Assembly (NCBI GenBank): GCA_025201805.1
Contig: MU619251.1
Coordinates: 124,001-187,766, forward strand
Direction of reading: 5' to 3'
Source of the DNA: Parasitella parasitica NRRL 2501
Lineage: Eukaryota > Fungi > Mucoromycota
DNA: 63,766 nt
Program-made: the position numbers and the translations under genes
In this document: positions 1-63,766 of the stretch, in pieces
Layout: each line of letters opens with the position of its first letter
Position numbering within the stretch: position 1 is the stretch's first letter
Notes under the pieces: generated by a model
The model's database searches: none
Told to the model about the DNA's origin: nothing
Seen by the model: only the letters and a program-made list of their open reading frames with translations

Positions 1-249
1 TTACAGCAAAATCAAGAGCATGAGTGACCCTTTCAATATGGACAATATCAATATATTAGAACCAAAAGATCAATTGACAGGTCATGAATCATTGCTAAAA
101 ATCAGACCGTCAGCAAAGTAGGCAGTGTATTATTGATGACCTTGACCTAAAACAATTTGCGATTTTGAGCAAGAGCAATCTAGATGTCTTGGTCCATGAG
201 AATATTTGTCAGCAGATAGTGATTCAGTCTTACCCACAATGCCATTGGA

Positions 250-335
250 ACGTTTATTAGATGATGAGGGTAGCGCCCTATGCATGAAATGTACGCCTGC
301 AGCTGTTCCGGGCCTCGACGGGGTCCCTACCTGAA
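250..335 (+). mobile_element. possible highly decayed non-LTR (LINE) retrotransposon relic
   Basis: Frame at about 287-331 reads KCTPAAVPGLDGVP, resembling the SPGxDGxP motif just upstream of LINE RT domains. A stop follows and no other RT motifs were found. Confidence 0.2.
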
Positions 336-839
336 TGCCCTGCAGAAGATTAACCTATCACCAAAAATGTGTAAGTGAACCTAGATCAAGAATTCCACCT
401 ACAGATACGATATTTCGCGGCCAAGGTCTCATCTGGCGCCATCATACAGAGCACCCGCGTTTGGCAGGCCATCATGTCTAATACTTTAAAAGTCTATGGA
501 CGAGACAAACATGTGAAAAGCCTTTACGAAACATTAGTCGCTTTAAGGGCACAGTCCCCGTCCCTCTACTTTGACAAGTTGGTTTCAAGACATTGTTGCT
601 AGATCCATTTCATATCTTGGTTTTAACATATATATATTTCTGGAACCACGGCTCCTAAATAATAACATTTCTACTCGGGGTTTGTCATTTGCGCAATAGT
701 ATTATTAAAGCATAAATATGCTAATTGGTAAGGTTTTACCAAGGCACAATCAGGGGTAACACGTATCACCAAAATGGGATCAGAAAAGAAGAATTGAGTT
801 TTTAACATGACATGCTTTTTATTTAATGGATATAGACGA

Positions 840-1988
840 CTAGCATTGAGCATGAGAATGAGATGAAAAAGTAGTAGCGTTAATGATGCCTTCGTTTACA
901 AGTTGCTCAAACGACCACACATTGGAATTGATCCCGTTTTTTAGAGACCAAAAAGTACCACCAGCGCCCGATCCTTTATAAACTGATACCTGAGTATCCA
1001 TCATTTGTTTTAACCATAAATCATTGCTGGCAACTCCCGAAGCTAGAGACCACTCTCCAAAAAATACAGGAAGATGGAATCTGGAGGCAGAAGACGTGGT
1101 GTTGCAAATGCGGTTAATTATCGAGGTTTGGTTTTTGTCTGGAGGAAAAGCATAGTACGGGTGGAGATCAATCACAGCATTAGCTGGAGCAGGTAAAAAG
1201 CTTTTCCATGCATCAAGACCTTGGAAAGCGTCATGGAACATCATAGGAACTTTGAATGCAGATGCGTTAATGATATTAAAAGCTTGTTTATAGTACTTTT
1301 TGAGGATGGCGAGCTGTTTCCCAGAAATTTTAGGCTCGTTGGCTGATTCAATGGATGCGATTCTTGCTTTCAGACTCAAATCGAGGCCATTCATCCAGTC
1401 TACAACGGCTTGAACGGTCTTGACACTACGTTTAATATTGTAATCACTGTAGAAACCGATAGGCCCAATGTGTCCTGAATGTGCCTCGCCGTTTTGAGAT
1501 CCAGGAAGACCATGGAGGTCAATAATAGCATACATATCATACTTGGCGCAATAGCCCAAGACACGTTCGATCTGAGCCTTTTGGCCTGAAGAAACATAAG
1601 GCTCATCAGAATCAGGTTTAATAAAAGCCCAATAACCAACGGGGATACGAACATGATTGGCATTGACACTAGCGAGAATTTTGAAATCGTCTTCCGTGAT
1701 CCACCTATTCCAATGCTCGGTCAACGCAGCGGACGGGTTGGAGGCTTGCTGCGAAAATGTCCATTCGTCAGTGGCGTTTGGAGCATACTTGTCAAAAATA
1801 CTAGAGTCCATCCACTTTTCAAGGATAAGCCAGTTACCCAAGTTGGCACCCCATGCTTTGGTAGCCCAGTAGTTGTATGCCGTGCCAGTGCGATTGCCAT
1901 GAGCAATTGGGGATGCTTTTGTTGATAATGTCATTGTAGAAGTAACGATGCCGACACAGCTCGTGATCAAAGCCTTGAAGGATACCAT
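840..1988 (-). CDS. secreted glycoside hydrolase family 5 (exo-beta-1,3-glucanase-like), intronless
   Basis: Signal-peptide-like N-terminus. GH5 motifs GANLGNWLILEKW, NHVRIPVGYW and IIDLHGLPGSQNG; acid/base NEP; nucleophile GEWSLA. Confidence 0.92.
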   Translation of the reverse strand: MVSFKALITSCVGIVTSTMTLSTKASPIAHGNRTGTAYNYWATKAWGANLGNWLILEKWMDSSIFDKYAPNATDEWTFSQQASNPSAALTEHWNRWITEDDFKILASVNANHVRIPVGYWAFIKPDSDEPYVSSGQKAQIERVLGYCAKYDMYAIIDLHGLPGSQNGEAHSGHIGPIGFYSDYNIKRSVKTVQAVVDWMNGLDLSLKARIASIESANEPKISGKQLAILKKYYKQAFNIINASAFKVPMMFHDAFQGLDAWKSFLPAPANAVIDLHPYYAFPPDKNQTSIINRICNTTSSASRFHLPVFFGEWSLASGVASNDLWLKQMMDTQVSVYKGSGAGGTFWSLKNGINSNVWSFEQLVNEGIINATTFSSHSHAQC

Positions 1989-2800
1989 TTTATCTCAATG
2001 TATGTATATATGCTAAATGAAAAGTTAGTCGAAGAAGAGAGAGAGAGAGAGGGAGGGGGGGGGAGGGGTAACATTTCAGTTTATTTATACGGCTACAGAA
2101 AACTGCCTTTCTGATCCTAAAAACCAAAATAGGTGTAGATGACACAGAAATTCATCTTTGAGCCAGCTCAGAATCACAAGTTAAATTTCAACGACGCTGT
2201 GTATCAAAGAGAATACTTTTCGAAGCTGCTTGTTATTTTCAATTGGAAATTAGGGTAGATCCTAATATTATTTAAATCTGTTGTGATTATACCAATGTAT
2301 ACATAGATATTCACTCCATGAACGGATGTCAATAAACCAGTGCAAGAAGAACTACTATCTACAATCCAAGATTGTAGCAAATTCAGGGATGCGCCATTTT
2401 TTTAGGAAGAAATGCACAAATGAATGAAACCGTAATCCATTAGGCGCTAGCTGAAAGGAATTTAATTAATTCATGACATTTTACGTCTCCAGGTTGAGAA
2501 ACCTAGTAAGTACTGCAATCGAGACTCGTTAAAACGGCCGGGTTGGTGTACACAAATGTGTCTGGAATAGCGAGTTATCCCCTATTCAAAATTTGATGCT
2601 CTACGGCACAGTGCCTGAAACCTGGAATCTACCAGAATCTTGTTATAAAGCTTAACTTTTTTTAATAAAACTACCCTCAACCTCAATTCTAACCTCTATT
2701 ATACTTTCTACTTTTCATGCTTAGTATTAGAATTACAAAAAAGAAAGAATTCTTGAACTGACATTAAGCATTATTATAAGCAACAATGGTAATAGGGCTT

Positions 2801-3220
2801 NNNNNNNNNNNNNNNNNNNNNNNNNNNNNNNNNNNNNNNNNNNNNNNNNNNNNNNNNNNNNNNNNNNNNNNNNNNNNNNNNNNNNNNNNNNNNNNNNNNN
2901 NNNNNNNNNNNNNNNNNNNNNNNNNNNNNNNNNNNNNNNNNNNNNNNNNNNNNNNNNNNNNNNNNNNNNNNNNNNNNNNNNNNNNNNNNNNNNNNNNNNN
3001 NNNNNNNNNNNNNNNNNNNNNNNNNNNNNNNNNNNNNNNNNNNNNNNNNNNNNNNNNNNNNNNNNNNNNNNNNNNNNNNNNNNNNNNNNNNNNNNNNNNN
3101 NNNNNNNNNNNNNNNNNNNNNNNNNNNNNNNNNNNNNNNNNNNNNNNNNNNNNNNNNNNNNNNNNNNNNNNNNNNNNNNNNNNNNNNNNNNNNNNNNNNN
3201 NNNNNNNNNNNNNNNNNNNN
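2801..3220. other. assembly gap (420 N); smaller gaps at 6227-6236, 9139-9223 and 59485-59494
   Basis: Runs of N in the sequence. ORFs spanning them are artefacts. Confidence 0.99.
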
Positions 3221-4139
3221 CCACACATCCAAAATCATCGATTATGCATTATCCTCGATTTTGACCCCAAAAATGCAACTTTTTACTATAGCATATATTA
3301 GAGGAAAATGATCGTAAAAGACCATTCCTTGATCTGAAAGAGTGGAAATGCGCTCTGATTAAGCAAAATATCGACTTTTTCCTCTTAATCTGTTTTGAGG
3401 TTTTCTCGAAATAATTTCTTCCATAAGCATACGGGAATTATGAAATAATACCATCGTGTAGAGCGTCCAAAAATACAGTTATTATCATAGACTGACAGCC
3501 GGGGTATGCATAGTATCAGAAGATGATATCTTGCCTAAAAAAAGTATTAATTGTACAAATGGAGTTTTTAAAAGAAGTTTTTCTTCCTGATTTTGGACAC
3601 GTTTAATCTCCGCTATCAAAGAAAAATGGTGTTTTTTTTGAAGAAAGCAATAGCTTTGAGAAGACATAGCTTCCTAATTCAAGAAAAAAAACATTTGAAA
3701 ACTGATTTATTTAAATGGTATGCTTCTTGGCTTTCCAATGGTAGTACTTGCATGTCTGTACCTGGCCTGACGATCTCACGCTCCGATTTTGAAAAGTACC
3801 TTCTTAAAAAAAAGTCAGAAAATGTCGCCACCTTCGTCTGATGTTAACTTAAAATGTACAAAAACTTGCTCTAAGCTATGCGAATACGTAATAAAAAAGT
3901 GTCTTATAGTCTAATGCATTACTCTGTATTGCTTGTTTTTGTGGTTAAGATAGCTAAGCATTATTTTCTTATAGTTTTTGTCATTGTTTCTGACATTAAC
4001 GCACTGAACTCGACGTAGACCAAAAAAAAAAAAAAAAAATCAGACGCCTAAAATCTACGCTATCTTTACAAAGACACACATTTTTGAACCATTCCAATAT
4101 TATGGCAAAGATGGCACAGGTTTGACTAGCTATTCTACT

Positions 4140-4392
4140 GCGCAACTTAATATGCAGAATCCAGCTTGGTACTTTTCTGACAAGACCTTTTACACTAGAA
4201 AACTCCAGATCAATTGAAGGTACAAGAAAGCGCCAAAGAAAAGGAAATAATCTGCCACCAAGATAACAACACCTATTCATAAAGAATTATCTGCATAGAA
4301 ATTTACAAAATCCCAAGGACATTAATGTGTTTATCTTCAACTTCGCTCTCCGTTCCTGAATCCAGTTAAAGGTTTTTGATCCAAAGTCAACA
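4140..4392 (+). mobile_element. Tc1/mariner-IS630 DDE transposase remnant (pseudogene)
   Basis: 4262-4391 translates DN(+1 frameshift)TPIHKELSA*KFTKSQGH*CVYLQLRSPFLNPVKGF*SKVN. This matches the family pattern DNAPIH...GYKCVYLPPYSPFLNPIEEFWSKVK, with three stops and a frameshift. Confidence 0.65.
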
Positions 4393-6185
4393 GACACACG
4401 TACACCCAGATTCACAGATGCTTGTCAATTGATAACTGTAACTTTTTTCATAGACTACCTTGAACTTAAAGACATGATGTAGATAGCTTATTTCACAACA
4501 AAATTTTCTGTATTTTCACTATGCAATTATTCATTTTCTTTAAATATGAAAATCCCCACTCAAAATCTTTCTAGAGAGACAAATCTCTTCTTTCAGAAAC
4601 TTCTTTGCTTTTATCAGAAATAAAAGGTTTTCTACAGAAACCCTAAAATATATTATCACAATCACAATGACCTTTATCATTTACTTGAACTTTTTTTCTT
4701 CTTCAGAAACTGCTAAATATATGCAAAGCAGCCATTGAAACATCTAGTGGAATAGCGCGTAAATCCTTCAAAAAATAACTGGGCAGCTTGGCTGCTAGCG
4801 TTTGCAATTATTTGAGGTGAATAGTATCTTTTTTGAATACAAAGGTCTCAGGCAATCTAGACTTATTGAAAAGAGAGAGAGGAAAGAATAATCGCTTTGT
4901 TCTTAACACAGCGTAAATTTAACACTCAATCACTTCATCTGTTTACTATTCAACAAGTGTAATCCCTATTTGGCATTTATATAATCTCTATTTATCCAGG
5001 AACTTATGGCTTCAATAGATCAGGTTCCGTATTTATAACTCAACAGGACAATAGATACAATCTATCGTCTATTCTCTAAATCACACCGTGTCTCACACTT
5101 ACACCTTATCCCCCATCGCTTAGATTCACTAGTATATAAACCATCGCATTTTCCATGTAATAAACGAAATCTTTACCTGATTAATCATTCACAGCTGATT
5201 TATTTGAATAACTTCACATTCTGATAAATAAGGCTTATCTGCTTTGATTGGCTCTTTATAAAAGCCCATCAGGAATTATATGCAATTTTACTATGAAAAT
5301 ATGGTTTTTTGCTCAAGGGAGATTGTGTACAAATATTATCGCGACAAACTTCCCTTGGCTAACTTGAGCAATTCTACTTAATCATGAATTTAAACCAATA
5401 GAGAGATTCACAAAATAGAAATCAACTTTCTATTCTATCAACGATTGTTGCCAATCTCCTGTTCGAGTCCGCCATAGCTTGTGGGTTCCATTCTTATTAG
5501 AAGAAGGAACGCAATTAATAATGCTTTGACCTAGCTGCTAAATTTCGGTGATTCCTCTTTTCATTAATAACCTTACAAGGACGGTATTCGATTGCTCCCC
5601 CTATTATTGGCGATTTTAGAAGATAATTAGCTGACAGGTAGTCGCTTCCCTACTGCATTGACAAGAAGGTTTGTAGACATTGCGAATCAAACAAATCAAA
5701 ATAACTCTTTCTTGCGAAGAGAAAAGAATGCATTCATTGCAATACAGTCTGAGAAAGCCAAAAACGCATATTGAATTTTGAGAAGAAAAAAAAATGAAAT
5801 TTTGAGATTGAGCTAGTTTCAAAAAGTGCCAATTGGCACCCGAGCACTCATTTAAAGCGTACCGTTTCGTTTCCAAAATATAATATATCGTGATGAATTA
5901 GATATATATATATAAAAACAAAAAAAAATCAATGGCCAATTATCTGAAACGAGAAGTAGCTCGTTTGACTAGGCGTCAGTTGGCTGAAGTCTACATTATG
6001 ATTTCCGGTAATGGACAAAATTGAAAGCAAGCAACAATCAACTGCAATATTCATTTCTCAGTATAATGAAAGTATTTTCTAGCTGCACTTAATAGTGTGA
6101 ACATCATCACAAAACAGCAATGCAACACGCATCAGGCCAAATGCATACGCACTTTTTTTACTACCTGAATGCTTAATAACACGGA

Positions 6186-6226
<41 letters not shown>

Positions 6227-7157
6227 NNNNNNNNNNGTTCTGATTGACAATTGTGTCATGATGAAGTTTTTCCCTCCTGAAACGTTTAAATATATGCAAC
6301 ATGTGTGTTATAAAGGTCATTATCAACTAAATCTCTAAAGCATTTTAATTACAATGTTGCACCATGCAGCACCATGGGGCCAGGAGGAACCTAGGCTGAC
6401 GTTACATATGCATACATTTTCTTCACTGTTAGATGTGTAACATTTAGTGACAACAAAACCTGTTGTTTGCATTGTGGATAATAGGATTATGGGCTAAGCA
6501 AATGTCGGTTTCAACTGCGTAGGAGCCTTTTTCGTAGTCTCATCAACAATAAGGCTTATAGATGCAAAATTAGAAGCCATAAACAGCTTGTATATTTTGG
6601 AGCTGCTGTACATAAATAAATAGAAAAAGAAATCAGCGATGATGTATTCCAGCATAACATGCAATATTTGCAGCGAGCTATTTATCGTAGCAATGTATAA
6701 TGTATTATGCAATGTAGCACTTGTATACATACACAGTCAGACATTGGGTGCGCACTGATTTCATCATGGTGATCAACTTAAAATACAGTGAGAACCGTAA
6801 ATTTAATTTTTTTTGGGAACGCCCTCACAGTTACTCTCATCGAAAGCGACAATCATTTTTGTCCAAACTGACAACCAGGGGTTGTTCTTTTTTATTTTTT
6901 TTATTTACCAGCCGTATTGTGCGTTTTGCAGTTCTATGCCATGTACATATACACATCTATTTATACACACTGACTACTGAATGATACATGTGTATTTGAT
7001 TGTTGAAAATGATTTGTTTTTTTATTTCATACAAAGCGTGAAAACGAAGCTATTTTTTAATGAACGGAAATATGTATAAAGGAAGATGATGGAACTATAT
7101 AGAGCTTTATATATACGAATAGCTATTTTGGAGACTAAAATTACAGATAAATATAGT

Positions 7158-7166
7158 TTATTGCTT

Positions 7167-7197
<31 letters not shown>

Positions 7198-9051
7198 CGT
7201 TGTCGTTGTTGTTGTGGGTGCTGAAGAGGAGGAGGAGGAGGTTGCTGGCGTTTTCTTTTTTCTTTTTCTGCTACAACACCTGGTGGTTCAGGAGTCATGG
7301 CAACTAGGTTTCCTCTTTTCTGCTGTGCGACGGAATCCATGACAGATACATGGTGAACATGGCAGTCGCCTGGCTCTGTTGGATTGCAAACATCGATGCT
7401 TCTGATCCAGCTATCTTTGAGAATTGTTTGTAGATTCCATCTTCGAGTGGGGCTTACTTCCAAGATGCTTGTCATCACAGAGCGGGACTCCCGAGGGAGT
7501 AATTTCAGTAGTCTGAATTTTTGCTGGTTTTGATTAGTGGCAAATGCTCGAAAGGCAGGATCAGAATTTCGCGGTAACCTCCAAGGGAAGCGTTTGATTG
7601 TCATGCAAACAAAGATGATACCGCATGACCATACATCTGATAAACGAGGATCGTACATTGGTTGTGTATACTGTTCTGGAGCAATATAAGGGTCTGAACC
7701 GAAAATACCTATGTTTTTAAGGGAGGATGAGAATGTGGAAAAAAAAAAAAAAAAAAAAAATAAACAAAAATCTCGAGCCTTACCTTTTGTCATTGTAGCA
7801 GAATTCTCAAACGGGTATTTGAATACAGTAGAACAACCAAAATCAATGATCTTGAGTATTCCCATGTGATCCAGAACAAGGTTATCCAACTTTAGATCTC
7901 TGTGCGCAATCCCCATAGAGTGCAGATAGTCGAGACCGTTCAAAAGCTGGCGAAAACAGCATGCAATTTCTTCTCGGGACATCATTCCACTCATAACGAC
8001 ATTAAACATATCGTTTGGAGCATACTCCATGATCTCGTAAAAGTTCTCCTCCTCCTGGATCAGATCTAGCGTTTCAATGACATTGGGATGATGGAGTGTG
8101 GATCCAATACAGAATTCTGCTGTAACCTTTTTGACGTAATCTTTCTCTGTTTCATGAGAAAATCTCTTTCTGAATTGCTTTACAGCTAATGTCTTGTTTT
8201 TCTGTTTAATGAGCCTTACAGAACCACCAGCTCCTTTACCAATATAACGACCTAGGTAACAGGTGAAAAAAAAAAAAAAAAAAAAATTGAGTCAATTAAT
8301 TATAGAGTTCAAGGAGACAGGGAAATTTTTAACTTGGAAAATGCCGCATTATATGCCCTCATTTCACAAGTTAAAAATGTATCTTAATTATAGGATGCTT
8401 ACCCCATTGACCGTATCTACCAGAGATATTCTGTCTAAACTGGTTGGCAAATGGCTGCTCATCCACCTCTGCTTGTGGCTGCTGTTGCACAAAGAACCTT
8501 CTCAAATCAGACCAAGCTAAAAATAAGTCTTTGCGGTCCAGCATCGGTGAAGTTGGTTGCGAATGAGAGGGTGTTGGGGTAATTGTGCTGGGTGGAGAGG
8601 GCGGCGAGTTATGATGAAAGTGGGTTTGGTGGTAGTGCTGGTTGTAGAGTGGTTTTTTGAACACAAATTGCGAAGGAGGATTTGGATTCAAGCAGGAAGA
8701 GGGACGGTGATGCTGAGTCAACGAAGGCCTTGGTGCAATGATGGCAGAGGAATTGGATGAAATAGAGGAGCTGGATGACGAAGAGGAGGTAGATGAAGAT
8801 GTGGGTGTATTTGGGTGTTGCTGTTGTTGCGGAGAATATGCAGGCTTCTTTTTGTTGGATACTACATGTTGTAGCAGTTTTGTTAATTCAATGAAATCAA
8901 CTGCAGTGGTATCATTTGTATGGAGGTGACGAGTGGTTGCGTTTGTGTGCGTAACTACAGCAGGAGATAGCGTTGGAGATGATGGCACAGAGATGTCTGG
9001 CGTGATTAGCTGCTGTATCTGCAATGGTGGAGGATGCGCTTGAAATGTCAT
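7158..9051 (-). CDS. Ser/Thr protein kinase, HAL/Hrk1/Sat4/Npr1-type; exons 9051-8403, 8251-7784, 7708-7158
   Basis: Splicing two GT-AG introns gives [59 protein letters not shown] and DVWSCG. Ser/His/Pro-rich N-terminus and poly-Q C-terminus. Confidence 0.9.
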
Positions 9052-9770
9052 TTTATGGTTATGTACAGAAATAAAAGATGAAGAAAGACATCGAGAGAAG
9101 CGAAATGTGAGCTTAATTTATACCAGTATGTATTCTTCNNNNNNNNNNNNNNNNNNNNNNNNNNNNNNNNNNNNNNNNNNNNNNNNNNNNNNNNNNNNNN
9201 NNNNNNNNNNNNNNNNNNNNNNNCCCCCCCACACCCCTTTATCCTTGTTTTTGAAACTTGATGAAGGATGAAACCTTGCAATAAAATAGCACCTTGTATA
9301 TACAATACTGCTATGCAAATCCGATGATGGATGCGTCACAGACTGTTTTCCAATTGTTTATGGTTATATTAAAAATGCCTTGTCAATCATTTCATCAACA
9401 TCAAAAGTTTCAACATTTATAAAATGACGCTGACGGTTGTTTTGGTTACTCCTTTAAACTGTTTGAAGCTCGAAGCTGTGTAATGGAAAAAATCAGTTGA
9501 TATACGTACAAAATATAAACATTGTTTTTTTCTACATTTTAAATTAAAAATCATGGTTTTTCCGAGATCCATGTAAATAATAGAAAATCGCTACAAATCA
9601 GAGAAAAACTTGAATACAATCGAGACCCCTTTTCTACTTGATGTTTAGTTCTGCAGCACTTGGTAGTATATATCCACCAATAAAACTTTACAGAAAACAT
9701 GTCAAATTGGAGAAACAAAAAAAACAAAAAAAACTTTTTCCTTTTTTCTGTGCTTTTTCTTTGTTTGTTC

Positions 9771-10916
9771 ATGCTCGTGCAAAAAAAGTTATCAGTGAGA
9801 TGCGTCTCTGTATTCAGGCGTTGTCTCACAACACTTTGCGCTCCTCAAAAAGGCGATCTTGTCGTTATGGCCATGTCAGGTGGGGTTGATTCTAGTGTCT
9901 CGGCTGCACTCTTAAAGAAACAGGGATACAACGTCCGCGGTATTTACATGCGCAATTGGGACACTTCAGACGAAAGGGGCGTATGTACAAGTAGAGAAGA
10001 TTGGCAGGATGTCCAGAAAGTATGCAAGCGGCTAGACATCGAATGCGAACACGTGGATTTTGTCAAGGAATACTGGAACGATGTGTTTGAAAAGACATTG
10101 GATGATTATGCCCGAGGACTTACACCCAATCCAGACATTGCCTGCAACAGTTTCATCAAATTTGGCGCATTATTGGACAGAATACCGAAAAATGCATGGT
10201 TTGCCACAGGCCACTACTGCCGCTCAGTCAATGGCAGATTGCTGCGTGGGCTAGAGCACAACAAAGATCAGTCATACTATCTCTCCACTGTGCCTGAGCA
10301 GGCACTTTTGCGGACTATTTTCCCGCTGGGAGAAGTCGAATCGAAATCCACAGTGAAACAATTGGCAAAAGAATTGGGCTTACAGGACATTGCATCCAAG
10401 AAAGAGAGCATGGGCATATGCTTTGTAGGGCAGCGTCGACGGTTTGCTGAATTTTTGGAGCAATATATTGATCAGCCACCTGGCCCTGTTGTAAATCTGG
10501 ATAATGGTCAATTGATTGGTCAACACCAAGGTCTTTTTGGTTACACGATTGGTCAGGCATCCCGCATCTGTCATGGTTCAGAAAAATGGTTTGTAGCACA
10601 AAAAATCATGAGTGAAAACAAATTGGTATGTGTTGCGGGCTCAAACCATCCTGCTCTTTTTCACAATGGCTGCATAGCGCGTGATTGGGTCTGGATCCAC
10701 CATGGCCCACCAAAAGGTTTTGATGGAAGCATGGTGGTTGATGCTCAGATCAGATACAGACAGTCGCCGGAAAAGGCGATTTTGTCATGTCAACCAGACG
10801 GTCAATACAGCGTTCGCTTCATGAATCCGATACGTGCAATAGCACGTGGCCAGCAAGTAGTAGTTTGGGATCAAGATTGGTGTTTGGGTGGCGGTGTAAT
10901 TGAACGAGTTTTGTAA
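9771..10916 (+). CDS. SLM3: mitochondrial tRNA-specific 2-thiouridylase (MnmA/Mtu1), intronless
   Basis: AMSGGVDSSV PP-loop, TPNPDIACN, ATGHY, KDQSYYL and ESMGICFVG. The ATG at 9771 gives an Arg-rich mitochondrial presequence; the alternative upstream ATG is at 9699. Confidence 0.93.
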   Translation: MLVQKKLSVRCVSVFRRCLTTLCAPQKGDLVVMAMSGGVDSSVSAALLKKQGYNVRGIYMRNWDTSDERGVCTSREDWQDVQKVCKRLDIECEHVDFVKEYWNDVFEKTLDDYARGLTPNPDIACNSFIKFGALLDRIPKNAWFATGHYCRSVNGRLLRGLEHNKDQSYYLSTVPEQALLRTIFPLGEVESKSTVKQLAKELGLQDIASKKESMGICFVGQRRRFAEFLEQYIDQPPGPVVNLDNGQLIGQHQGLFGYTIGQASRICHGSEKWFVAQKIMSENKLVCVAGSNHPALFHNGCIARDWVWIHHGPPKGFDGSMVVDAQIRYRQSPEKAILSCQPDGQYSVRFMNPIRAIARGQQVVVWDQDWCLGGGVIERVL

Positions 10917-11569
10917 ACAAAATTCACATTGGATTTCCTGTGTAATTCTTGAGATGATATGAGACGCATTAAATATATAGGTTTAAAATACAATTTCTCG
11001 CTATATATTTATACATATACGAAAAAAGAATCCGGCTGACTCGGTCTTGGCTTGTACGCATAGACATGGAATCTACCAATCTGGCTTCATCTACAGAAGA
11101 TGATCTAATTGTTTACAAATGGTCCTTCTGCTCTTGCAGAGCCTTTTTATATTGCCGAAAGCCAAGCTTTTACAAGAATCAATACACTAGTTGAAGCGCT
11201 TTGAAAACTGGAAACGAGAAGCTGATGTTACGGGATTACATTCAGCCCAGTAATCCGATACCATAATTCAATTTTTTCGATCGATCATTGATGGATACTT
11301 TATACTTTTACAACATATACCATGGCAGCTTTAAAGACAATGAAAATTGTCCACGTCAACGATCTAGCACATTATATAGCCCTCATTACATTCAATAATA
11401 TGTTTCTTCTTGCATTATACTATTCTAGTCTATTTGACTGTAATATTCTTATGTAATACACTGCTGCTGGTATCACGAACACTTTTAATTACATGATTCG
11501 AAATGCTAAGAATGCAGTATGAGATGTTTTGATAATAATGATCATGACATGGTACTGCAAAAATATCAT

Positions 11570-11858
11570 GATTTTAGTGGTGGTAAGTGAGCTAGGTATT
11601 TTCCTCACACCACTGTAAGACGAGAACGAAAACTAGCATATTCTCCCATCTGGCATAATACGTTTGTCTTGGATTATACCGAGAACCATTTCTGACAGGT
11701 TGAATACAAGCAGGAAATCGTGAATAAATAGTATTAATACTAATAGGAGTCATCCTTTTGGAATATATTCTCGTTGTTTTTGTTGTTTGGATAAAACGTT
11801 AGCAGCAAACACAAATTATCAATGGCTCTAGGGTTGATTATCCCTTCAGGTGGAAATC

Positions 11859-11889
<31 letters not shown>

Positions 11890-12480
11890 ACATCTATATC
11901 AGAACAGCGTAACAGGGCCTCTTTGAATCCTATAAATTCTTGATAAAATTGGGTTTTTAGCTATTGCTTTGAGGTACGAACGGCGGTTGCGCATTGGAGT
12001 TGCGCTGCTTGAAGACGCAATGTCTTTATATGCTCCTGCAACTTTAAGAGCAAGTTTATAATAGGACGTAATTGACCCCCCAAGTATATCTTTAACATTA
12101 GCCAAGATGGCTGTGTACATCTCTCCAGCTTTATTGATGGCAGATGGCAGAGTATATTTAAATGGGAGCAATTGGTAGCCGGAGACATTCAGTGGCCCTC
12201 CAAATGAATTGCGATCATAGCCGTACCGCTTAGAGTATCATGCTCAGGCAATCGCCCACGGCCTTTTTCTTCAATTATCAGAGACAACTAAGCGTCTTGA
12301 AAAATAACATGTTGAAGAAAATCGAACTGTAGATTGTCAAACTCATGCAAGAATGTTTGTCGCGAAAAAGTTGCCTATTAACGCAAAATATCTATGCAGG
12401 AATTTTGCTGCTTTTTTTTATATAATTTCAGCAATTCCAAGATTTGCCGTCGTTGATGGATACAAAGAGATGGAAAGAGC
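11570..12480 (-). pseudogene. decayed coding relic, possibly the N-terminal half of a Fanzor1/TnpB-like transposon protein
   Basis: Interrupted frames YFQDA*LSL..., KAGEMYTAILANVKDILGGSITSYYKLALKV, FYPNN..IFQKDDSY and RKIPSSLTTTKIM occur in the order I recall for Mucorales Fanzor-type proteins. The relic has stops, is split by a (GA)n tract, and shows no RuvC motif. Confidence 0.3.
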
Positions 12481-12907
12481 CAGATGTGCAGTTTCTCGAC
12501 CGTTGGTCCGCTCAGGGTCCAGTTTTGAAGCACATTGACCACGCCTGAGCACACTTGAACAAAAAGTTTGAAGAAAGAAGATACAAAATCATAAAAGCCA
12601 AGGGATTAGAACTAGCTCACATCACAGAAGGAACAAAGTAGAGTCCAGTATTATGAAGAAGCTATGAAGAAGCTGAGAGGCTACTTTCTTTTCTTAATTT
12701 GCGCAGGACAATCATTTGAATAGCCTTTTATGATTAACAATGTCTTGCAAAAAGTCCAGAACGATTTTAAAATGGGGAAAAATCAAGGTTATGTTTGTTG
12801 ATTTATGTGTAAATAATAGTAGCTAGATCATGACTTTTATGTATAGTGTATATATATATAAAAAAAAGAGGTAATAGTAATGTATAATAATATTTAAAAA
12901 AGTTTTT

Positions 12908-14225
12908 CTAAAAGAAAAGATATGCGAACAAGAAAGCTAAGACAGCAACACCTAACACAACTTGGGGGGGATATCCCTCGGTGGGACGAGGTTCCTCTAA
13001 GGCAGCCAAATGCTGATGAACAGCATCCAAGGGTTGAACCGTAGGCGCTAGTTTTCTGGAGCTGGTTCCTGTTTGATTACGGGCTCGCAGACCCTCCTCC
13101 TTCCTTATGTCGTTCAACTGCTTCTCAAGATAAGCGATTCTTTCTAAAGCCTCTTTCAATTCTTTATCCTTGCTGCTGTTATCAACTCGACTAGCAGAAG
13201 CAGGAGCAGCTGATGAGGTTGTTAAGGACGATGGGGCGTTTGCTGTTGCAGGTGCAATTGGCTCGGTAATTGCAGCTGTGCTCAATGAAACAGGAACAGG
13301 AGCTGAAGTTTCAGTAGCAGTGTTGCTGACGGAAGGAGTAGCGGAGGAAATGGGTGTTGGTACATGGTCTGAAATCTCTCTTGAAGCGGCAGTAGCGGCG
13401 CCAGCAGCTAGAGCAGCAGCAATAGGAGCAGGAGCATTCGTTTTATTAAGGAGTTCCTCTTTCTGATGACTAGGAACAGCAGGAGGCTGCTGAGAAGGTT
13501 CAGATTGAGCAGCGGATGATGCAATTCCATCGGTAGTTGTAACCGGTTCGGGAATAGAAGGCTTGATTGCAAAAATTAATACATGATAAATGATACATTA
13601 AGCACCCTTAAATATTTAAATACCTGTGTTTCATTCAATTCACTGGCATCTTCTTTATGATTAACAAAAGCACATTTGAGTTTGTGCTGTTGCATGCTTT
13701 CCTTCTTATTTACTTCAATATAGCTCCACTATTACAGGTTTGATGTGAGCATCAATTTGGGATAAAGTAAATTACTGCTTAAAACCTACCAAAGTTGCAA
13801 GATCAGCTTGCTCGTATTCCGGGTCGACCAAAGCCGTTTGTACCAGAAACTTGTCTTTGCACTTGAAATCCTCTGGAAGATCCTCCTTGAAAGGCTGTAA
13901 AATAACTGCGAGAAATCCGTTAATTTTCCTTGGTCTTTTTCTTTTTCCTTTTTTTTTTTTACGATCCTTACTTTGCACTTCAATTTCAGAATTGGGTTCA
14001 ATACGCCCAGAGTTGGGTCTGACACAGTATTGCTTTGGGGCAGTGGTCTTTACTTTGAAAATAACTGGCTCTGACCCAGAGTTCTTTACACGAATCACTT
14101 CTTTAACCACGCGTGTAAAAGGGCCTACAAACTCCTTTGTAAGAATACATCTCCCCTCCCGCTTCTCTGCTATATCCCTTACCGTGAAACTCCAATTGTT
14201 CTGCTGGTTCGATATTAACTGACAT
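12908..14225 (-). CDS. SCS2: VAMP-associated protein (VAP/Scs2): MSP domain, coiled coil, C-terminal TM; multi-exon
   Basis: ATG at 14225 (MSVNIEPAEQLEF|GPFTRVVKE). FKVKTTAPKQYCVRPNSG signature, CKDKFLVQ, and hydrophobic tail VVLGVAVLAFLFAYLFF. Confidence 0.92.
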
Positions 14226-15572
14226 ATCCTCGGTAAAAGATTTTTTTTTCTCGTAAAGAAAAGAAAAAGAAGAAGAAAAAGAAGAGAATAAGAATATGTA
14301 ATGATATATAGTAATGAATCACATGTTGCTACAAACTAAAGAGAGCCAAAACGTTTTTATTAAAATGCCGCGCTGGTTTGTCATCAAATGTCCATGAAAT
14401 CTCGAATTGATAGAAGCAACTATCACTTCTACTGCTAGATGATTGAGGTTACTATAGAGACAAAAGGTCAAGCAGAGTTTGCAAGCAACACAATGTTGCA
14501 GATGAAGAGCATACACATACTGAAAGGTAATGTAATTGCTCGATCAGTATAATACACAGTTGTAGTGAACATATGTCTATACGGAGGCTTGAGATATGAA
14601 GCCCCACGTTTCAATTTTACGTGTGATATTGTGCATTCGTTTATCATCAGATTCATGTAAAGTTTAAGTAATATATAATAAAATATTAATAATTTTAATG
14701 CTTATACAAAAAGGTCAATCCCTTGTGTAGTATATGCTGAGCTTCTTCGTTACTTACCTCGTTAAAAGGAAACACCTTTGTGCTGAACTCTATTCAAAAC
14801 CATTCTTCGTTTTTGTAGAGTATCGATACGCATGAAGCTTTACATTGCCATGCTGTGTGTCAATTTCGTTTTACGAAAAAGTCAAACAAGCATCACTCTG
14901 AACAGCAGCGAGCTTTGGCTGTCTTTATACTACTAATTTTTCGTAAGAAAATATGTAGCATGTATTTCATACGATTCTTATTTTGTATATCTAGGTTGCA
15001 GGTGCATTCTTTGTAAGATTTGTCTGTAGATAATCCTTCAAGTGTTGCCAGCACATGGGGCGGAGTATATTTATGCTGCTATACCAAGTCATGATATGCG
15101 GATCCAGGAACAACATCTCAGTAAAGTAATTGGAAAAGGCTCTCTCCAGCCTCATCTTATTTAACTACAAGTGCATTCGTTTGATTCAAGGCTGAGAAAA
15201 GAAGCAATGTGCTAACGTACATATACTCAAGAGGAAATTACTTAGTTGGGATCGTGTAGAGAAGTTTGCATTCTGTTTCAATGGCAAGAAAAAGGGCATC
15301 ACCTTGCTGCTGTTGCGCGAGGGAAATTAAACTGACGAAAAAAAGGAACCGCTCCTCTTCCTCCCTTTGTTACCTTCCAAAAACCTTCAACACCCCTTTT
15401 GTATTACAATAAAAGAAGTTGCTAAAAAAAAAAAAAGTTCCTCTCCTCCTCCTCGTCCTCCTCATTGCACCCCCTTTTTAAATAGACCATAATTGCTTCT
15501 GCACATTTTCTTCTTTTTTCTTCTTGATTTTTTTTTTTTATTCTTCAAGTTAAACATCAATCAAATTACGCA

Positions 15573-17135
15573 ATGAGAGAGATTATTAGTGTTCACGTTG
15601 GCCAGGTAAAGAAAACCACTATTGCATCAATGGGATGCTTGATTCCATGACGAGGATAGTAATCTAATGTTGATGAATAGGCTGGTATTCAAATCGGTAA
15701 TGCTTGTTGGGAGCTTGTAAGTATATGAAATTGACAAGCAAGGCATTTGACTAAACATATCAAAAACAAAAAACAAAAAAGTACTGTTTGGAACACGGAA
15801 TCCAACCTGATGGTCTTATTCCTGAAGAGCAAGAAATCACAAACCACTCCTTCTCCACTTTCTTTAGCGAAACTGGCAACGGAAAGCATGTCCCTCGTAC
15901 AGTCTTTGTCGATTTAGAACCAACCGTAGTTGACGAGGTGCGCACTGGTGCTTACAGACAGCTCTTCCATCCTGGTACGTATACGCTGGAGCTGGTTGCT
16001 TTTTTTTACGCGTTGAGCTGTATAATTTACCTTTTTTTTTTCAGAGCAATTAATCACTGGCAAGGAAGATGCCGCCAACAACTATGCTCGTGGTCATTAC
16101 ACCGTTGGCAAAGAGCTGGTCGACTCTGTTCTGGACCGCATTCGTAAGTTGGCTGATAACTGTACCGGTCTACAAGGCTTCTTGGTCTTCCACTCATTTG
16201 GCGGTGGTACTGGTTCCGGATTTGGTGCTCTCTTAATGGAGCGCCTTTCGGTCGACTATGGCAAGAAATCCAAGCTTGAGTTCTCTGTATACCCCGCTCC
16301 TCAAGTCTCTACGGCCGTCGTCGAACCTTACAACTCGATCCTGACCACACACACTACCTTGGAGCACTCTGATTGTTCATTCATGGTTGACAACGAGGCC
16401 ATTTACGATATCTGTCGCCGTAACTTGGACATTGAGCGCCCCACCTACCATAACTTGAATCGCTTGATCGCTCAAGTCGTCTCGTCCATCACTGCATCGT
16501 TGCGTTTTGACGGCTCTCTCAACGTGGATATGAACGAGTTCCAAACCAACTTGGTCCCCTACCCTCGCATCCATTTCCCTCTGGTCACTTATGCCCCTAT
16601 TATCTCCAAGAGCAAAGCTTCCCATGAGCAACTCTCTGCCGCCGAGATTACATATTCCTGCTTTGAACCCAACAATCAAATGGTAAAGTGTGATCCCCGC
16701 AAAGGTAAATACATGGCCTGCTGTTTGCTGTATCGTGGCGATGTTGTTCCCAAGGATACCAATGCTGCCATTGCTGGCATCAAGACCAAGCGTACTATTC
16801 AATTCGTTGATTGGTGCCCTACTGGTTTCAAGGTGGGTATTAATAACCGAGCCCCTGCTGTAGTCCCTGGTGGAGATTTGGCCAATGTTCAGCGTGCTGT
16901 ATGTATGTTATCCAACACTACAGCTATCGCTGAAGCTTGGGCTCGTCTTGACCACAAGTTTGATTTGATGTATGCCAAGCGTGCGTTTGTTCATTGGTAT
17001 GTTGGTGAAGGTATGGAGGAAGGCGAATTCTCTGAGGCCCGTGAAGATTTGGCTGCACTCGAGAAGGATTACGAGGAAGTTGGATCCGACTCGTTGGGCG
17101 ACTCTGAAATTGAAGAAGAAGAGATTGAATACTAA
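15573..17135 (+). CDS. TUB1: alpha-tubulin; introns 15606-15680, 15717-15781 and about 15974-16044
   Basis: [11 protein letters not shown]|[12 protein letters not shown]|YCLEHG, GGGTGSG and C-terminal EEEEIEY. Confidence 0.98.
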
Positions 17136-17387
17136 GCATAGCTGTCGTTACTTTATGATGCAAATGTTTCACGTTGATGTTTATCAGTACGGCGTCCAGT
17201 TATTTACCCTTTCCCCCCCCCCCTTTTTTTTTTTTTTCATTCTTTTTCTCTATAATAAACAACTCCGTTAAACAAACACATAACCCTTTTTGTCTCTCTT
17301 CTATACATATACATATACACTCTTTACTGTAAGCATTGCGTCTGATGTATCGCATCATATTCTAACATAGCGTTTTGCCTACAACAG

Positions 17388-18543
17388 ATGTCCGTCCCTG
17401 GTAACAAAAGCTGTTTGCACGCATAACATGCGCATTTTTTAACACGGTTTTTCACAGTTGCATTCAACGATATTGGCAAGCCTGCAAAGGATCTTTTAGG
17501 CAAAGACTACCCAGTTGGCGGTGTCAAGCTCGAGGTCAAGACCATTGCTTCTAATGGCGTTGTAAGTAGCTTGGGCGTGTGTGGATGCTTTGTAGAGACT
17601 AACACACTGCCGCTAGACTTTCAAAGTGAACGGCCATCGCGATAACAAGACTGGCATCATTATCGGCGATCTCGAAACGAAATGGGCTGATAGAAAGAAG
17701 GGCATTTCCGTTACTGAAGTTTGGACTAGCTCGAACCATCTCAACGGCAAGCTTGAACTGGAAAACAACATTGCTAGTAAAGTATACCTGCAGCAGTGTC
17801 CTCTGATCTGTGCTCAACTAACCCAGATTTCTGATAAAAGAGGGCCTCAAGGTGGAAGTTATCACCTCACTTCTCCCCTCCATCAACGAAAAGGGTGCCA
17901 AAATCAATGCTACTTACAAACAACCAAACATTCACACTGTTGCTACCCTGGATGTTGTCAAGGTAATTTATTCGAGTTTTGATCTAATTGGCTGTACATC
18001 TCACAGCTTGGTTTAGAGAAATATGATCCTTAATTCAGTCGTTGGCCGTGATGGCTTCCTTGTTGGTGGCGAAATTGCCTACGGAGCCAAGGAAGCAAAG
18101 GTAAGGTTTAGGTGGATCAACGTGCATGAGAGATATCTGCCGTCTCACTGTATAAACCACTATGTATTTAGATCAGCAGATACCATGGCGCTATCGGATA
18201 CGCTACTCGTGAATATGCCATTGCTGTTCATGCCACCAACAGCATGTCGCAATACACTGCCTCTTACTACCACCGCATTAATCCGGACCTGGAAGCTTCT
18301 GGAAAGGCTGTTTGGAACAACAAGGACTCTATCAATGGTGTTGCTCTTGAAGTTGGTGCTAAGCTTCGTCTTGACGAAACCTGTTTTATCAAAGGCAAGA
18401 TGACCAATGCAGGTGTTGTAGGTGCCTCTTTCACCCAAACTGTCCGCCCTGGCGTAAAGGTCAACATTGGCGCTGCTGTAGATACCAGCCGTTTGAGCGA
18501 AAATGCTCACAAGCTTGGCATTGCCTTGACCTTTGAAAATTAA
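17388..18543 (+). CDS. POR1: mitochondrial porin (VDAC), multi-exon, with a probable 5'UTR intron at 17329-17387
   Basis: Spliced MSVP|VAFNDIGKPAKDLLGKDYP...; C-terminal VRPGVKVNIGAAVD...HKLGIALTFEN. Confidence 0.94.
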
Positions 18544-18593
18544 ACGAATAAAATCACCGCATGCATAAACAGTTACTGTGTAAATCTTTCATA

Positions 18594-18594
<1 letters not shown>

Positions 18595-18677
<83 letters not shown>
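18595..18677 (+). repeat. 83-nt poly(A) tract
   Basis: Direct observation. Confidence 0.95.
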
Positions 18678-18679
<2 letters not shown>

Positions 18680-19164
18680 AAATCCTGCTCAAGATCTTGC
18701 ATAGCGTGGATGAAAAGACGCAGTTCATTTGCACCCTCGTTTGTCGTAAATGGAACAACGTATTGCAGCATTGTTATCTTAAAAAGTTCGCTGTCAGGCA
18801 ACATGCGCTGCTGACTGAACTTGCGCAAGTAAGCAATAAAAGCACTAACCTCAGGAGGTTGGTAGTTTTGAAATAACAGCTACTCCTAACTTGAGATCTC
18901 TTTATTATGTGCAGCAAACAGATCTATTGGCCGTTGGAAAGCAAAGACTTTGAGAGCAAATAAACAGAGGGATGTTAGCAAATGGTAGATTCTTTTCTCA
19001 GATCTTCTAATGCAAAGAATTTGACAAGTCTGAAACTGGCGCATTGCATCAGTAACTCTGTGAAAGTGTATCTACACCCCGAATGTTTTGATGCGTTCTT
19101 CGAACAGTTATCTCTCAGCCACATAGACATTGACATTCCCGAATGCCATGTAATAGTAGTGTGA
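18676..19164 (+). pseudogene. F-box(/LRR-like) gene fragment lacking an in-frame start
   Basis: From 18676 it reads NEILLKILHSVDEKTQFICTLVCRKWNNVLQHCYL (F-box consensus EIL..I......C.LVCR.W). Stop at about 18876; a later LRR-like NLTSLKL lies in ORF 18982-19164. Confidence 0.6.
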
Positions 19165-19840
19165 ATATATATATATATATATATTATAAAAGGGGGGGGG
19201 GAGCTCTCTGATGACAGAAGCGCCATTCATGAACAACATTTAGCTTGGGTTTCATATTTTTATATGCATAGTTAATGATGACATTATCGTATATCTGGAC
19301 ATTACTCACGCGTAGGCAGTAAGGAAAGTGAAAGATATTAACTTTATTAAATATCTGGTGATTTCGATTTACCTTGCACTTTTTTTGGTGTGTGTGTCGT
19401 ACGAGCTGATAAGATACTCTGTGTATTGAGCAATTCAGCTCATGGAAAGCTTAGATAAATAGGCACTATATATCATCATGTGAGCCAACTATAAATTTTC
19501 TGACTGAATGAACAAATCAAATCAAATTTCTGTCGTTTTCACGTATCACATCGGTTAAACTGCAGCATGGGCCTAACCGACATGAAATCACTAGATTTCA
19601 CCGTATACATAACATACCAGTATGTTCATCTACATATCTTGCAGTATTTTGACCAAAGAGTGGTATAAATACCAATCGAATTTCCAACGTTTATTTCATG
19701 TGAAATGAAAATGAGGACAGTACGAAAATTCTAAATTGGCCACGACATTGGCGTTCGTGTGCAAATGGTGAGAATACAACAATTTAGTGCAATATAGACA
19801 TTATCGGTTATCTCATATGCTTATTGATCAATCATGTACT

Positions 19841-19900
19841 AATAAATCCAATAAATCCAATAAATCCAATAAATCCAATAAATCCAATAAATCCAATAAA
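19841..19900. repeat. 9-bp tandem repeat (AATAAATCC) x about 6.5
   Basis: Perfect copies are visible upstream of the MFS gene. Confidence 0.95.
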
Positions 19901-20127
19901 GACCCAAAAAAAAAAAAAAGCGACGATTTATATCCTTAAATCAGACAAAAGTACTTGATAAGTACTTTTAGAACCTTAATTCATTGATAAAAGAGCTGCC
20001 ATTTGGTGTGAATTTGGTTAAACAAGGTTTTTATCTATTGATAACAGAATCTGTGATTGTGCAACACCAAGTTGTATAAATACAAATGCAAGGAGTCGAT
20101 TGCATTTTTCACTATATTGAATCAAAA

Positions 20128-21705
20128 ATGCATGAAAAGAGTTCAAGTTTCGCGTCCAAAGACGAGTTCCAAACTGATGAACAGGTCCCTTTTGCCAAAT
20201 CAGAAGCTGAAAACAAGTTTGTTAGGAAAATGAACATCAGATTCATCCCGTTTGTGTGTTTGATTCTATTTTTGCAGGTATGTGGTAGTGTCAAGTAGAC
20301 TCATTGGCCCTAAACTAATCATTATATATGTTTAGTTTATTGATAAAAGCACTTTATCCATCGTTGCCATTATTCCCGAATTCTTTGCAGACACAGGCAT
20401 CAACAGGGACCAATACGCATGGTGCAACTCCATTTTCTACCTCGGGTACCTCTGTATGCAATTGCCAAACAACTTCATGATGCAAAAGTTTCCTATTTCC
20501 AAGTACATTGGTATCATGCTCTTGCTGTGGGGCGCTGTACTCTTTTGCATGTGCTTTGCGCATAATTTTGGCCAACTCGCTGGCCTCCGCTTCTTGTTGG
20601 GCTTCTTTGAATCAACAACCTACCCGTGTATTTTCTTGCTGATTGCTACCATGTATAGACGATCAGAGCAGGTTGTATGGTTCGGTATCATGTTTGTCAG
20701 CAACAATCTCTCTACTGTTATTGGTAATTCAGCTGCTGTGGGCATATTAAAAATGCCAACTGTAGGCTTCTTTTCTCCATGGAAATGGGCGCTTGTAATC
20801 TATGGAAGCCTTACTATGGCGGCTGGCGTTGTCTACTTTTTCTTTATGCCAGACAGACCAGATTCTCGTTGGTTTAACTTGACTGAAGAAGAAAAGCTGA
20901 TTGTTGAGGATCGTGCAAGGGATAATGCAGTTGTGCCCAACCGCAAAATCAAGATGGATCAGATCATAGAAGCACTCAAGGAGCCACGTCTATACTGTTA
21001 TTGTCTCATCTCGATGTTTGTCAACTTTCAAAATGGCGCATTAACCAGCTTCAATACTCTCATCATCTCTGATCTCGGCTTCTCAAGCACTGAGACTATT
21101 CTCTTGGCCATGCCATATGCAGTTGTCATTGTCATCATGATTTTTATTACTACGTATCTTAGCAAGAGATACTCTGAAGTCATATACGTTGCAATGGGTG
21201 CTTGTGTGATGTCGATTGTTGGATTGACCCTATTGATAGCTATCCCTAGCGGTGGAGTCAAGTTGATGGGTATCTATCTGAGTGGAGGTTGCACCCCTTC
21301 GGTAAGAAAGAAACAATGCTGTGAATGAGCTTAAAACAGGCTGGCTAATGATCGCAATTGTATATTTCATAGTACGTTTTGTTACAAGCATCAATTGCAA
21401 GCAATGTCTCGGGTTATACCAAAAAAATCTTTTATACGGCTGGCAATCTGGTCTTTTACACAATTGGCAACTTTGTCGGTCCTCTCTTATTGCGTGATAA
21501 AGAAGCTCCTCGTTATTTCACTGGCATGGCTGTATACATTGCTGCCAATGTACTGTCCATTATCCTCTTTGCCTATGTTCGTACGGTCTATGTCCAGGCC
21601 AACAAGAGACGCCATTTGGATAAAAACGTCAACATCGCTGCCTTACCTGACGGCCTTGAAGACATCACTGATGTTCAAAACGAGCATTTTGTTTACCGCA
21701 CCTAG
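20128..21705 (+). CDS. MFS transporter, Dal5/allantoate permease (anion:cation symporter) family; introns 20278-20335 and about 21302-21372
   Basis: LQ|FIDKSTL, FYLGYL, LAGLRFLLGFFE, MPDRPDSRWFNLTEEEK, ASNVSGYTKK and DITDVQNEHFVY. Confidence 0.9.
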
Positions 21706-21904
21706 GAAACGCTAATAATGATACCCCTTCTCTTTGTTGTTTCTCATGAGCAGCGGCCTCTATTGTTGTATATAGGATGTAACGGTGATACCAACTACTA
21801 AATAATATGGATGTCAGATGCATTAAATTTGAGATTCTCATGACCCCTTAACTCGACACTTTTTTTTTTCTTTTTCCTTTTTGTTGCTTTGTTCATTAAA
21901 GAAA

Positions 21905-23735
21905 ATGCCTGTATTCACTGAAAGAACGGCTAAAAAGACTATAACCTTATCTTTGATCGTATTTTTCATAGTGCTAGTAAATCTGGTCATGATATACCAC
22001 TATTCACCGAAAAGCGGCCGTCATTTAGAACCACCACCAACACAAAATAATAGATCAAAGTTGCCACCTTATGACCCTCCGTACTACGGATTGAAGCTGG
22101 TTCGACCCAAAGACAAAAAGTATTCCAGTCAAGTTATTGAGGACTTTCTCAGTTCTTTGGAGTCAACCATGAAGGATAAAGATCTCTACACATTACTGCA
22201 AAATTGCTTACCAAACACACTAGACACAACTGTGGAGTGGTTCAGTACTGATAAAAAAGACCCACGCACGTTCTTGATAACAGGAGATAGTATGTATTTT
22301 AATGGTGTGTGTTTGGAGATACTTGCATTATTAACACTGCGAAATACATAGTTCCTGCCATGTGGATACGTGATTCCACAAATCAAATAACCCCGTATCT
22401 AAGGTTTGTAAATCAAGATTCCGAATTAAAAGATCTGGTCTTTGGTGTGATTCAGGTCCAAGCAAGCTACTTGCATTATGATCCCTATGCAAATGCTTTT
22501 CTTAGGCCATGGTATGCTCCCAAAAAAGAGGGACAGAAAAAAGGGTCGACCTCGGATCGTGTCGTACCACCCTATGATCCAGAGATTGTCTGGGAATCCA
22601 AGGTAAATGTATAATGACAACAAAAATGATGTAATTTCATAGGTACTAAATTCCCATATAACAGTATGAATTAGATTCTATTGGTCATTTCTTTCAGTTA
22701 GCAAACGATTATATTGAGGCAACAGGGGATACTGAAAGAGTAGTTACGTCAAAAGATTGGCTGAAAGCAATACCTCGCATATTCCAAGTTTTGAACGATC
22801 AAATGCAAAGCACATGGCCCTCAAAAAAATTGAAATTATTAAAGTCAAACACCACGTTTTCTGCAGGAGATCCTGAACCAGTGCCGTTAGAAGATGGATA
22901 TAGATTTAGAAGATACACAGACAGGCCAACTGAAACTTTGGGTGAATACGGTATTGGTGGCATTACAAAAAAGTGTGGGTTGATCAGAAGTGCTTTCAGA
23001 CCGAGTGATGATTCCACAACATTCCCATATCTGGTAGGCTTCATGTATCAAAATACGTTAACTACTGCTCATGCAACAGTATACTAGATTCCATCAAATG
23101 CGCAGCTTTCGGTGCAGCTCATAAAGCTCAGTGATCACATTCAATCATACCTGGACTCAAAAAGTCTCAAGGAAAAGGAGCACTTTGCTATACAGTCTGA
23201 AATTGGAGTGAGCTCGAAAGAGTTGGGAGCAACAGTGCGAAGAGCAATCTACGAGCATGCCGTGGTATCACATCCAGTGTTTGGCCAAATGTTTGCGTTT
23301 GAAGTGGATTGTTTTGGGTCACATATAATGATGGATGATGCCAATACACCATCGCTACTGAGTCTGCCTGTGCTTGGATTTATTGATAGGAATGATAGCA
23401 TTTATCAAAATACAAGAGATTTCGCACTCTCTGAATGGAATCCTTGGCACTTTAAAAGCAATTTTGCACAGGGGATAGGTGGACCGCACACAGGACAAGA
23501 CATGGTGTGGCCGATGAGTATATTAATGCAGATTCAAACATCTACATCTGAAAAAGAAATTCGATATTTGATTGACGTTTTGAAACGGATAGCTCAAAAG
23601 ACGGGAAGCTTAATGTGCGAATCTTTTAATGTCAATAATCCCAGTCAATTCACTCGACCTTGGTTTAGTTGGGCGAATGGTTTGGCTGGAACTACGATTC
23701 TCAAATTGGTTGAAGAATTTCCTCATTTAGTTTGA
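21905..23735 (+). CDS. glycoside hydrolase family 125 (exo-alpha-1,6-mannosidase-like) with N-terminal type II membrane anchor; 3 introns
   Basis: NCLPNTLDTTV, ITGD|IPAMWIRDS, WESK|YELDS, RSAFRPSDD, MDDANTPSLLSLP, GIGGPH, ESF and FTRPWFSWAN. Confidence 0.93.
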
Positions 23736-23801
23736 TTTTTTCTTTTCTTCCCTCTCTCTCCCTTCCCCCCTCTCTTTTTTTCTCTTGTCACCTTTGCAGC
23801 C

Positions 23802-25900
23802 ATGTTCACTCCAAGAAATTCTAATTATAATAAATTACCATTCTATAAATCCTACTCAAGGAAATCGCCCAGGCAGAGGCAGAAACTACTATGGCGAACA
23901 CTCATTATTGCAGTGATACTATTGCTTATTCTTGGTCGATGGCATTCGACTTCAACAGCATCAGCAACAACAAGAGTCGAAACAAAGTCAAACAAGAACA
24001 TGATACCACAAAAACCAAATAATTTAGAAGTTATTGTCCCCCCACCCTCTTATTCAGACGCAAAGAATTTCAAAGAACTGACAATAGCTCGCGAAACAAA
24101 ACTGAACGCAGTAGGAACAGCTATACCAAAAATCGTTCATTTCGTCTACGGTCTTCGAGATCCAAACCCAACGCTCGATTTGATCCATTACACTGCAATT
24201 AAAGCAGCCCACGATGTGCTGAAGCCTGAAAAAATTATGTTTCATTACCACCATATGCCTGTAGGAGAGAATTTCGAAAGGGCTCGAGCCATGTTGACAT
24301 TAAACAAAGTACCGTTAGTGGAAAGAGTCTTTGATCGTCCAGTAAGTCATTACGCACATCGTGCTGATGTGATTCGGTTGCAAGTTCTAGAAGAGTATGG
24401 TGGTATATACCTCGATCTCGATTTAATATCGGTAAAACCACTGGATCATTTGCTCGATCGTGAATTCATCATGGCTCAAGAAGGCGTTGGTAAAATAAAT
24501 TGAGACATGTCACTGACATACCCTAATTCGTTGAAAAAAAATTAGATGGTTCAGTCGGATTATGTAACGCCATGATCATGGCAAGACCTCATTCTCGTTT
24601 TGTTCAACGTTGGTTCGCAACTTACGCATTATTTGACAGTGCAGAATGGAATTATCACTCAGTAATCCTGCCTGGAAAGTTGGCACCCTTTTTCCGTGAC
24701 GAAATCACAGTGCTGAATCATACAGCGTTTTTTTGGCCACTGTGGGATAGCCATGGTTTGAGAACACTGTATCTGGAAAAGAGCTATGATTTCTCTGCAA
24801 ATCTTGGAACACATATCTGGGAATCGGCTGCAAACAAGAATTTGATGAAGGATATCAACAAAAAAGTGGTTATGGAAATTGACAATAGTCTTTACTGTCA
24901 GATTAGGCCGCTATTGTTGGATGGGAAGCCGGATCCAAGGCCCGGATCATGCCGTATTTTATCGCACACAGAGAGATCTGACAAACTGGTGGGACATTGG
25001 TCGTTAAAGGAGCCTGCTTTAATACATAGAAAAGAAACAAATCCTTTGCCTGCAGAGGACGATTCAGGCAATGATCTGGCGGGATTGATCCGAAATGGAA
25101 AATACGTAGACGACAGCATCTTTCTTTCGGGCGATACGAGTTACATTTTTTTGAATATACCTACAGAAACCTCGGCCAAATCAATGACAGTGAGTTGGTG
25201 GATGAAGACATCGAGTATTACTAGTGATCAGATGGCGATGGTGATTCAAACAGAGCATGGTAGAATTTATGTTTCCACGCACTTACTAGACAACGGAGAA
25301 TTATCATTCAATGTAAAGACGATACATAGAAACGATCGATGGGAATGGGCTCAAATCGAAGATTTAAAATTACGTCCATCACCTTATAATATAGATGAGA
25401 ATTACCATCATTATGCACTAGTGATTAATGATCATAATAGGAATTTAGACCAACCTCCAATTGCATTGTACATGGACGGTTTTGTAGCATCAAGTAGCAT
25501 CCATTGGACATATCCCGTGAATATCGGGTCTGTCGTCAAAGGTATTTGGTTCGGCTCCATTGAACCTTTGAATGATCGATATCAAAGCCCATGGGATAAT
25601 TCTGTAAATTTACAAGCCTATTATCGTGAAATCAGCGTGTGGGAGAAGGGACTTGATGCCGCAATGATCAAAGATATATTTACGTCCACCATGGTAAACA
25701 CTGCCACTGCATCGATTAGTGAAACAATTACCACGAACACAAAAAACACATCAAAATCATCAGAAGGAAGCACACAACACTATGACTTTTATAATAATGA
25801 CAGCAGTTCACAATCTGAATTTGATCAAGAGCTGCGACAGGTTGATCTAGAAGAGGACGAAGAATTGTTGTGGGGTGCAGATTATCAATTAGAAGATTAA
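23802..25900 (+). CDS. GT32 (DxD, Och1/Sur1-like) glycosyltransferase with a C-terminal concanavalin A/LamG-like domain; intron 24490-24545
   Basis: N-terminal TM; IPKIVHFVY, HRADVIRLQVLEEYGGIYLDLD and GLCNAMIMA. C-terminal LamG-like VGHWSL..DDSGN..TVSWWMK..HHYALV..LYMDG..EISVW. Confidence 0.88.
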
Positions 25901-26275
25901 ACACAGAGCTTTACACTAATAATTAAAAAATAAAATCAGCATCATCTATAAAATTCTCAGCAGTGAAAAAAAAAAAAAAACACACAGAGTTTCATATATA
26001 GTCGTCATCAGGTTTCATAAAGAGCAAAGAGTGGATTGATTTGCATTTGGTTAATATCAGTGCAATCAAAGGTTATGAGAATATCACATAGTTGTCACTG
26101 GGTGATGAATGTAGCAAAAGTCATGCACAAAATCAATTTTTACTTTCATAAATAATAGGGAATTGGTCATAGCTTCTGTTAAACACACTCAATTGAATCG
26201 AGTTCAGACCTGGGAAACAAATCTACAAAACAGCACTATCTAATAGAAATATTTGTATTCATCATGAATAAATGC

Positions 26276-26540
26276 ATAAAAAGGGCGCAGAAAAATGTTG
26301 CGTAAATGTTATATGAAAAGAACTAAATAAGACTTTCTCTGAATAGAACCAGATACAAAACTGATGGACTTTTTATTGACATAAGATATGCTCTATTTAT
26401 CCTAACCAATATTTACCCACATAATATCTGATACTAAATCACAGCATTTCCAGGAACAGGTCTATTCTTCTTTTTTTACATTAAAAAAGATGTGAGTAAG
26501 ATGTCGCGACCTGATCTTGATGGAATCTCTTTGAATAAGC
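26276..26540. mobile_element. degenerate copy of the solo-LTR-like repeat at 50151-50496
   Basis: Shares long near-identical blocks in the same orientation (AAATGTTGCGTAAATGTTAT, TAAGACTTTCTCTGAATAGAACCAGATACAAAACTGA, CCAATATTTACCCACATAA, ACAGCATTTCCAGGAACAGG, AATCTCTTTGAATAAGC). It has internal deletions and lost ends. Confidence 0.8.
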
Positions 26541-27432
26541 GTTTATCATAATTTGATTCATGTAGTAGATAGATTTTTATTTTATAACAGTAGACAACTT
26601 TACTTTTGTATAACTTAATAGTCTTTATTACCTTCTCGCTTTAGTAGCTTATAAAATTATCGACTGTGCTCATTTTTAAGACATGGCACAACGCTGTTGA
26701 TATCTATAAATTTATCAGCAGAAACAATACTTTTGGGATGAAAATTGCATATAAGCGCTACTAGGCTTCCATAGCGAGCAAAATATGGGTTGATTTACGT
26801 CTGGATACTACGGGCATAATCAAGGCTATATGATAAGCACTTGATTTCTAGTGAGCGAAGTGTGAATCACAAGTTAGGTATAAACATAGGTACTGTCTGC
26901 ATGACAGACCTTTATTTTTTCTGCCAATTTGCATTCAAAACCTCAAATATGGCACTGAGTCATTAGCTAATATTCTTTGCGCGTACTACAACTGCCATTT
27001 CAAGAGGGTGAAGAATGTAGTGGTGCTCCCTGGTCATGTAATTGGGAACAAACCTACTATAGTCATGTACTAATATGGAAGTTCTAGAAATGGAGTGCAG
27101 TAGAGACTAGGTTTTGTGCAGTGTGCATAAAGTTATGTAAAGTATTTGGGTACATAATGGGTAAATTAACTACAATGATATGGAGAATAATTACATCTAA
27201 GCAACGACTCAAGCTTTCTTGACTAGGACAAAGGCAAACTCTCGAATACTCAATTGTAAAGTAAAATAAACCTTTACTTGAGTTGCAAATATATATGTCG
27301 CTCCCTATACGTACTTGTATACCATTAAACAAATAGTCGAATTGCTCAAATCAATTAACCATTAGAACCATTAGAACCATTAAATAATCATTTGTACACT
27401 TTATTTCATCACAATCAATCCATGCGAAGCAT

Positions 27433-28095
27433 TTAGCCTTGAAATTTCTTGATTGTCAACATTTGACTCAACATTTCCTGCAGTTCAGGGACTTCTACCT
27501 TATTTTCCAAACTGCAAACAAGTTTAGATTCTAATCGATGCATGATAAATTTCATAATACCTTGGGATAAGTGCTTTAGCTTCTTCTGCATCTTCACAGC
27601 ATAAATTTGCGATCTGTGCAACTTCAAATTGTGCCATGTTTTCTTTCAAAAGGACTCTGTTTTGTGATGAATCTCAATTCATTATTTTCACACATCTAAT
27701 ACAACAAAACTTACTGTCTAACTTCTCGGACAGATTCAATGTTGCTAAATCTACTGAAGGCGCGAACGTAATCCAAGGTTTTTGCCATGACGCTAAATAT
27801 CTCAAGTAAATATCGAGTGTAATAACAAGAAGAAAACGTTCACTTCTGTGTATTACTTAGTTCGAGGTCTGTTGTCTGTTCCATTCTCTTTCGAATCCTC
27901 TTGTGCTTCTAGAATAATTCTAACTTCTGAAATGTATAAACACTGAGCTCCCTCAAACTCTATGAATTGCAAAATTTTCTTTAATTTAAACAATGAAATG
28001 ACTTATTCAAACTATTTACCATCTCCTAATTTCAAGGTAGAGGCATCTTCTTGATCAGTACCGCCACGGATCATGTGTCTTTTCTTCGAGGCCAT
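27433..28095 (-). CDS. RPB4: RNA polymerase II subunit Rpb4, 5 exons (missed by the ORF track)
   Basis: Manual splicing: MASKKRHMIRGGTDQEDASTLKLGD|EFEGAQCLYISEVRIILE...|VMAKTLDYVRAFSRFSNIESVREVRQ|VLLKENMAQFEVAQIANLCCEDAEEAKALIPS|LENKVEVPELQEMLSQMLTIKKFQG*. Confidence 0.93.
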
Positions 28096-28331
28096 GTCTG
28101 ATTGATTATATGTATAAAATAAGACAAAAGAAGAAAAGGAAATCAAAGGAGAAGAGATGAAGAGGATCCTCTTTATTCCGTGACGTTTTGTTGAACAGTT
28201 GCATGTAGCATTCGAATTGCGTCGTAATTCCGAGTATTCAAAATTCAGTTGCTTGTACTTGTGCTGTTATATCTTTTGGTTGTCTCACTATATCATCTTA
28301 ATTTCGTTATTAATAACTAGTATATAAAGAA

Positions 28332-29736
28332 ATGCAGGAAACTGGACCAGCAGGTAAAGCGTTTCAGTTAAAGATTCCAGAATAAGGGTCCTGGACCCTA
28401 ACTCTAAAACAATTGGATGTATAGGTTTTTACAACGTTCCAGTTACCAAATTCTTGGTATTGTTTGTGGGCGCTTGCTCTATCTTGGCTGCCATTATGAA
28501 TTTTAAGCCATATTTTAACTTGCAACTTATTCCTCATATGACTGTACATCATCAGGTATTGATTCTATCACATTCTTCCGTCGAGATGTGTTATAATTTA
28601 GCTTATGATTAGTTCTGGAGATTGTTGACCTCACAAGTCGCATTCGGAAGCTCGGGAGATGTGTTTTTTGGCTCATTACTGCTATACACTTTAAGAGTAA
28701 TAGAAAGACAGTATGGGAGTTCAAAATATACGGTAAAAATAGCTCTTTTCATTTGAAGTGATGGTTTGATAACCAATATGCTAGGCTTTCCTTTTTATAT
28801 CGGTAGTGATTTCGACATCATTGGAATTAGGAGCATTAGCTGTTGGAGCGCAACTTGGATTAAAGAGTATACCTGGTGGCCCGTAACTATTAACATCTTT
28901 TACAAAGGTGGATTATGTATAACATTTTCTCCATGTAGCTACGCATTGATATTCTCAGCTCTCTATCAGTATTACCGAGTCATCCCCGTTACTTATCAAT
29001 TTCGAGTATTTGGACTTGTCATGAGCAACAAACTCTTTCTATACGTTTTAGCATTCCAAGTAGCATTTTCACAGTCATTCAGGACATTGACACCTGCAGT
29101 ATGTGGTATTTTATCAGGAGCATTGTATAGAACAGACGTTGGAAACATCAAGCAGTGGCGATTCCCTACCTGGATACAAAAATCAACCGTTCGATTTGTA
29201 AAACCCTTCCTAGTATCACCACCTATTGCACGCCCGGCAACAACGATACCAAGTCAACGACCCTTTGTAACAGGTATATTACCAGTCGATAACCTTATGA
29301 CGGGTGGATTAAGGAATAGAAGAGAAACAAATACTAGTACTAGCACCAGATCAGAAACAGCATCTGTATCAGCGGCAGCAAATGAGGGCACATCGTCAGT
29401 GAGGGTAAAGTGTGCGTGATTTGTGTAGAACGAAGTAGATGTTAATTGTTTGCGCAGGAATATTTAAATACGATCACTGGTAGAGATGTTGCAGGATCAG
29501 AACTCGAGCCCCCTTCCCCAGAACATACAAGGGTTTTGATCACTATGTTTCCTGATCATCCACGAGAAACAATTACCAGAGCACTTTCATCAGCACACAA
29601 CAATTTGAATAGAGCTGTCGAAATTATGCTGAGCACTCCAGCACCCCATAATGAAGGTTCAAGTGGCATTACGAGCACATCTATTCCCCCACCACCTACT
29701 GCTAGTGGTAGTCGTGGTGTTACAAGACCATCATAA
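28332..29736 (+). CDS. rhomboid-like pseudoprotease with C-terminal UBA/CUE domain (Dsc2/UBAC2 family), multi-exon
   Basis: GFYNVPVTK, HHQ|FWRLLTSQ, LYTLRVIERQYGSSKY and YYRVIP. C-terminal LITMFPDHPRETITRALSSAHNNLNRAVEIML. Confidence 0.85.
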
Positions 29737-29834
29737 ATATATCAAACATCTAGATAGCTAGACATTTGCTTTTATAAACTACTGTAAATATTACTATATA
29801 TATATATATATATATATCAAATAAAAGCTTTATT

Positions 29835-31552
29835 TTAGTTTTTAATATAGTTCTCTTCATAGTTTGTATTTTTAAGCATCTTAATAAAGCTTGTAACAGT
29901 GGATGGCCATAATGTTTGAATATCGCCATGTTTGTTGATATACCAAGACTTGCAACCACCACGCCACACTGTATTTTTGAATCTACTTTGTAAATCTCCA
30001 GAGAAGGCTTCCTGTGCTTTTTCACTAGGGTCTAAACAAGTAATCCTATTCTTGATCATGTAACTCATCATTTCAATACAGTAACCAATTTGACTATGTA
30101 CATATTAGCGAATTTGACATCTTGTATACATCGGTGCTTTCATCATACCTCTCAATGATTGTTACGACTGAATTGTGACCTAATGCAGATCCAGGACCAA
30201 GCAACGTAAAGTAATTTGGAAAACCATGTACAGTCAAAGTCTTGTATGTCTTGGCCGTATTATCGTCCCACAGCTTGTTTAAATTTACACCATTTCTGCC
30301 ATTAACTTGAAGCTCTCCTAAAAATCCGTCTACATCAAACCCAGTAGCAAGGCACAGGACATCCACCTCTGTTTCAATACCATCTGCTGTTATGATTGTT
30401 CGGCCCTGAATTTTACTGATAGTCGATGTATTCACAGTGACATTCTCAGAGCACAAGGATTGCACATAATCGTCTGAAATACCAATTCTTTTACACCCCA
30501 CAGGGAAATCCGGGATTAATTTCGCAACTAGATCAGGGCGATCGTTTGATTTAAGAACATGGGTCATATGCATCCTGATACCATCTTTGACAAATTTGGC
30601 ACGCTTTGAATTGGCATTGCCCCAAGCGCTGAAGTTTAAATCACGGATGTAAAACAGAAAGGCGCGATAAAGGAGCATAGCAAAAGGTACATATGCAAAT
30701 ATGAATTTGATAAAGCTTGGGAATACATATTGATTTCTAGGACCAACCCAAGTAGGTGTACGTTGAAAACTGTATAAATGCTTGACTCTAGGCGCTAAAT
30801 TGGGAACAATTTGAATTGCACTTTTGCGCAGCGTATAAGCGATTAGAAACAGTGCACATCATATATTAGAACATAATGATTGTGTGAATACCTTGTGCCA
30901 CTGCCAACAACAGCGACAGTTTTATTGCTGAAATCGTAGTCATTATCCCAATATGCTGAATGTATGATCTTTCCCTCAAATGCACTAAATTGCTTGGGGA
31001 CATTGGGAACTCTCAAGCCACCTATGCATCCGAATCTTGGTAAAGAGAGGTTTATCAGAATCTGTGTTTTAGTTTCATGACGGCCATACTCACACAAAAT
31101 CAAAGTATTTGATCTGATTATCCTTGTAAACTGTTGGCTGATGCAATTCCAGTTCCCACTGCTTCCTCTCTTCTATCCAACTTGCGCGAATAACCTTGGT
31201 TTCAAACTGAGTTTGTTGGTATATGCCATGTTTCCTAGCAACACCTTGCATATATTCATGGATCTCCTTCTGCGGGCTGTATTTTCTGCTCCATTCTATT
31301 AATTCAAAATTAGCAGGTAAGTACTATGCCGTTGGTTTTGACGCTACCTGGATTTAGCTCAAAGCTAAACGAGTATAAATGGCTAGGGATATCGCAAGCA
31401 CATCCAGGATACGTATTATAATTCCAGGTTCCTCCAATATCATTTGTTCCTTCGAAGATTTGAGCCACAATGCCAAGTTTTTTTTTTAGTTGAATAGCTG
31501 CTGTTATGCCGCTGAACCCGCTTCCGACAATCGCTACTGTAGGTTGACTCAT
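29835..31552 (-). CDS. Baeyer-Villiger/flavin-containing monooxygenase, multi-exon
   Basis: Rossmann GSGFSG; GGTWNYNTYPGCACDIPSHLY; fingerprint FEGKIIHSAYW; second Rossmann VAVVGSGTS|AIQ; GCKRI; ATGF; GCKSWY. Confidence 0.93.
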
Positions 31553-31687
31553 TTTTACGATTTATGACACTGTATAAAAGTAAAGAGGTATCGAAAATGC
31601 GCACAAACTGGCTACTTAAATAACAACCAAAATATTCGTGATACCCCCACTGTATAGGGTTACAGTAATCTTTTTTTATCCTTTTTT

Positions 31688-31729
31688 TGTGTGCGTGTGT
31701 GTGTATGTGTGTGTGTGTGTGTGTGTGTG
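31688..31729. repeat. (GT)n microsatellite; others are (GT)n at about 56626-56672 and (GA)n at about 2036-2051 and 11863-11888
   Basis: Direct observation. Confidence 0.9.
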
Positions 31730-33019
31730 GAAAAAGGGGACATCTTTAATGCTTTATGCGTTAAAAAGCCATTACATAATGCCTATGTACAGTATCGATT
31801 TTCTGCCTGCATGAGAAAAATACTATCACGGTATTACACGCCAGTTCACACGGTAATGGTTTATCCAGCATATTTTAGGACAATACAGCTTTAGTTTATA
31901 GCTTACAAAGATTTTCTCAAATAGTCGAACTGTCTTTATCATCTGAGAATATTTGCATGGAGAAGAGTAAAATACATCGCATATAATATTTTTTATTGTT
32001 GCACATATTATGTTAGCATATTTCAAGTCGCACAAAATCTGGTTGCTAGAATAATTGCAACGCTGTAAATCTGTGCGAAACATCATTTTGGTCTTTTGTT
32101 TTGTTGAATTATTTTGCATCCTGCTACTCACATCTGATAACCATGTGTAGTGAATGCAAACTCGACTTTATTTTTCTTCCACTAAATTGATGAGTTTGGA
32201 TTTATTTTGCACTTTATTAGTAAAACACCTCATACATTATGAGTCTGAGTACATTTGTGCAATGTTGAATCATTTGATTAATAGCATGCATTGCAAGACA
32301 ACTGATCACCAAAGCTTTTATAAAATCTCTAACTGAAAGCATATATGTCTTTCCTATTTTGCATGGATGCCCAAAATGTTAACCATGTGTGTGTCAAAAG
32401 GAACGGTTTTAATTAATATATATCACAGAATAAAACCTGCGTTCTTGATGTCAAACTTGATTTCCATCCATTTTTCCTTATATCCATCAAAGTAAATTTG
32501 TTAAAACCCAATGATATTTTCATCGCCTAGTTTTTTTAAAATACATATCAGGCTGCAAATAGCGAAATGCAGGACTGCAGGACACTAGTTGGTGTTCCAA
32601 GCACTAGAATCCGGTTAGAAAGAGTAATATATTCTATTAAAATCATGGTGATCATAAAGTGTGATGCTCGCTTTTAATCCATTTCATGATGCCTTCAGGA
32701 CAACAATACCTGGTACTAGGAAAAAAGCGAGTTTTGTGGCAATGCAAATTTCGATTATTCATGTCAGGTACACATTTTCTTGCAAACTAATATGGCAATT
32801 TGCATCTCTCATTTTGAACAAGAGTGCTCATTAAACAGGTGTGCGCATAGATAACCTTTTAGGAAATTTTTCGGCTTCTACAGCCAAACTACCTCTTAAA
32901 CAGCATATCCATATTGATGACTACATCATTACAGCATTATATCTCAGATCCACAATGAAATAATAAACGAAAATTTCGAATAATAGTCGTTATGCAGTGT
33001 TTCTTCTCAAGTTCTAAAC

Positions 33020-33547
33020 ATGTCAGGATCTACAGGTGATGAGAGCTATATGGCCATGTTAAATAACCCAGTAATCAATCCTGGGCCATCCACAAACACC
33101 AACTTGGAGCAAGAGCAAAAAGCTAATACTAATATCAAACCATGCGTGTTTCCCGCAGTCGAAGAAGCCAAAAACCTCTTGACCAAGGCCACTGAAAATA
33201 TATGTCTTTCATCTGAATCTGACGAAGCTTTTGAATGGATAAACACAGAAATCAAGCAGGAAAATTTACCTACAACAAAAAAAGAACTGGCGCAACTTGG
33301 TCTTATTAGCCATGAAAGTTTGACAGGAAGTCTCACAATCAAATCACTACAAGAGTTTTTGTATGAAGATAATTACAAAGGAATCGTTGCAGCATTCCAA
33401 ACAATCCAAAATGAAAAAGCTTGTGATAGCAAAGTGTATCTTCTAGGAGAAAGATCTGTTATAGTTCTGATACTGTGTATCGTGCAAGATAAACAAAGCT
33501 CAAAGAAAGCGATTGTGGGATTAAAGAGTTTATTAGTTCAAACTTAA
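33020..33547 (+). CDS. NuiA (nuclease A inhibitor)-like protein, 175 aa, intronless
   Basis: LTKATENICLSSESDEAFEWI, KVYLLGERSVIVLIL and terminal IVGLKSLLVQT* align with recalled cyanobacterial NuiA blocks LKQASDGLLFMSESEYPFEVF, QVYRLGEVELDVYVI and LAGISTKVVET*. Confidence 0.8.
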   Translation: MSGSTGDESYMAMLNNPVINPGPSTNTNLEQEQKANTNIKPCVFPAVEEAKNLLTKATENICLSSESDEAFEWINTEIKQENLPTTKKELAQLGLISHESLTGSLTIKSLQEFLYEDNYKGIVAAFQTIQNEKACDSKVYLLGERSVIVLILCIVQDKQSSKKAIVGLKSLLVQT

Positions 33548-33783
33548 CAATAAATATATAAATTTTTCTCAAGACGACGAATATTCAAAACTGTGAGGTG
33601 ATTCATTCATTTGGGTCAATGGCAATTGTTAAAGCAAGTATCAGAGAGATCATGTGATACATTGTCAACCTGTAGGTGCATGGTACTGGTTCCATGTACG
33701 TCTCTGATTTCATTTTTAAGATAGAGCAATCAGTTCTCTCCTTTAAACCTCTTTTCTTTACAAATATAAAACTTCTGATCAAT

Positions 33784-34232
33784 ATGGCTAAAGATAAAAT
33801 CTCAAAGAAAGGTAACTATCGCATTATAGAGCTATACGTTTATTAGTTGTTCATCGAGCTAATTGATGCATTTATATACGAATAGGTTCAAGAAAGGCTT
33901 CTGCTTATAACGTTTTTATCAAGGTAAATCAAAGACAGAACAGGGCAAATGGGATATCCCGTTTAAACAATATGTTGTACTGTAGTCTGAAATCGCCAAA
34001 GTCAAAAAAGAGTATCCTGAAATGTCACATAAGGATGTAAGTTCATTTTAACTCGAATGCACTGCAATCATCTAACATTGCGTTCATCTTTGATTTAGGT
34101 CTTCAAGAAGGCCGTAAGCTTACTAATTTCTAAAAAAAATCGCGTGCAGGGCTAACTAAAATTTCCTTTGCGATATAGGCAAGCAATTGGTCCCACTCTC
34201 CCAGCAATCCCAAGTCTGCAGTAGCATCCTAA
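33784..34232 (+). CDS. 61-aa YABBY/HMG-box-like microprotein; exons 33784-33811, 33886-33923, 33986-34036, 34099-34113, 34179-34232
   Basis: Four canonical GT-AG introns join in frame to give MAKDKISKKGSRKASAYNVFIKSEIAKVKKEYPEMSHKDVFKKAASNWSHSPSNPKSAVAS*. This matches the YABBY pattern SAYNxFIKxEIxxxKxxxPxxSHxxxFxxAAxNW. Confidence 0.88.
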
Positions 34233-36035
34233 ATCAATGAGCAAAGTTCCTTTAGCGTATATGTATTATCATAGCAAATTATAATAGCAATAAAAATATG
34301 AGCAAGCAATTACTGTATTTGCCTTGTTTCAGTCTCTTAAAAAATCGTCGTTTTCGATGTAATGAACTGTACGTTTGTAAAATACCACTGCATGGAGCAG
34401 TGCTTTTCGTGTTTCAATGTAGGGTGCGTCACCTTAATAAAACACATAAGCTACTGTGATACGTTGCTTATCTCTTCCTGGTGCTATATCCATCAATGTG
34501 AAAAAGCCTGATCCCTTCGGAGGTTTTGTTTATTTACACAACAAAAAGTGGTAGAACAACTATTATTAAACTTTAATTTACGCCACATCATATTTGGAGT
34601 GTATTATATTTATGATATTCTCACGAAGAGGTGGTGTGTATAGAGCAGGTGAACGCACTGTACAATACAAATAAACTTATGATCGAGAAAACGTTTATTT
34701 AGCTATTGATGAATTCAACGTGGTTTCGATTTATTTTATCGAACATTTAATTATATGGGAAGAATTACAACCCATGATACTCACAAAAATCATAGTTTAT
34801 GTATACAGTAGGAAAGTCTAGATCAAACATCCATCATGCTACTGGTTTGTAAACAAGAAACACGAAGATTGTTGATACATCCTACACATAATTATATCGT
34901 CATGTGACGTTAACTAGTTTTGTGCATACAGCAATAATGACTTCAACAATAAGAGCCAAAATATCTTGGTTATATTGTTTTAAAATCAATGCGTATTGGG
35001 TTTTTGTCTTATTTCTTTTGTGGAATGTAAGAACAAAATCGTTTGTGGAAGGAGGATCATCACCTGTAGTGTGCATCAGTGGAATTAAACTCAGCTGTTC
35101 TATATTTTTTGGGTAGACTTACAATCAAGCAGTTTCTAGTAATTAATTCAATTTGGTTTAAAATTTACATGGTACAGATAATATGTAGATCCGGTTCTTT
35201 GATAGTACGATTTGTTAATATCATTTGTAATAAGATAAAGGCCTCAGACCATCAAATTTCCAAATTTGAAAAACAATTGACGTTTCAACTCCGCTCAGGG
35301 GTATTTTTCATCGTTAAACTACAACGTTTACACATTTTAAAATTGACATTGCATATTGTAATATAGTACGACCCTCATTTTAGTCAACGGTGAAATTTGT
35401 AGTCATTATCAATTAATAAAATGGCATTAATGTAATCAATTTGTAAGACCTTATTAAATATTTCAAATCTATTCTATAAAAACAAGACTATCATTATATT
35501 CTTTTCCAATATTTTTATTATCGTTTTGTTTGTTTGATGAGTTATAACAGTTTGATGTAAAATTCTGAGTACCAGCAATATTCTATCATCAATGGTTTTC
35601 GTGCGAATGAAGCAAAACTTTATACTACGAGCTTTTATTTATAAAGAAGCCGCGGATAAAAAAAAAACCTACTCAGACAAACATAATAAATGGTCAATGC
35701 CATGGGTTTTTTTTATCACCTTCCATACTCCTGTGTTGATTATTGCCAGCAAACTATGCATCCTTAAAACATAATTAGTTGTAAAGCAAAGCTTTGGCGC
35801 ACAATTGCATTTATTACTAATTAGCTGTGTTCTTATATCTTTTTTGAATAGCTAAATACGGTGTCAAATGCTTTGAAAATGTCTGAAACTCTTTACTGTC
35901 TTTGGTTTAGATGGTCTTGAATACGAAATACCCCAGGTATCGAGTATATAAATACATGGCTTCTAGGCTTGATTCAGACGCGGGTTATCTTTTTCTTTCT
36001 TTACATTTGTAACAAAAAGAATTATTAATATAAAA

Positions 36036-37660
36036 ATGACTGTGTAAACTTTGTATATCAAAAGAGGTAGCCCATCCAGTACTAACTTTTTGCCTATAGT
36101 GCTGATATTGGTCTCATTGGTTTGGCTGTAATGGGCCAAAATTTGATTTTGAACATGAATGATCATGGTTTCACTGTCTGTGCGTATAATCGTACTCATG
36201 AAAAGGTCGACCACTTTTTGGCTAACGAAGCAAAGGGTTAGAAATCAATTAACCAGCCGCCTTTACACTGATATTCACGCTTATCAATTAGGCACTAATG
36301 TTGTCGGTGCTCACTCTATTGAGGAACTCTGTTCCAAACTGAAGCGTCCCAGAAAAGTAATGATGCTGGTCAAGGCTGGTGCCCCAGTTGATTCCTTTAT
36401 TGAACAACTTTTGCCATACTTGGAAAAGGGCGATGTTATCATTGATGGTGGCAATTCTCATTTCCCCGACTCTATCCGTCGTGCTGACGAATTAGAAAAG
36501 AAAGGCATTCTGTTTGTCGGTTCTGGAGTATCTGGAGGCGAAGAAGGTGCTCGCTACGGCCCTTCTTTGATGCCTGGCGGTAACCCTGCTGCATGGCCTT
36601 TAATCAAACCCATTTTCCAAGCTATCGCTGCCAAGGCTCCTGATGGTGCCCCGTGTTGCGATTGGGTTGGTGAATCCGGTGCTGGCCATTATGTCAAAAT
36701 GGTACATAACGGTATTGGTAGGTTACATTGTATGAAGAGAAAAGCTGTTTCATGGCCTGCTAACACATCTTGTGCCCAGAATATGGTGATATGCAGTTGA
36801 TTTGTGAGATTTACCAAATCATGAAGGAAGGGCTTGGTCTTTCGGAAGATGAAATGGCCGATGTCTTTGACGGCTGGAATAAGGGTAAATTAGATTCCTT
36901 CTTGATTGAAATTACTCGTGATATCCTTCGCTTCAAGGACACAGATGGAAAGCCTCTCGTCGGAAAGATCCTCGATACCGCAGGCCAAAAGGGCACTGGT
37001 AAATGGACTGGTATTGATTCGCTTGATCGTGGCATTCCTGTTAGCTTGATTGGCGAGGCAGTCTATTCTCGTTGCCTCTCTGCGCTCAAGGGTGAACGCA
37101 CCAGAGCTTCCAAGATCTTGACTGGCCCAACAAAGGGCAATTACACTGGAGACAAAACCAAGTTTCTGCATGCACTCGGCGAAGCTCTTTATGCCGCTAA
37201 GATTGTTTCATATGCCCAAGGCTTCATGCTGATGCGCCAAGCTGGCGAAGACTACAAATGGAATCTCAATTTTGCAGGAATTGCATTGATGTGGCGTGGC
37301 GGCTGTATTATTCGCTCAGTTTTTCTGGGCAAGATCAAGGACGCGTACACGAATGACAAAAAGTTAGAGAATCTGTTGTTCGACCCCTTCTTCCAAGAGG
37401 CTACGTCGACAGCTCAGAGCTCATGGAGAGAAGTCATTGCCTTTGCTGTAGGCCAAGGTATCCCTACCCCTGCTCTTTCTACTGCCTTGAACTTTTACGA
37501 TGGTCTTCGTCATGAGATGCTTCCTGCCAACCTTTTGCAAGCCCAACGTGATTACTTTGGCGCCCATACATATGAACTTTTGTCCAATCCTGGTAAGCAT
37601 GTTCATACCAATTGGACCGGTAAGGGTGGCAATGTCTCTGCCTCTACTTATGATGCTTGA
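36036..37660 (+). CDS. GND1: 6-phosphogluconate dehydrogenase, decarboxylating; 3 introns, 8-nt first coding exon
   Basis: MTV|[49 protein letters not shown] and [10 protein letters not shown]. Confidence 0.98.
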
Positions 37661-37872
37661 AACAAGAGTCGTGTCCGTTCCCCTTTGTAAATACATAAAA
37701 TGAAACCCATGTAATAAGACATGTGGATTGCGAATAAAACAAACATGAATCATCAAAGCATCATATCCTGAGGACCATCCATTCTCGTAAATCATATTTA
37801 CCGCATATTGCTGAGTTGGCGCATGATGCATTATTTCGCCTTTTTTTTTTTTTACCATCATAATTTCAGAAA

Positions 37873-39764
37873 ATGGTTCGTTTGCTTACTATCGCAACAA
37901 CGGCCATCCTCGCAGCAATTGCACAAGCTAAAAACTTGAACGATGTCGACCCCAACACTGTAACGACGTTCAAAGACGGCGCGTTGTAAGTCTGCATAAT
38001 ACAATGACACGTCAATTTTGAGACCCTAAATGCATACTTTAGTATTGTGGAATATTATAGCCCCAGCTGCAAACATTGCACATCATTTGGTAAGCATTCA
38101 ATTACACGGCTATGGGGGGGGGCGACCTATTGAAGCATTCGACTGTTAGAATCTACGTGGGACCAACTTGTGAAGGATCATCAAAACACTGCCACATTTG
38201 CCAGACTCAACTGCGCTGCCCACAAAAGTTTCTGCTCGGAGATGGGCATTTCGCGTATTCCAACTCTCCAGTCAAACTTCAACGGTGGTGAATGGAAGCA
38301 GTATATTGGAGATTTCTCAGCAGATACAGTCGATAAGTTTATTAGGGAGAGCCGGATCAAAAGAAATGAGCACGGGAAAAATGTTGAATTGACCACATCT
38401 GCACAACTCAAGACAATCATTGGGAGTAAAGAGCCTTGGTTTGTAAAGTTTTACGCTCCCTGGTGTACTCATTGTAAGCATCTTGCACCTATCTGGGAGA
38501 GTCTGGCTAAAAAGCTGCAAGGTAAGGTCAACGTCGCAGAAGTCAATTGCGAAGATAACAAAGGTAAGAAGGCAGAGGAAGAGGAAGAGGCATGCAGCGT
38601 GCTTGTTTTTTAACCATACACTCTCAGCACTATGCCAAGAATACAAGATTGCTGGTTTACCCACATTGAACTAGTACAGTAGACTTTAAAAATTAGAGTT
38701 AATTGCCAGAAATTAAAAGAAATTCTGATAGTTTTGTCCATGAAGCCACTTTGAAATACACAGGTGAACGAAAATTAGAGAAATTGCTGGACTATGCTAT
38801 CGAAATGTCCGGCTCTCCTGTCCACAACATTGACACTGACAGTGAGCTGGACAGTCTTTTAAAAGCAAGCGATGTGAATTTTGTTTACGTCCGTGATGCC
38901 AAAAAAGACGAACACCAATTGCCTTTGCTAGAAAAATTTGCGCTTGCATTCATTGAGCATATTCCGTTCTTTACCACAACTGATCACAAAACTGCGCTCC
39001 GTTACAACTTGAAGGAATCAGACCTGCCAGCTGCCATCATTGTCAAAGACGGAAACTTCCATGTGTTCCATGACGCCGATATCCAAAATATTGTCCCCTG
39101 GATCCACAAGGAACGCTATCCTCTTGTCACACGCATATTGCCCCATAACTCTAATCGTATTTTGAAGGGTAAGCAAGTTGTCGTGCTAGGCATCACCAAG
39201 CCGGACGACTCTGATTCTGAATTGAAGCTTCGTGAAATGGCCAAAATATACAGAGACGAGCATAGCGGTAAAGATATCACTTTTGCTCTTTTAGATGGTG
39301 AACTTTGGGGCAACTATGTAAATCGCGCTTTCGGAATCCATAGCCATAAACTTCCTACTATCATCGTACTGGACCCAAAAAAGGAAATGTACTATGATAG
39401 CCATGGCAACAAGGCCAAGTTTGCCTTTGATAAGCCTGAGGAAATCCTGAAATCTATCAAGAATTTGGACAAACTGGCTGGAGTTTCAACAGCTGCCTCC
39501 AAGGCTATGAATGCGCTGGATAAATTCTTTATAAGCTTTAGCAACCACTGGATTCTTTGGACTACGGTTTTGTTTGGCGCATTGACTTGTGTGTTTTGGA
39601 TACTTGTCAGGGACGAGCCCAGGTCTATTACTCCTGCAGAAATCAGAGCACAAGCAAAGAAAGAGATTGATCAAAGAAATCAAGAAAAGAAGATGCAAAA
39701 AGTTGAACAAGAAGTTAATAAGACTGAGGAGACAACCTCCATTGCAGAAAAGAAGGATGATTAG
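37873..39764 (+). CDS. ER membrane thioredoxin/PDI-family protein (Eps1/TMX-like), multi-exon
   Basis: Signal peptide MVRLLTIATTAILAAIAQA. Two CxxC sites (YYSPSCKHC, FYAPWCTHC), a C-terminal TM, and a KKDD dilysine ER-retrieval motif. Confidence 0.87.
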
Positions 39765-39887
39765 CCGTTATCTTACAGGTTTTAGCACATATTCTTTTAG
39801 TGGTAAATTATAAAATACAACAAATGACATGATTCTACAGCAAATAAATACGATTTTTGTATCGATTTATTGTTTCATGAAATCAAC

Positions 39888-42292
39888 TTATCTGCGAGTG
39901 CAACGTTTGCAATACCATTCCTCCACTTGATCTCTTTCAGCAATCCCAACACAATCGCCGTGAAACCACGTACTACATCTATCGCATGCAATCATGAATG
40001 TGCCATAATCAATTCTAGGATTTTCGCAAATACATCGGATTTCTTCAGAAGATGTATGACCATTAGCTGAATTGGCAAAATTGGAGGCAGAATGAACAAA
40101 TGACCTCTTCGGAGTAGTTGTGGCTGAAGCTGTGGTTGTGGTTGCCGACCGTTGTGGGAGTGGTGAAGAGAAGTGCAATTGAGGTTGACTGTGCAACTGT
40201 TGGTGGTGGGTAGTGTGATTCTTTTCTAATTTTACAGGCATAATTGTAGTGTCATAGGTGGAGGTGGAGGAGGAGGAGGAGGATGAAGACGCTGGCAATT
40301 GTGATATATGAGTAGTTAGTTTTGTAAATTTGGGGGTTTTCGGTTTTTCAGGAACATGGTGCTGTGATTGTTGTTCGGGAGGGTTAATTTTGAATCTAAT
40401 TTTGGGGGTGCTAGGTGATGATACATTGTCTTCATTTCCAGTAGAGATCGACTGTTGTGCAGAGCTCTGTGAGAGATTAAGCATTAAATTTGGTGTTTTC
40501 TTGTGTTTCTTCTTCTTTTCGGTTGATAAGCCGTTTGGCGATAATGCAGACGAAGAGAACGACGATAATGATATAGGGCCGGTCTTGACAGGATTTTGCA
40601 GTGGTTTAGTAGTGGCAACAGACGGCAACTTTGTTTGCTGTACTTGTAAAGAAGGTGGCTGCTGTCCTTGTTGCTGCATTAAGGACAAGGGCGACGATGA
40701 CATTGCTGTTCCAGATGTTGACGGCAATAAGGACAAAGATAAATCATTGGTTATTGTCTCTGCGTTAGGGTTCTCCTTTAACCTTTGTTCCAGCAACTTT
40801 TGCCGTTCCAATGCTTGTTGCTTTTCGGCGAGCATTCTCTTCTTCTTGATTATGTACTTACTATCACCGGTTTTAATCGCATTAATGTCTACGCTATGCT
40901 TACTGATAGCATGATTGAAGGGCATAGACGAAGATGATCCTGAGACGCCATTACCTCTAGCCAACTTGTTCAGTTTCTTCATGCCTGCTTTCTTTGAGGA
41001 TGCACCGCCAGCTAGCACTGCCAACATACTGGCTGATCTTGACAATCGTGATCCGTCTGGAGAGGTAGGCATAGATCCGGGAGACCCATATTCAAATCCA
41101 CTAAAACCTGCTGAGGTTGGTGTCGCAGGTGCAGTACCGGTATTAGTGGTAGCAACATCAATCAACAAATTAGGAGCGGTCAATTTAGAAACAACTAGTG
41201 GCTCAGCAACATGACGGACAAGTTCATCAAATACGCCCGAATCATGATTGAATAAATAATTGCCTGGTGCAGCTGCATCTTGAGTTTGTGCTTTGAATAG
41301 TTCATCACGTCCAGCCAATCCTTCGCCTAGATTGTAATCGGGCGTCTTTATATGCTCCAGGGCCTCTATAAGTGGTGCGATTGCTGCCTTTTTTCGCCTC
41401 ACTGCTGCCTCTTCCTCATCCGCCTCGCTTCGTTTATTTCCTGTCTTGAGTAAAAGCGAAAGTGGTTTCGGCTGTTGCAATGACGGTTGTTGTTGTGGCT
41501 GTTGCAGCTCTTCATTTTCCAAGGCTAGACTGGAATCTTCGTAGGGTATAATGTGAGTGAAAGGGTTTTCAATTGGCTTCTTTCTCTTTTTAACGATGAC
41601 AGGGAGCGGCAACGATTCACCAGACGCTTGTTGTTGTAACTGTTGCTGCTGCTTTTGCTCTTCGAGATGCTGCTGCTTCTGCAAAAGTAAGTTATCGACC
41701 TCGTCCATGACAGTATCTTCCTTGATTTCGGGAAAAGGTGGAAAATAAGGTGGGACGTAGTCAGGGAGCGTTGCTGTGTGGGGTGGTGATGGGGGCGATT
41801 CGGTCGTTGGAGATGCTGATCCTGGCGATGGTATTTCAAATTCTGGCACGTTCCCAAATCTATACTCAATGATGTCCTCCAAGTTGGGCTTTCCCCCATT
41901 CACAATACCTGTCATTCACAAAGTTATAGTGTTAATTTTTGTTTAATATGAGGATAATCGTGTCAGTTTTTACCCTGCAAGAGTCTTCCTGGATCTGACT
42001 GCGCTGACCAGCAAGGAGTCAAAGCCTTACCCTCATCCTCAAGCCAAGTCTTGAGAGATTTTGCATCCACCGATAGATCTTGGAGTGCTTCAACCAAGTC
42101 TTTTGGCGTTCCCAAGGTTCTACCATTCAAATTGGCATAGGATGACACTGTGGAGCCTAAGAGCTCAATGTATTGGCCAAAGATATCAGCGAGTGTATTG
42201 ATAGAATGGTTGTTGGCTGCTTCGAATCCGGCGCTCTGGATAATCTGCTGTGTAGCGGTTTTTAATATGGAATGACACACATTATCCGTCAT
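39888..42292 (-). CDS. TFIID TAF3/TAF8-like histone-fold (Bromo_TP) protein with C-terminal PHD finger; intron 41909-41973
   Basis: N-terminal QIIQSAGFEA...TLADIFGQYIELLG...ANLNGRT histone fold, then LPDYVPPYFPPFP, then PHD CIC...MIACDRCSTWFHGDCVGI...WYCKRC. Confidence 0.82.
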
Positions 42293-42408
42293 GTTGGTGG
42301 AAACAAAAATATAAAAAAAAAAAAAAAAAAAAAAGAAATGGAGAAATGTGAAAGAAAGGTAAGCAACGCGCTTAAAGAAAGGATGTTTTCTAGTCTTGTT
42401 TGCTAATG

Positions 42409-42416
42409 TGACGTCA
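42409..42416. promoter_or_regulatory. perfect CRE/ATF palindrome TGACGTCA in a 192-bp divergent promoter
   Basis: The motif lies between the TAF ATG (42292, -) and the MDE1 ATG (42485, +). Function is untested. Confidence 0.3.
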
Positions 42417-42484
42417 GTAAATGGATGTCTTGAAGTGTAAATGTATGAAAAAAATTGCTCTTGTCTTTGCCGTTCAATTCTTCA

Positions 42485-43392
42485 ATGTCTTGCACCAAGG
42501 AAGCAGTATCTGAAGCCGACACACTCTGCATTAGCAGCGATCCTCATCACCCTGCAAACTTGATTCCCGAATTATGTCGTTTGTTCTATCAATTAGGATG
42601 GGTTACAGGCACCGGAGGTGGTATCAGTATTAGAAAAGAGTAAGGACTTGGATTTTTTCGGCCCTAGGCCACAACGACTTATATAAATCTCTAGTGATCA
42701 TGTCTATATTGCTCCCTCAGGCGTACAAAAAGAAAGAATGGAAGCTAGTCATATATTTGTCATGAACTATCATGATCGTAGTTTGTTGAGAAAGCCTTTG
42801 GTCTTGAAGCCATCTGCATGCACGCCTTTGTTTTACAATGCGTACACTATGCGTCAAGCTGGCGCCTGTATTCACACTCATTCGCAAAATGCTGTCATGG
42901 CAACATTGTTGTACCCGGGGGAAACATTTGAAATCTCTCATCAAGAGATGATCAAGGGCATTCGTATTGGATCAAGCAAGAATAATCTACGCTATTTTGA
43001 CAAGTTGGTCGTTCCTATTGTTGAGAATACACCCGAGGAAGAAAATTTAACTGATAGAATGGCTGCTGTAAGTTTGCTCATAGTATACACCAAGGGGAAT
43101 TTCCCCTTTTTTTTTCTCCAACTCATTCCACAAAATAGGCCATGGAAAAATATCCTGATACAAATGCTGTTCTTGTGCGTCGACACGGTGTTTATGTTTG
43201 GGGCGGTAAGTTTTTATTCTCATCTGTATGTATATATGGTTATTTATATATTTTTCCTACATTGCAGAATCTTGGGAGAAGGCAAAGACAATGACCGAAT
43301 GCTATGATTATCTGTTTGAAATTGCTGTCAAAATGAAGGCTATTGGTATTGATCCTGCGGTGAAACCTGCCAGTGAACCTGATTATGAATAA
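42485..43392 (+). CDS. MDE1: methylthioribulose-1-phosphate dehydratase (MtnB/APIP), 3 introns
   Basis: [53 protein letters not shown] and [13 protein letters not shown]. Confidence 0.96.
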
Positions 43393-45002
43393 ACACATAT
43401 GGCTTATGATCTCTACTGGGTTGCATTATGTCTTTTATGTCCTTTGAAAAAAGCATGGATTCTCTGACGGTGGTGGTAAAACTGGTTTAATGTCCGACCA
43501 CGATTCAGTTTTCCTTTTGGCATCAAAATCTGAAAAATTGAAAATTTGTGCCACTTGTCTCATCTATTACTCAAATCCATGATAAAAATAGTATATTGTA
43601 TGTATAATATTATTTGTACAGCTTTCCAATGCCCTTCTAACGGTGTATTGAAAAATCTATTATCTCGGTCGTACATTTCACAGTCTCCCAGAAACCGTTA
43701 ATTCGGTTTTTGACGATAATCTCAATTTTTTAAGTGAGGGCTGCTAAAATCAATAGCGGGGTATGATACTCCAGACGTTTACACTCAAATTTCATTATAC
43801 ATGTCTTGTCATAATTTTTGATTTTGGGGATGAAAAAAGCTAAAAAAGAGAATCCTGAGGATTTCGCCTGGGTATACAAGGCCAAAATGGCGAAAAAATC
43901 AATGATTTTCACCCATTTGAAAAAAGTAGAATAATTGCTACCAAAAGTTACTTTGCCATCCAAAAGATGGTGTAGAGTAAATTTAAGCACGTAAAACGGC
44001 TAAAAAATATGTAAAACGGAGGGCTAAAGCCACAGTTCTTGCCCTTTCTAGGATATATAACGCGTCATTAAGCAAGCAAATGTTGTAAAGTATATGCAAA
44101 GAAGCAATGTTGCTGGTAAAAAGCACATTCTATATTGAGTGTGGATGTACCTGTCTTTTCGGTTGGCTTCAGATCTGAATATTTGGGTTCACAAGCAAAG
44201 TATGTGTAACTATTGTTACTCTAAATGACAATCGCAGATTTGATCTGTAATGTGTGCATAACGCCTAAGACACGCCAAACGACATGAAGCGTATTCTTAT
44301 CAGGTGTATTAGACAGTCAGAATAGTATGATATTGTGAATACATGCTTATCTGTATTATGTCGCTTGTTCTCTTATTTCTGCTACTTGACTAGGTTGCAG
44401 CGAGTGTGTAACATCCGATCCAAGGTTTTATTCGGGTGATTGTTTAACACAAAAACGTGGTGTGGTATCAATTACAAGTTTACCGTGGCAAGCGTGCTCG
44501 TACCATCCAAATTCTTGTTAATGCGATCAATATCTCTGATGATTGGGTCTGCTAGGCTGGAAACTGAGAAACAAAAGAGCGTATTAAGCCTACCTTCTCG
44601 TTGTGTGAACATCTGATATATAGAATAAAGCCATTGATATGATCTTTTTCTAATCATTATTATCAATATGGGTAAACGATATATATCTATGATGATACAA
44701 TGCACACATTATGATACTATATAGTTTTTTTTTTAGGCCTTATTTACTAAAACAAGTGGTATTCATCTTGCTGTTACAGTGGTACAGCACTGCAAAACCA
44801 GGCCAATAAGTGCCAATTCTCTGTCCATGCATGAAAACTAATCTCGTTGCCAGTTGATCGTGCTCAATGTATTGGAAATAAACCATTCCTGTCGTAAAAA
44901 ACCACCAGGTTTACAGATTTAATAAATATCGCCTTTCTGGGATCTTTTTGTCTCTTTGCTTTGTATTCCTATTTTTTTTTTATATACATATTTATATAAG
45001 AC

Positions 45003-46786
45003 ATGGAGCATCAAAATGAACAAGTGTCGCCGCCTGTTATCCTGGGCAGTGCAAGCGACCAGACTGACTATGTTTTGACATCAAAAGAGCGCCGTCGTTT
45101 AGCATTGGAAGAAGTACATACAACATTCCTAAACTTATGTATGTGTATATTAATAATAATGTCATATGTTAGATTGACAACGCCAAGTTTGGCTGGTTCC
45201 ACGTCCGTGCTTGTATTGTATCTGGTGTAGGCTTCTTTACGGATGCCTACGATATCTTTGCCATTAATTTAGTCTCTACCATGATCGGCTATGTCTACTG
45301 GCAAGAATCAGGCAACAAGACGCCCTACAACGTTGATACAGCCATCAAGGTGTCATGCTCTGTTGGTACCGTTATTGGGCAACTTTTATTCGGGTATCTT
45401 GCCGACCATGTGGGTCGTAAACGGATGTATGGCGTAGAGCTTATGATTATCATTGTGGGAACTGTAGGTCAAACATTAGTTGGTAATGCGCCTGCCGTTT
45501 CTTTCTGGGCTGTCATCACATTCTGGCGTATCCTTGTAGGCATCGGAATCGGTGGTGATTATCCACTTTCTTCTGTTATTACAGCTGAATTCGCTACTAC
45601 CAAGCACCGCGGTGCTATGATGTCTGCTGTGTTTGCCATGCAGGGCATTGGCCAAGTAACTGCTGGTATTGTTGGTTTAGTCGTAACTGCTGCTTTCAAG
45701 AGTGCCATCGAATACGACCAGGCCAATCTCGACTATGTCTGGAGAATCGTCATCGGTCTTGGCGCCATTCCAGGTGTTTGCGCTCTTTACTATCGCTTGA
45801 CTATTCCTGAGACTCCTCGCTACACCATGGATATTGAAAACAAATTTGAAAAGGGTATTTCCGATGCCAAGGCCTTTATTGAGAAGGGAGCCTCCTCTGG
45901 TGATTATACTGAAAATACTGTTACTGCTCATGCCGTAGTCGAAGATGGTCCTCCAAAGGCTACTTGGAAGGATTTCCGCCAACATTTCGGTCAATGGAAG
46001 CATGGTAAAGTTTTGATTGGTACTGCTTATTCTTGGTTTGCTCTTGATGTTGCTTGGTATGGCCTCGGCTTGAATAATTCCATCATTCTTAACAATATTG
46101 GTTTCGCTGGTGGATCTGATGCATACAAGTATGTGGATTAGGATATCTAATATAGACACCATCACTCATTCAATGTATATAGCGCCGTTTTCCGTACTTG
46201 TGTAGGTAACGTTATCATCAACTTGCTAGGATCTGTTCCCGGTTATTGGATCTCTGTGTTTACGATTGATAAAATGGGCAGAAAAACCATCCAGATAATG
46301 GGTTTTACCATGCTCACCATCATGTTTGTCATTCTCGGCTTTGGCTACAGCGCCATCATTGAAAAATCAATTCCTCTGTTTATCGTTTTGTATACTATTA
46401 CACAAATCTTCTTTAATTGGGGTCCAAATACTACGACATTTGTCGTACCTGGTGAATGCTTTCCTACTCGTTACAGATCAACTGCACACGGTATTTCCGC
46501 GGCTTCTGGTAAAATTGGCGCAATCGTTGCGCAGGTTGGATTCGGTTTGTTAAAAGACATTGGAGGCTCAAATAAGTGGATCAATCACCTGTTGCAAATT
46601 TTTGCTTTTTTCATGCTGACTGGAATTTTCTCTTCTTTACTGATCAACGAAACCAAAGGTAAATCATTGGAAGAGCTTTCTGGAGATTATCAAGATGATG
46701 TCAGGCATGAAAGCGTTCCTATCCCTACTGCTGCTGCCTCCCAAAATAACGATAACAAGCTTGAGTCAAATAAGCTTTCGTATTAA
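45003..46786 (+). CDS. PHO84: high-affinity phosphate:H+ symporter, 2 introns
   Basis: ERRRLALEE|IDNAKFGWFHVRACIVSGVGFFTDAYDIF, GIGIGGDYPLS, FAMQG, WFALDVAWYGLGLN and GPNTTTFVVPGECFPTRYRSTAHGISAA. Confidence 0.96.
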
Positions 46787-47166
46787 AATTCATGGAATAT
46801 GTGTATCTGTATCACCATTTTAATATTATTTACTCTCATTATTATAATAAAAAATATCCAACATAACCGATTTAATTTATGTATTTTTGCGCAACTATCA
46901 GTGTATCAAAGATATATCAATATTTATTTACAGAGACGCATATGGGTCCCCTTTTTAAAACATCAAATGTCCCAAAATAACTGGTATATTTATACTACAG
47001 AGAAAATGCAATGTCCCCATTTGGACTGAAACAAAATAAGCCAAAAAAAAAAAAATCTCAGTGGTAAATTTGTTTGTAATCATCGTTTTTCATTTTCGCC
47101 TTTCTTTCTCCCCTTTTTATCACAAAGAATTACAAAACATCGTCTGCAGTATTCTGTTTAAATTAA

Positions 47167-48406
47167 ATGACTTTAAGTCAATCATCATCCAATCCAAATT
47201 CACCGCAAAAGTCGTCGTATCCAACTGCTTTTCAATGGCCAGTTCCTGACACAGCCTTTTGCACTGATACATCACTGAAAGAAATCATCGAAAAATACTA
47301 CTCTAGCAACAATGATTTGTTAAAACATGTCTTGATAGCTAAATCAGAAGAAGACAAGGTACATGCACATAATTAACAACAATGAATATACGCAATATTA
47401 ATTTTTTTTCATTGTGCCAATAAAGAAATTAGCGGCTCACGATGTTTTGAAAACTGAACAAGCACGAATTTTTCTACGTCGAATGGATATTGAATTACTC
47501 AAGGAGCAATCCAAATTGGCTCCTAAGCAACCGCCGTTATATCCTGTATATCCACAGCAATCACAAGCGTATGCTTTCTACAGCCTTGCTCCTGTACAAC
47601 AACAAGTATTGGCGCGTATTACTAGTGCTTCTTCCCAGACACCAGTAGATCGACATCCTCCACCTCATACTAGTATACCAATTTCGCAACATCAGCAACA
47701 GCAAAATTACCAGCAACAGCAACAGCAGCAACAGCAGCAACAGCAAAAGCAAAAGCAATCTCCAAAAGAATACGGCCATCCCAATTATCCTCCACCTTCT
47801 CCTGTTGTGTATCCACATTCTGCACATCCTCTTTGTCCTCCTGATCCTAGATTGAACCCTTTTCTACCACACCCATTTCATCATCGATTATCTGTATCGT
47901 CTTCTCAGCAACCCACAACACCTACATCTCCTGGCCATGGAAATTTAAATGATAATATCAAGTCAAGAAAAAGGAGCCATGCCTCAATCATATACGAGGA
48001 AGATAAACCGCCTCACAATAAGGTCATGGAAGCATTGAAAGCTAAAATACAGAGAGGAATTAGTTCACCACTGGCCACGACGGCTCCTAGCTCGGCTCTT
48101 GGTTCACATGCAGACAAGAGACGACGCACCCTGCCGAAACTTCATACATCCAAAGTGCCTCCAATTTTAACACATCCACACCAACATCATCATACGCCTC
48201 CTCTTTCAACACCATCCCCCCGTTCTGCAAAGCCTGTTCTTCCACCTATAGATACCAATGTAGGTCGCCTGCCTGCAAAGAATTTACCTTCTCATCCGCC
48301 GCCTCCATTGTCACCTATGAAAACATCAAGTCCACCTCAAGCTGCTATATCATCCATTCGTTCAAGTCATGCATACAATAATGATTCAAATTTAGATAAT
48401 CCTTAA
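47167..48406 (+). CDS. uncharacterised Gln/Pro/His-rich protein; intron 47359-47425
   Basis: Two ORFs join in frame (LLKHVLIAKSEEDK|KLAAHD). Poly-Q, basic NLS-like patches (KSRKRS, DKRRRT) and a short helix HNKVMEALKAKIQR. Confidence 0.75.
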
Positions 48407-50150
48407 CACCAGCATCAACACACAAACACTTGCCATCCTTCTTTTGTCTATTCATAATTCTACTGATAATAATAAACTACTTTAACAGGATTTCCTGCCA
48501 TGTCAGATCCACGTTTTTTTTTTTTTTGTGAGCCGAGGCAAAGATTGTTTATTTTCAGACAAGTTTCTATTTATCGTAGGCGATTGTAATCCCAATAAAG
48601 CAACGCTATAGACTACCTTATCACCTTGTTTTTTATACAAAAAATGAAGTGCTGTATATACAATCTTATACCAGCATTGCAATTTGAGGATCACCACGGC
48701 TTCAGTAGTTTGGAATCTTTGAGATATACGGTACATATAAGTGAGTTGCTTCGTGGCAAACATTTGACTGATTTATTTTAGCTCAGTGTTCTTCCTTTCA
48801 TGTAGTGATTGGCTCGGTACGAATGAATAGGTCTCGTACATATTAATTATTGAAATCAGGCAGTTTAATTTTAGCTATAGTTACTTTTGTCTTTGAAAAA
48901 AACAGGCCTTGATTCGATAGGTTTGCCTAGGCAGCCCCCCCCCCCCAAAGTCCGTATTGACTACATAGCAAAGCTTAGCTAAAAAGTTCGTTCCAGTTCA
49001 CAGATAGGACATGCCATCAAGAAGATCGGTTTTGGTCTCAGAATGAACGAACTAGTGTTAGTTTTGGCCTTACGTAAGCCAACAGAGACTATAAATCAAC
49101 ATGCATGTGCGGCAGCCCCTACTTTTTTGACAAACTCTACCATTGATCTTAGCGTTTAATACTCGAAAATGGTGAGGGTAAACTTGACTTTATCCAAATC
49201 TCAAAAGTCTTGGAATACATACCAAGTCGAAGCTTTCCATTGTCTACTTTTAGTAGAATGATGTATGCACATATTTTGCATCAAATGTTGCGATTCAATA
49301 GAGAAATTCGTTTAAAATTGAATACAAAGTTTCAGTGATTCTTGAACATCTTGAAATATATTTGGACTATATCAGTCCCACAGCAAATAGCTCATGGTAG
49401 CAAATAAAATGTTCCAGGTAACGTTTTTCATCTGTTTAATAGTAAAAAGGATTTGTGTATTGTTGGATGTGGGTAGAGATCTGCATGAACACAAAAAACT
49501 CAATTTTAAAACTATTGCTGCTAAAACGGGATTTAAATCTTTTCTTTTCTTTTTTCTTGCTGAATGGCCAAACTTGCCGGAAGGACATCCAGATTTTCTG
49601 TTTTCTCGTTATTTGAGATGTCTCTGAATAGTTGAAAAAAAACAAAAAAAAACAGGGTAAAATGCTATTTGTTATGCTCTATAATTTGATGTATACAAAA
49701 AAAAAATTATTATGAAAATAACAAGCTAAAATTATTTAACCAGAAAATCATTTTTTATCTCAAACTAAGTATTCCTATACTTGATTTCTTTTTTTGAAGC
49801 TTTATAATAGTTTTTATAGCTCATACATACTTTTTCTTCACATAATGTAGATGATTTAAAAGCCGTTTTTGTGTTGAAAAACTAGATTTTCGTAAAAACT
49901 CGCTTTTTCATGAGGGGTCATGAGGGTTTTGGATGACTGAAAATTGCCAGCAAAAAAATCTGAATTTAAATATTACGCTTGCTTAATTTAACCTGAACTC
50001 ATTCTACATCTATGCGAATACACATTCTACAACTAACAATAAGCATTTTAAATAAGCTGAAGATCCATTTACTTTTATTATTTCAATTAAAAATAACAGG
50101 TTTTTGCAATGAATAAATTATTCCTCTTTTTTTTTTCATATATGTGTCAG

Positions 50151-50496
50151 TGTAAAAAGGGCGTAGCGAAATGTTGCGTAAATGTTATGTGAAAAGAGCT
50201 AAGTAAGACTTTCTCTGAATAGAACCAGATACAAAACTGAAGACTTTTATTGACAAAAGATATGATCTCTATTTAAACTAAATATATCCTGACCAATATT
50301 TACCCACATAACATCTGATGTATAATGGGAAGTGTCAAATATTAATAAATGACAGCATTTCCAGGAACAGGCCTATTCTTCTATTTTACACTAAAGAAGA
50401 AGATGTGAGTAAGATTGTCTTCTCAACATCCCCGCGACCTGGTCTTGATATAATCTCTTTGAATAAGCCTAAAACCTTGCAATAGGTTCAATTACA
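50151..50496. mobile_element. solo-LTR-like element (346 bp)
   Basis: Bounded by 5'-TGTAA...TTACA-3' inverted termini, with a second copy at about 26276-26540. The minus strand has a TATA-like element followed by AATAAA. Flanks GTCAG/ACTTG do not form a TSD. Confidence 0.7.
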
Positions 50497-50890
50497 ACTT
50501 GTAGCTTATTCCTTATTTGTAAAAGAATTACCAACAATTAATATCATGATCCGTACTCTTTAATTATGATAGATATAACATATGTAGCATATGGATACAG
50601 CATTAACTTCTATTATACAGCTTCTTTTTTTTTTTGAGAATATTTACCAGCTGCACTGTACACCCAAGAAAACAAGAATCGTTTGGAATACAGAGAAAAT
50701 TCGCTTTCCAACGGATCCAAAACTAGTAAAGGAAAGTAATGCGACATAATGTATCACAGCTTATTTCTTTGTCTTGTTTGTGTAAGCGCAAATATATGCT
50801 AATGTAAATATAAAAAGGCGCTTTTGTCGCTTGACGATTGACGTTTCCTTTTTGTCTTTTGTAAACAGATAAAACCAACTTACAAGAAGA

Positions 50891-52087
50891 ATGACTATTG
50901 AAACAGAATCTTTTCCCAAGGGCTACTTTTATATCGTCTCCGAATTGAACGGCTTGGTGTTGGACACTGACATGTCTGAAGGTCCTGCAAAGGTATGTAT
51001 ACAATTTTCTTGGTTTAATCTAAACCAAATGTATGAAAATCGCGCTGAGTGTATGTGAAATGAGGCTGGCACCAGGCTCGTAACGGCTCCCAAAAGAGAA
51101 GAAAAGCTTGAAAGAGACACCCAGCTCTGGATTCATCAAAATGGTACATATTTTGATGTGTTCATGTAGACACATTCTAGCATTTGATTAATTTTTTTTA
51201 TTTTTTATGCTCAAATATATAAGGTTTCTTGACCAACAAGGCTGCTGGTCTTGTCATGGACATTGGAAAGGCCAAAAACTTTGGTGGTATGTCGCAAAAA
51301 GACCCACTTGTTAGTTAACGTGTTAAAACCTCTTCATAATAGACAGGCTCAAACGCCATGAGCACTTGTATGTTGATGTGATGAAGGCTGAAGACAATGT
51401 AAGTTCGTTGTAAAAGCTCGGAACAAATACCGATTGTAACACAAACGCATACACAAACAGGCTGAGGATCAGCGCTTTGGGTACTCTACTGACGGATACA
51501 TCTACACCTTATCTGATGTCGATGAAGTCGTCGATATCCGCGGGAAAGAAATTGAAGCTGGCGCCACTATTATTCTTTACAAGAAGGCTGAGGTCCCGGA
51601 GGATGGCAAAAACCAACTTTGGATTCTCCTACCTGCGGATCCAGCACAGATCGACTCTTCTGATGACGACGACGATGGTAGCAGCTTTGCCCGTTTGAGT
51701 GCTTGGTTTGGTAGCTGGACAGGTTGGGGCAGTCAGAAGAACGATGTTTTGAAAGATAAAGAGCTGGAAAAGGCTCACAAGAAGGTTTACGAAAAGAAAA
51801 AGAGTAATTTGACCTACGAAGTTATCGCCGGTGCTGTAGCTGTGCAAGCTGTAAAGATGTATATGGATAAAAAAGAAGAAGACGGTGAAGACGTCCACTT
51901 CAGGGGAGCTAAAGAAGCTATTGCTGCTTACGCCGCAAAGGAAATGGTGAAGAAGTTTATGGAGAGAAGCGCCGAAGATGATGAAGACGATGATGAAGAG
52001 ACCAAAGAAAAGAAGCAAAATATCCTCCAGAAGATGGCTGAAAAAGCTGCTGTCAACTACTATGAGAGTAAAAAATGTAAAAATTAG
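50891..52087 (+). CDS. ricin-B (CBM13, mucoricin-like) lectin fused to a CipC/DUF3759-like domain; 4 introns
   Basis: Spliced: FPKGYFYIVSELNGLVLD...DTQLWIHQN|GFLTNKAAGLVMDI...EDQRFGYSTDGYIY...VVDIRG...NQLW (three QxW/F repeats). An acidic linker follows, then AHKKVYE..NLTYEVIAGAVAVQAVKMY...AKEAIAAYAAKE (CipC-like). Confidence 0.85.
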
Positions 52088-52297
52088 CCAGCTTCTTAAA
52101 TGTTGAGGCATTAGCATACTAAATAAACAGATGCTACAGTGTTATACCGTATAACCGCATATTTGTCTTTTTTGCTGCTTATGATACTATATGTAATTCT
52201 AGCGCTTATTCAAAATCAATAACCCAATGTCAAGACTTTAAGCACCAGGGTCTTTTTTTTTTTCATTTCCCTCTTGTTACATTATTTATTCGCTAGT

Positions 52298-53239
52298 ATG
52301 GAAAAGTCGTTTGCCAGCTTATTACGACATTCACGCCTGTCGTCCTATGACCGCACGCTTGAACAAGTGTACACAGCACCAAGAAACTTTAAAAAGATTG
52401 GCAACTGGGGTCTGAAGCGCAACTTACCTACAGTAATTCGCACCAAAAATGTCACTATTGGAGCGCTTGACACAGGTGAACATCAGACGCCATGGGAGTC
52501 AGGCGACGGAAAAGTGCTGTTCATCCACCGCTGGAAGGAGAACTTTCCCAATTCCAAAAAGCCTTCGCCTCGCCCTGAGGAAATTCAGCACAATGCTGCC
52601 ACAATGACCCCTGCTGAATTCCAACGTTTATTGAAGCGTTCAGACAAGTACAAAGCAAAGGAGTTTCAAGAAAAGCTCAGAAACAAAGAACTGCTGCCAG
52701 AGCAAGTGTTTGATTACCTCCAGGTCAAATTTGCAACCAATCCAAATGAATCAACGGCAGCAAATGATGGCGTTGTGGGCCCTACGTACTCGGATTATGA
52801 TGTGGGTTGGGGTTATCCAGTTCAAGGTCGCATCTTGAACATGGATAGAATGGGCCATGCTGTTGGCGTCGGCGGTGTCGTGGCTTTGATGAACAAGCGC
52901 ACTCACTCTGGACTTCGCAACAGCGGCGATAGGGCTGTACGCACATTCTACGTACGCAATGCAGAAATAGACCCACAAGGCAAACCCAAGGTTGAAGTGA
53001 CACTTCAACCAAAGGGCTCGTCATCATCCATCCCACTTTTAAACGACTACACGAAATATGATTCATTTGATCCAGACATGACAGTTCATGAAATGGTAGA
53101 ACCCAAGAATTATCGCCTTCAGCGCCGCTCACATGGCGCTGCCATTGAGACTGACAACGTAACTCCCAATCCTGAACACACCGACCTGATGACCCGTATT
53201 TCGTGCTTATTGACTGATAGCAAAAAAAATAGACCTTAG
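52298..53239 (+). CDS. MRP51: mitochondrial small-subunit ribosomal protein bS1m, intronless
   Basis: SFASLLRHSRL, GNWGLKRNLP, ALDTGEHQT and VQGRIL...AVGVGGVVA. Confidence 0.82.
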   Translation: MEKSFASLLRHSRLSSYDRTLEQVYTAPRNFKKIGNWGLKRNLPTVIRTKNVTIGALDTGEHQTPWESGDGKVLFIHRWKENFPNSKKPSPRPEEIQHNAATMTPAEFQRLLKRSDKYKAKEFQEKLRNKELLPEQVFDYLQVKFATNPNESTAANDGVVGPTYSDYDVGWGYPVQGRILNMDRMGHAVGVGGVVALMNKRTHSGLRNSGDRAVRTFYVRNAEIDPQGKPKVEVTLQPKGSSSSIPLLNDYTKYDSFDPDMTVHEMVEPKNYRLQRRSHGAAIETDNVTPNPEHTDLMTRISCLLTDSKKNRP

Positions 53240-53498
53240 ATAGCTTTGTATTATAAAAATTAAAAAAAGAAAAAAAAAGTGTGTGCGGATACTGTCTTGT
53301 GATCATTTTGGATTAAAGCATCTCTCATTATGAGAGCATCTTGTGTTGAGGTAACAGTGTGTACATGAGAGTGCCTGTATAGACGATGAAATCAGCAAAT
53401 AAACATGTCTTTTAGTTGCACTTTGTTGCACCTCTTTTGGTCTATACACTATACCTCTTGACGCAATAAAAAAAAAAAAAAACTATACCCTCCTAAAT

Positions 53499-55651
53499 AT
53501 GTCTGCAGTTGAAGGGATTGCTTGGACGATTTACGGCATAGTAGCAGCAGTAAGCTATACAGCAGTGTATGCGTCTTGTTTGAAAAACTGTTCTGAATAA
53601 CACCACATTATCCAGTTTCTATTCTTGTTCAGTGTGGGATTCACAAGATACTTTCAAAATAAATATGAATCCGAGCTTTTTGCAACGTGCATCACCATAT
53701 TGGCATTAGGTCTCGTGTTTTCAACCTTGGCTTTGCTGCCGGTCGATATATTTTTGGTATCTTCCACGATAGATCAAGCCAGGGGATTGAAAAAGGACTG
53801 GGCGACACCGGACGCTATTGACACCATGACATTGACCATGAGCATCGTCTACTATGGTAGCGTATATACCCAACAGCATAATGTTTACGTCTGTATAACA
53901 CGTTATACACAACTGCACTAGTTTGTTATGGCCTTATTACTTTTTTTAGCTTTCTGTTGATACCATTTGCCTATTTTTTTTACGAAGAAATCGACGAGGA
54001 AGAGACTGTCAGCGATCGCATTGGGAGTGCCTTAAAGTACACCTCCTTCTTTGTTGTAATTTCTGTCTTGCTGTTTGCATTTGGGCTTTTCTTGAAACCA
54101 ACAACAAAGGTGCCCAAGATTGACCTGGATTGGTTTAAAAAACTGTTGACAGATAGCCGTAAGTACAATGTGCTGAAAGCCTTTGTTGGAGTGTATATTG
54201 ACGGGCCCAATTGATGATGCAGACGGTGAAAAAGCAATTACATTTGTGGTTGCTTGCCTCGTGTTGCTCGGAATGCTTGTATTCATTGCATACACTGTAG
54301 GTTTGATATACATGTATGTGTCTCTGCATCGATGCTAACAAAGTATCCAGGCACCCGGACTCTCACTCCTACCAATCAGTCTAATTAAAGGCCGAAAGCG
54401 TATTGATGCAGAAGGCGAAGACGTTGAAAATCGTCTAACCGCAACAAGAGAAAGACAGCGTGTGATACAATCAAAGTATATCAACCGTGCCATGCCTGTT
54501 AAAGACCAAAGAGAGATGGAAGAATTACAGGACCAAGAAAGGTAATCTAACCAACATTATGATACATACAATGAAAACGTCTTAATAGTATACAGAATCT
54601 TATCGAGACGATTGCGAGGCATTGAGCAAGACAAGACTAGTGTGATTCAGCGGCTTCTGTCTCTGCTTCGACCTTTTGAGGTGAGTTTAATGGTGTGTTG
54701 GATGCCTCCTGGATATTAAAAATAAACGACACTCAGTTTCTGCTTGGCGTCCTGCTGCTAGGCTTTACACTTGTATTGGTAGTCTCGATTTTCCTAACTA
54801 TGCAAGTATTTTACGATAGAACGCTGCATTGTAACATACGCTAAATATCCAATAGTGTCGACAAGATCGCGTTTGCCATTTGTGGAAGCCAATGCGGCTA
54901 TGTCATCCATCACTCAAACATGTTTAACCCTGTTAATTATATCTTTATTAACCTGCAAAAAGTGTTTCCATTGGACTATGTGTTCATGGTGGGATTGATT
55001 CTGTACTTTTTCTTGGCCACCATGTCGGGTGTGATTCAAATTGGAGTAAGGTTTCTGTGGGTGACCTTGTTCCGCATACGAAAGGGCTCGACTGCACCGC
55101 AAGGATTACTTGTCTCGGCTGTTCTTTTGACCTTGAGTCTGTTAGCATTGAATTACACAGTGACCACTACGGTCGCACCAGGCTATGCGCATTTCGGCAG
55201 TCAGGTCTATGTAAGTTTATTACTATTTACATGTATTTTAATTTAATCAATTTGGTATGATAACAACAGTGTAATTTCACCAATTCGCTTGGTAATCGAG
55301 ATTGCACCGATCATGTTGAAAAAATAGTACATTGCGATATCTACGGGCCTACAGGTAGACGAAAACAGAATCACATTTGACAAAAACGTCTAATTCTGCG
55401 CAGAGATATGCACTCCTACTGTGTCGTCTACAATGATTGATCGAATTGTTGTAAACACGCCGTTTTTTGGCATTTTTTTTTATTACTCGCAGTGGGTATT
55501 TTTAGGTGTTTTTATAATAGGCTTTGTCGTTGCCTTGTTCAGACGACCAAGAAATAATGTGGATGCTGATCTGCAGGAGCTCGTGGATGAGGAAGAAGAG
55601 AGCCTGTTGCGACACAGCAGCAGCCGTCATTATCAAGCAGCATCACAATAA
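53499..55651 (+). CDS. LMBRD1: LMBR1-family lysosomal/vacuolar cobalamin exporter (LMBRD1-like), multi-exon, including GC-AG intron 54802-54855
   Basis: LALLPVDIFLVS, IPFAYFFYEE, YT|APGLSLLP, CGSQCGY, VFPLDY, LFRIRKGSTAPQGLL and APGYAHFGSQ. Confidence 0.88.
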
Positions 55652-57386
55652 AACTCGTGTACATACATAATCGTTTGTTATTGAGTCTGTGAGCACGTTT
55701 TATGTGAACAATTTAATAAATTTGTTGGTTTTCTTGTGTTTGTATTTTACGTTCACAAAAAGGTTGCGCTTCTCCTTATTACCGACTAGAATATGCCCCT
55801 AAATTACATTTTGTATATACACTATGGCTCTGTATTTATGTACAGTGATTGTCCCAAAGCCTGCTGTTTGACACAAGCAAAATTTTGGTTAATTCATACA
55901 CAAAGGATGCACCCTGTACATTAAATGCTGCGTCCGAATGAAATATACACCACCCAGACGCAGCTATATATATATCAAGAACAAAGAAATATAAAAAAAA
56001 TGATCGTCTAATTGCAGGATGCAACCTTGTCAATCAATAAATTCTTGTCTAAACTACCTTGTTGGTGACACGATCACAAAAGCGACAAAATAGAAACGAC
56101 ATGAAAAAGCATAATGAAATTGAAATTTAAAATTCATGCATGATTTGAAACCATTGTGGACAACAGTTTGTGTCAATTAGAGAGTCTATAAAATTGTCAA
56201 TATAGCTATGGTGGCATCGTTGATGGGAAACCGACTTTTTTCTTTTCGCTGCCGCTGTCTGTATGCCTCTACTTGGAGAGAGAGAGAGAAAATAAAGCCG
56301 ATCTGTCCATCAATTGCTTCTGTATTTTACTTGCTGTATGAGAACACATGGCAGAATATCCTTAAACTGCGTTAATTGAGAAAAACTATTCCCACAGTTG
56401 CAAAAGAATATTCCTTATTTTAACATATGAATCGCGAGAGCTCAACCCCTTACAAAAAAAGATAAAAAACAAAGTTGATGTTTGTTTTGATTTGTAGATG
56501 ACATTTTATATAAATAATTTAGTTACATTTAATATAGCAGTAATTTATGAAATCATCACTTTATATAGATTAATTTGTTGTATGTAGAACAGCCATTCGA
56601 CGAACAAAGGAGAGAGAGATAGCTAGTGTGTGCGTGTGCGTGTGTGTGTGTGTATATATGTGCGTGTGTGTGTTTCTACTATTATATTTATATATACTAT
56701 TATGTAGATATCACACTAGATGTTACACCAGCCTAAAAAATAGACAGGCAGAGAGATAGAGCGACATCTATTATAGAAGTAAGGGGAAAAGAAGCTTTTT
56801 CTTTTTTGAAAAAAAAGGGGATGAATTGTCCCTTTCATTAACTAAATGCTGCTGCTCGTTTATTGCTCGTTTGATCAAATAAACAAACATCCGGATGTGC
56901 TTGCTTTTTTACCATTTAAACATACAAAGCCATAACTAAAAATAAACAGAATTTTTTGTCGACGTATATAAAAATGCTTCAGTTTACATGTTGTTTGATT
57001 TTTTTCTTCTTCTTCTTCTCTATTAACTACAACACCACACAATCCTTCATTTATTCTTTTTTTTTGTCCTTTACGCTTAGTAAAACAAATCAAAAACCCC
57101 ACATACTCTCCCTCTAATACACTCACTTCCAAATCACCCTTTTTTTTCATTAGTCAAACTTATTTTAAACTTTTTGATAAAGATTTAAAAAAAGTAATTA
57201 CCCAAGAAAAAAATTATATATCCATCCAACATTTCAAATCAATCTTTCTTATAAAGCCTTCTTATCTCTTTCTTTATCCTCTTTCTTTTCTTCATAACTG
57301 AATCACTAATTTATTTGGTAAATTCTGCGTGCATTTCACAGCGAAACAGATCTGAAACTAACCCCCATTTTGCTCCTCTGTAGAAA

Positions 57387-58552
57387 ATGTATTCCGCTAC
57401 TTATCAACCCACATTTGATTTATCCTCTGCTGCCTCTCACTTGACTACTCCTGACATCGAGTTTGACCGTTGCTTAAACAACTACCAACGAAATGACAGC
57501 ATCGACTACAGCCGTAGACCAAGTTACTTCACAGGCTTATTAGGAAATCCTCAAAGTGAAGCAAGTTATTCTGATCATGAACAACAGACCCCTAGCCCAT
57601 TTAATAGTTACGAAGATTACCAACATCAGCAGTATCATCATCCTCTTGACAGCTCAAACAAGCGTCGCCTTAGCACCATGATTCAGCTCCCTCATCTGTC
57701 TGCTGCTTCTGCTGCTAACGGTAATGGTGCTGTCTACCACCATCATCCTCCCTCTGCTTCTGTCGACCATATTGGTTATTCTAATGTCGTAAACCCATGG
57801 CTCGCAGCCGCTAATGCTTCGGCTTCAACAACTACCAACTCATCAGCTCATACTAGTCCATCACGTTTATCATCTCCCATGATCTACGCTAATCCCGCTG
57901 TTGACATGTATTCGCCTCAGTCTTACTTTAATCATCAGAATCAACCATCATTTGACCAACAACAACAGCAGCAATTCCATCCTCTCTGTGGTCCTATGAG
58001 TGATAATTTGATTGCCAATGGTCTTTTCCGTGAACGTGCCTCATCTTCATCTTCATTATCTTCTTCAAGTGACAGTGCATTATCTGTCAGCCCCCCTGCT
58101 AGCCGCCGTGCTAGCAAAGTTAATGTCAAGTCCCCATTGAAGACCACTCGTTCTCGTGGTCGCAGAGTATCTAATAGTCCTAGCATTGCAGGTCAAAAAG
58201 TCTTTACATGTAAACATGATGACTGTGGAAAAGTATTTAAGAGATCAGAACATTTGAAACGTCATGTACGCTCAATTCATACATTGGAAAAACGTAAGTT
58301 TAGTCTTTGTGTGTCCTCCTTGCGACGTTACATTAACATCCTTTTTTTTTTGTAGCATTCGAATGCCCTTATCAATCTTGCTCAAAGCGCTTCTCTCGCT
58401 CTGACAACTTGAACCAGCACATTCGTATTCATCGCCATACAGGAAAAGATAAAACTAATAACAATAATTCTGCTGTTTCTGGTGCTGCCGCTGTTTCCAG
58501 CGCTCCTTCATCAAGAAACAACTCATTCAGTAATTATATGCCCACTTATTAA
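57387..58552 (+). CDS. C2H2 zinc-finger transcription factor (Msn2/4-Seb1-like); intron 58294-58355; probable 5'UTR intron ending at 57383
   Basis: FTCKHDDCGKVFKRSEHLKRHVRSIHTLEK|PFECPYQSCSKRFSRSDNLNQHIRIH, preceded by a Ser/Gln-rich N-terminus. Confidence 0.93.
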
Positions 58553-61500
58553 TTTTAATGCTCTTCCTATTTTCCAATCTATAATTCATGATCTCTTTAA
58601 CTATTTACAAAATTCCCTCAAACATCATTTTTTATATACAAGCTTTTTTTTTCTTTTTTTTTGCATTTTTACTATACCTTCAAAAAAGAAAAAATATCTC
58701 TTTGCATGCGTACTTTTTTTTTCTCACCCCCCTTTTATGTCTCTATATTTTTTTTTCTTTTATATAATCTATTTCTCTTCTACTACAGCCATCTTTACAA
58801 ACCAATAATTCATTTTTGCTGTAGTTTCTTTTTCTTTTATCATAATTTTGAAATGAATTATTATATATATTAAAAAAAAAAACTTGAAATCAATCGATCC
58901 ATTTAAGCTGCGCCCCTTATTTAATATTTGATTTGCATACATAAAAAAATACACCATCATACAAAACAGTGATGCATCTGAAATATAACACAAAGCACGG
59001 TCCCCTCCATCCACTACCGTAAATTTCCAGGGTAACCTCAGCATGTATCACATTTCACAAAATCAGAATTCAACCATGATTGTGGTTTTTTCAATACTTT
59101 TCATGTAATAGATGGCGGACGGTGTGTTCACACTGTTGATAAAAGTAGAAATTATTGCGATTTCAACCAGCAAGATTTGTCATGGGGTTTCTGTTCTTGT
59201 TCGAGATTCTCGCTGTTGTCTTTTTTGTGACACTCCAAGTTAAATTGATTATGCAGTCAAGTTACCGTAATCATCATGTACTCTCTGTTCGATAATTCTT
59301 ATTTTCATGGCAACTTGCATTACGATATCCAGCAATATATAAAATTCTATTTCATTCTAAACTGATTTATAAACTTCCCCAGAATTACATGCAACTCGAG
59401 ATCTGTATACGTGTACTATAAACAACGTCATGTACATAAACAATGGCTATTTTTAAATAAAGAGTTTTTTTTTTTTTTTTTTTTNNNNNNNNNNATCGTA
59501 AATGTGTATATAGATGCATAGATTACATATGATAATCACACATGCTATATGATTAGAAATTGAACCAGTATATTCTGCTATGGATGTCATTTACTTTTGA
59601 TTCAGGTACATTGATTACATCTATGCACTTGGAATTGAATTATATTGAATTATATGTTTGTTTCTCGATAAACGCTAAACAGTTTGCTCATCTGACTAGC
59701 CATTTCAAACTACTCATACATCATGACTATAGTCATTTCTAAATATATATCAGAATATCAACAAAAATGCAACAATTCACACTCCAAACTGTAATGCGTT
59801 TTGATGGTATTGTGCAGCAGCACTTTCTACATCCTATAAATTGAATAGCATTAACGGTTATATAGTCTCCATTGTAGCAAACATCCTTGAAACAATGAAT
59901 TGCATTACAATGTGATTTAAATTCATCGTACGGAATTTGCGTTTTTTTTTTTGACATAAAGAGAACTAAATTTGAAGCTATTTATCTCACTGGATAAACA
60001 AGCTGAATTATGACACCTCATTAATTCACTCCCCTGCTTCCTGTCTTTCTAATGATGGTGTTTAGTGGTAGCATTTCTAGCGGTTAAAACGGTCCGACCT
60101 TGAAAGTTAGTTTTTTACAGTGTTATCGCACGTTGCTAAAGAGGCTGTTCAGCCTACTTACATTTGAGATCAAAAAATGCCTTGGAGTCGACTCTGTCTA
60201 TTAACTATCTTTTTCAATCTCGCTCAAAGCGCGCATTTGATTTGGGAGTTCATCGTTTCTGCAGCTGTTTTCCATGAAAGGCTATCTGTCGCCAGCCCGA
60301 AAATGCTGCTAAAGTGCCCACTTGAAATTTGAACACTTCTCAAATAGGGAGATGGGATGGTGGGAACAGTTAAGAAATTGAATAGATTATGTTTAGATCA
60401 CGATTTTACTCTATAGATGGAGCAACTTTCCATAAAAAAAAACTATAATTATTATTTTGATCGTTTTCTATTTTGCTGAATCCCCTTTACGAGGTGGTTT
60501 TTTCTTAACCACCCCCCCCCCATTGCAAGCTAAATTCTAATGCGCATATGAGAATTTATATTCATCTCTCGATTTTATTTTTCTTCGCTAGCTTTAATTA
60601 ACAGATCCATGATTTAGGATTCTTTTTGGACAAACTACTATATGAATAAGGATAAAAAGGGCCATTTATGTAGATGTGCACCACAAGAGAAATGTATTTT
60701 TCGGCCAAGTCCATATTTTCCATAACTATTGCCTAATATGACAATTTTACATCATTTTCGGAGCAAAACGGAGTGATTTCGATTAATTTTCTCATGTAAC
60801 GACCATATTTTTAAACTGCACGTTGGTGATTACAAAATGTGATTTTTATTTAAATACTGCCTCCATAGTGATAATATCTATTGCAGAGAGAAAATTCAGA
60901 TTTTTTATACACTAAAATTGATTACTGCCAAGCGTTGCAAAATCAGTATGCAAATGAGACTTATGACACGGTAAAGAGTAAAGAGTACTGTATTCGTTGG
61001 ATGAAAATGTACCTTGTTTTGAAAATATCATACGTTTGAGCAGATTCCACATTTCTCATTCTACATAATAGTATTCATTTAATAACTAGCAAGACTTTCT
61101 TAAATATCTATATCAGTCATTGTTTTCTCAAATGTCCACATATGCCTCACCGTCATTTAATAAATGTGAACAATTAAGGTGCTTCTTACCATACAGGCTA
61201 GTGCGCTCATTGAAAAGCGTTTGGGACAACTAAACCAACCTCCAATAAGCATAGCAATCCTATGTTAGGTTATTGTTATACTCCAAGAGATAGCTGCTGG
61301 GTGGTATACCTTGAGTTCTTTTCAAATTATCAACTGTAATAACAGGTGTACCATAAATATCAGCCATTTACATACGAAATTGTTTTCCTTGGGAAAAAAT
61401 AGATATTCTGGTTTATTTGTTTATTAGGCAGTTTAATATTTAAAAAAACAACGCCAGGCTTTCAAAAATTCAATAAATTGGAAATGATTGACATCAAAAG

Positions 61501-63766
61501 ATACCTTTTTTTTTATGATACCGTATAGTAGTGCTTTTATTTCAAGATCCAACTATATTCTGATACTTATATTACTTTGTATGTGTCGCTTTAGTAATCT
61601 AGAAATGAAAGCACTTGAAGAGATGGATTAAACTCAGAACGCATAAAGCGCGTTTTTTTCCACCGTTTCAACTCTTTAAAGTACTATATCCTGCTGGATA
61701 TATGAGGTAAATTTGATTTTTTTTTTTAATTTAATTGCTCTGATTCTTGTCTTTTTAATGGTGTTAATCATTGTTTTTTGGCATGTTAACTTATTGGACG
61801 CTCCAATTGGCTTTCTCGCAAAACACAAAAAGAAAGTCCTCAAACACCTCATATTGCTTAAAATACTGCAAAAGTGTCGTTCAATCCACTTGAGTTCGTT
61901 GCTTAAAGATGCCATATAATCTGTTATGTCTTTAGAGTTTAGCTTACTCTATTTTGATATACTTTAGCATGCTATTATGTGTATCTTTATTACTTTCAGG
62001 TTTTAATCGCGCTTTGAATTTTGAGTGCTTGTGTTGCTTAACTATCATCACAAGGACAGCGACATTGACTCCTAACGTAGTAATTGCTTTTATGGTTAAA
62101 GAAAAAATAATTATGATAAAGTTTATGCATTTAATATGGTGTGTTTGATTGAACATTAGATGCAAGGTGCACACAAATCAGCAGCCCTTTGATAAGTGCT
62201 GTTATTCGCATATACTCCTTGACTACATGTAAATACAATCCTTTGGTAACTCAAGTTGCTTTCGAGCATAAACCTAGTCAGGTATTGAAAAAGCGGGCAC
62301 CGTGAGTATGGTTTCAACAGGCTTGGCTTTAATAACAAGGACAGTATGCTGTTCTCTACTTCAAATCTCATTTTAAAATGTACATTGTGCATTTTTGACT
62401 GTATGCATACGAAACTGTTCCTGGGAAAACCCTGTAAAAAGGGATTTCATGTAAATCTCAATAAATTAGGCTATATATATGTTATCACATATAGTGTATA
62501 TACATATGTGCGTGTGCTTGTGCGTGTCTACACTTGTCTTTACAAAACTGCTGGTAATCGCACACAGACGGTGACATTAATTATTTCGGCCAAATCGTAT
62601 ATTTATAGATTAAATCGTTATCTGCTTATATAAAAGGATTATAAATTGTCATGGGGCTTTCTTTTTCCCAGGAAAAGGTGGTCTGTTCGACATTCTGCGG
62701 CTTTTTAGATCAATGAATGACAAGGGCATTTTCATATATTTGTGCTATCGCCGAGTTTTTTTTTTTTTTTTTTTTTTTTTGAGTAGAGTACAAAAATAAT
62801 AACTAATGTAACTTGTCTGTGTGCACTTTTCTCCGCAAAACCGATATGCATACTCCTGTATGATAGTATATCTCATCAACGCAAACGTCATTTATAGTGA
62901 GAGATAGCTTTGCTTTAATAGTTTTCCAAAAGAAAACAGGCTAAGCCTATTCATTATAATAAAACAAAACAAAACAAAACAGAGATCCACCATGACCAAC
63001 ATTGCATAATGTATAATAATGATTTGCTGATCATTTGTGCTACTCAGAAAGCCTGTGTTGAGGTGATTTTTGCAGTTGATTTTAACAAATTGGTTCGAGT
63101 TGCCATGGTAACAAAAATTCAGGTACTGTTTTCTGCTGTGATCCAGGGCCAACGAAATGTATGATAAAAGTGCCGTGTCATGCACAAAAGGAGCTTTTTT
63201 GATTGTATTTTTTTTGTTCTCATCAAACTGATCTTATTTCTTTATCTTGCAAGTGAAGATGGGTTTCTTGAATGAATAATGAATATTTAACAACCAAAAA
63301 AATCTATAGTTTTCTCCCTTTAAATAAACAAAAAACCATCACAACAAATAACAACAACAAATCGAGAAACTACTTTGTTATTGATTATTTGTTCAACTCG
63401 ATTAGCGTCGGTGGATTCCGATATTATACGATGCTGGTCCTTTTGGACGCTCAAAATAGTGGTAACGTAAATCTTCCATCTATAAACTGGGTTTTTTTTT
63501 GAAATATATTTTGCGCAACTTGGATATCTTTAAGATGTTACACTGATTGCATTAATTCACATTCCACAATTTTTTTTAGAGATGGATGTGACTCTATGGA
63601 TATAGAAATCATGGGAGGTCTGGAAGAAGTTCACTAAATAGACTATGACGAGAAACGATGAGGCAAAGGCCTCAATATCATGGGGCTAAACTCAATGGCT
63701 TTACCCATTTTCTAAATGCTTTATTGTGTACAAATTCTTTTGTGGTCGAGACTTTTTTTTTTTTTT

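What the first reader, a model, noticed from the sequence alone, without database searches (positions are those of the whole stretch)
33020..33547. Fungal NuiA-type nuclease inhibitor that retains both inhibitory residues, with no adjacent nuclease
Seen: an intronless 175-aa ORF whose blocks LTKATENICLSSESDEAFEW, TIKSLQEFL, KVYLLGERSVIVLIL and IVGLKSLLVQT* match cyanobacterial NuiA collinearly, by recollection of that sequence. Established: NuiA protects Anabaena from the beta-beta-alpha-Me nuclease NucA by inserting the Glu of its SES loop and using its extreme C-terminal Thr to contact the catalytic Mg. Both features are kept here (SSESD; final T followed immediately by the stop). NucA is homologous to eukaryotic EndoG/Nuc1. 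Inference: this may be a cytosolic inhibitor (no signal peptide) of the fungus's own Nuc1/EndoG or of nuclease effectors from bacteria. That would be an uncharacterised eukaryotic nuclease-immunity module. Similar uncharacterised proteins probably exist in other fungi, so recent HGT is not claimed.
Basis: partly seen in the sequence, partly recalled or inferred. Interest (0 to 1): 0.8.

Follow-up and report, generated by a model that had tools for sequence, protein, structure and literature searches.

The report
Fungal NuiA-like nuclease inhibitor gene
This intronless gene of a Mucorales fungus encodes a true relative of the cyanobacterial nuclease inhibitor NuiA that keeps the inhibitor's two key residues. 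It belongs to a catalogued but unstudied fungal family that most likely holds the cell's own EndoG/Nuc1-type nucleases in check.

Summary
Window 33020-33547 (+) is a 175-aa ORF that passes Pfam's thresholds for NuiA_2 (4.5e-12) and NuiA (2.3e-5). Its AlphaFold model matches the NuiA crystal chain end to end (Z 14.4). Glu66 aligns with NuiA Glu24, and the last residue, Thr175, aligns with NuiA's terminal Thr135.

Both residues are hallmarks of the whole superfamily: 192 of 198 relatives end in Thr or Ser. The gene is single-copy, conserved across Mucorales, and appears in contigs of a run that also holds spliced contigs.

The family is not new. Pfam NuiA_2 covers hundreds of uncharacterised fungal proteins (Mucoromycota, Glomeromycota, Basidiobolus, Ascomycota including Aspergillus oryzae/flavus).

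New here:
- A fungal-only N-terminal motif (Y-M-x-M/F-L-N-N/K...P).
- Loss, in this protein, of the loop that I recall carries NuiA's second contact site.
- In 201 cyanobacterial genomes, 16 of 17 with a full-length NuiA also have a PF01223 nuclease, usually the convergent neighbour.

The fungus has two unlinked EndoG/Nuc1-type PF01223 genes and no other related nuclease family. The best reading (about 0.6) is a cytosolic inhibitor of those nucleases. NuiA_2 is also a candidate for the classical A. oryzae and Neurospora protein inhibitors, which to my knowledge have no assigned gene. No binding or inhibition has been tested. I class it as a new member of a known kind, of moderate interest.

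The parts
33020..33547 (+). Complete intronless coding sequence of the NuiA-like protein (175 aa, 19.3 kDa, pI 4.9), stop codon included
   Evidence: ORF list and sequence; Pfam NuiA_2 and NuiA above their cut-offs; collinear orthologues; mass and pI; only copy in the genome
33038..33082 (+). Fungal-specific N-terminal motif, residues 7-21 (D-E-S-Y-M-A-M-L-N-N-P-V-I-N-P). Absent from bacterial NuiA; function unknown
   Evidence: M13, I19, N20 and P21 are invariant and L14, N15, N16 and P17 at least 90% conserved in 29 Mucorales sequences. A related D-x-x-Y-M/L-x-F-L-N-K motif occurs in Glomeromycota and Ascomycota members, and none in bacterial-type ones. The model has low confidence here (pLDDT 47-58)
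33146..33544 (+). NuiA-fold core, residues 43-175 (alpha/beta sandwich)
   Evidence: VIA-align Z 14.4, rmsd 2.6 A, model 43-175 on 2o3b_B 1-135; Foldseek E 1.3e-6; hhalign 99.8% to bacterial-type NuiA; pLDDT 75-90 over this part
33212..33238 (+). S-E-S-D-E-A-F-E-W loop, residues 65-73. Glu66 (33215-33217) is the counterpart of NuiA Glu24
   Evidence: Aligned to NuiA's S-E-S-E-Y-P-F-E. E66 is invariant and S65 and D68 at least 90% conserved in Mucorales. S and E are invariant in 30 bacterial-type sequences. Many of the ascomycete members examined have Asp here
33542..33547 (+). Terminal Thr175 codon (ACT) followed at once by TAA; counterpart of NuiA Thr135
   Evidence: Sequence. Alignments and the structural match run to the last residue on both sides. 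The terminal residue is Thr or Ser in 192 of 198 superfamily proteins examined
33549..33554 (+). AATAAA, a likely polyadenylation signal two bases after the stop codon
   Evidence: Sequence. The run X1 contig covering the gene ends at 33574, 20 bases downstream. This is inference only, since contigs cannot prove an RNA end
33189..33574 (+). Stretch covered at 100% identity by a contig of public run X1, taken as evidence of transcription
   Evidence: The same run holds a contig of the neighbouring gene with a GT..AG intron removed (33921 to 33984), so the run contains processed RNA of this organism

Best explanation
The gene encodes a small acidic cytosolic protein of the NuiA superfamily (Pfam NuiA_2). 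It most likely acts as a tight-binding stoichiometric inhibitor of the fungus's own EndoG/Nuc1-type beta-beta-alpha-Me nucleases. These are two PF01223 genes, both with an N-terminal hydrophobic anchor, on other contigs. The proposed mechanism follows NuiA-NucA. The hydroxyl of the free C-terminal Thr175 would coordinate the catalytic Mg2+ of the nuclease. Glu66 of the SES loop would occupy the place of the scissile phosphate. This would neutralise any nuclease that is mis-sorted or leaks from mitochondria into the cytosol or nucleus. The role would resemble that of Drosophila EndoGI, on a different fold. Shown: homology, fold, conservation of both residues, single copy, presence in contigs of a run that holds spliced contigs, presence of NucA homologues in the genome, and a tight link between NuiA and PF01223 nucleases in cyanobacteria. 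Inferred: binding, inhibition, which of the two nucleases is the target, and localisation.
For: Family membership by Pfam, by PDB profile search and by hhalign at 99.8%. The fold matches the NuiA chain of the NucA-NuiA complex end to end, Z 14.4. Glu66 is invariant and the terminal Thr/Ser at least 90% conserved in 29 diverse Mucorales sequences. The same two positions are invariant in 30 bacterial-type sequences. 192 of 198 superfamily proteins end in Thr or Ser. The role of NuiA's terminal Thr as a direct Mg2+ ligand is documented in PMC2790893 and PMC5587815. The genome has exactly two PF01223 genes and no PF13930 or PF04231 nuclease. The C8 nuclease matches Drosophila EndoG at 1.8e-72 and NucA itself at 1.6e-17; the C158 paralogue is likewise EndoG-type. 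Among 201 cyanobacterial genomes, 16 of 17 with a full-length NuiA have a PF01223 nuclease, against 13 of 184 without. In 13 of those genomes the two genes lie within 5.2 kb, mostly convergent with gaps of 45-730 bp. NuiA-family proteins are therefore generally paired with this nuclease family. The protein has no hydrophobic or basic N-terminus. Specific protein inhibitors of fungal nucleases are on record, and A. oryzae/flavus has a 170-aa NuiA_2 member.
Against: No binding or inhibition data exist for any fungal member. No complex could be modelled with the tools at hand. The loop that I recall holds NuiA's second contact site (Asp75/Trp76) is deleted in this protein, so the interface cannot be identical. 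The Pfam NuiA score is only 3 bits above its cut-off. The most conserved part of the fungal family is an N-terminal motif with no bacterial counterpart and no known role, which may point to another partner. EndoG/Nuc1 is normally sequestered in mitochondria, and to my knowledge Saccharomyces manages without such a protein. Divergent tandem NuiA-like proteins occur in cyanobacterial genomes that lack PF01223. NuiA-HIT fusions exist in Bacteroidota. The fold is therefore not tied to nucleases in every case. The Fisher test ignores the relatedness of the genomes.
Confidence: 0.6

Rival explanations
1. It is a NuiA-fold protein that has been recruited in fungi to a different partner or process, not nuclease inhibition. 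The fungal-specific N-terminal motif would be the key interaction element. The Glu and terminal Thr would be kept for a different metal-dependent enzyme or for structural reasons.
For: The N-terminal motif is the most invariant part of the Mucorales family and is shared in related form across fungal phyla, but is absent from bacteria. The NuiA Asp75/Trp76 loop is missing. NuiA-like domains occur fused to HIT/DcpS_C hydrolases and in cyanobacterial genomes without a PF01223 nuclease.
Against: The two residues that, as I recall, make NuiA's active-site contacts are exactly the ones conserved from bacteria to fungi. A free terminal hydroxyl residue kept in 97% of relatives is hard to explain by fold stability alone. 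The only known function of the superfamily, and its genomic linkage, is to PF01223 nucleases, which this genome has.
Confidence: 0.25
2. It is an immunity protein against foreign beta-beta-alpha-Me nucleases delivered or secreted by bacteria or competing fungi, rather than against the cell's own enzymes.
For: The same residues and fold would serve. Mucorales interact closely with bacteria (general knowledge).
Against: No evidence of any kind was found. The gene is single-copy and conserved at 1:1 across Mucorales and beyond. It lacks the expansion, diversification and patchiness typical of immunity genes in arms races. A self target of the right family is present in the genome.
Confidence: 0.1
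3. It is a chance ORF or a decaying relic of an old gene transfer, with no function.
For: None beyond the absence of experimental data.
Against: Orthologues are full-length and collinear, at 26-74% identity, across all major Mucorales families, with invariant motifs. The gene is covered by a contig of a run that holds spliced contigs. The model is confident over the core.
Confidence: 0.02

Closest known systems
NuiA of Anabaena/Nostoc sp. PCC 7120 (PDB 1J57, 2O3B chain B; Pfam PF07924)
   Same: The fold is the same from first to last core residue (Z 14.4). The S-E-S-D/E..P-F-E loop has its Glu at the position of Glu24, and Thr is the very last residue. Both are small, acidic and without a signal peptide. 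A NucA-family (PF01223) nuclease is encoded in the same genome.
   Different: Structure-based identity is only about 17-21%. The fungal protein has a 42-residue N-terminal extension with a conserved fungal motif. The loop holding NuiA Asp75/Trp76 is deleted. The penultimate residue is Gln, not Glu. The nuclease genes are unlinked, whereas cyanobacterial pairs are mostly convergent neighbours. The likely target is a membrane-anchored mitochondrial-type EndoG/Nuc1, which by my recollection acts as a dimer, not a secreted monomeric NucA.
Pfam NuiA_2 (PF23151, 'NuiA-like'), uncharacterised fungal proteins
   Same: The window's protein is a member (46.8 bits against a cut-off of 27, covering residues 7-171). 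It shares the N-terminal motif, the acidic loop and the terminal hydroxyl residue with members from Glomeromycota, Endogonales, Basidiobolus and Ascomycota.
   Different: Mucorales members have N-N-P-x-I-N-P after the motif, where ascomycetes have N-K-A-N-x-D-P. Many of the ascomycete members examined have Asp for the loop Glu and end in Ser (A-V-E-S). Mucoraceae have shortened the D-P-x-G-Q loop that most other fungal members keep.
Drosophila EndoGI, inhibitor of EndoG (PDB 3ISM)
   Same: The proposed role is the same: a non-mitochondrial protein that neutralises escaped EndoG. Both inhibitors engage the catalytic metal site (PMC2790893). The window genome's C8 nuclease matches the EndoG chain of that very complex at 1.8e-72.
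   Different: The fold is unrelated: EndoGI is a two-domain helical repeat that binds via a metal-bound water and acidic loops. This is not a shared family, only a functional analogy.
Protein inhibitors of Aspergillus oryzae nuclease O (Uozumi et al. 1976) and of Neurospora crassa endo-exonuclease (Hatahet and Fraser 1989)
   Same: Both are specific proteinaceous inhibitors of fungal nucleases (review PMC13522737). A. oryzae/flavus encodes a 170-aa, 18.2 kDa, pI 4.4 NuiA_2 member. By my recollection nuclease O and the Neurospora enzyme are Nuc1/EndoG-type nucleases; I did not check this here.
   Different: These are biochemical activities for which I know of no published sequence, so identity with NuiA_2 is a hypothesis. 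The original papers are not in the library and I could not compare sizes or properties.

Membership tests
NuiA superfamily (Pfam NuiA PF07924 / NuiA_2 PF23151) | Profile match above the curated gathering score | tested here: met
   NuiA_2 46.8 bits against 27; NuiA 25.1 bits against 22.1. hhalign to bacterial-type NuiA gives 99.8%, E 5.5e-28.
NuiA superfamily (Pfam NuiA PF07924 / NuiA_2 PF23151) | NuiA alpha/beta sandwich fold | tested here: met
   The top PDB match is 2o3b_B: Foldseek E 1.3e-6, and VIA-align Z 14.4, rmsd 2.6 A over 119 residues, far above the next row at Z 6.9. This is a predicted model with mean pLDDT 77.
NuiA superfamily (Pfam NuiA PF07924 / NuiA_2 PF23151) | Acidic residue of the S-E-S loop (NuiA Glu24) that enters the nuclease active site | tested here: met
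   Glu66 aligns with it. It is invariant in 29 Mucorales and in 30 bacterial-type sequences. The role of Glu24 is from my memory of Ghosh et al. 2007. An E24-D121 contact is mentioned in PMC5374557.
NuiA superfamily (Pfam NuiA PF07924 / NuiA_2 PF23151) | Thr (or Ser) as the very last residue, the direct ligand of the nuclease's Mg2+ | tested here: met
   The Thr175 codon is followed by TAA and aligns with Thr135. The last residue is Thr or Ser in 192 of 198 relatives. The role is documented in PMC2790893 and PMC5587815.
NuiA superfamily (Pfam NuiA PF07924 / NuiA_2 PF23151) | Second interaction site, Asp75/Trp76 (a specificity determinant of Anabaena NuiA, as I recall it from Ghosh et al. 2007) | tested here: not met
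   The loop containing D-W is an insertion in NuiA relative to the Mucoraceae profile and is absent from the window's protein. D-W is the majority in bacterial-type sequences. Other fungi have D-P-x-G/N-Q there. This bears on identity of the interface, not on family membership.
NuiA superfamily (Pfam NuiA PF07924 / NuiA_2 PF23151) | A PF01223 (NucA/EndoG-type) nuclease encoded in the same genome | tested here: met
   Two genes, at G000 C8:372717-373397 and C158:6528-7315. Both are EndoG-type and homologous to NucA. In cyanobacteria 16 of 17 NuiA genomes have one.
NuiA superfamily (Pfam NuiA PF07924 / NuiA_2 PF23151) | Gene adjacent to its nuclease (usual in cyanobacteria) | tested here: not met
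   The genes lie on different contigs, and no nuclease domain is within about 7 kb. This is expected for a eukaryote.
NuiA superfamily (Pfam NuiA PF07924 / NuiA_2 PF23151) | Stoichiometric, tight inhibition of the cognate nuclease | not testable with these tools
   This needs protein biochemistry or at least a multimer structure prediction, and neither was available.
Fungal NuiA_2 subgroup | N-terminal D-x-x-Y-M/L-x-M/F-L-N motif ahead of the NuiA core | tested here: met
   Residues 7-21. The Pfam NuiA_2 match starts at residue 7.
EndoGI (Drosophila EndoG inhibitor) | Tandem helical-repeat domains | tested here: not met
   The model is a single alpha/beta domain, and no EndoGI-like match appeared in the fold search. 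This is a functional analogy only.

The most novel reading that the evidence does not exclude
NuiA_2 proteins, including this one, are the genes behind the specific protein inhibitors of fungal Nuc1/EndoG-type nucleases purified in 1976 (A. oryzae nuclease O inhibitor) and 1989 (Neurospora endo-exonuclease inhibitor), for which I know of no assigned gene. They would use the bacterial Thr-Mg2+ metal-bridge mechanism, supplemented by a fungal-specific N-terminal motif that adapts the inhibitor to the eukaryotic enzyme. Fungi would then have inherited or acquired a bacterial-type nuclease-immunity protein to guard the cytosol and nucleus against their own mitochondrial death nuclease. Drosophila solved the same problem with the unrelated EndoGI.
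Probability: 0.4. Interest if true: 0.7.

Novelty: new member of a known kind. Interest (0 to 1): 0.5.

Why it matters
EndoG/Nuc1 is the conserved mitochondrial nuclease that takes part in mitochondrial DNA recombination and in apoptosis-like DNA degradation. How cells protect their nuclear genome from it is known only in Drosophila (EndoGI).

A widespread fungal family that keeps the two active-site-directed residues of the bacterial inhibitor NuiA is an obvious candidate for that role. To my knowledge it is unstudied. It could also give a gene to two classical fungal inhibitor activities.

The hypothesis is directly testable with simple biochemistry. If confirmed, it would give a handle on the regulation of cell death in fungi. 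It would also provide a compact protein inhibitor of eukaryotic EndoG-type nucleases for laboratory use.

Tried and rejected
- **Direct PDB search.** phmmer of the single protein against PDB sequences found nothing. Only the family profile reached NuiA.
- **NCBIfam.** It has no model for the protein.
- **Literature.** Searches for any study of fungal NuiA-like proteins found none. Hits for 'nuclease A inhibitor' in plant PR-1 papers only cite the NuiA fold paper.
- **Primary papers.** Ghosh et al. 2007 (PMC2072808) and Uozumi et al. 1976 are not held. The roles of Glu24 and Asp75/Trp76, and the properties of the classical inhibitors, therefore rest on my memory or on secondary citations. A search for the residue names found nothing.
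- **Secreted Mucorales nucleases.** Searches for papers on the secreted nucleases of Cunninghamella and Syncephalastrum found nothing. The idea that a secreted paralogue is the target could not be documented. Both nucleases in this genome have an N-terminal hydrophobic anchor rather than an obvious cleavable signal.
- **Tree.** A FastTree of 154 superfamily members recovered an ascomycete clade (support 99) and a Mucorales-containing clade (97). It did not resolve whether all fungal members form one clade, having only 143 columns and many long branches. I make no claim about origin or gene transfer.
- **Bacterial loci.** A single protein gave three loci, which served as the entry point for the cyanobacterial survey.
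- **Other nuclease families.** No His-Me-finger nuclease of families PF13930 or PF04231 is in the genome.
- **Spliced models.** The C158 nuclease and the small neighbouring gene were read exon by exon by reference only.
Full report
**Observation.** Window 33020-33547 (+) is an ATG-to-TAA ORF of 175 codons. The last sense codon is ACT (Thr175, 33542-33544), followed at once by TAA. The protein is 19.3 kDa with pI 4.9. It has no hydrophobic stretch in its first 40 residues, and its N-terminus is acidic rather than basic, so there is no sign of a signal peptide or a mitochondrial presequence.

**Family and fold.**
- Pfam places the protein in NuiA_2 (PF23151; 46.8 bits, E 4.5e-12, cut-off 27; residues 7-171).
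- More weakly, it also falls in NuiA (PF07924; 25.1 bits, E 2.3e-5, cut-off 22.1; residues 50-174).
- NCBIfam has nothing, and the single sequence finds no PDB chain.
- A profile of 25 orthologues hits both NuiA entries (1j57, 2o3b_B) at E 2e-4. It aligns the fungal S-E-S-D..P-F-E-W with NuiA's S-E-S-E-Y-P-F-E-V.
- Profile-profile comparison of 29 Mucorales sequences with 30 bacterial-type sequences gives 99.8% probability, E 5.5e-28. The alignment runs to the very last residue on both sides.
- An AlphaFold2 model built on the orthologue alignment has mean pLDDT 77, with 75-90 over residues 41-175 and below 60 over residues 1-40.
- Its best PDB match is the NuiA chain of the NucA-NuiA complex: Foldseek E 1.3e-6, and VIA-align Z 14.4, rmsd 2.6 A over 119 residues, model 43-175 on chain 1-135. 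The next entry scores Z 6.9.

**Organism and distribution.** The closest relatives are all from Mucorales. They include Parasitella (73%), Mucor, Thamnidium, Rhizopus, Benjaminiella, Cokeromyces, Blakeslea, Choanephora, Gilbertella, Pilobolus, Mycotypha, Phycomyces, Backusella, Circinella, Fennellomyces, Phascolomyces, Absidia, Halteromyces, Chlamydoabsidia, Hesseltinella and Gongronella. Every one is annotated 'hypothetical'.

An earlier agent of this scan named the genome Parasitella parasitica. I did not test this. The NCBI P. parasitica orthologue is only 73% identical, so I leave the species open.

An exhaustive HMMER search found 605 cluster representatives at E up to 1e-3. Named members outside Mucorales include:
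- Calcarisporiella, Jimgerdemannia (Endogonales), Scutellospora (Glomeromycota) and Basidiobolus;
- many Ascomycota: Daldinia, Nemania, Cladophialophora, Exophiala, Fonsecaea, Capronia and Aspergillus, including a 170-aa A. flavus/oryzae protein.

The ESM Atlas lists NuiA_2 clusters of 97-467 members, mostly Ascomycota. The family is thus widespread in fungi and already catalogued. I found no paper that studies a fungal member. The gene is single-copy in this genome.

**Conservation of the two residues.**
- In 29 diverse Mucorales sequences the invariant positions are M13, I19, N20, P21, E66, P84 and G167.
- S65, D68, V139, G143, V173 and the terminal T175 are at least 90% conserved; a few Mucor and Rhizopus sequences end in Ser.
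- In 30 bacterial-type sequences the invariant positions are S23, E24, two glycines and the terminal Thr.
- Of 198 superfamily proteins in hand, 164 end in Thr and 28 in Ser. Nearly all carry S/T-E/D-S/T/A-D/E at the loop.
- Many of the ascomycete members examined have Asp at the loop position and end in A-V-E-S. Aspergillus section Flavi has S-E-T-D and V-E-T.

That NuiA's C-terminal Thr directly coordinates the catalytic Mg2+ of NucA is stated in PMC2790893 and PMC5587815. That Glu24 enters the active site and mimics the scissile phosphate is my recollection of Ghosh et al. 2007, which is not held. An E24-D121 contact is mentioned in PMC5374557.

- First, all fungal members carry an N-terminal extension with a conserved motif. 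In Mucorales it reads D-x-S-Y-M-A-M-L-N-N-P-x-I-N-P, and in Ascomycota D-D-x-Y-M-x-F-L-N-K-A-N-x-D-P. Bacterial-type proteins lack it. It is the most invariant part of the Mucorales family. The model gives it low confidence, and its function is unknown.
- Second, the loop that in NuiA holds Asp75/Trp76 is an insertion in NuiA relative to the Mucoraceae profile and is absent from the window's protein. As I recall from Ghosh et al. 2007, this loop is a second contact site that adds affinity and specificity. Bacterial-type sequences mostly have D-W there, and other fungi D-P-x-G/N-Q.

The interface with any target cannot be a copy of NucA-NuiA. That is what one would expect if the target is a different member of the nuclease family.

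**Candidate targets.** The genome holds exactly two matches to Endonuclease_NS (PF01223): C8:372717-373397 (one exon) and C158:6528-7315 (at least three exons). The window is on C15.
- The C8 protein matches Drosophila EndoG (3ism_A) at 1.8e-72, other EndoG and EXOG chains at about 1e-55 to 1e-66, and NucA itself (2o3b_A) at 1.6e-17.
- The main exon of the C158 gene gives the same ranking.
- Both have the D-R-G-H-M motif and an N-terminal hydrophobic anchor.
- No PF13930 or PF04231 nuclease is present.
- Neighbouring ORFs in the window carry CUE, 6-phosphogluconate dehydrogenase, thioredoxin/PDI-like and PHD domains, and no nuclease.

**Is the NuiA family generally tied to this nuclease family?** I sampled 201 cyanobacterial genomes.
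- Of these, 26 have a PF07924 match, and 17 of them a full-length one at E below 1e-30.
- 29 genomes have PF01223.
- 16 of the 17 have both, against 13 of the other 184. The Fisher p of 6e-15 is inflated, because the genomes are related.
- In 13 of those genomes the two genes lie within 5.2 kb. In 11 they are immediate neighbours, convergent wherever both strands are listed, with 45-730 bp between the matched stretches.
- In three other bacterial genomes the pair is present but unlinked.

This supports reading NuiA-family proteins as cognate partners of PF01223 nucleases. It also shows that the lack of linkage in the fungus departs from the cyanobacterial norm, as expected for a eukaryote. As a caution, weak tandem NuiA-like proteins of 290-450 aa occur in cyanobacterial genomes without PF01223. 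NuiA-HIT-DcpS_C fusions also exist in Bacteroidota.

**Expression.** One public run (X1, kind 'RNA?') holds a 386-base contig identical to 33189-33574. It also holds a contig of the downstream gene from which a 62-base GT..AG intron has been removed. The spliced contig shows that the run holds processed RNA of this organism, so the NuiA-like gene is probably transcribed. The contig ends 20 bases after an AATAAA that starts two bases after the stop codon. That is consistent with a poly(A) site, although contigs cannot prove ends. The 5' part of the ORF was not covered.

**Mechanism proposed.** The protein would be a cytosolic or nuclear tight-binding inhibitor of the fungus's own EndoG/Nuc1-type nucleases. 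Thr175 would bridge to the catalytic Mg2+, and Glu66 would take the place of the scissile phosphate. The N-terminal motif would provide an extra, fungal-specific contact or a regulatory handle. Its biological role would be insurance against mis-sorted or leaked nuclease, as with NuiA in Anabaena (PMC13522737) and EndoGI in Drosophila (PMC2790893). Homology, fold, residue conservation and presence of the target family are shown. Binding, inhibition, target choice and localisation are inferred. I put this reading at about 0.6.

**Link to old biochemistry.** The 2026 review PMC13522737 cites a purified protein inhibitor of Aspergillus oryzae nuclease O (Uozumi et al. 1976). It also cites specific inhibitors of the Neurospora crassa endo-exonuclease (Hatahet and Fraser 1989). 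By my recollection, which I did not check here, both enzymes are Nuc1/EndoG-type nucleases. I know of no gene assigned to either inhibitor. A. oryzae/flavus encodes a 170-aa, 18.2 kDa, pI 4.4 NuiA_2 protein with S-E-T-D and a terminal V-E-T. NuiA_2 is therefore a concrete candidate for these activities. This is the most novel reading the evidence allows; I give it about 0.4.

**Verdict.** The gene is a new member of a known kind (Pfam NuiA_2). Interest is moderate. The gene itself is ordinary within its family, but the family is an unstudied and readily testable candidate for a fungal EndoG/Nuc1 inhibitor.

**Limits.**
- No multimer modelling was available.
- No fungal genome collection was available for co-occurrence tests.
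- The deep phylogeny is unresolved.
- Several mechanistic details of NuiA rest on memory.

Noticed in passing
window 33786-34232 (+): A tiny multi-exon gene lies 240 bp downstream of the NuiA-like ORF. A contig of run X1 shows a 62-base GT..AG intron removed (33921 to 33984). It also shows a second joint (34038 to 34179) with 13 letters between that match a micro-exon at about 34100-34112. By eye the exons encode a small basic protein with an S-A-Y-N-x-F-I-K motif reminiscent of YABBY/HMG-like helices. The joined model was not searched.
   Followed up: partly
proteins P0083, P0087, P0110 (Daldinia, Nemania, Exophiala); alignment A3: Some ascomycete NuiA_2 gene models carry a basic extension of about 80-105 residues ahead of an internal Met, exactly where the short forms begin. 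This could be a mitochondrially targeted isoform, which would put the inhibitor beside Nuc1, or a mis-called start codon.
   Followed up: no
cyanobacterial genomes G023, G104, G130, G158, G102: Open frames of 290-450 aa show two weak NuiA-like matches in tandem, and four of the five genomes have no PF01223 nuclease. This looks like a divergent NuiA-fold architecture not tied to that nuclease.
   Followed up: no
ESM Atlas cluster: Bacteroidota proteins of about 277 aa fuse a NuiA domain to HIT and DcpS_C hydrolase domains (104 members). This suggests the NuiA fold can partner nucleotide-handling enzymes other than NucA.
   Followed up: no
cyanobacterial genomes G035, G062, G098, G102, G150, G152, G156, G166, G192, G202 and G068: nuiA-like and nucA-like genes are immediate neighbours with only 45-730 bp between the matched stretches. 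They are convergent (tail to tail) wherever both strands are listed. One genome (G035) has two such pairs.
   Followed up: yes
whole genome G000: An earlier agent called the genome Parasitella parasitica. The orthologue in the NCBI P. parasitica record is only 73% identical to the window's protein, so this may be a different species or a divergent strain.
   Followed up: partly
L002 (G000 C158:5028-8333), about 1262-2333: The second EndoG-type nuclease gene has at least three exons and an N-terminal hydrophobic segment. Mucoralean genomes thus carry two Nuc1-like paralogues, either of which could be the inhibitor's target.
   Followed up: partly
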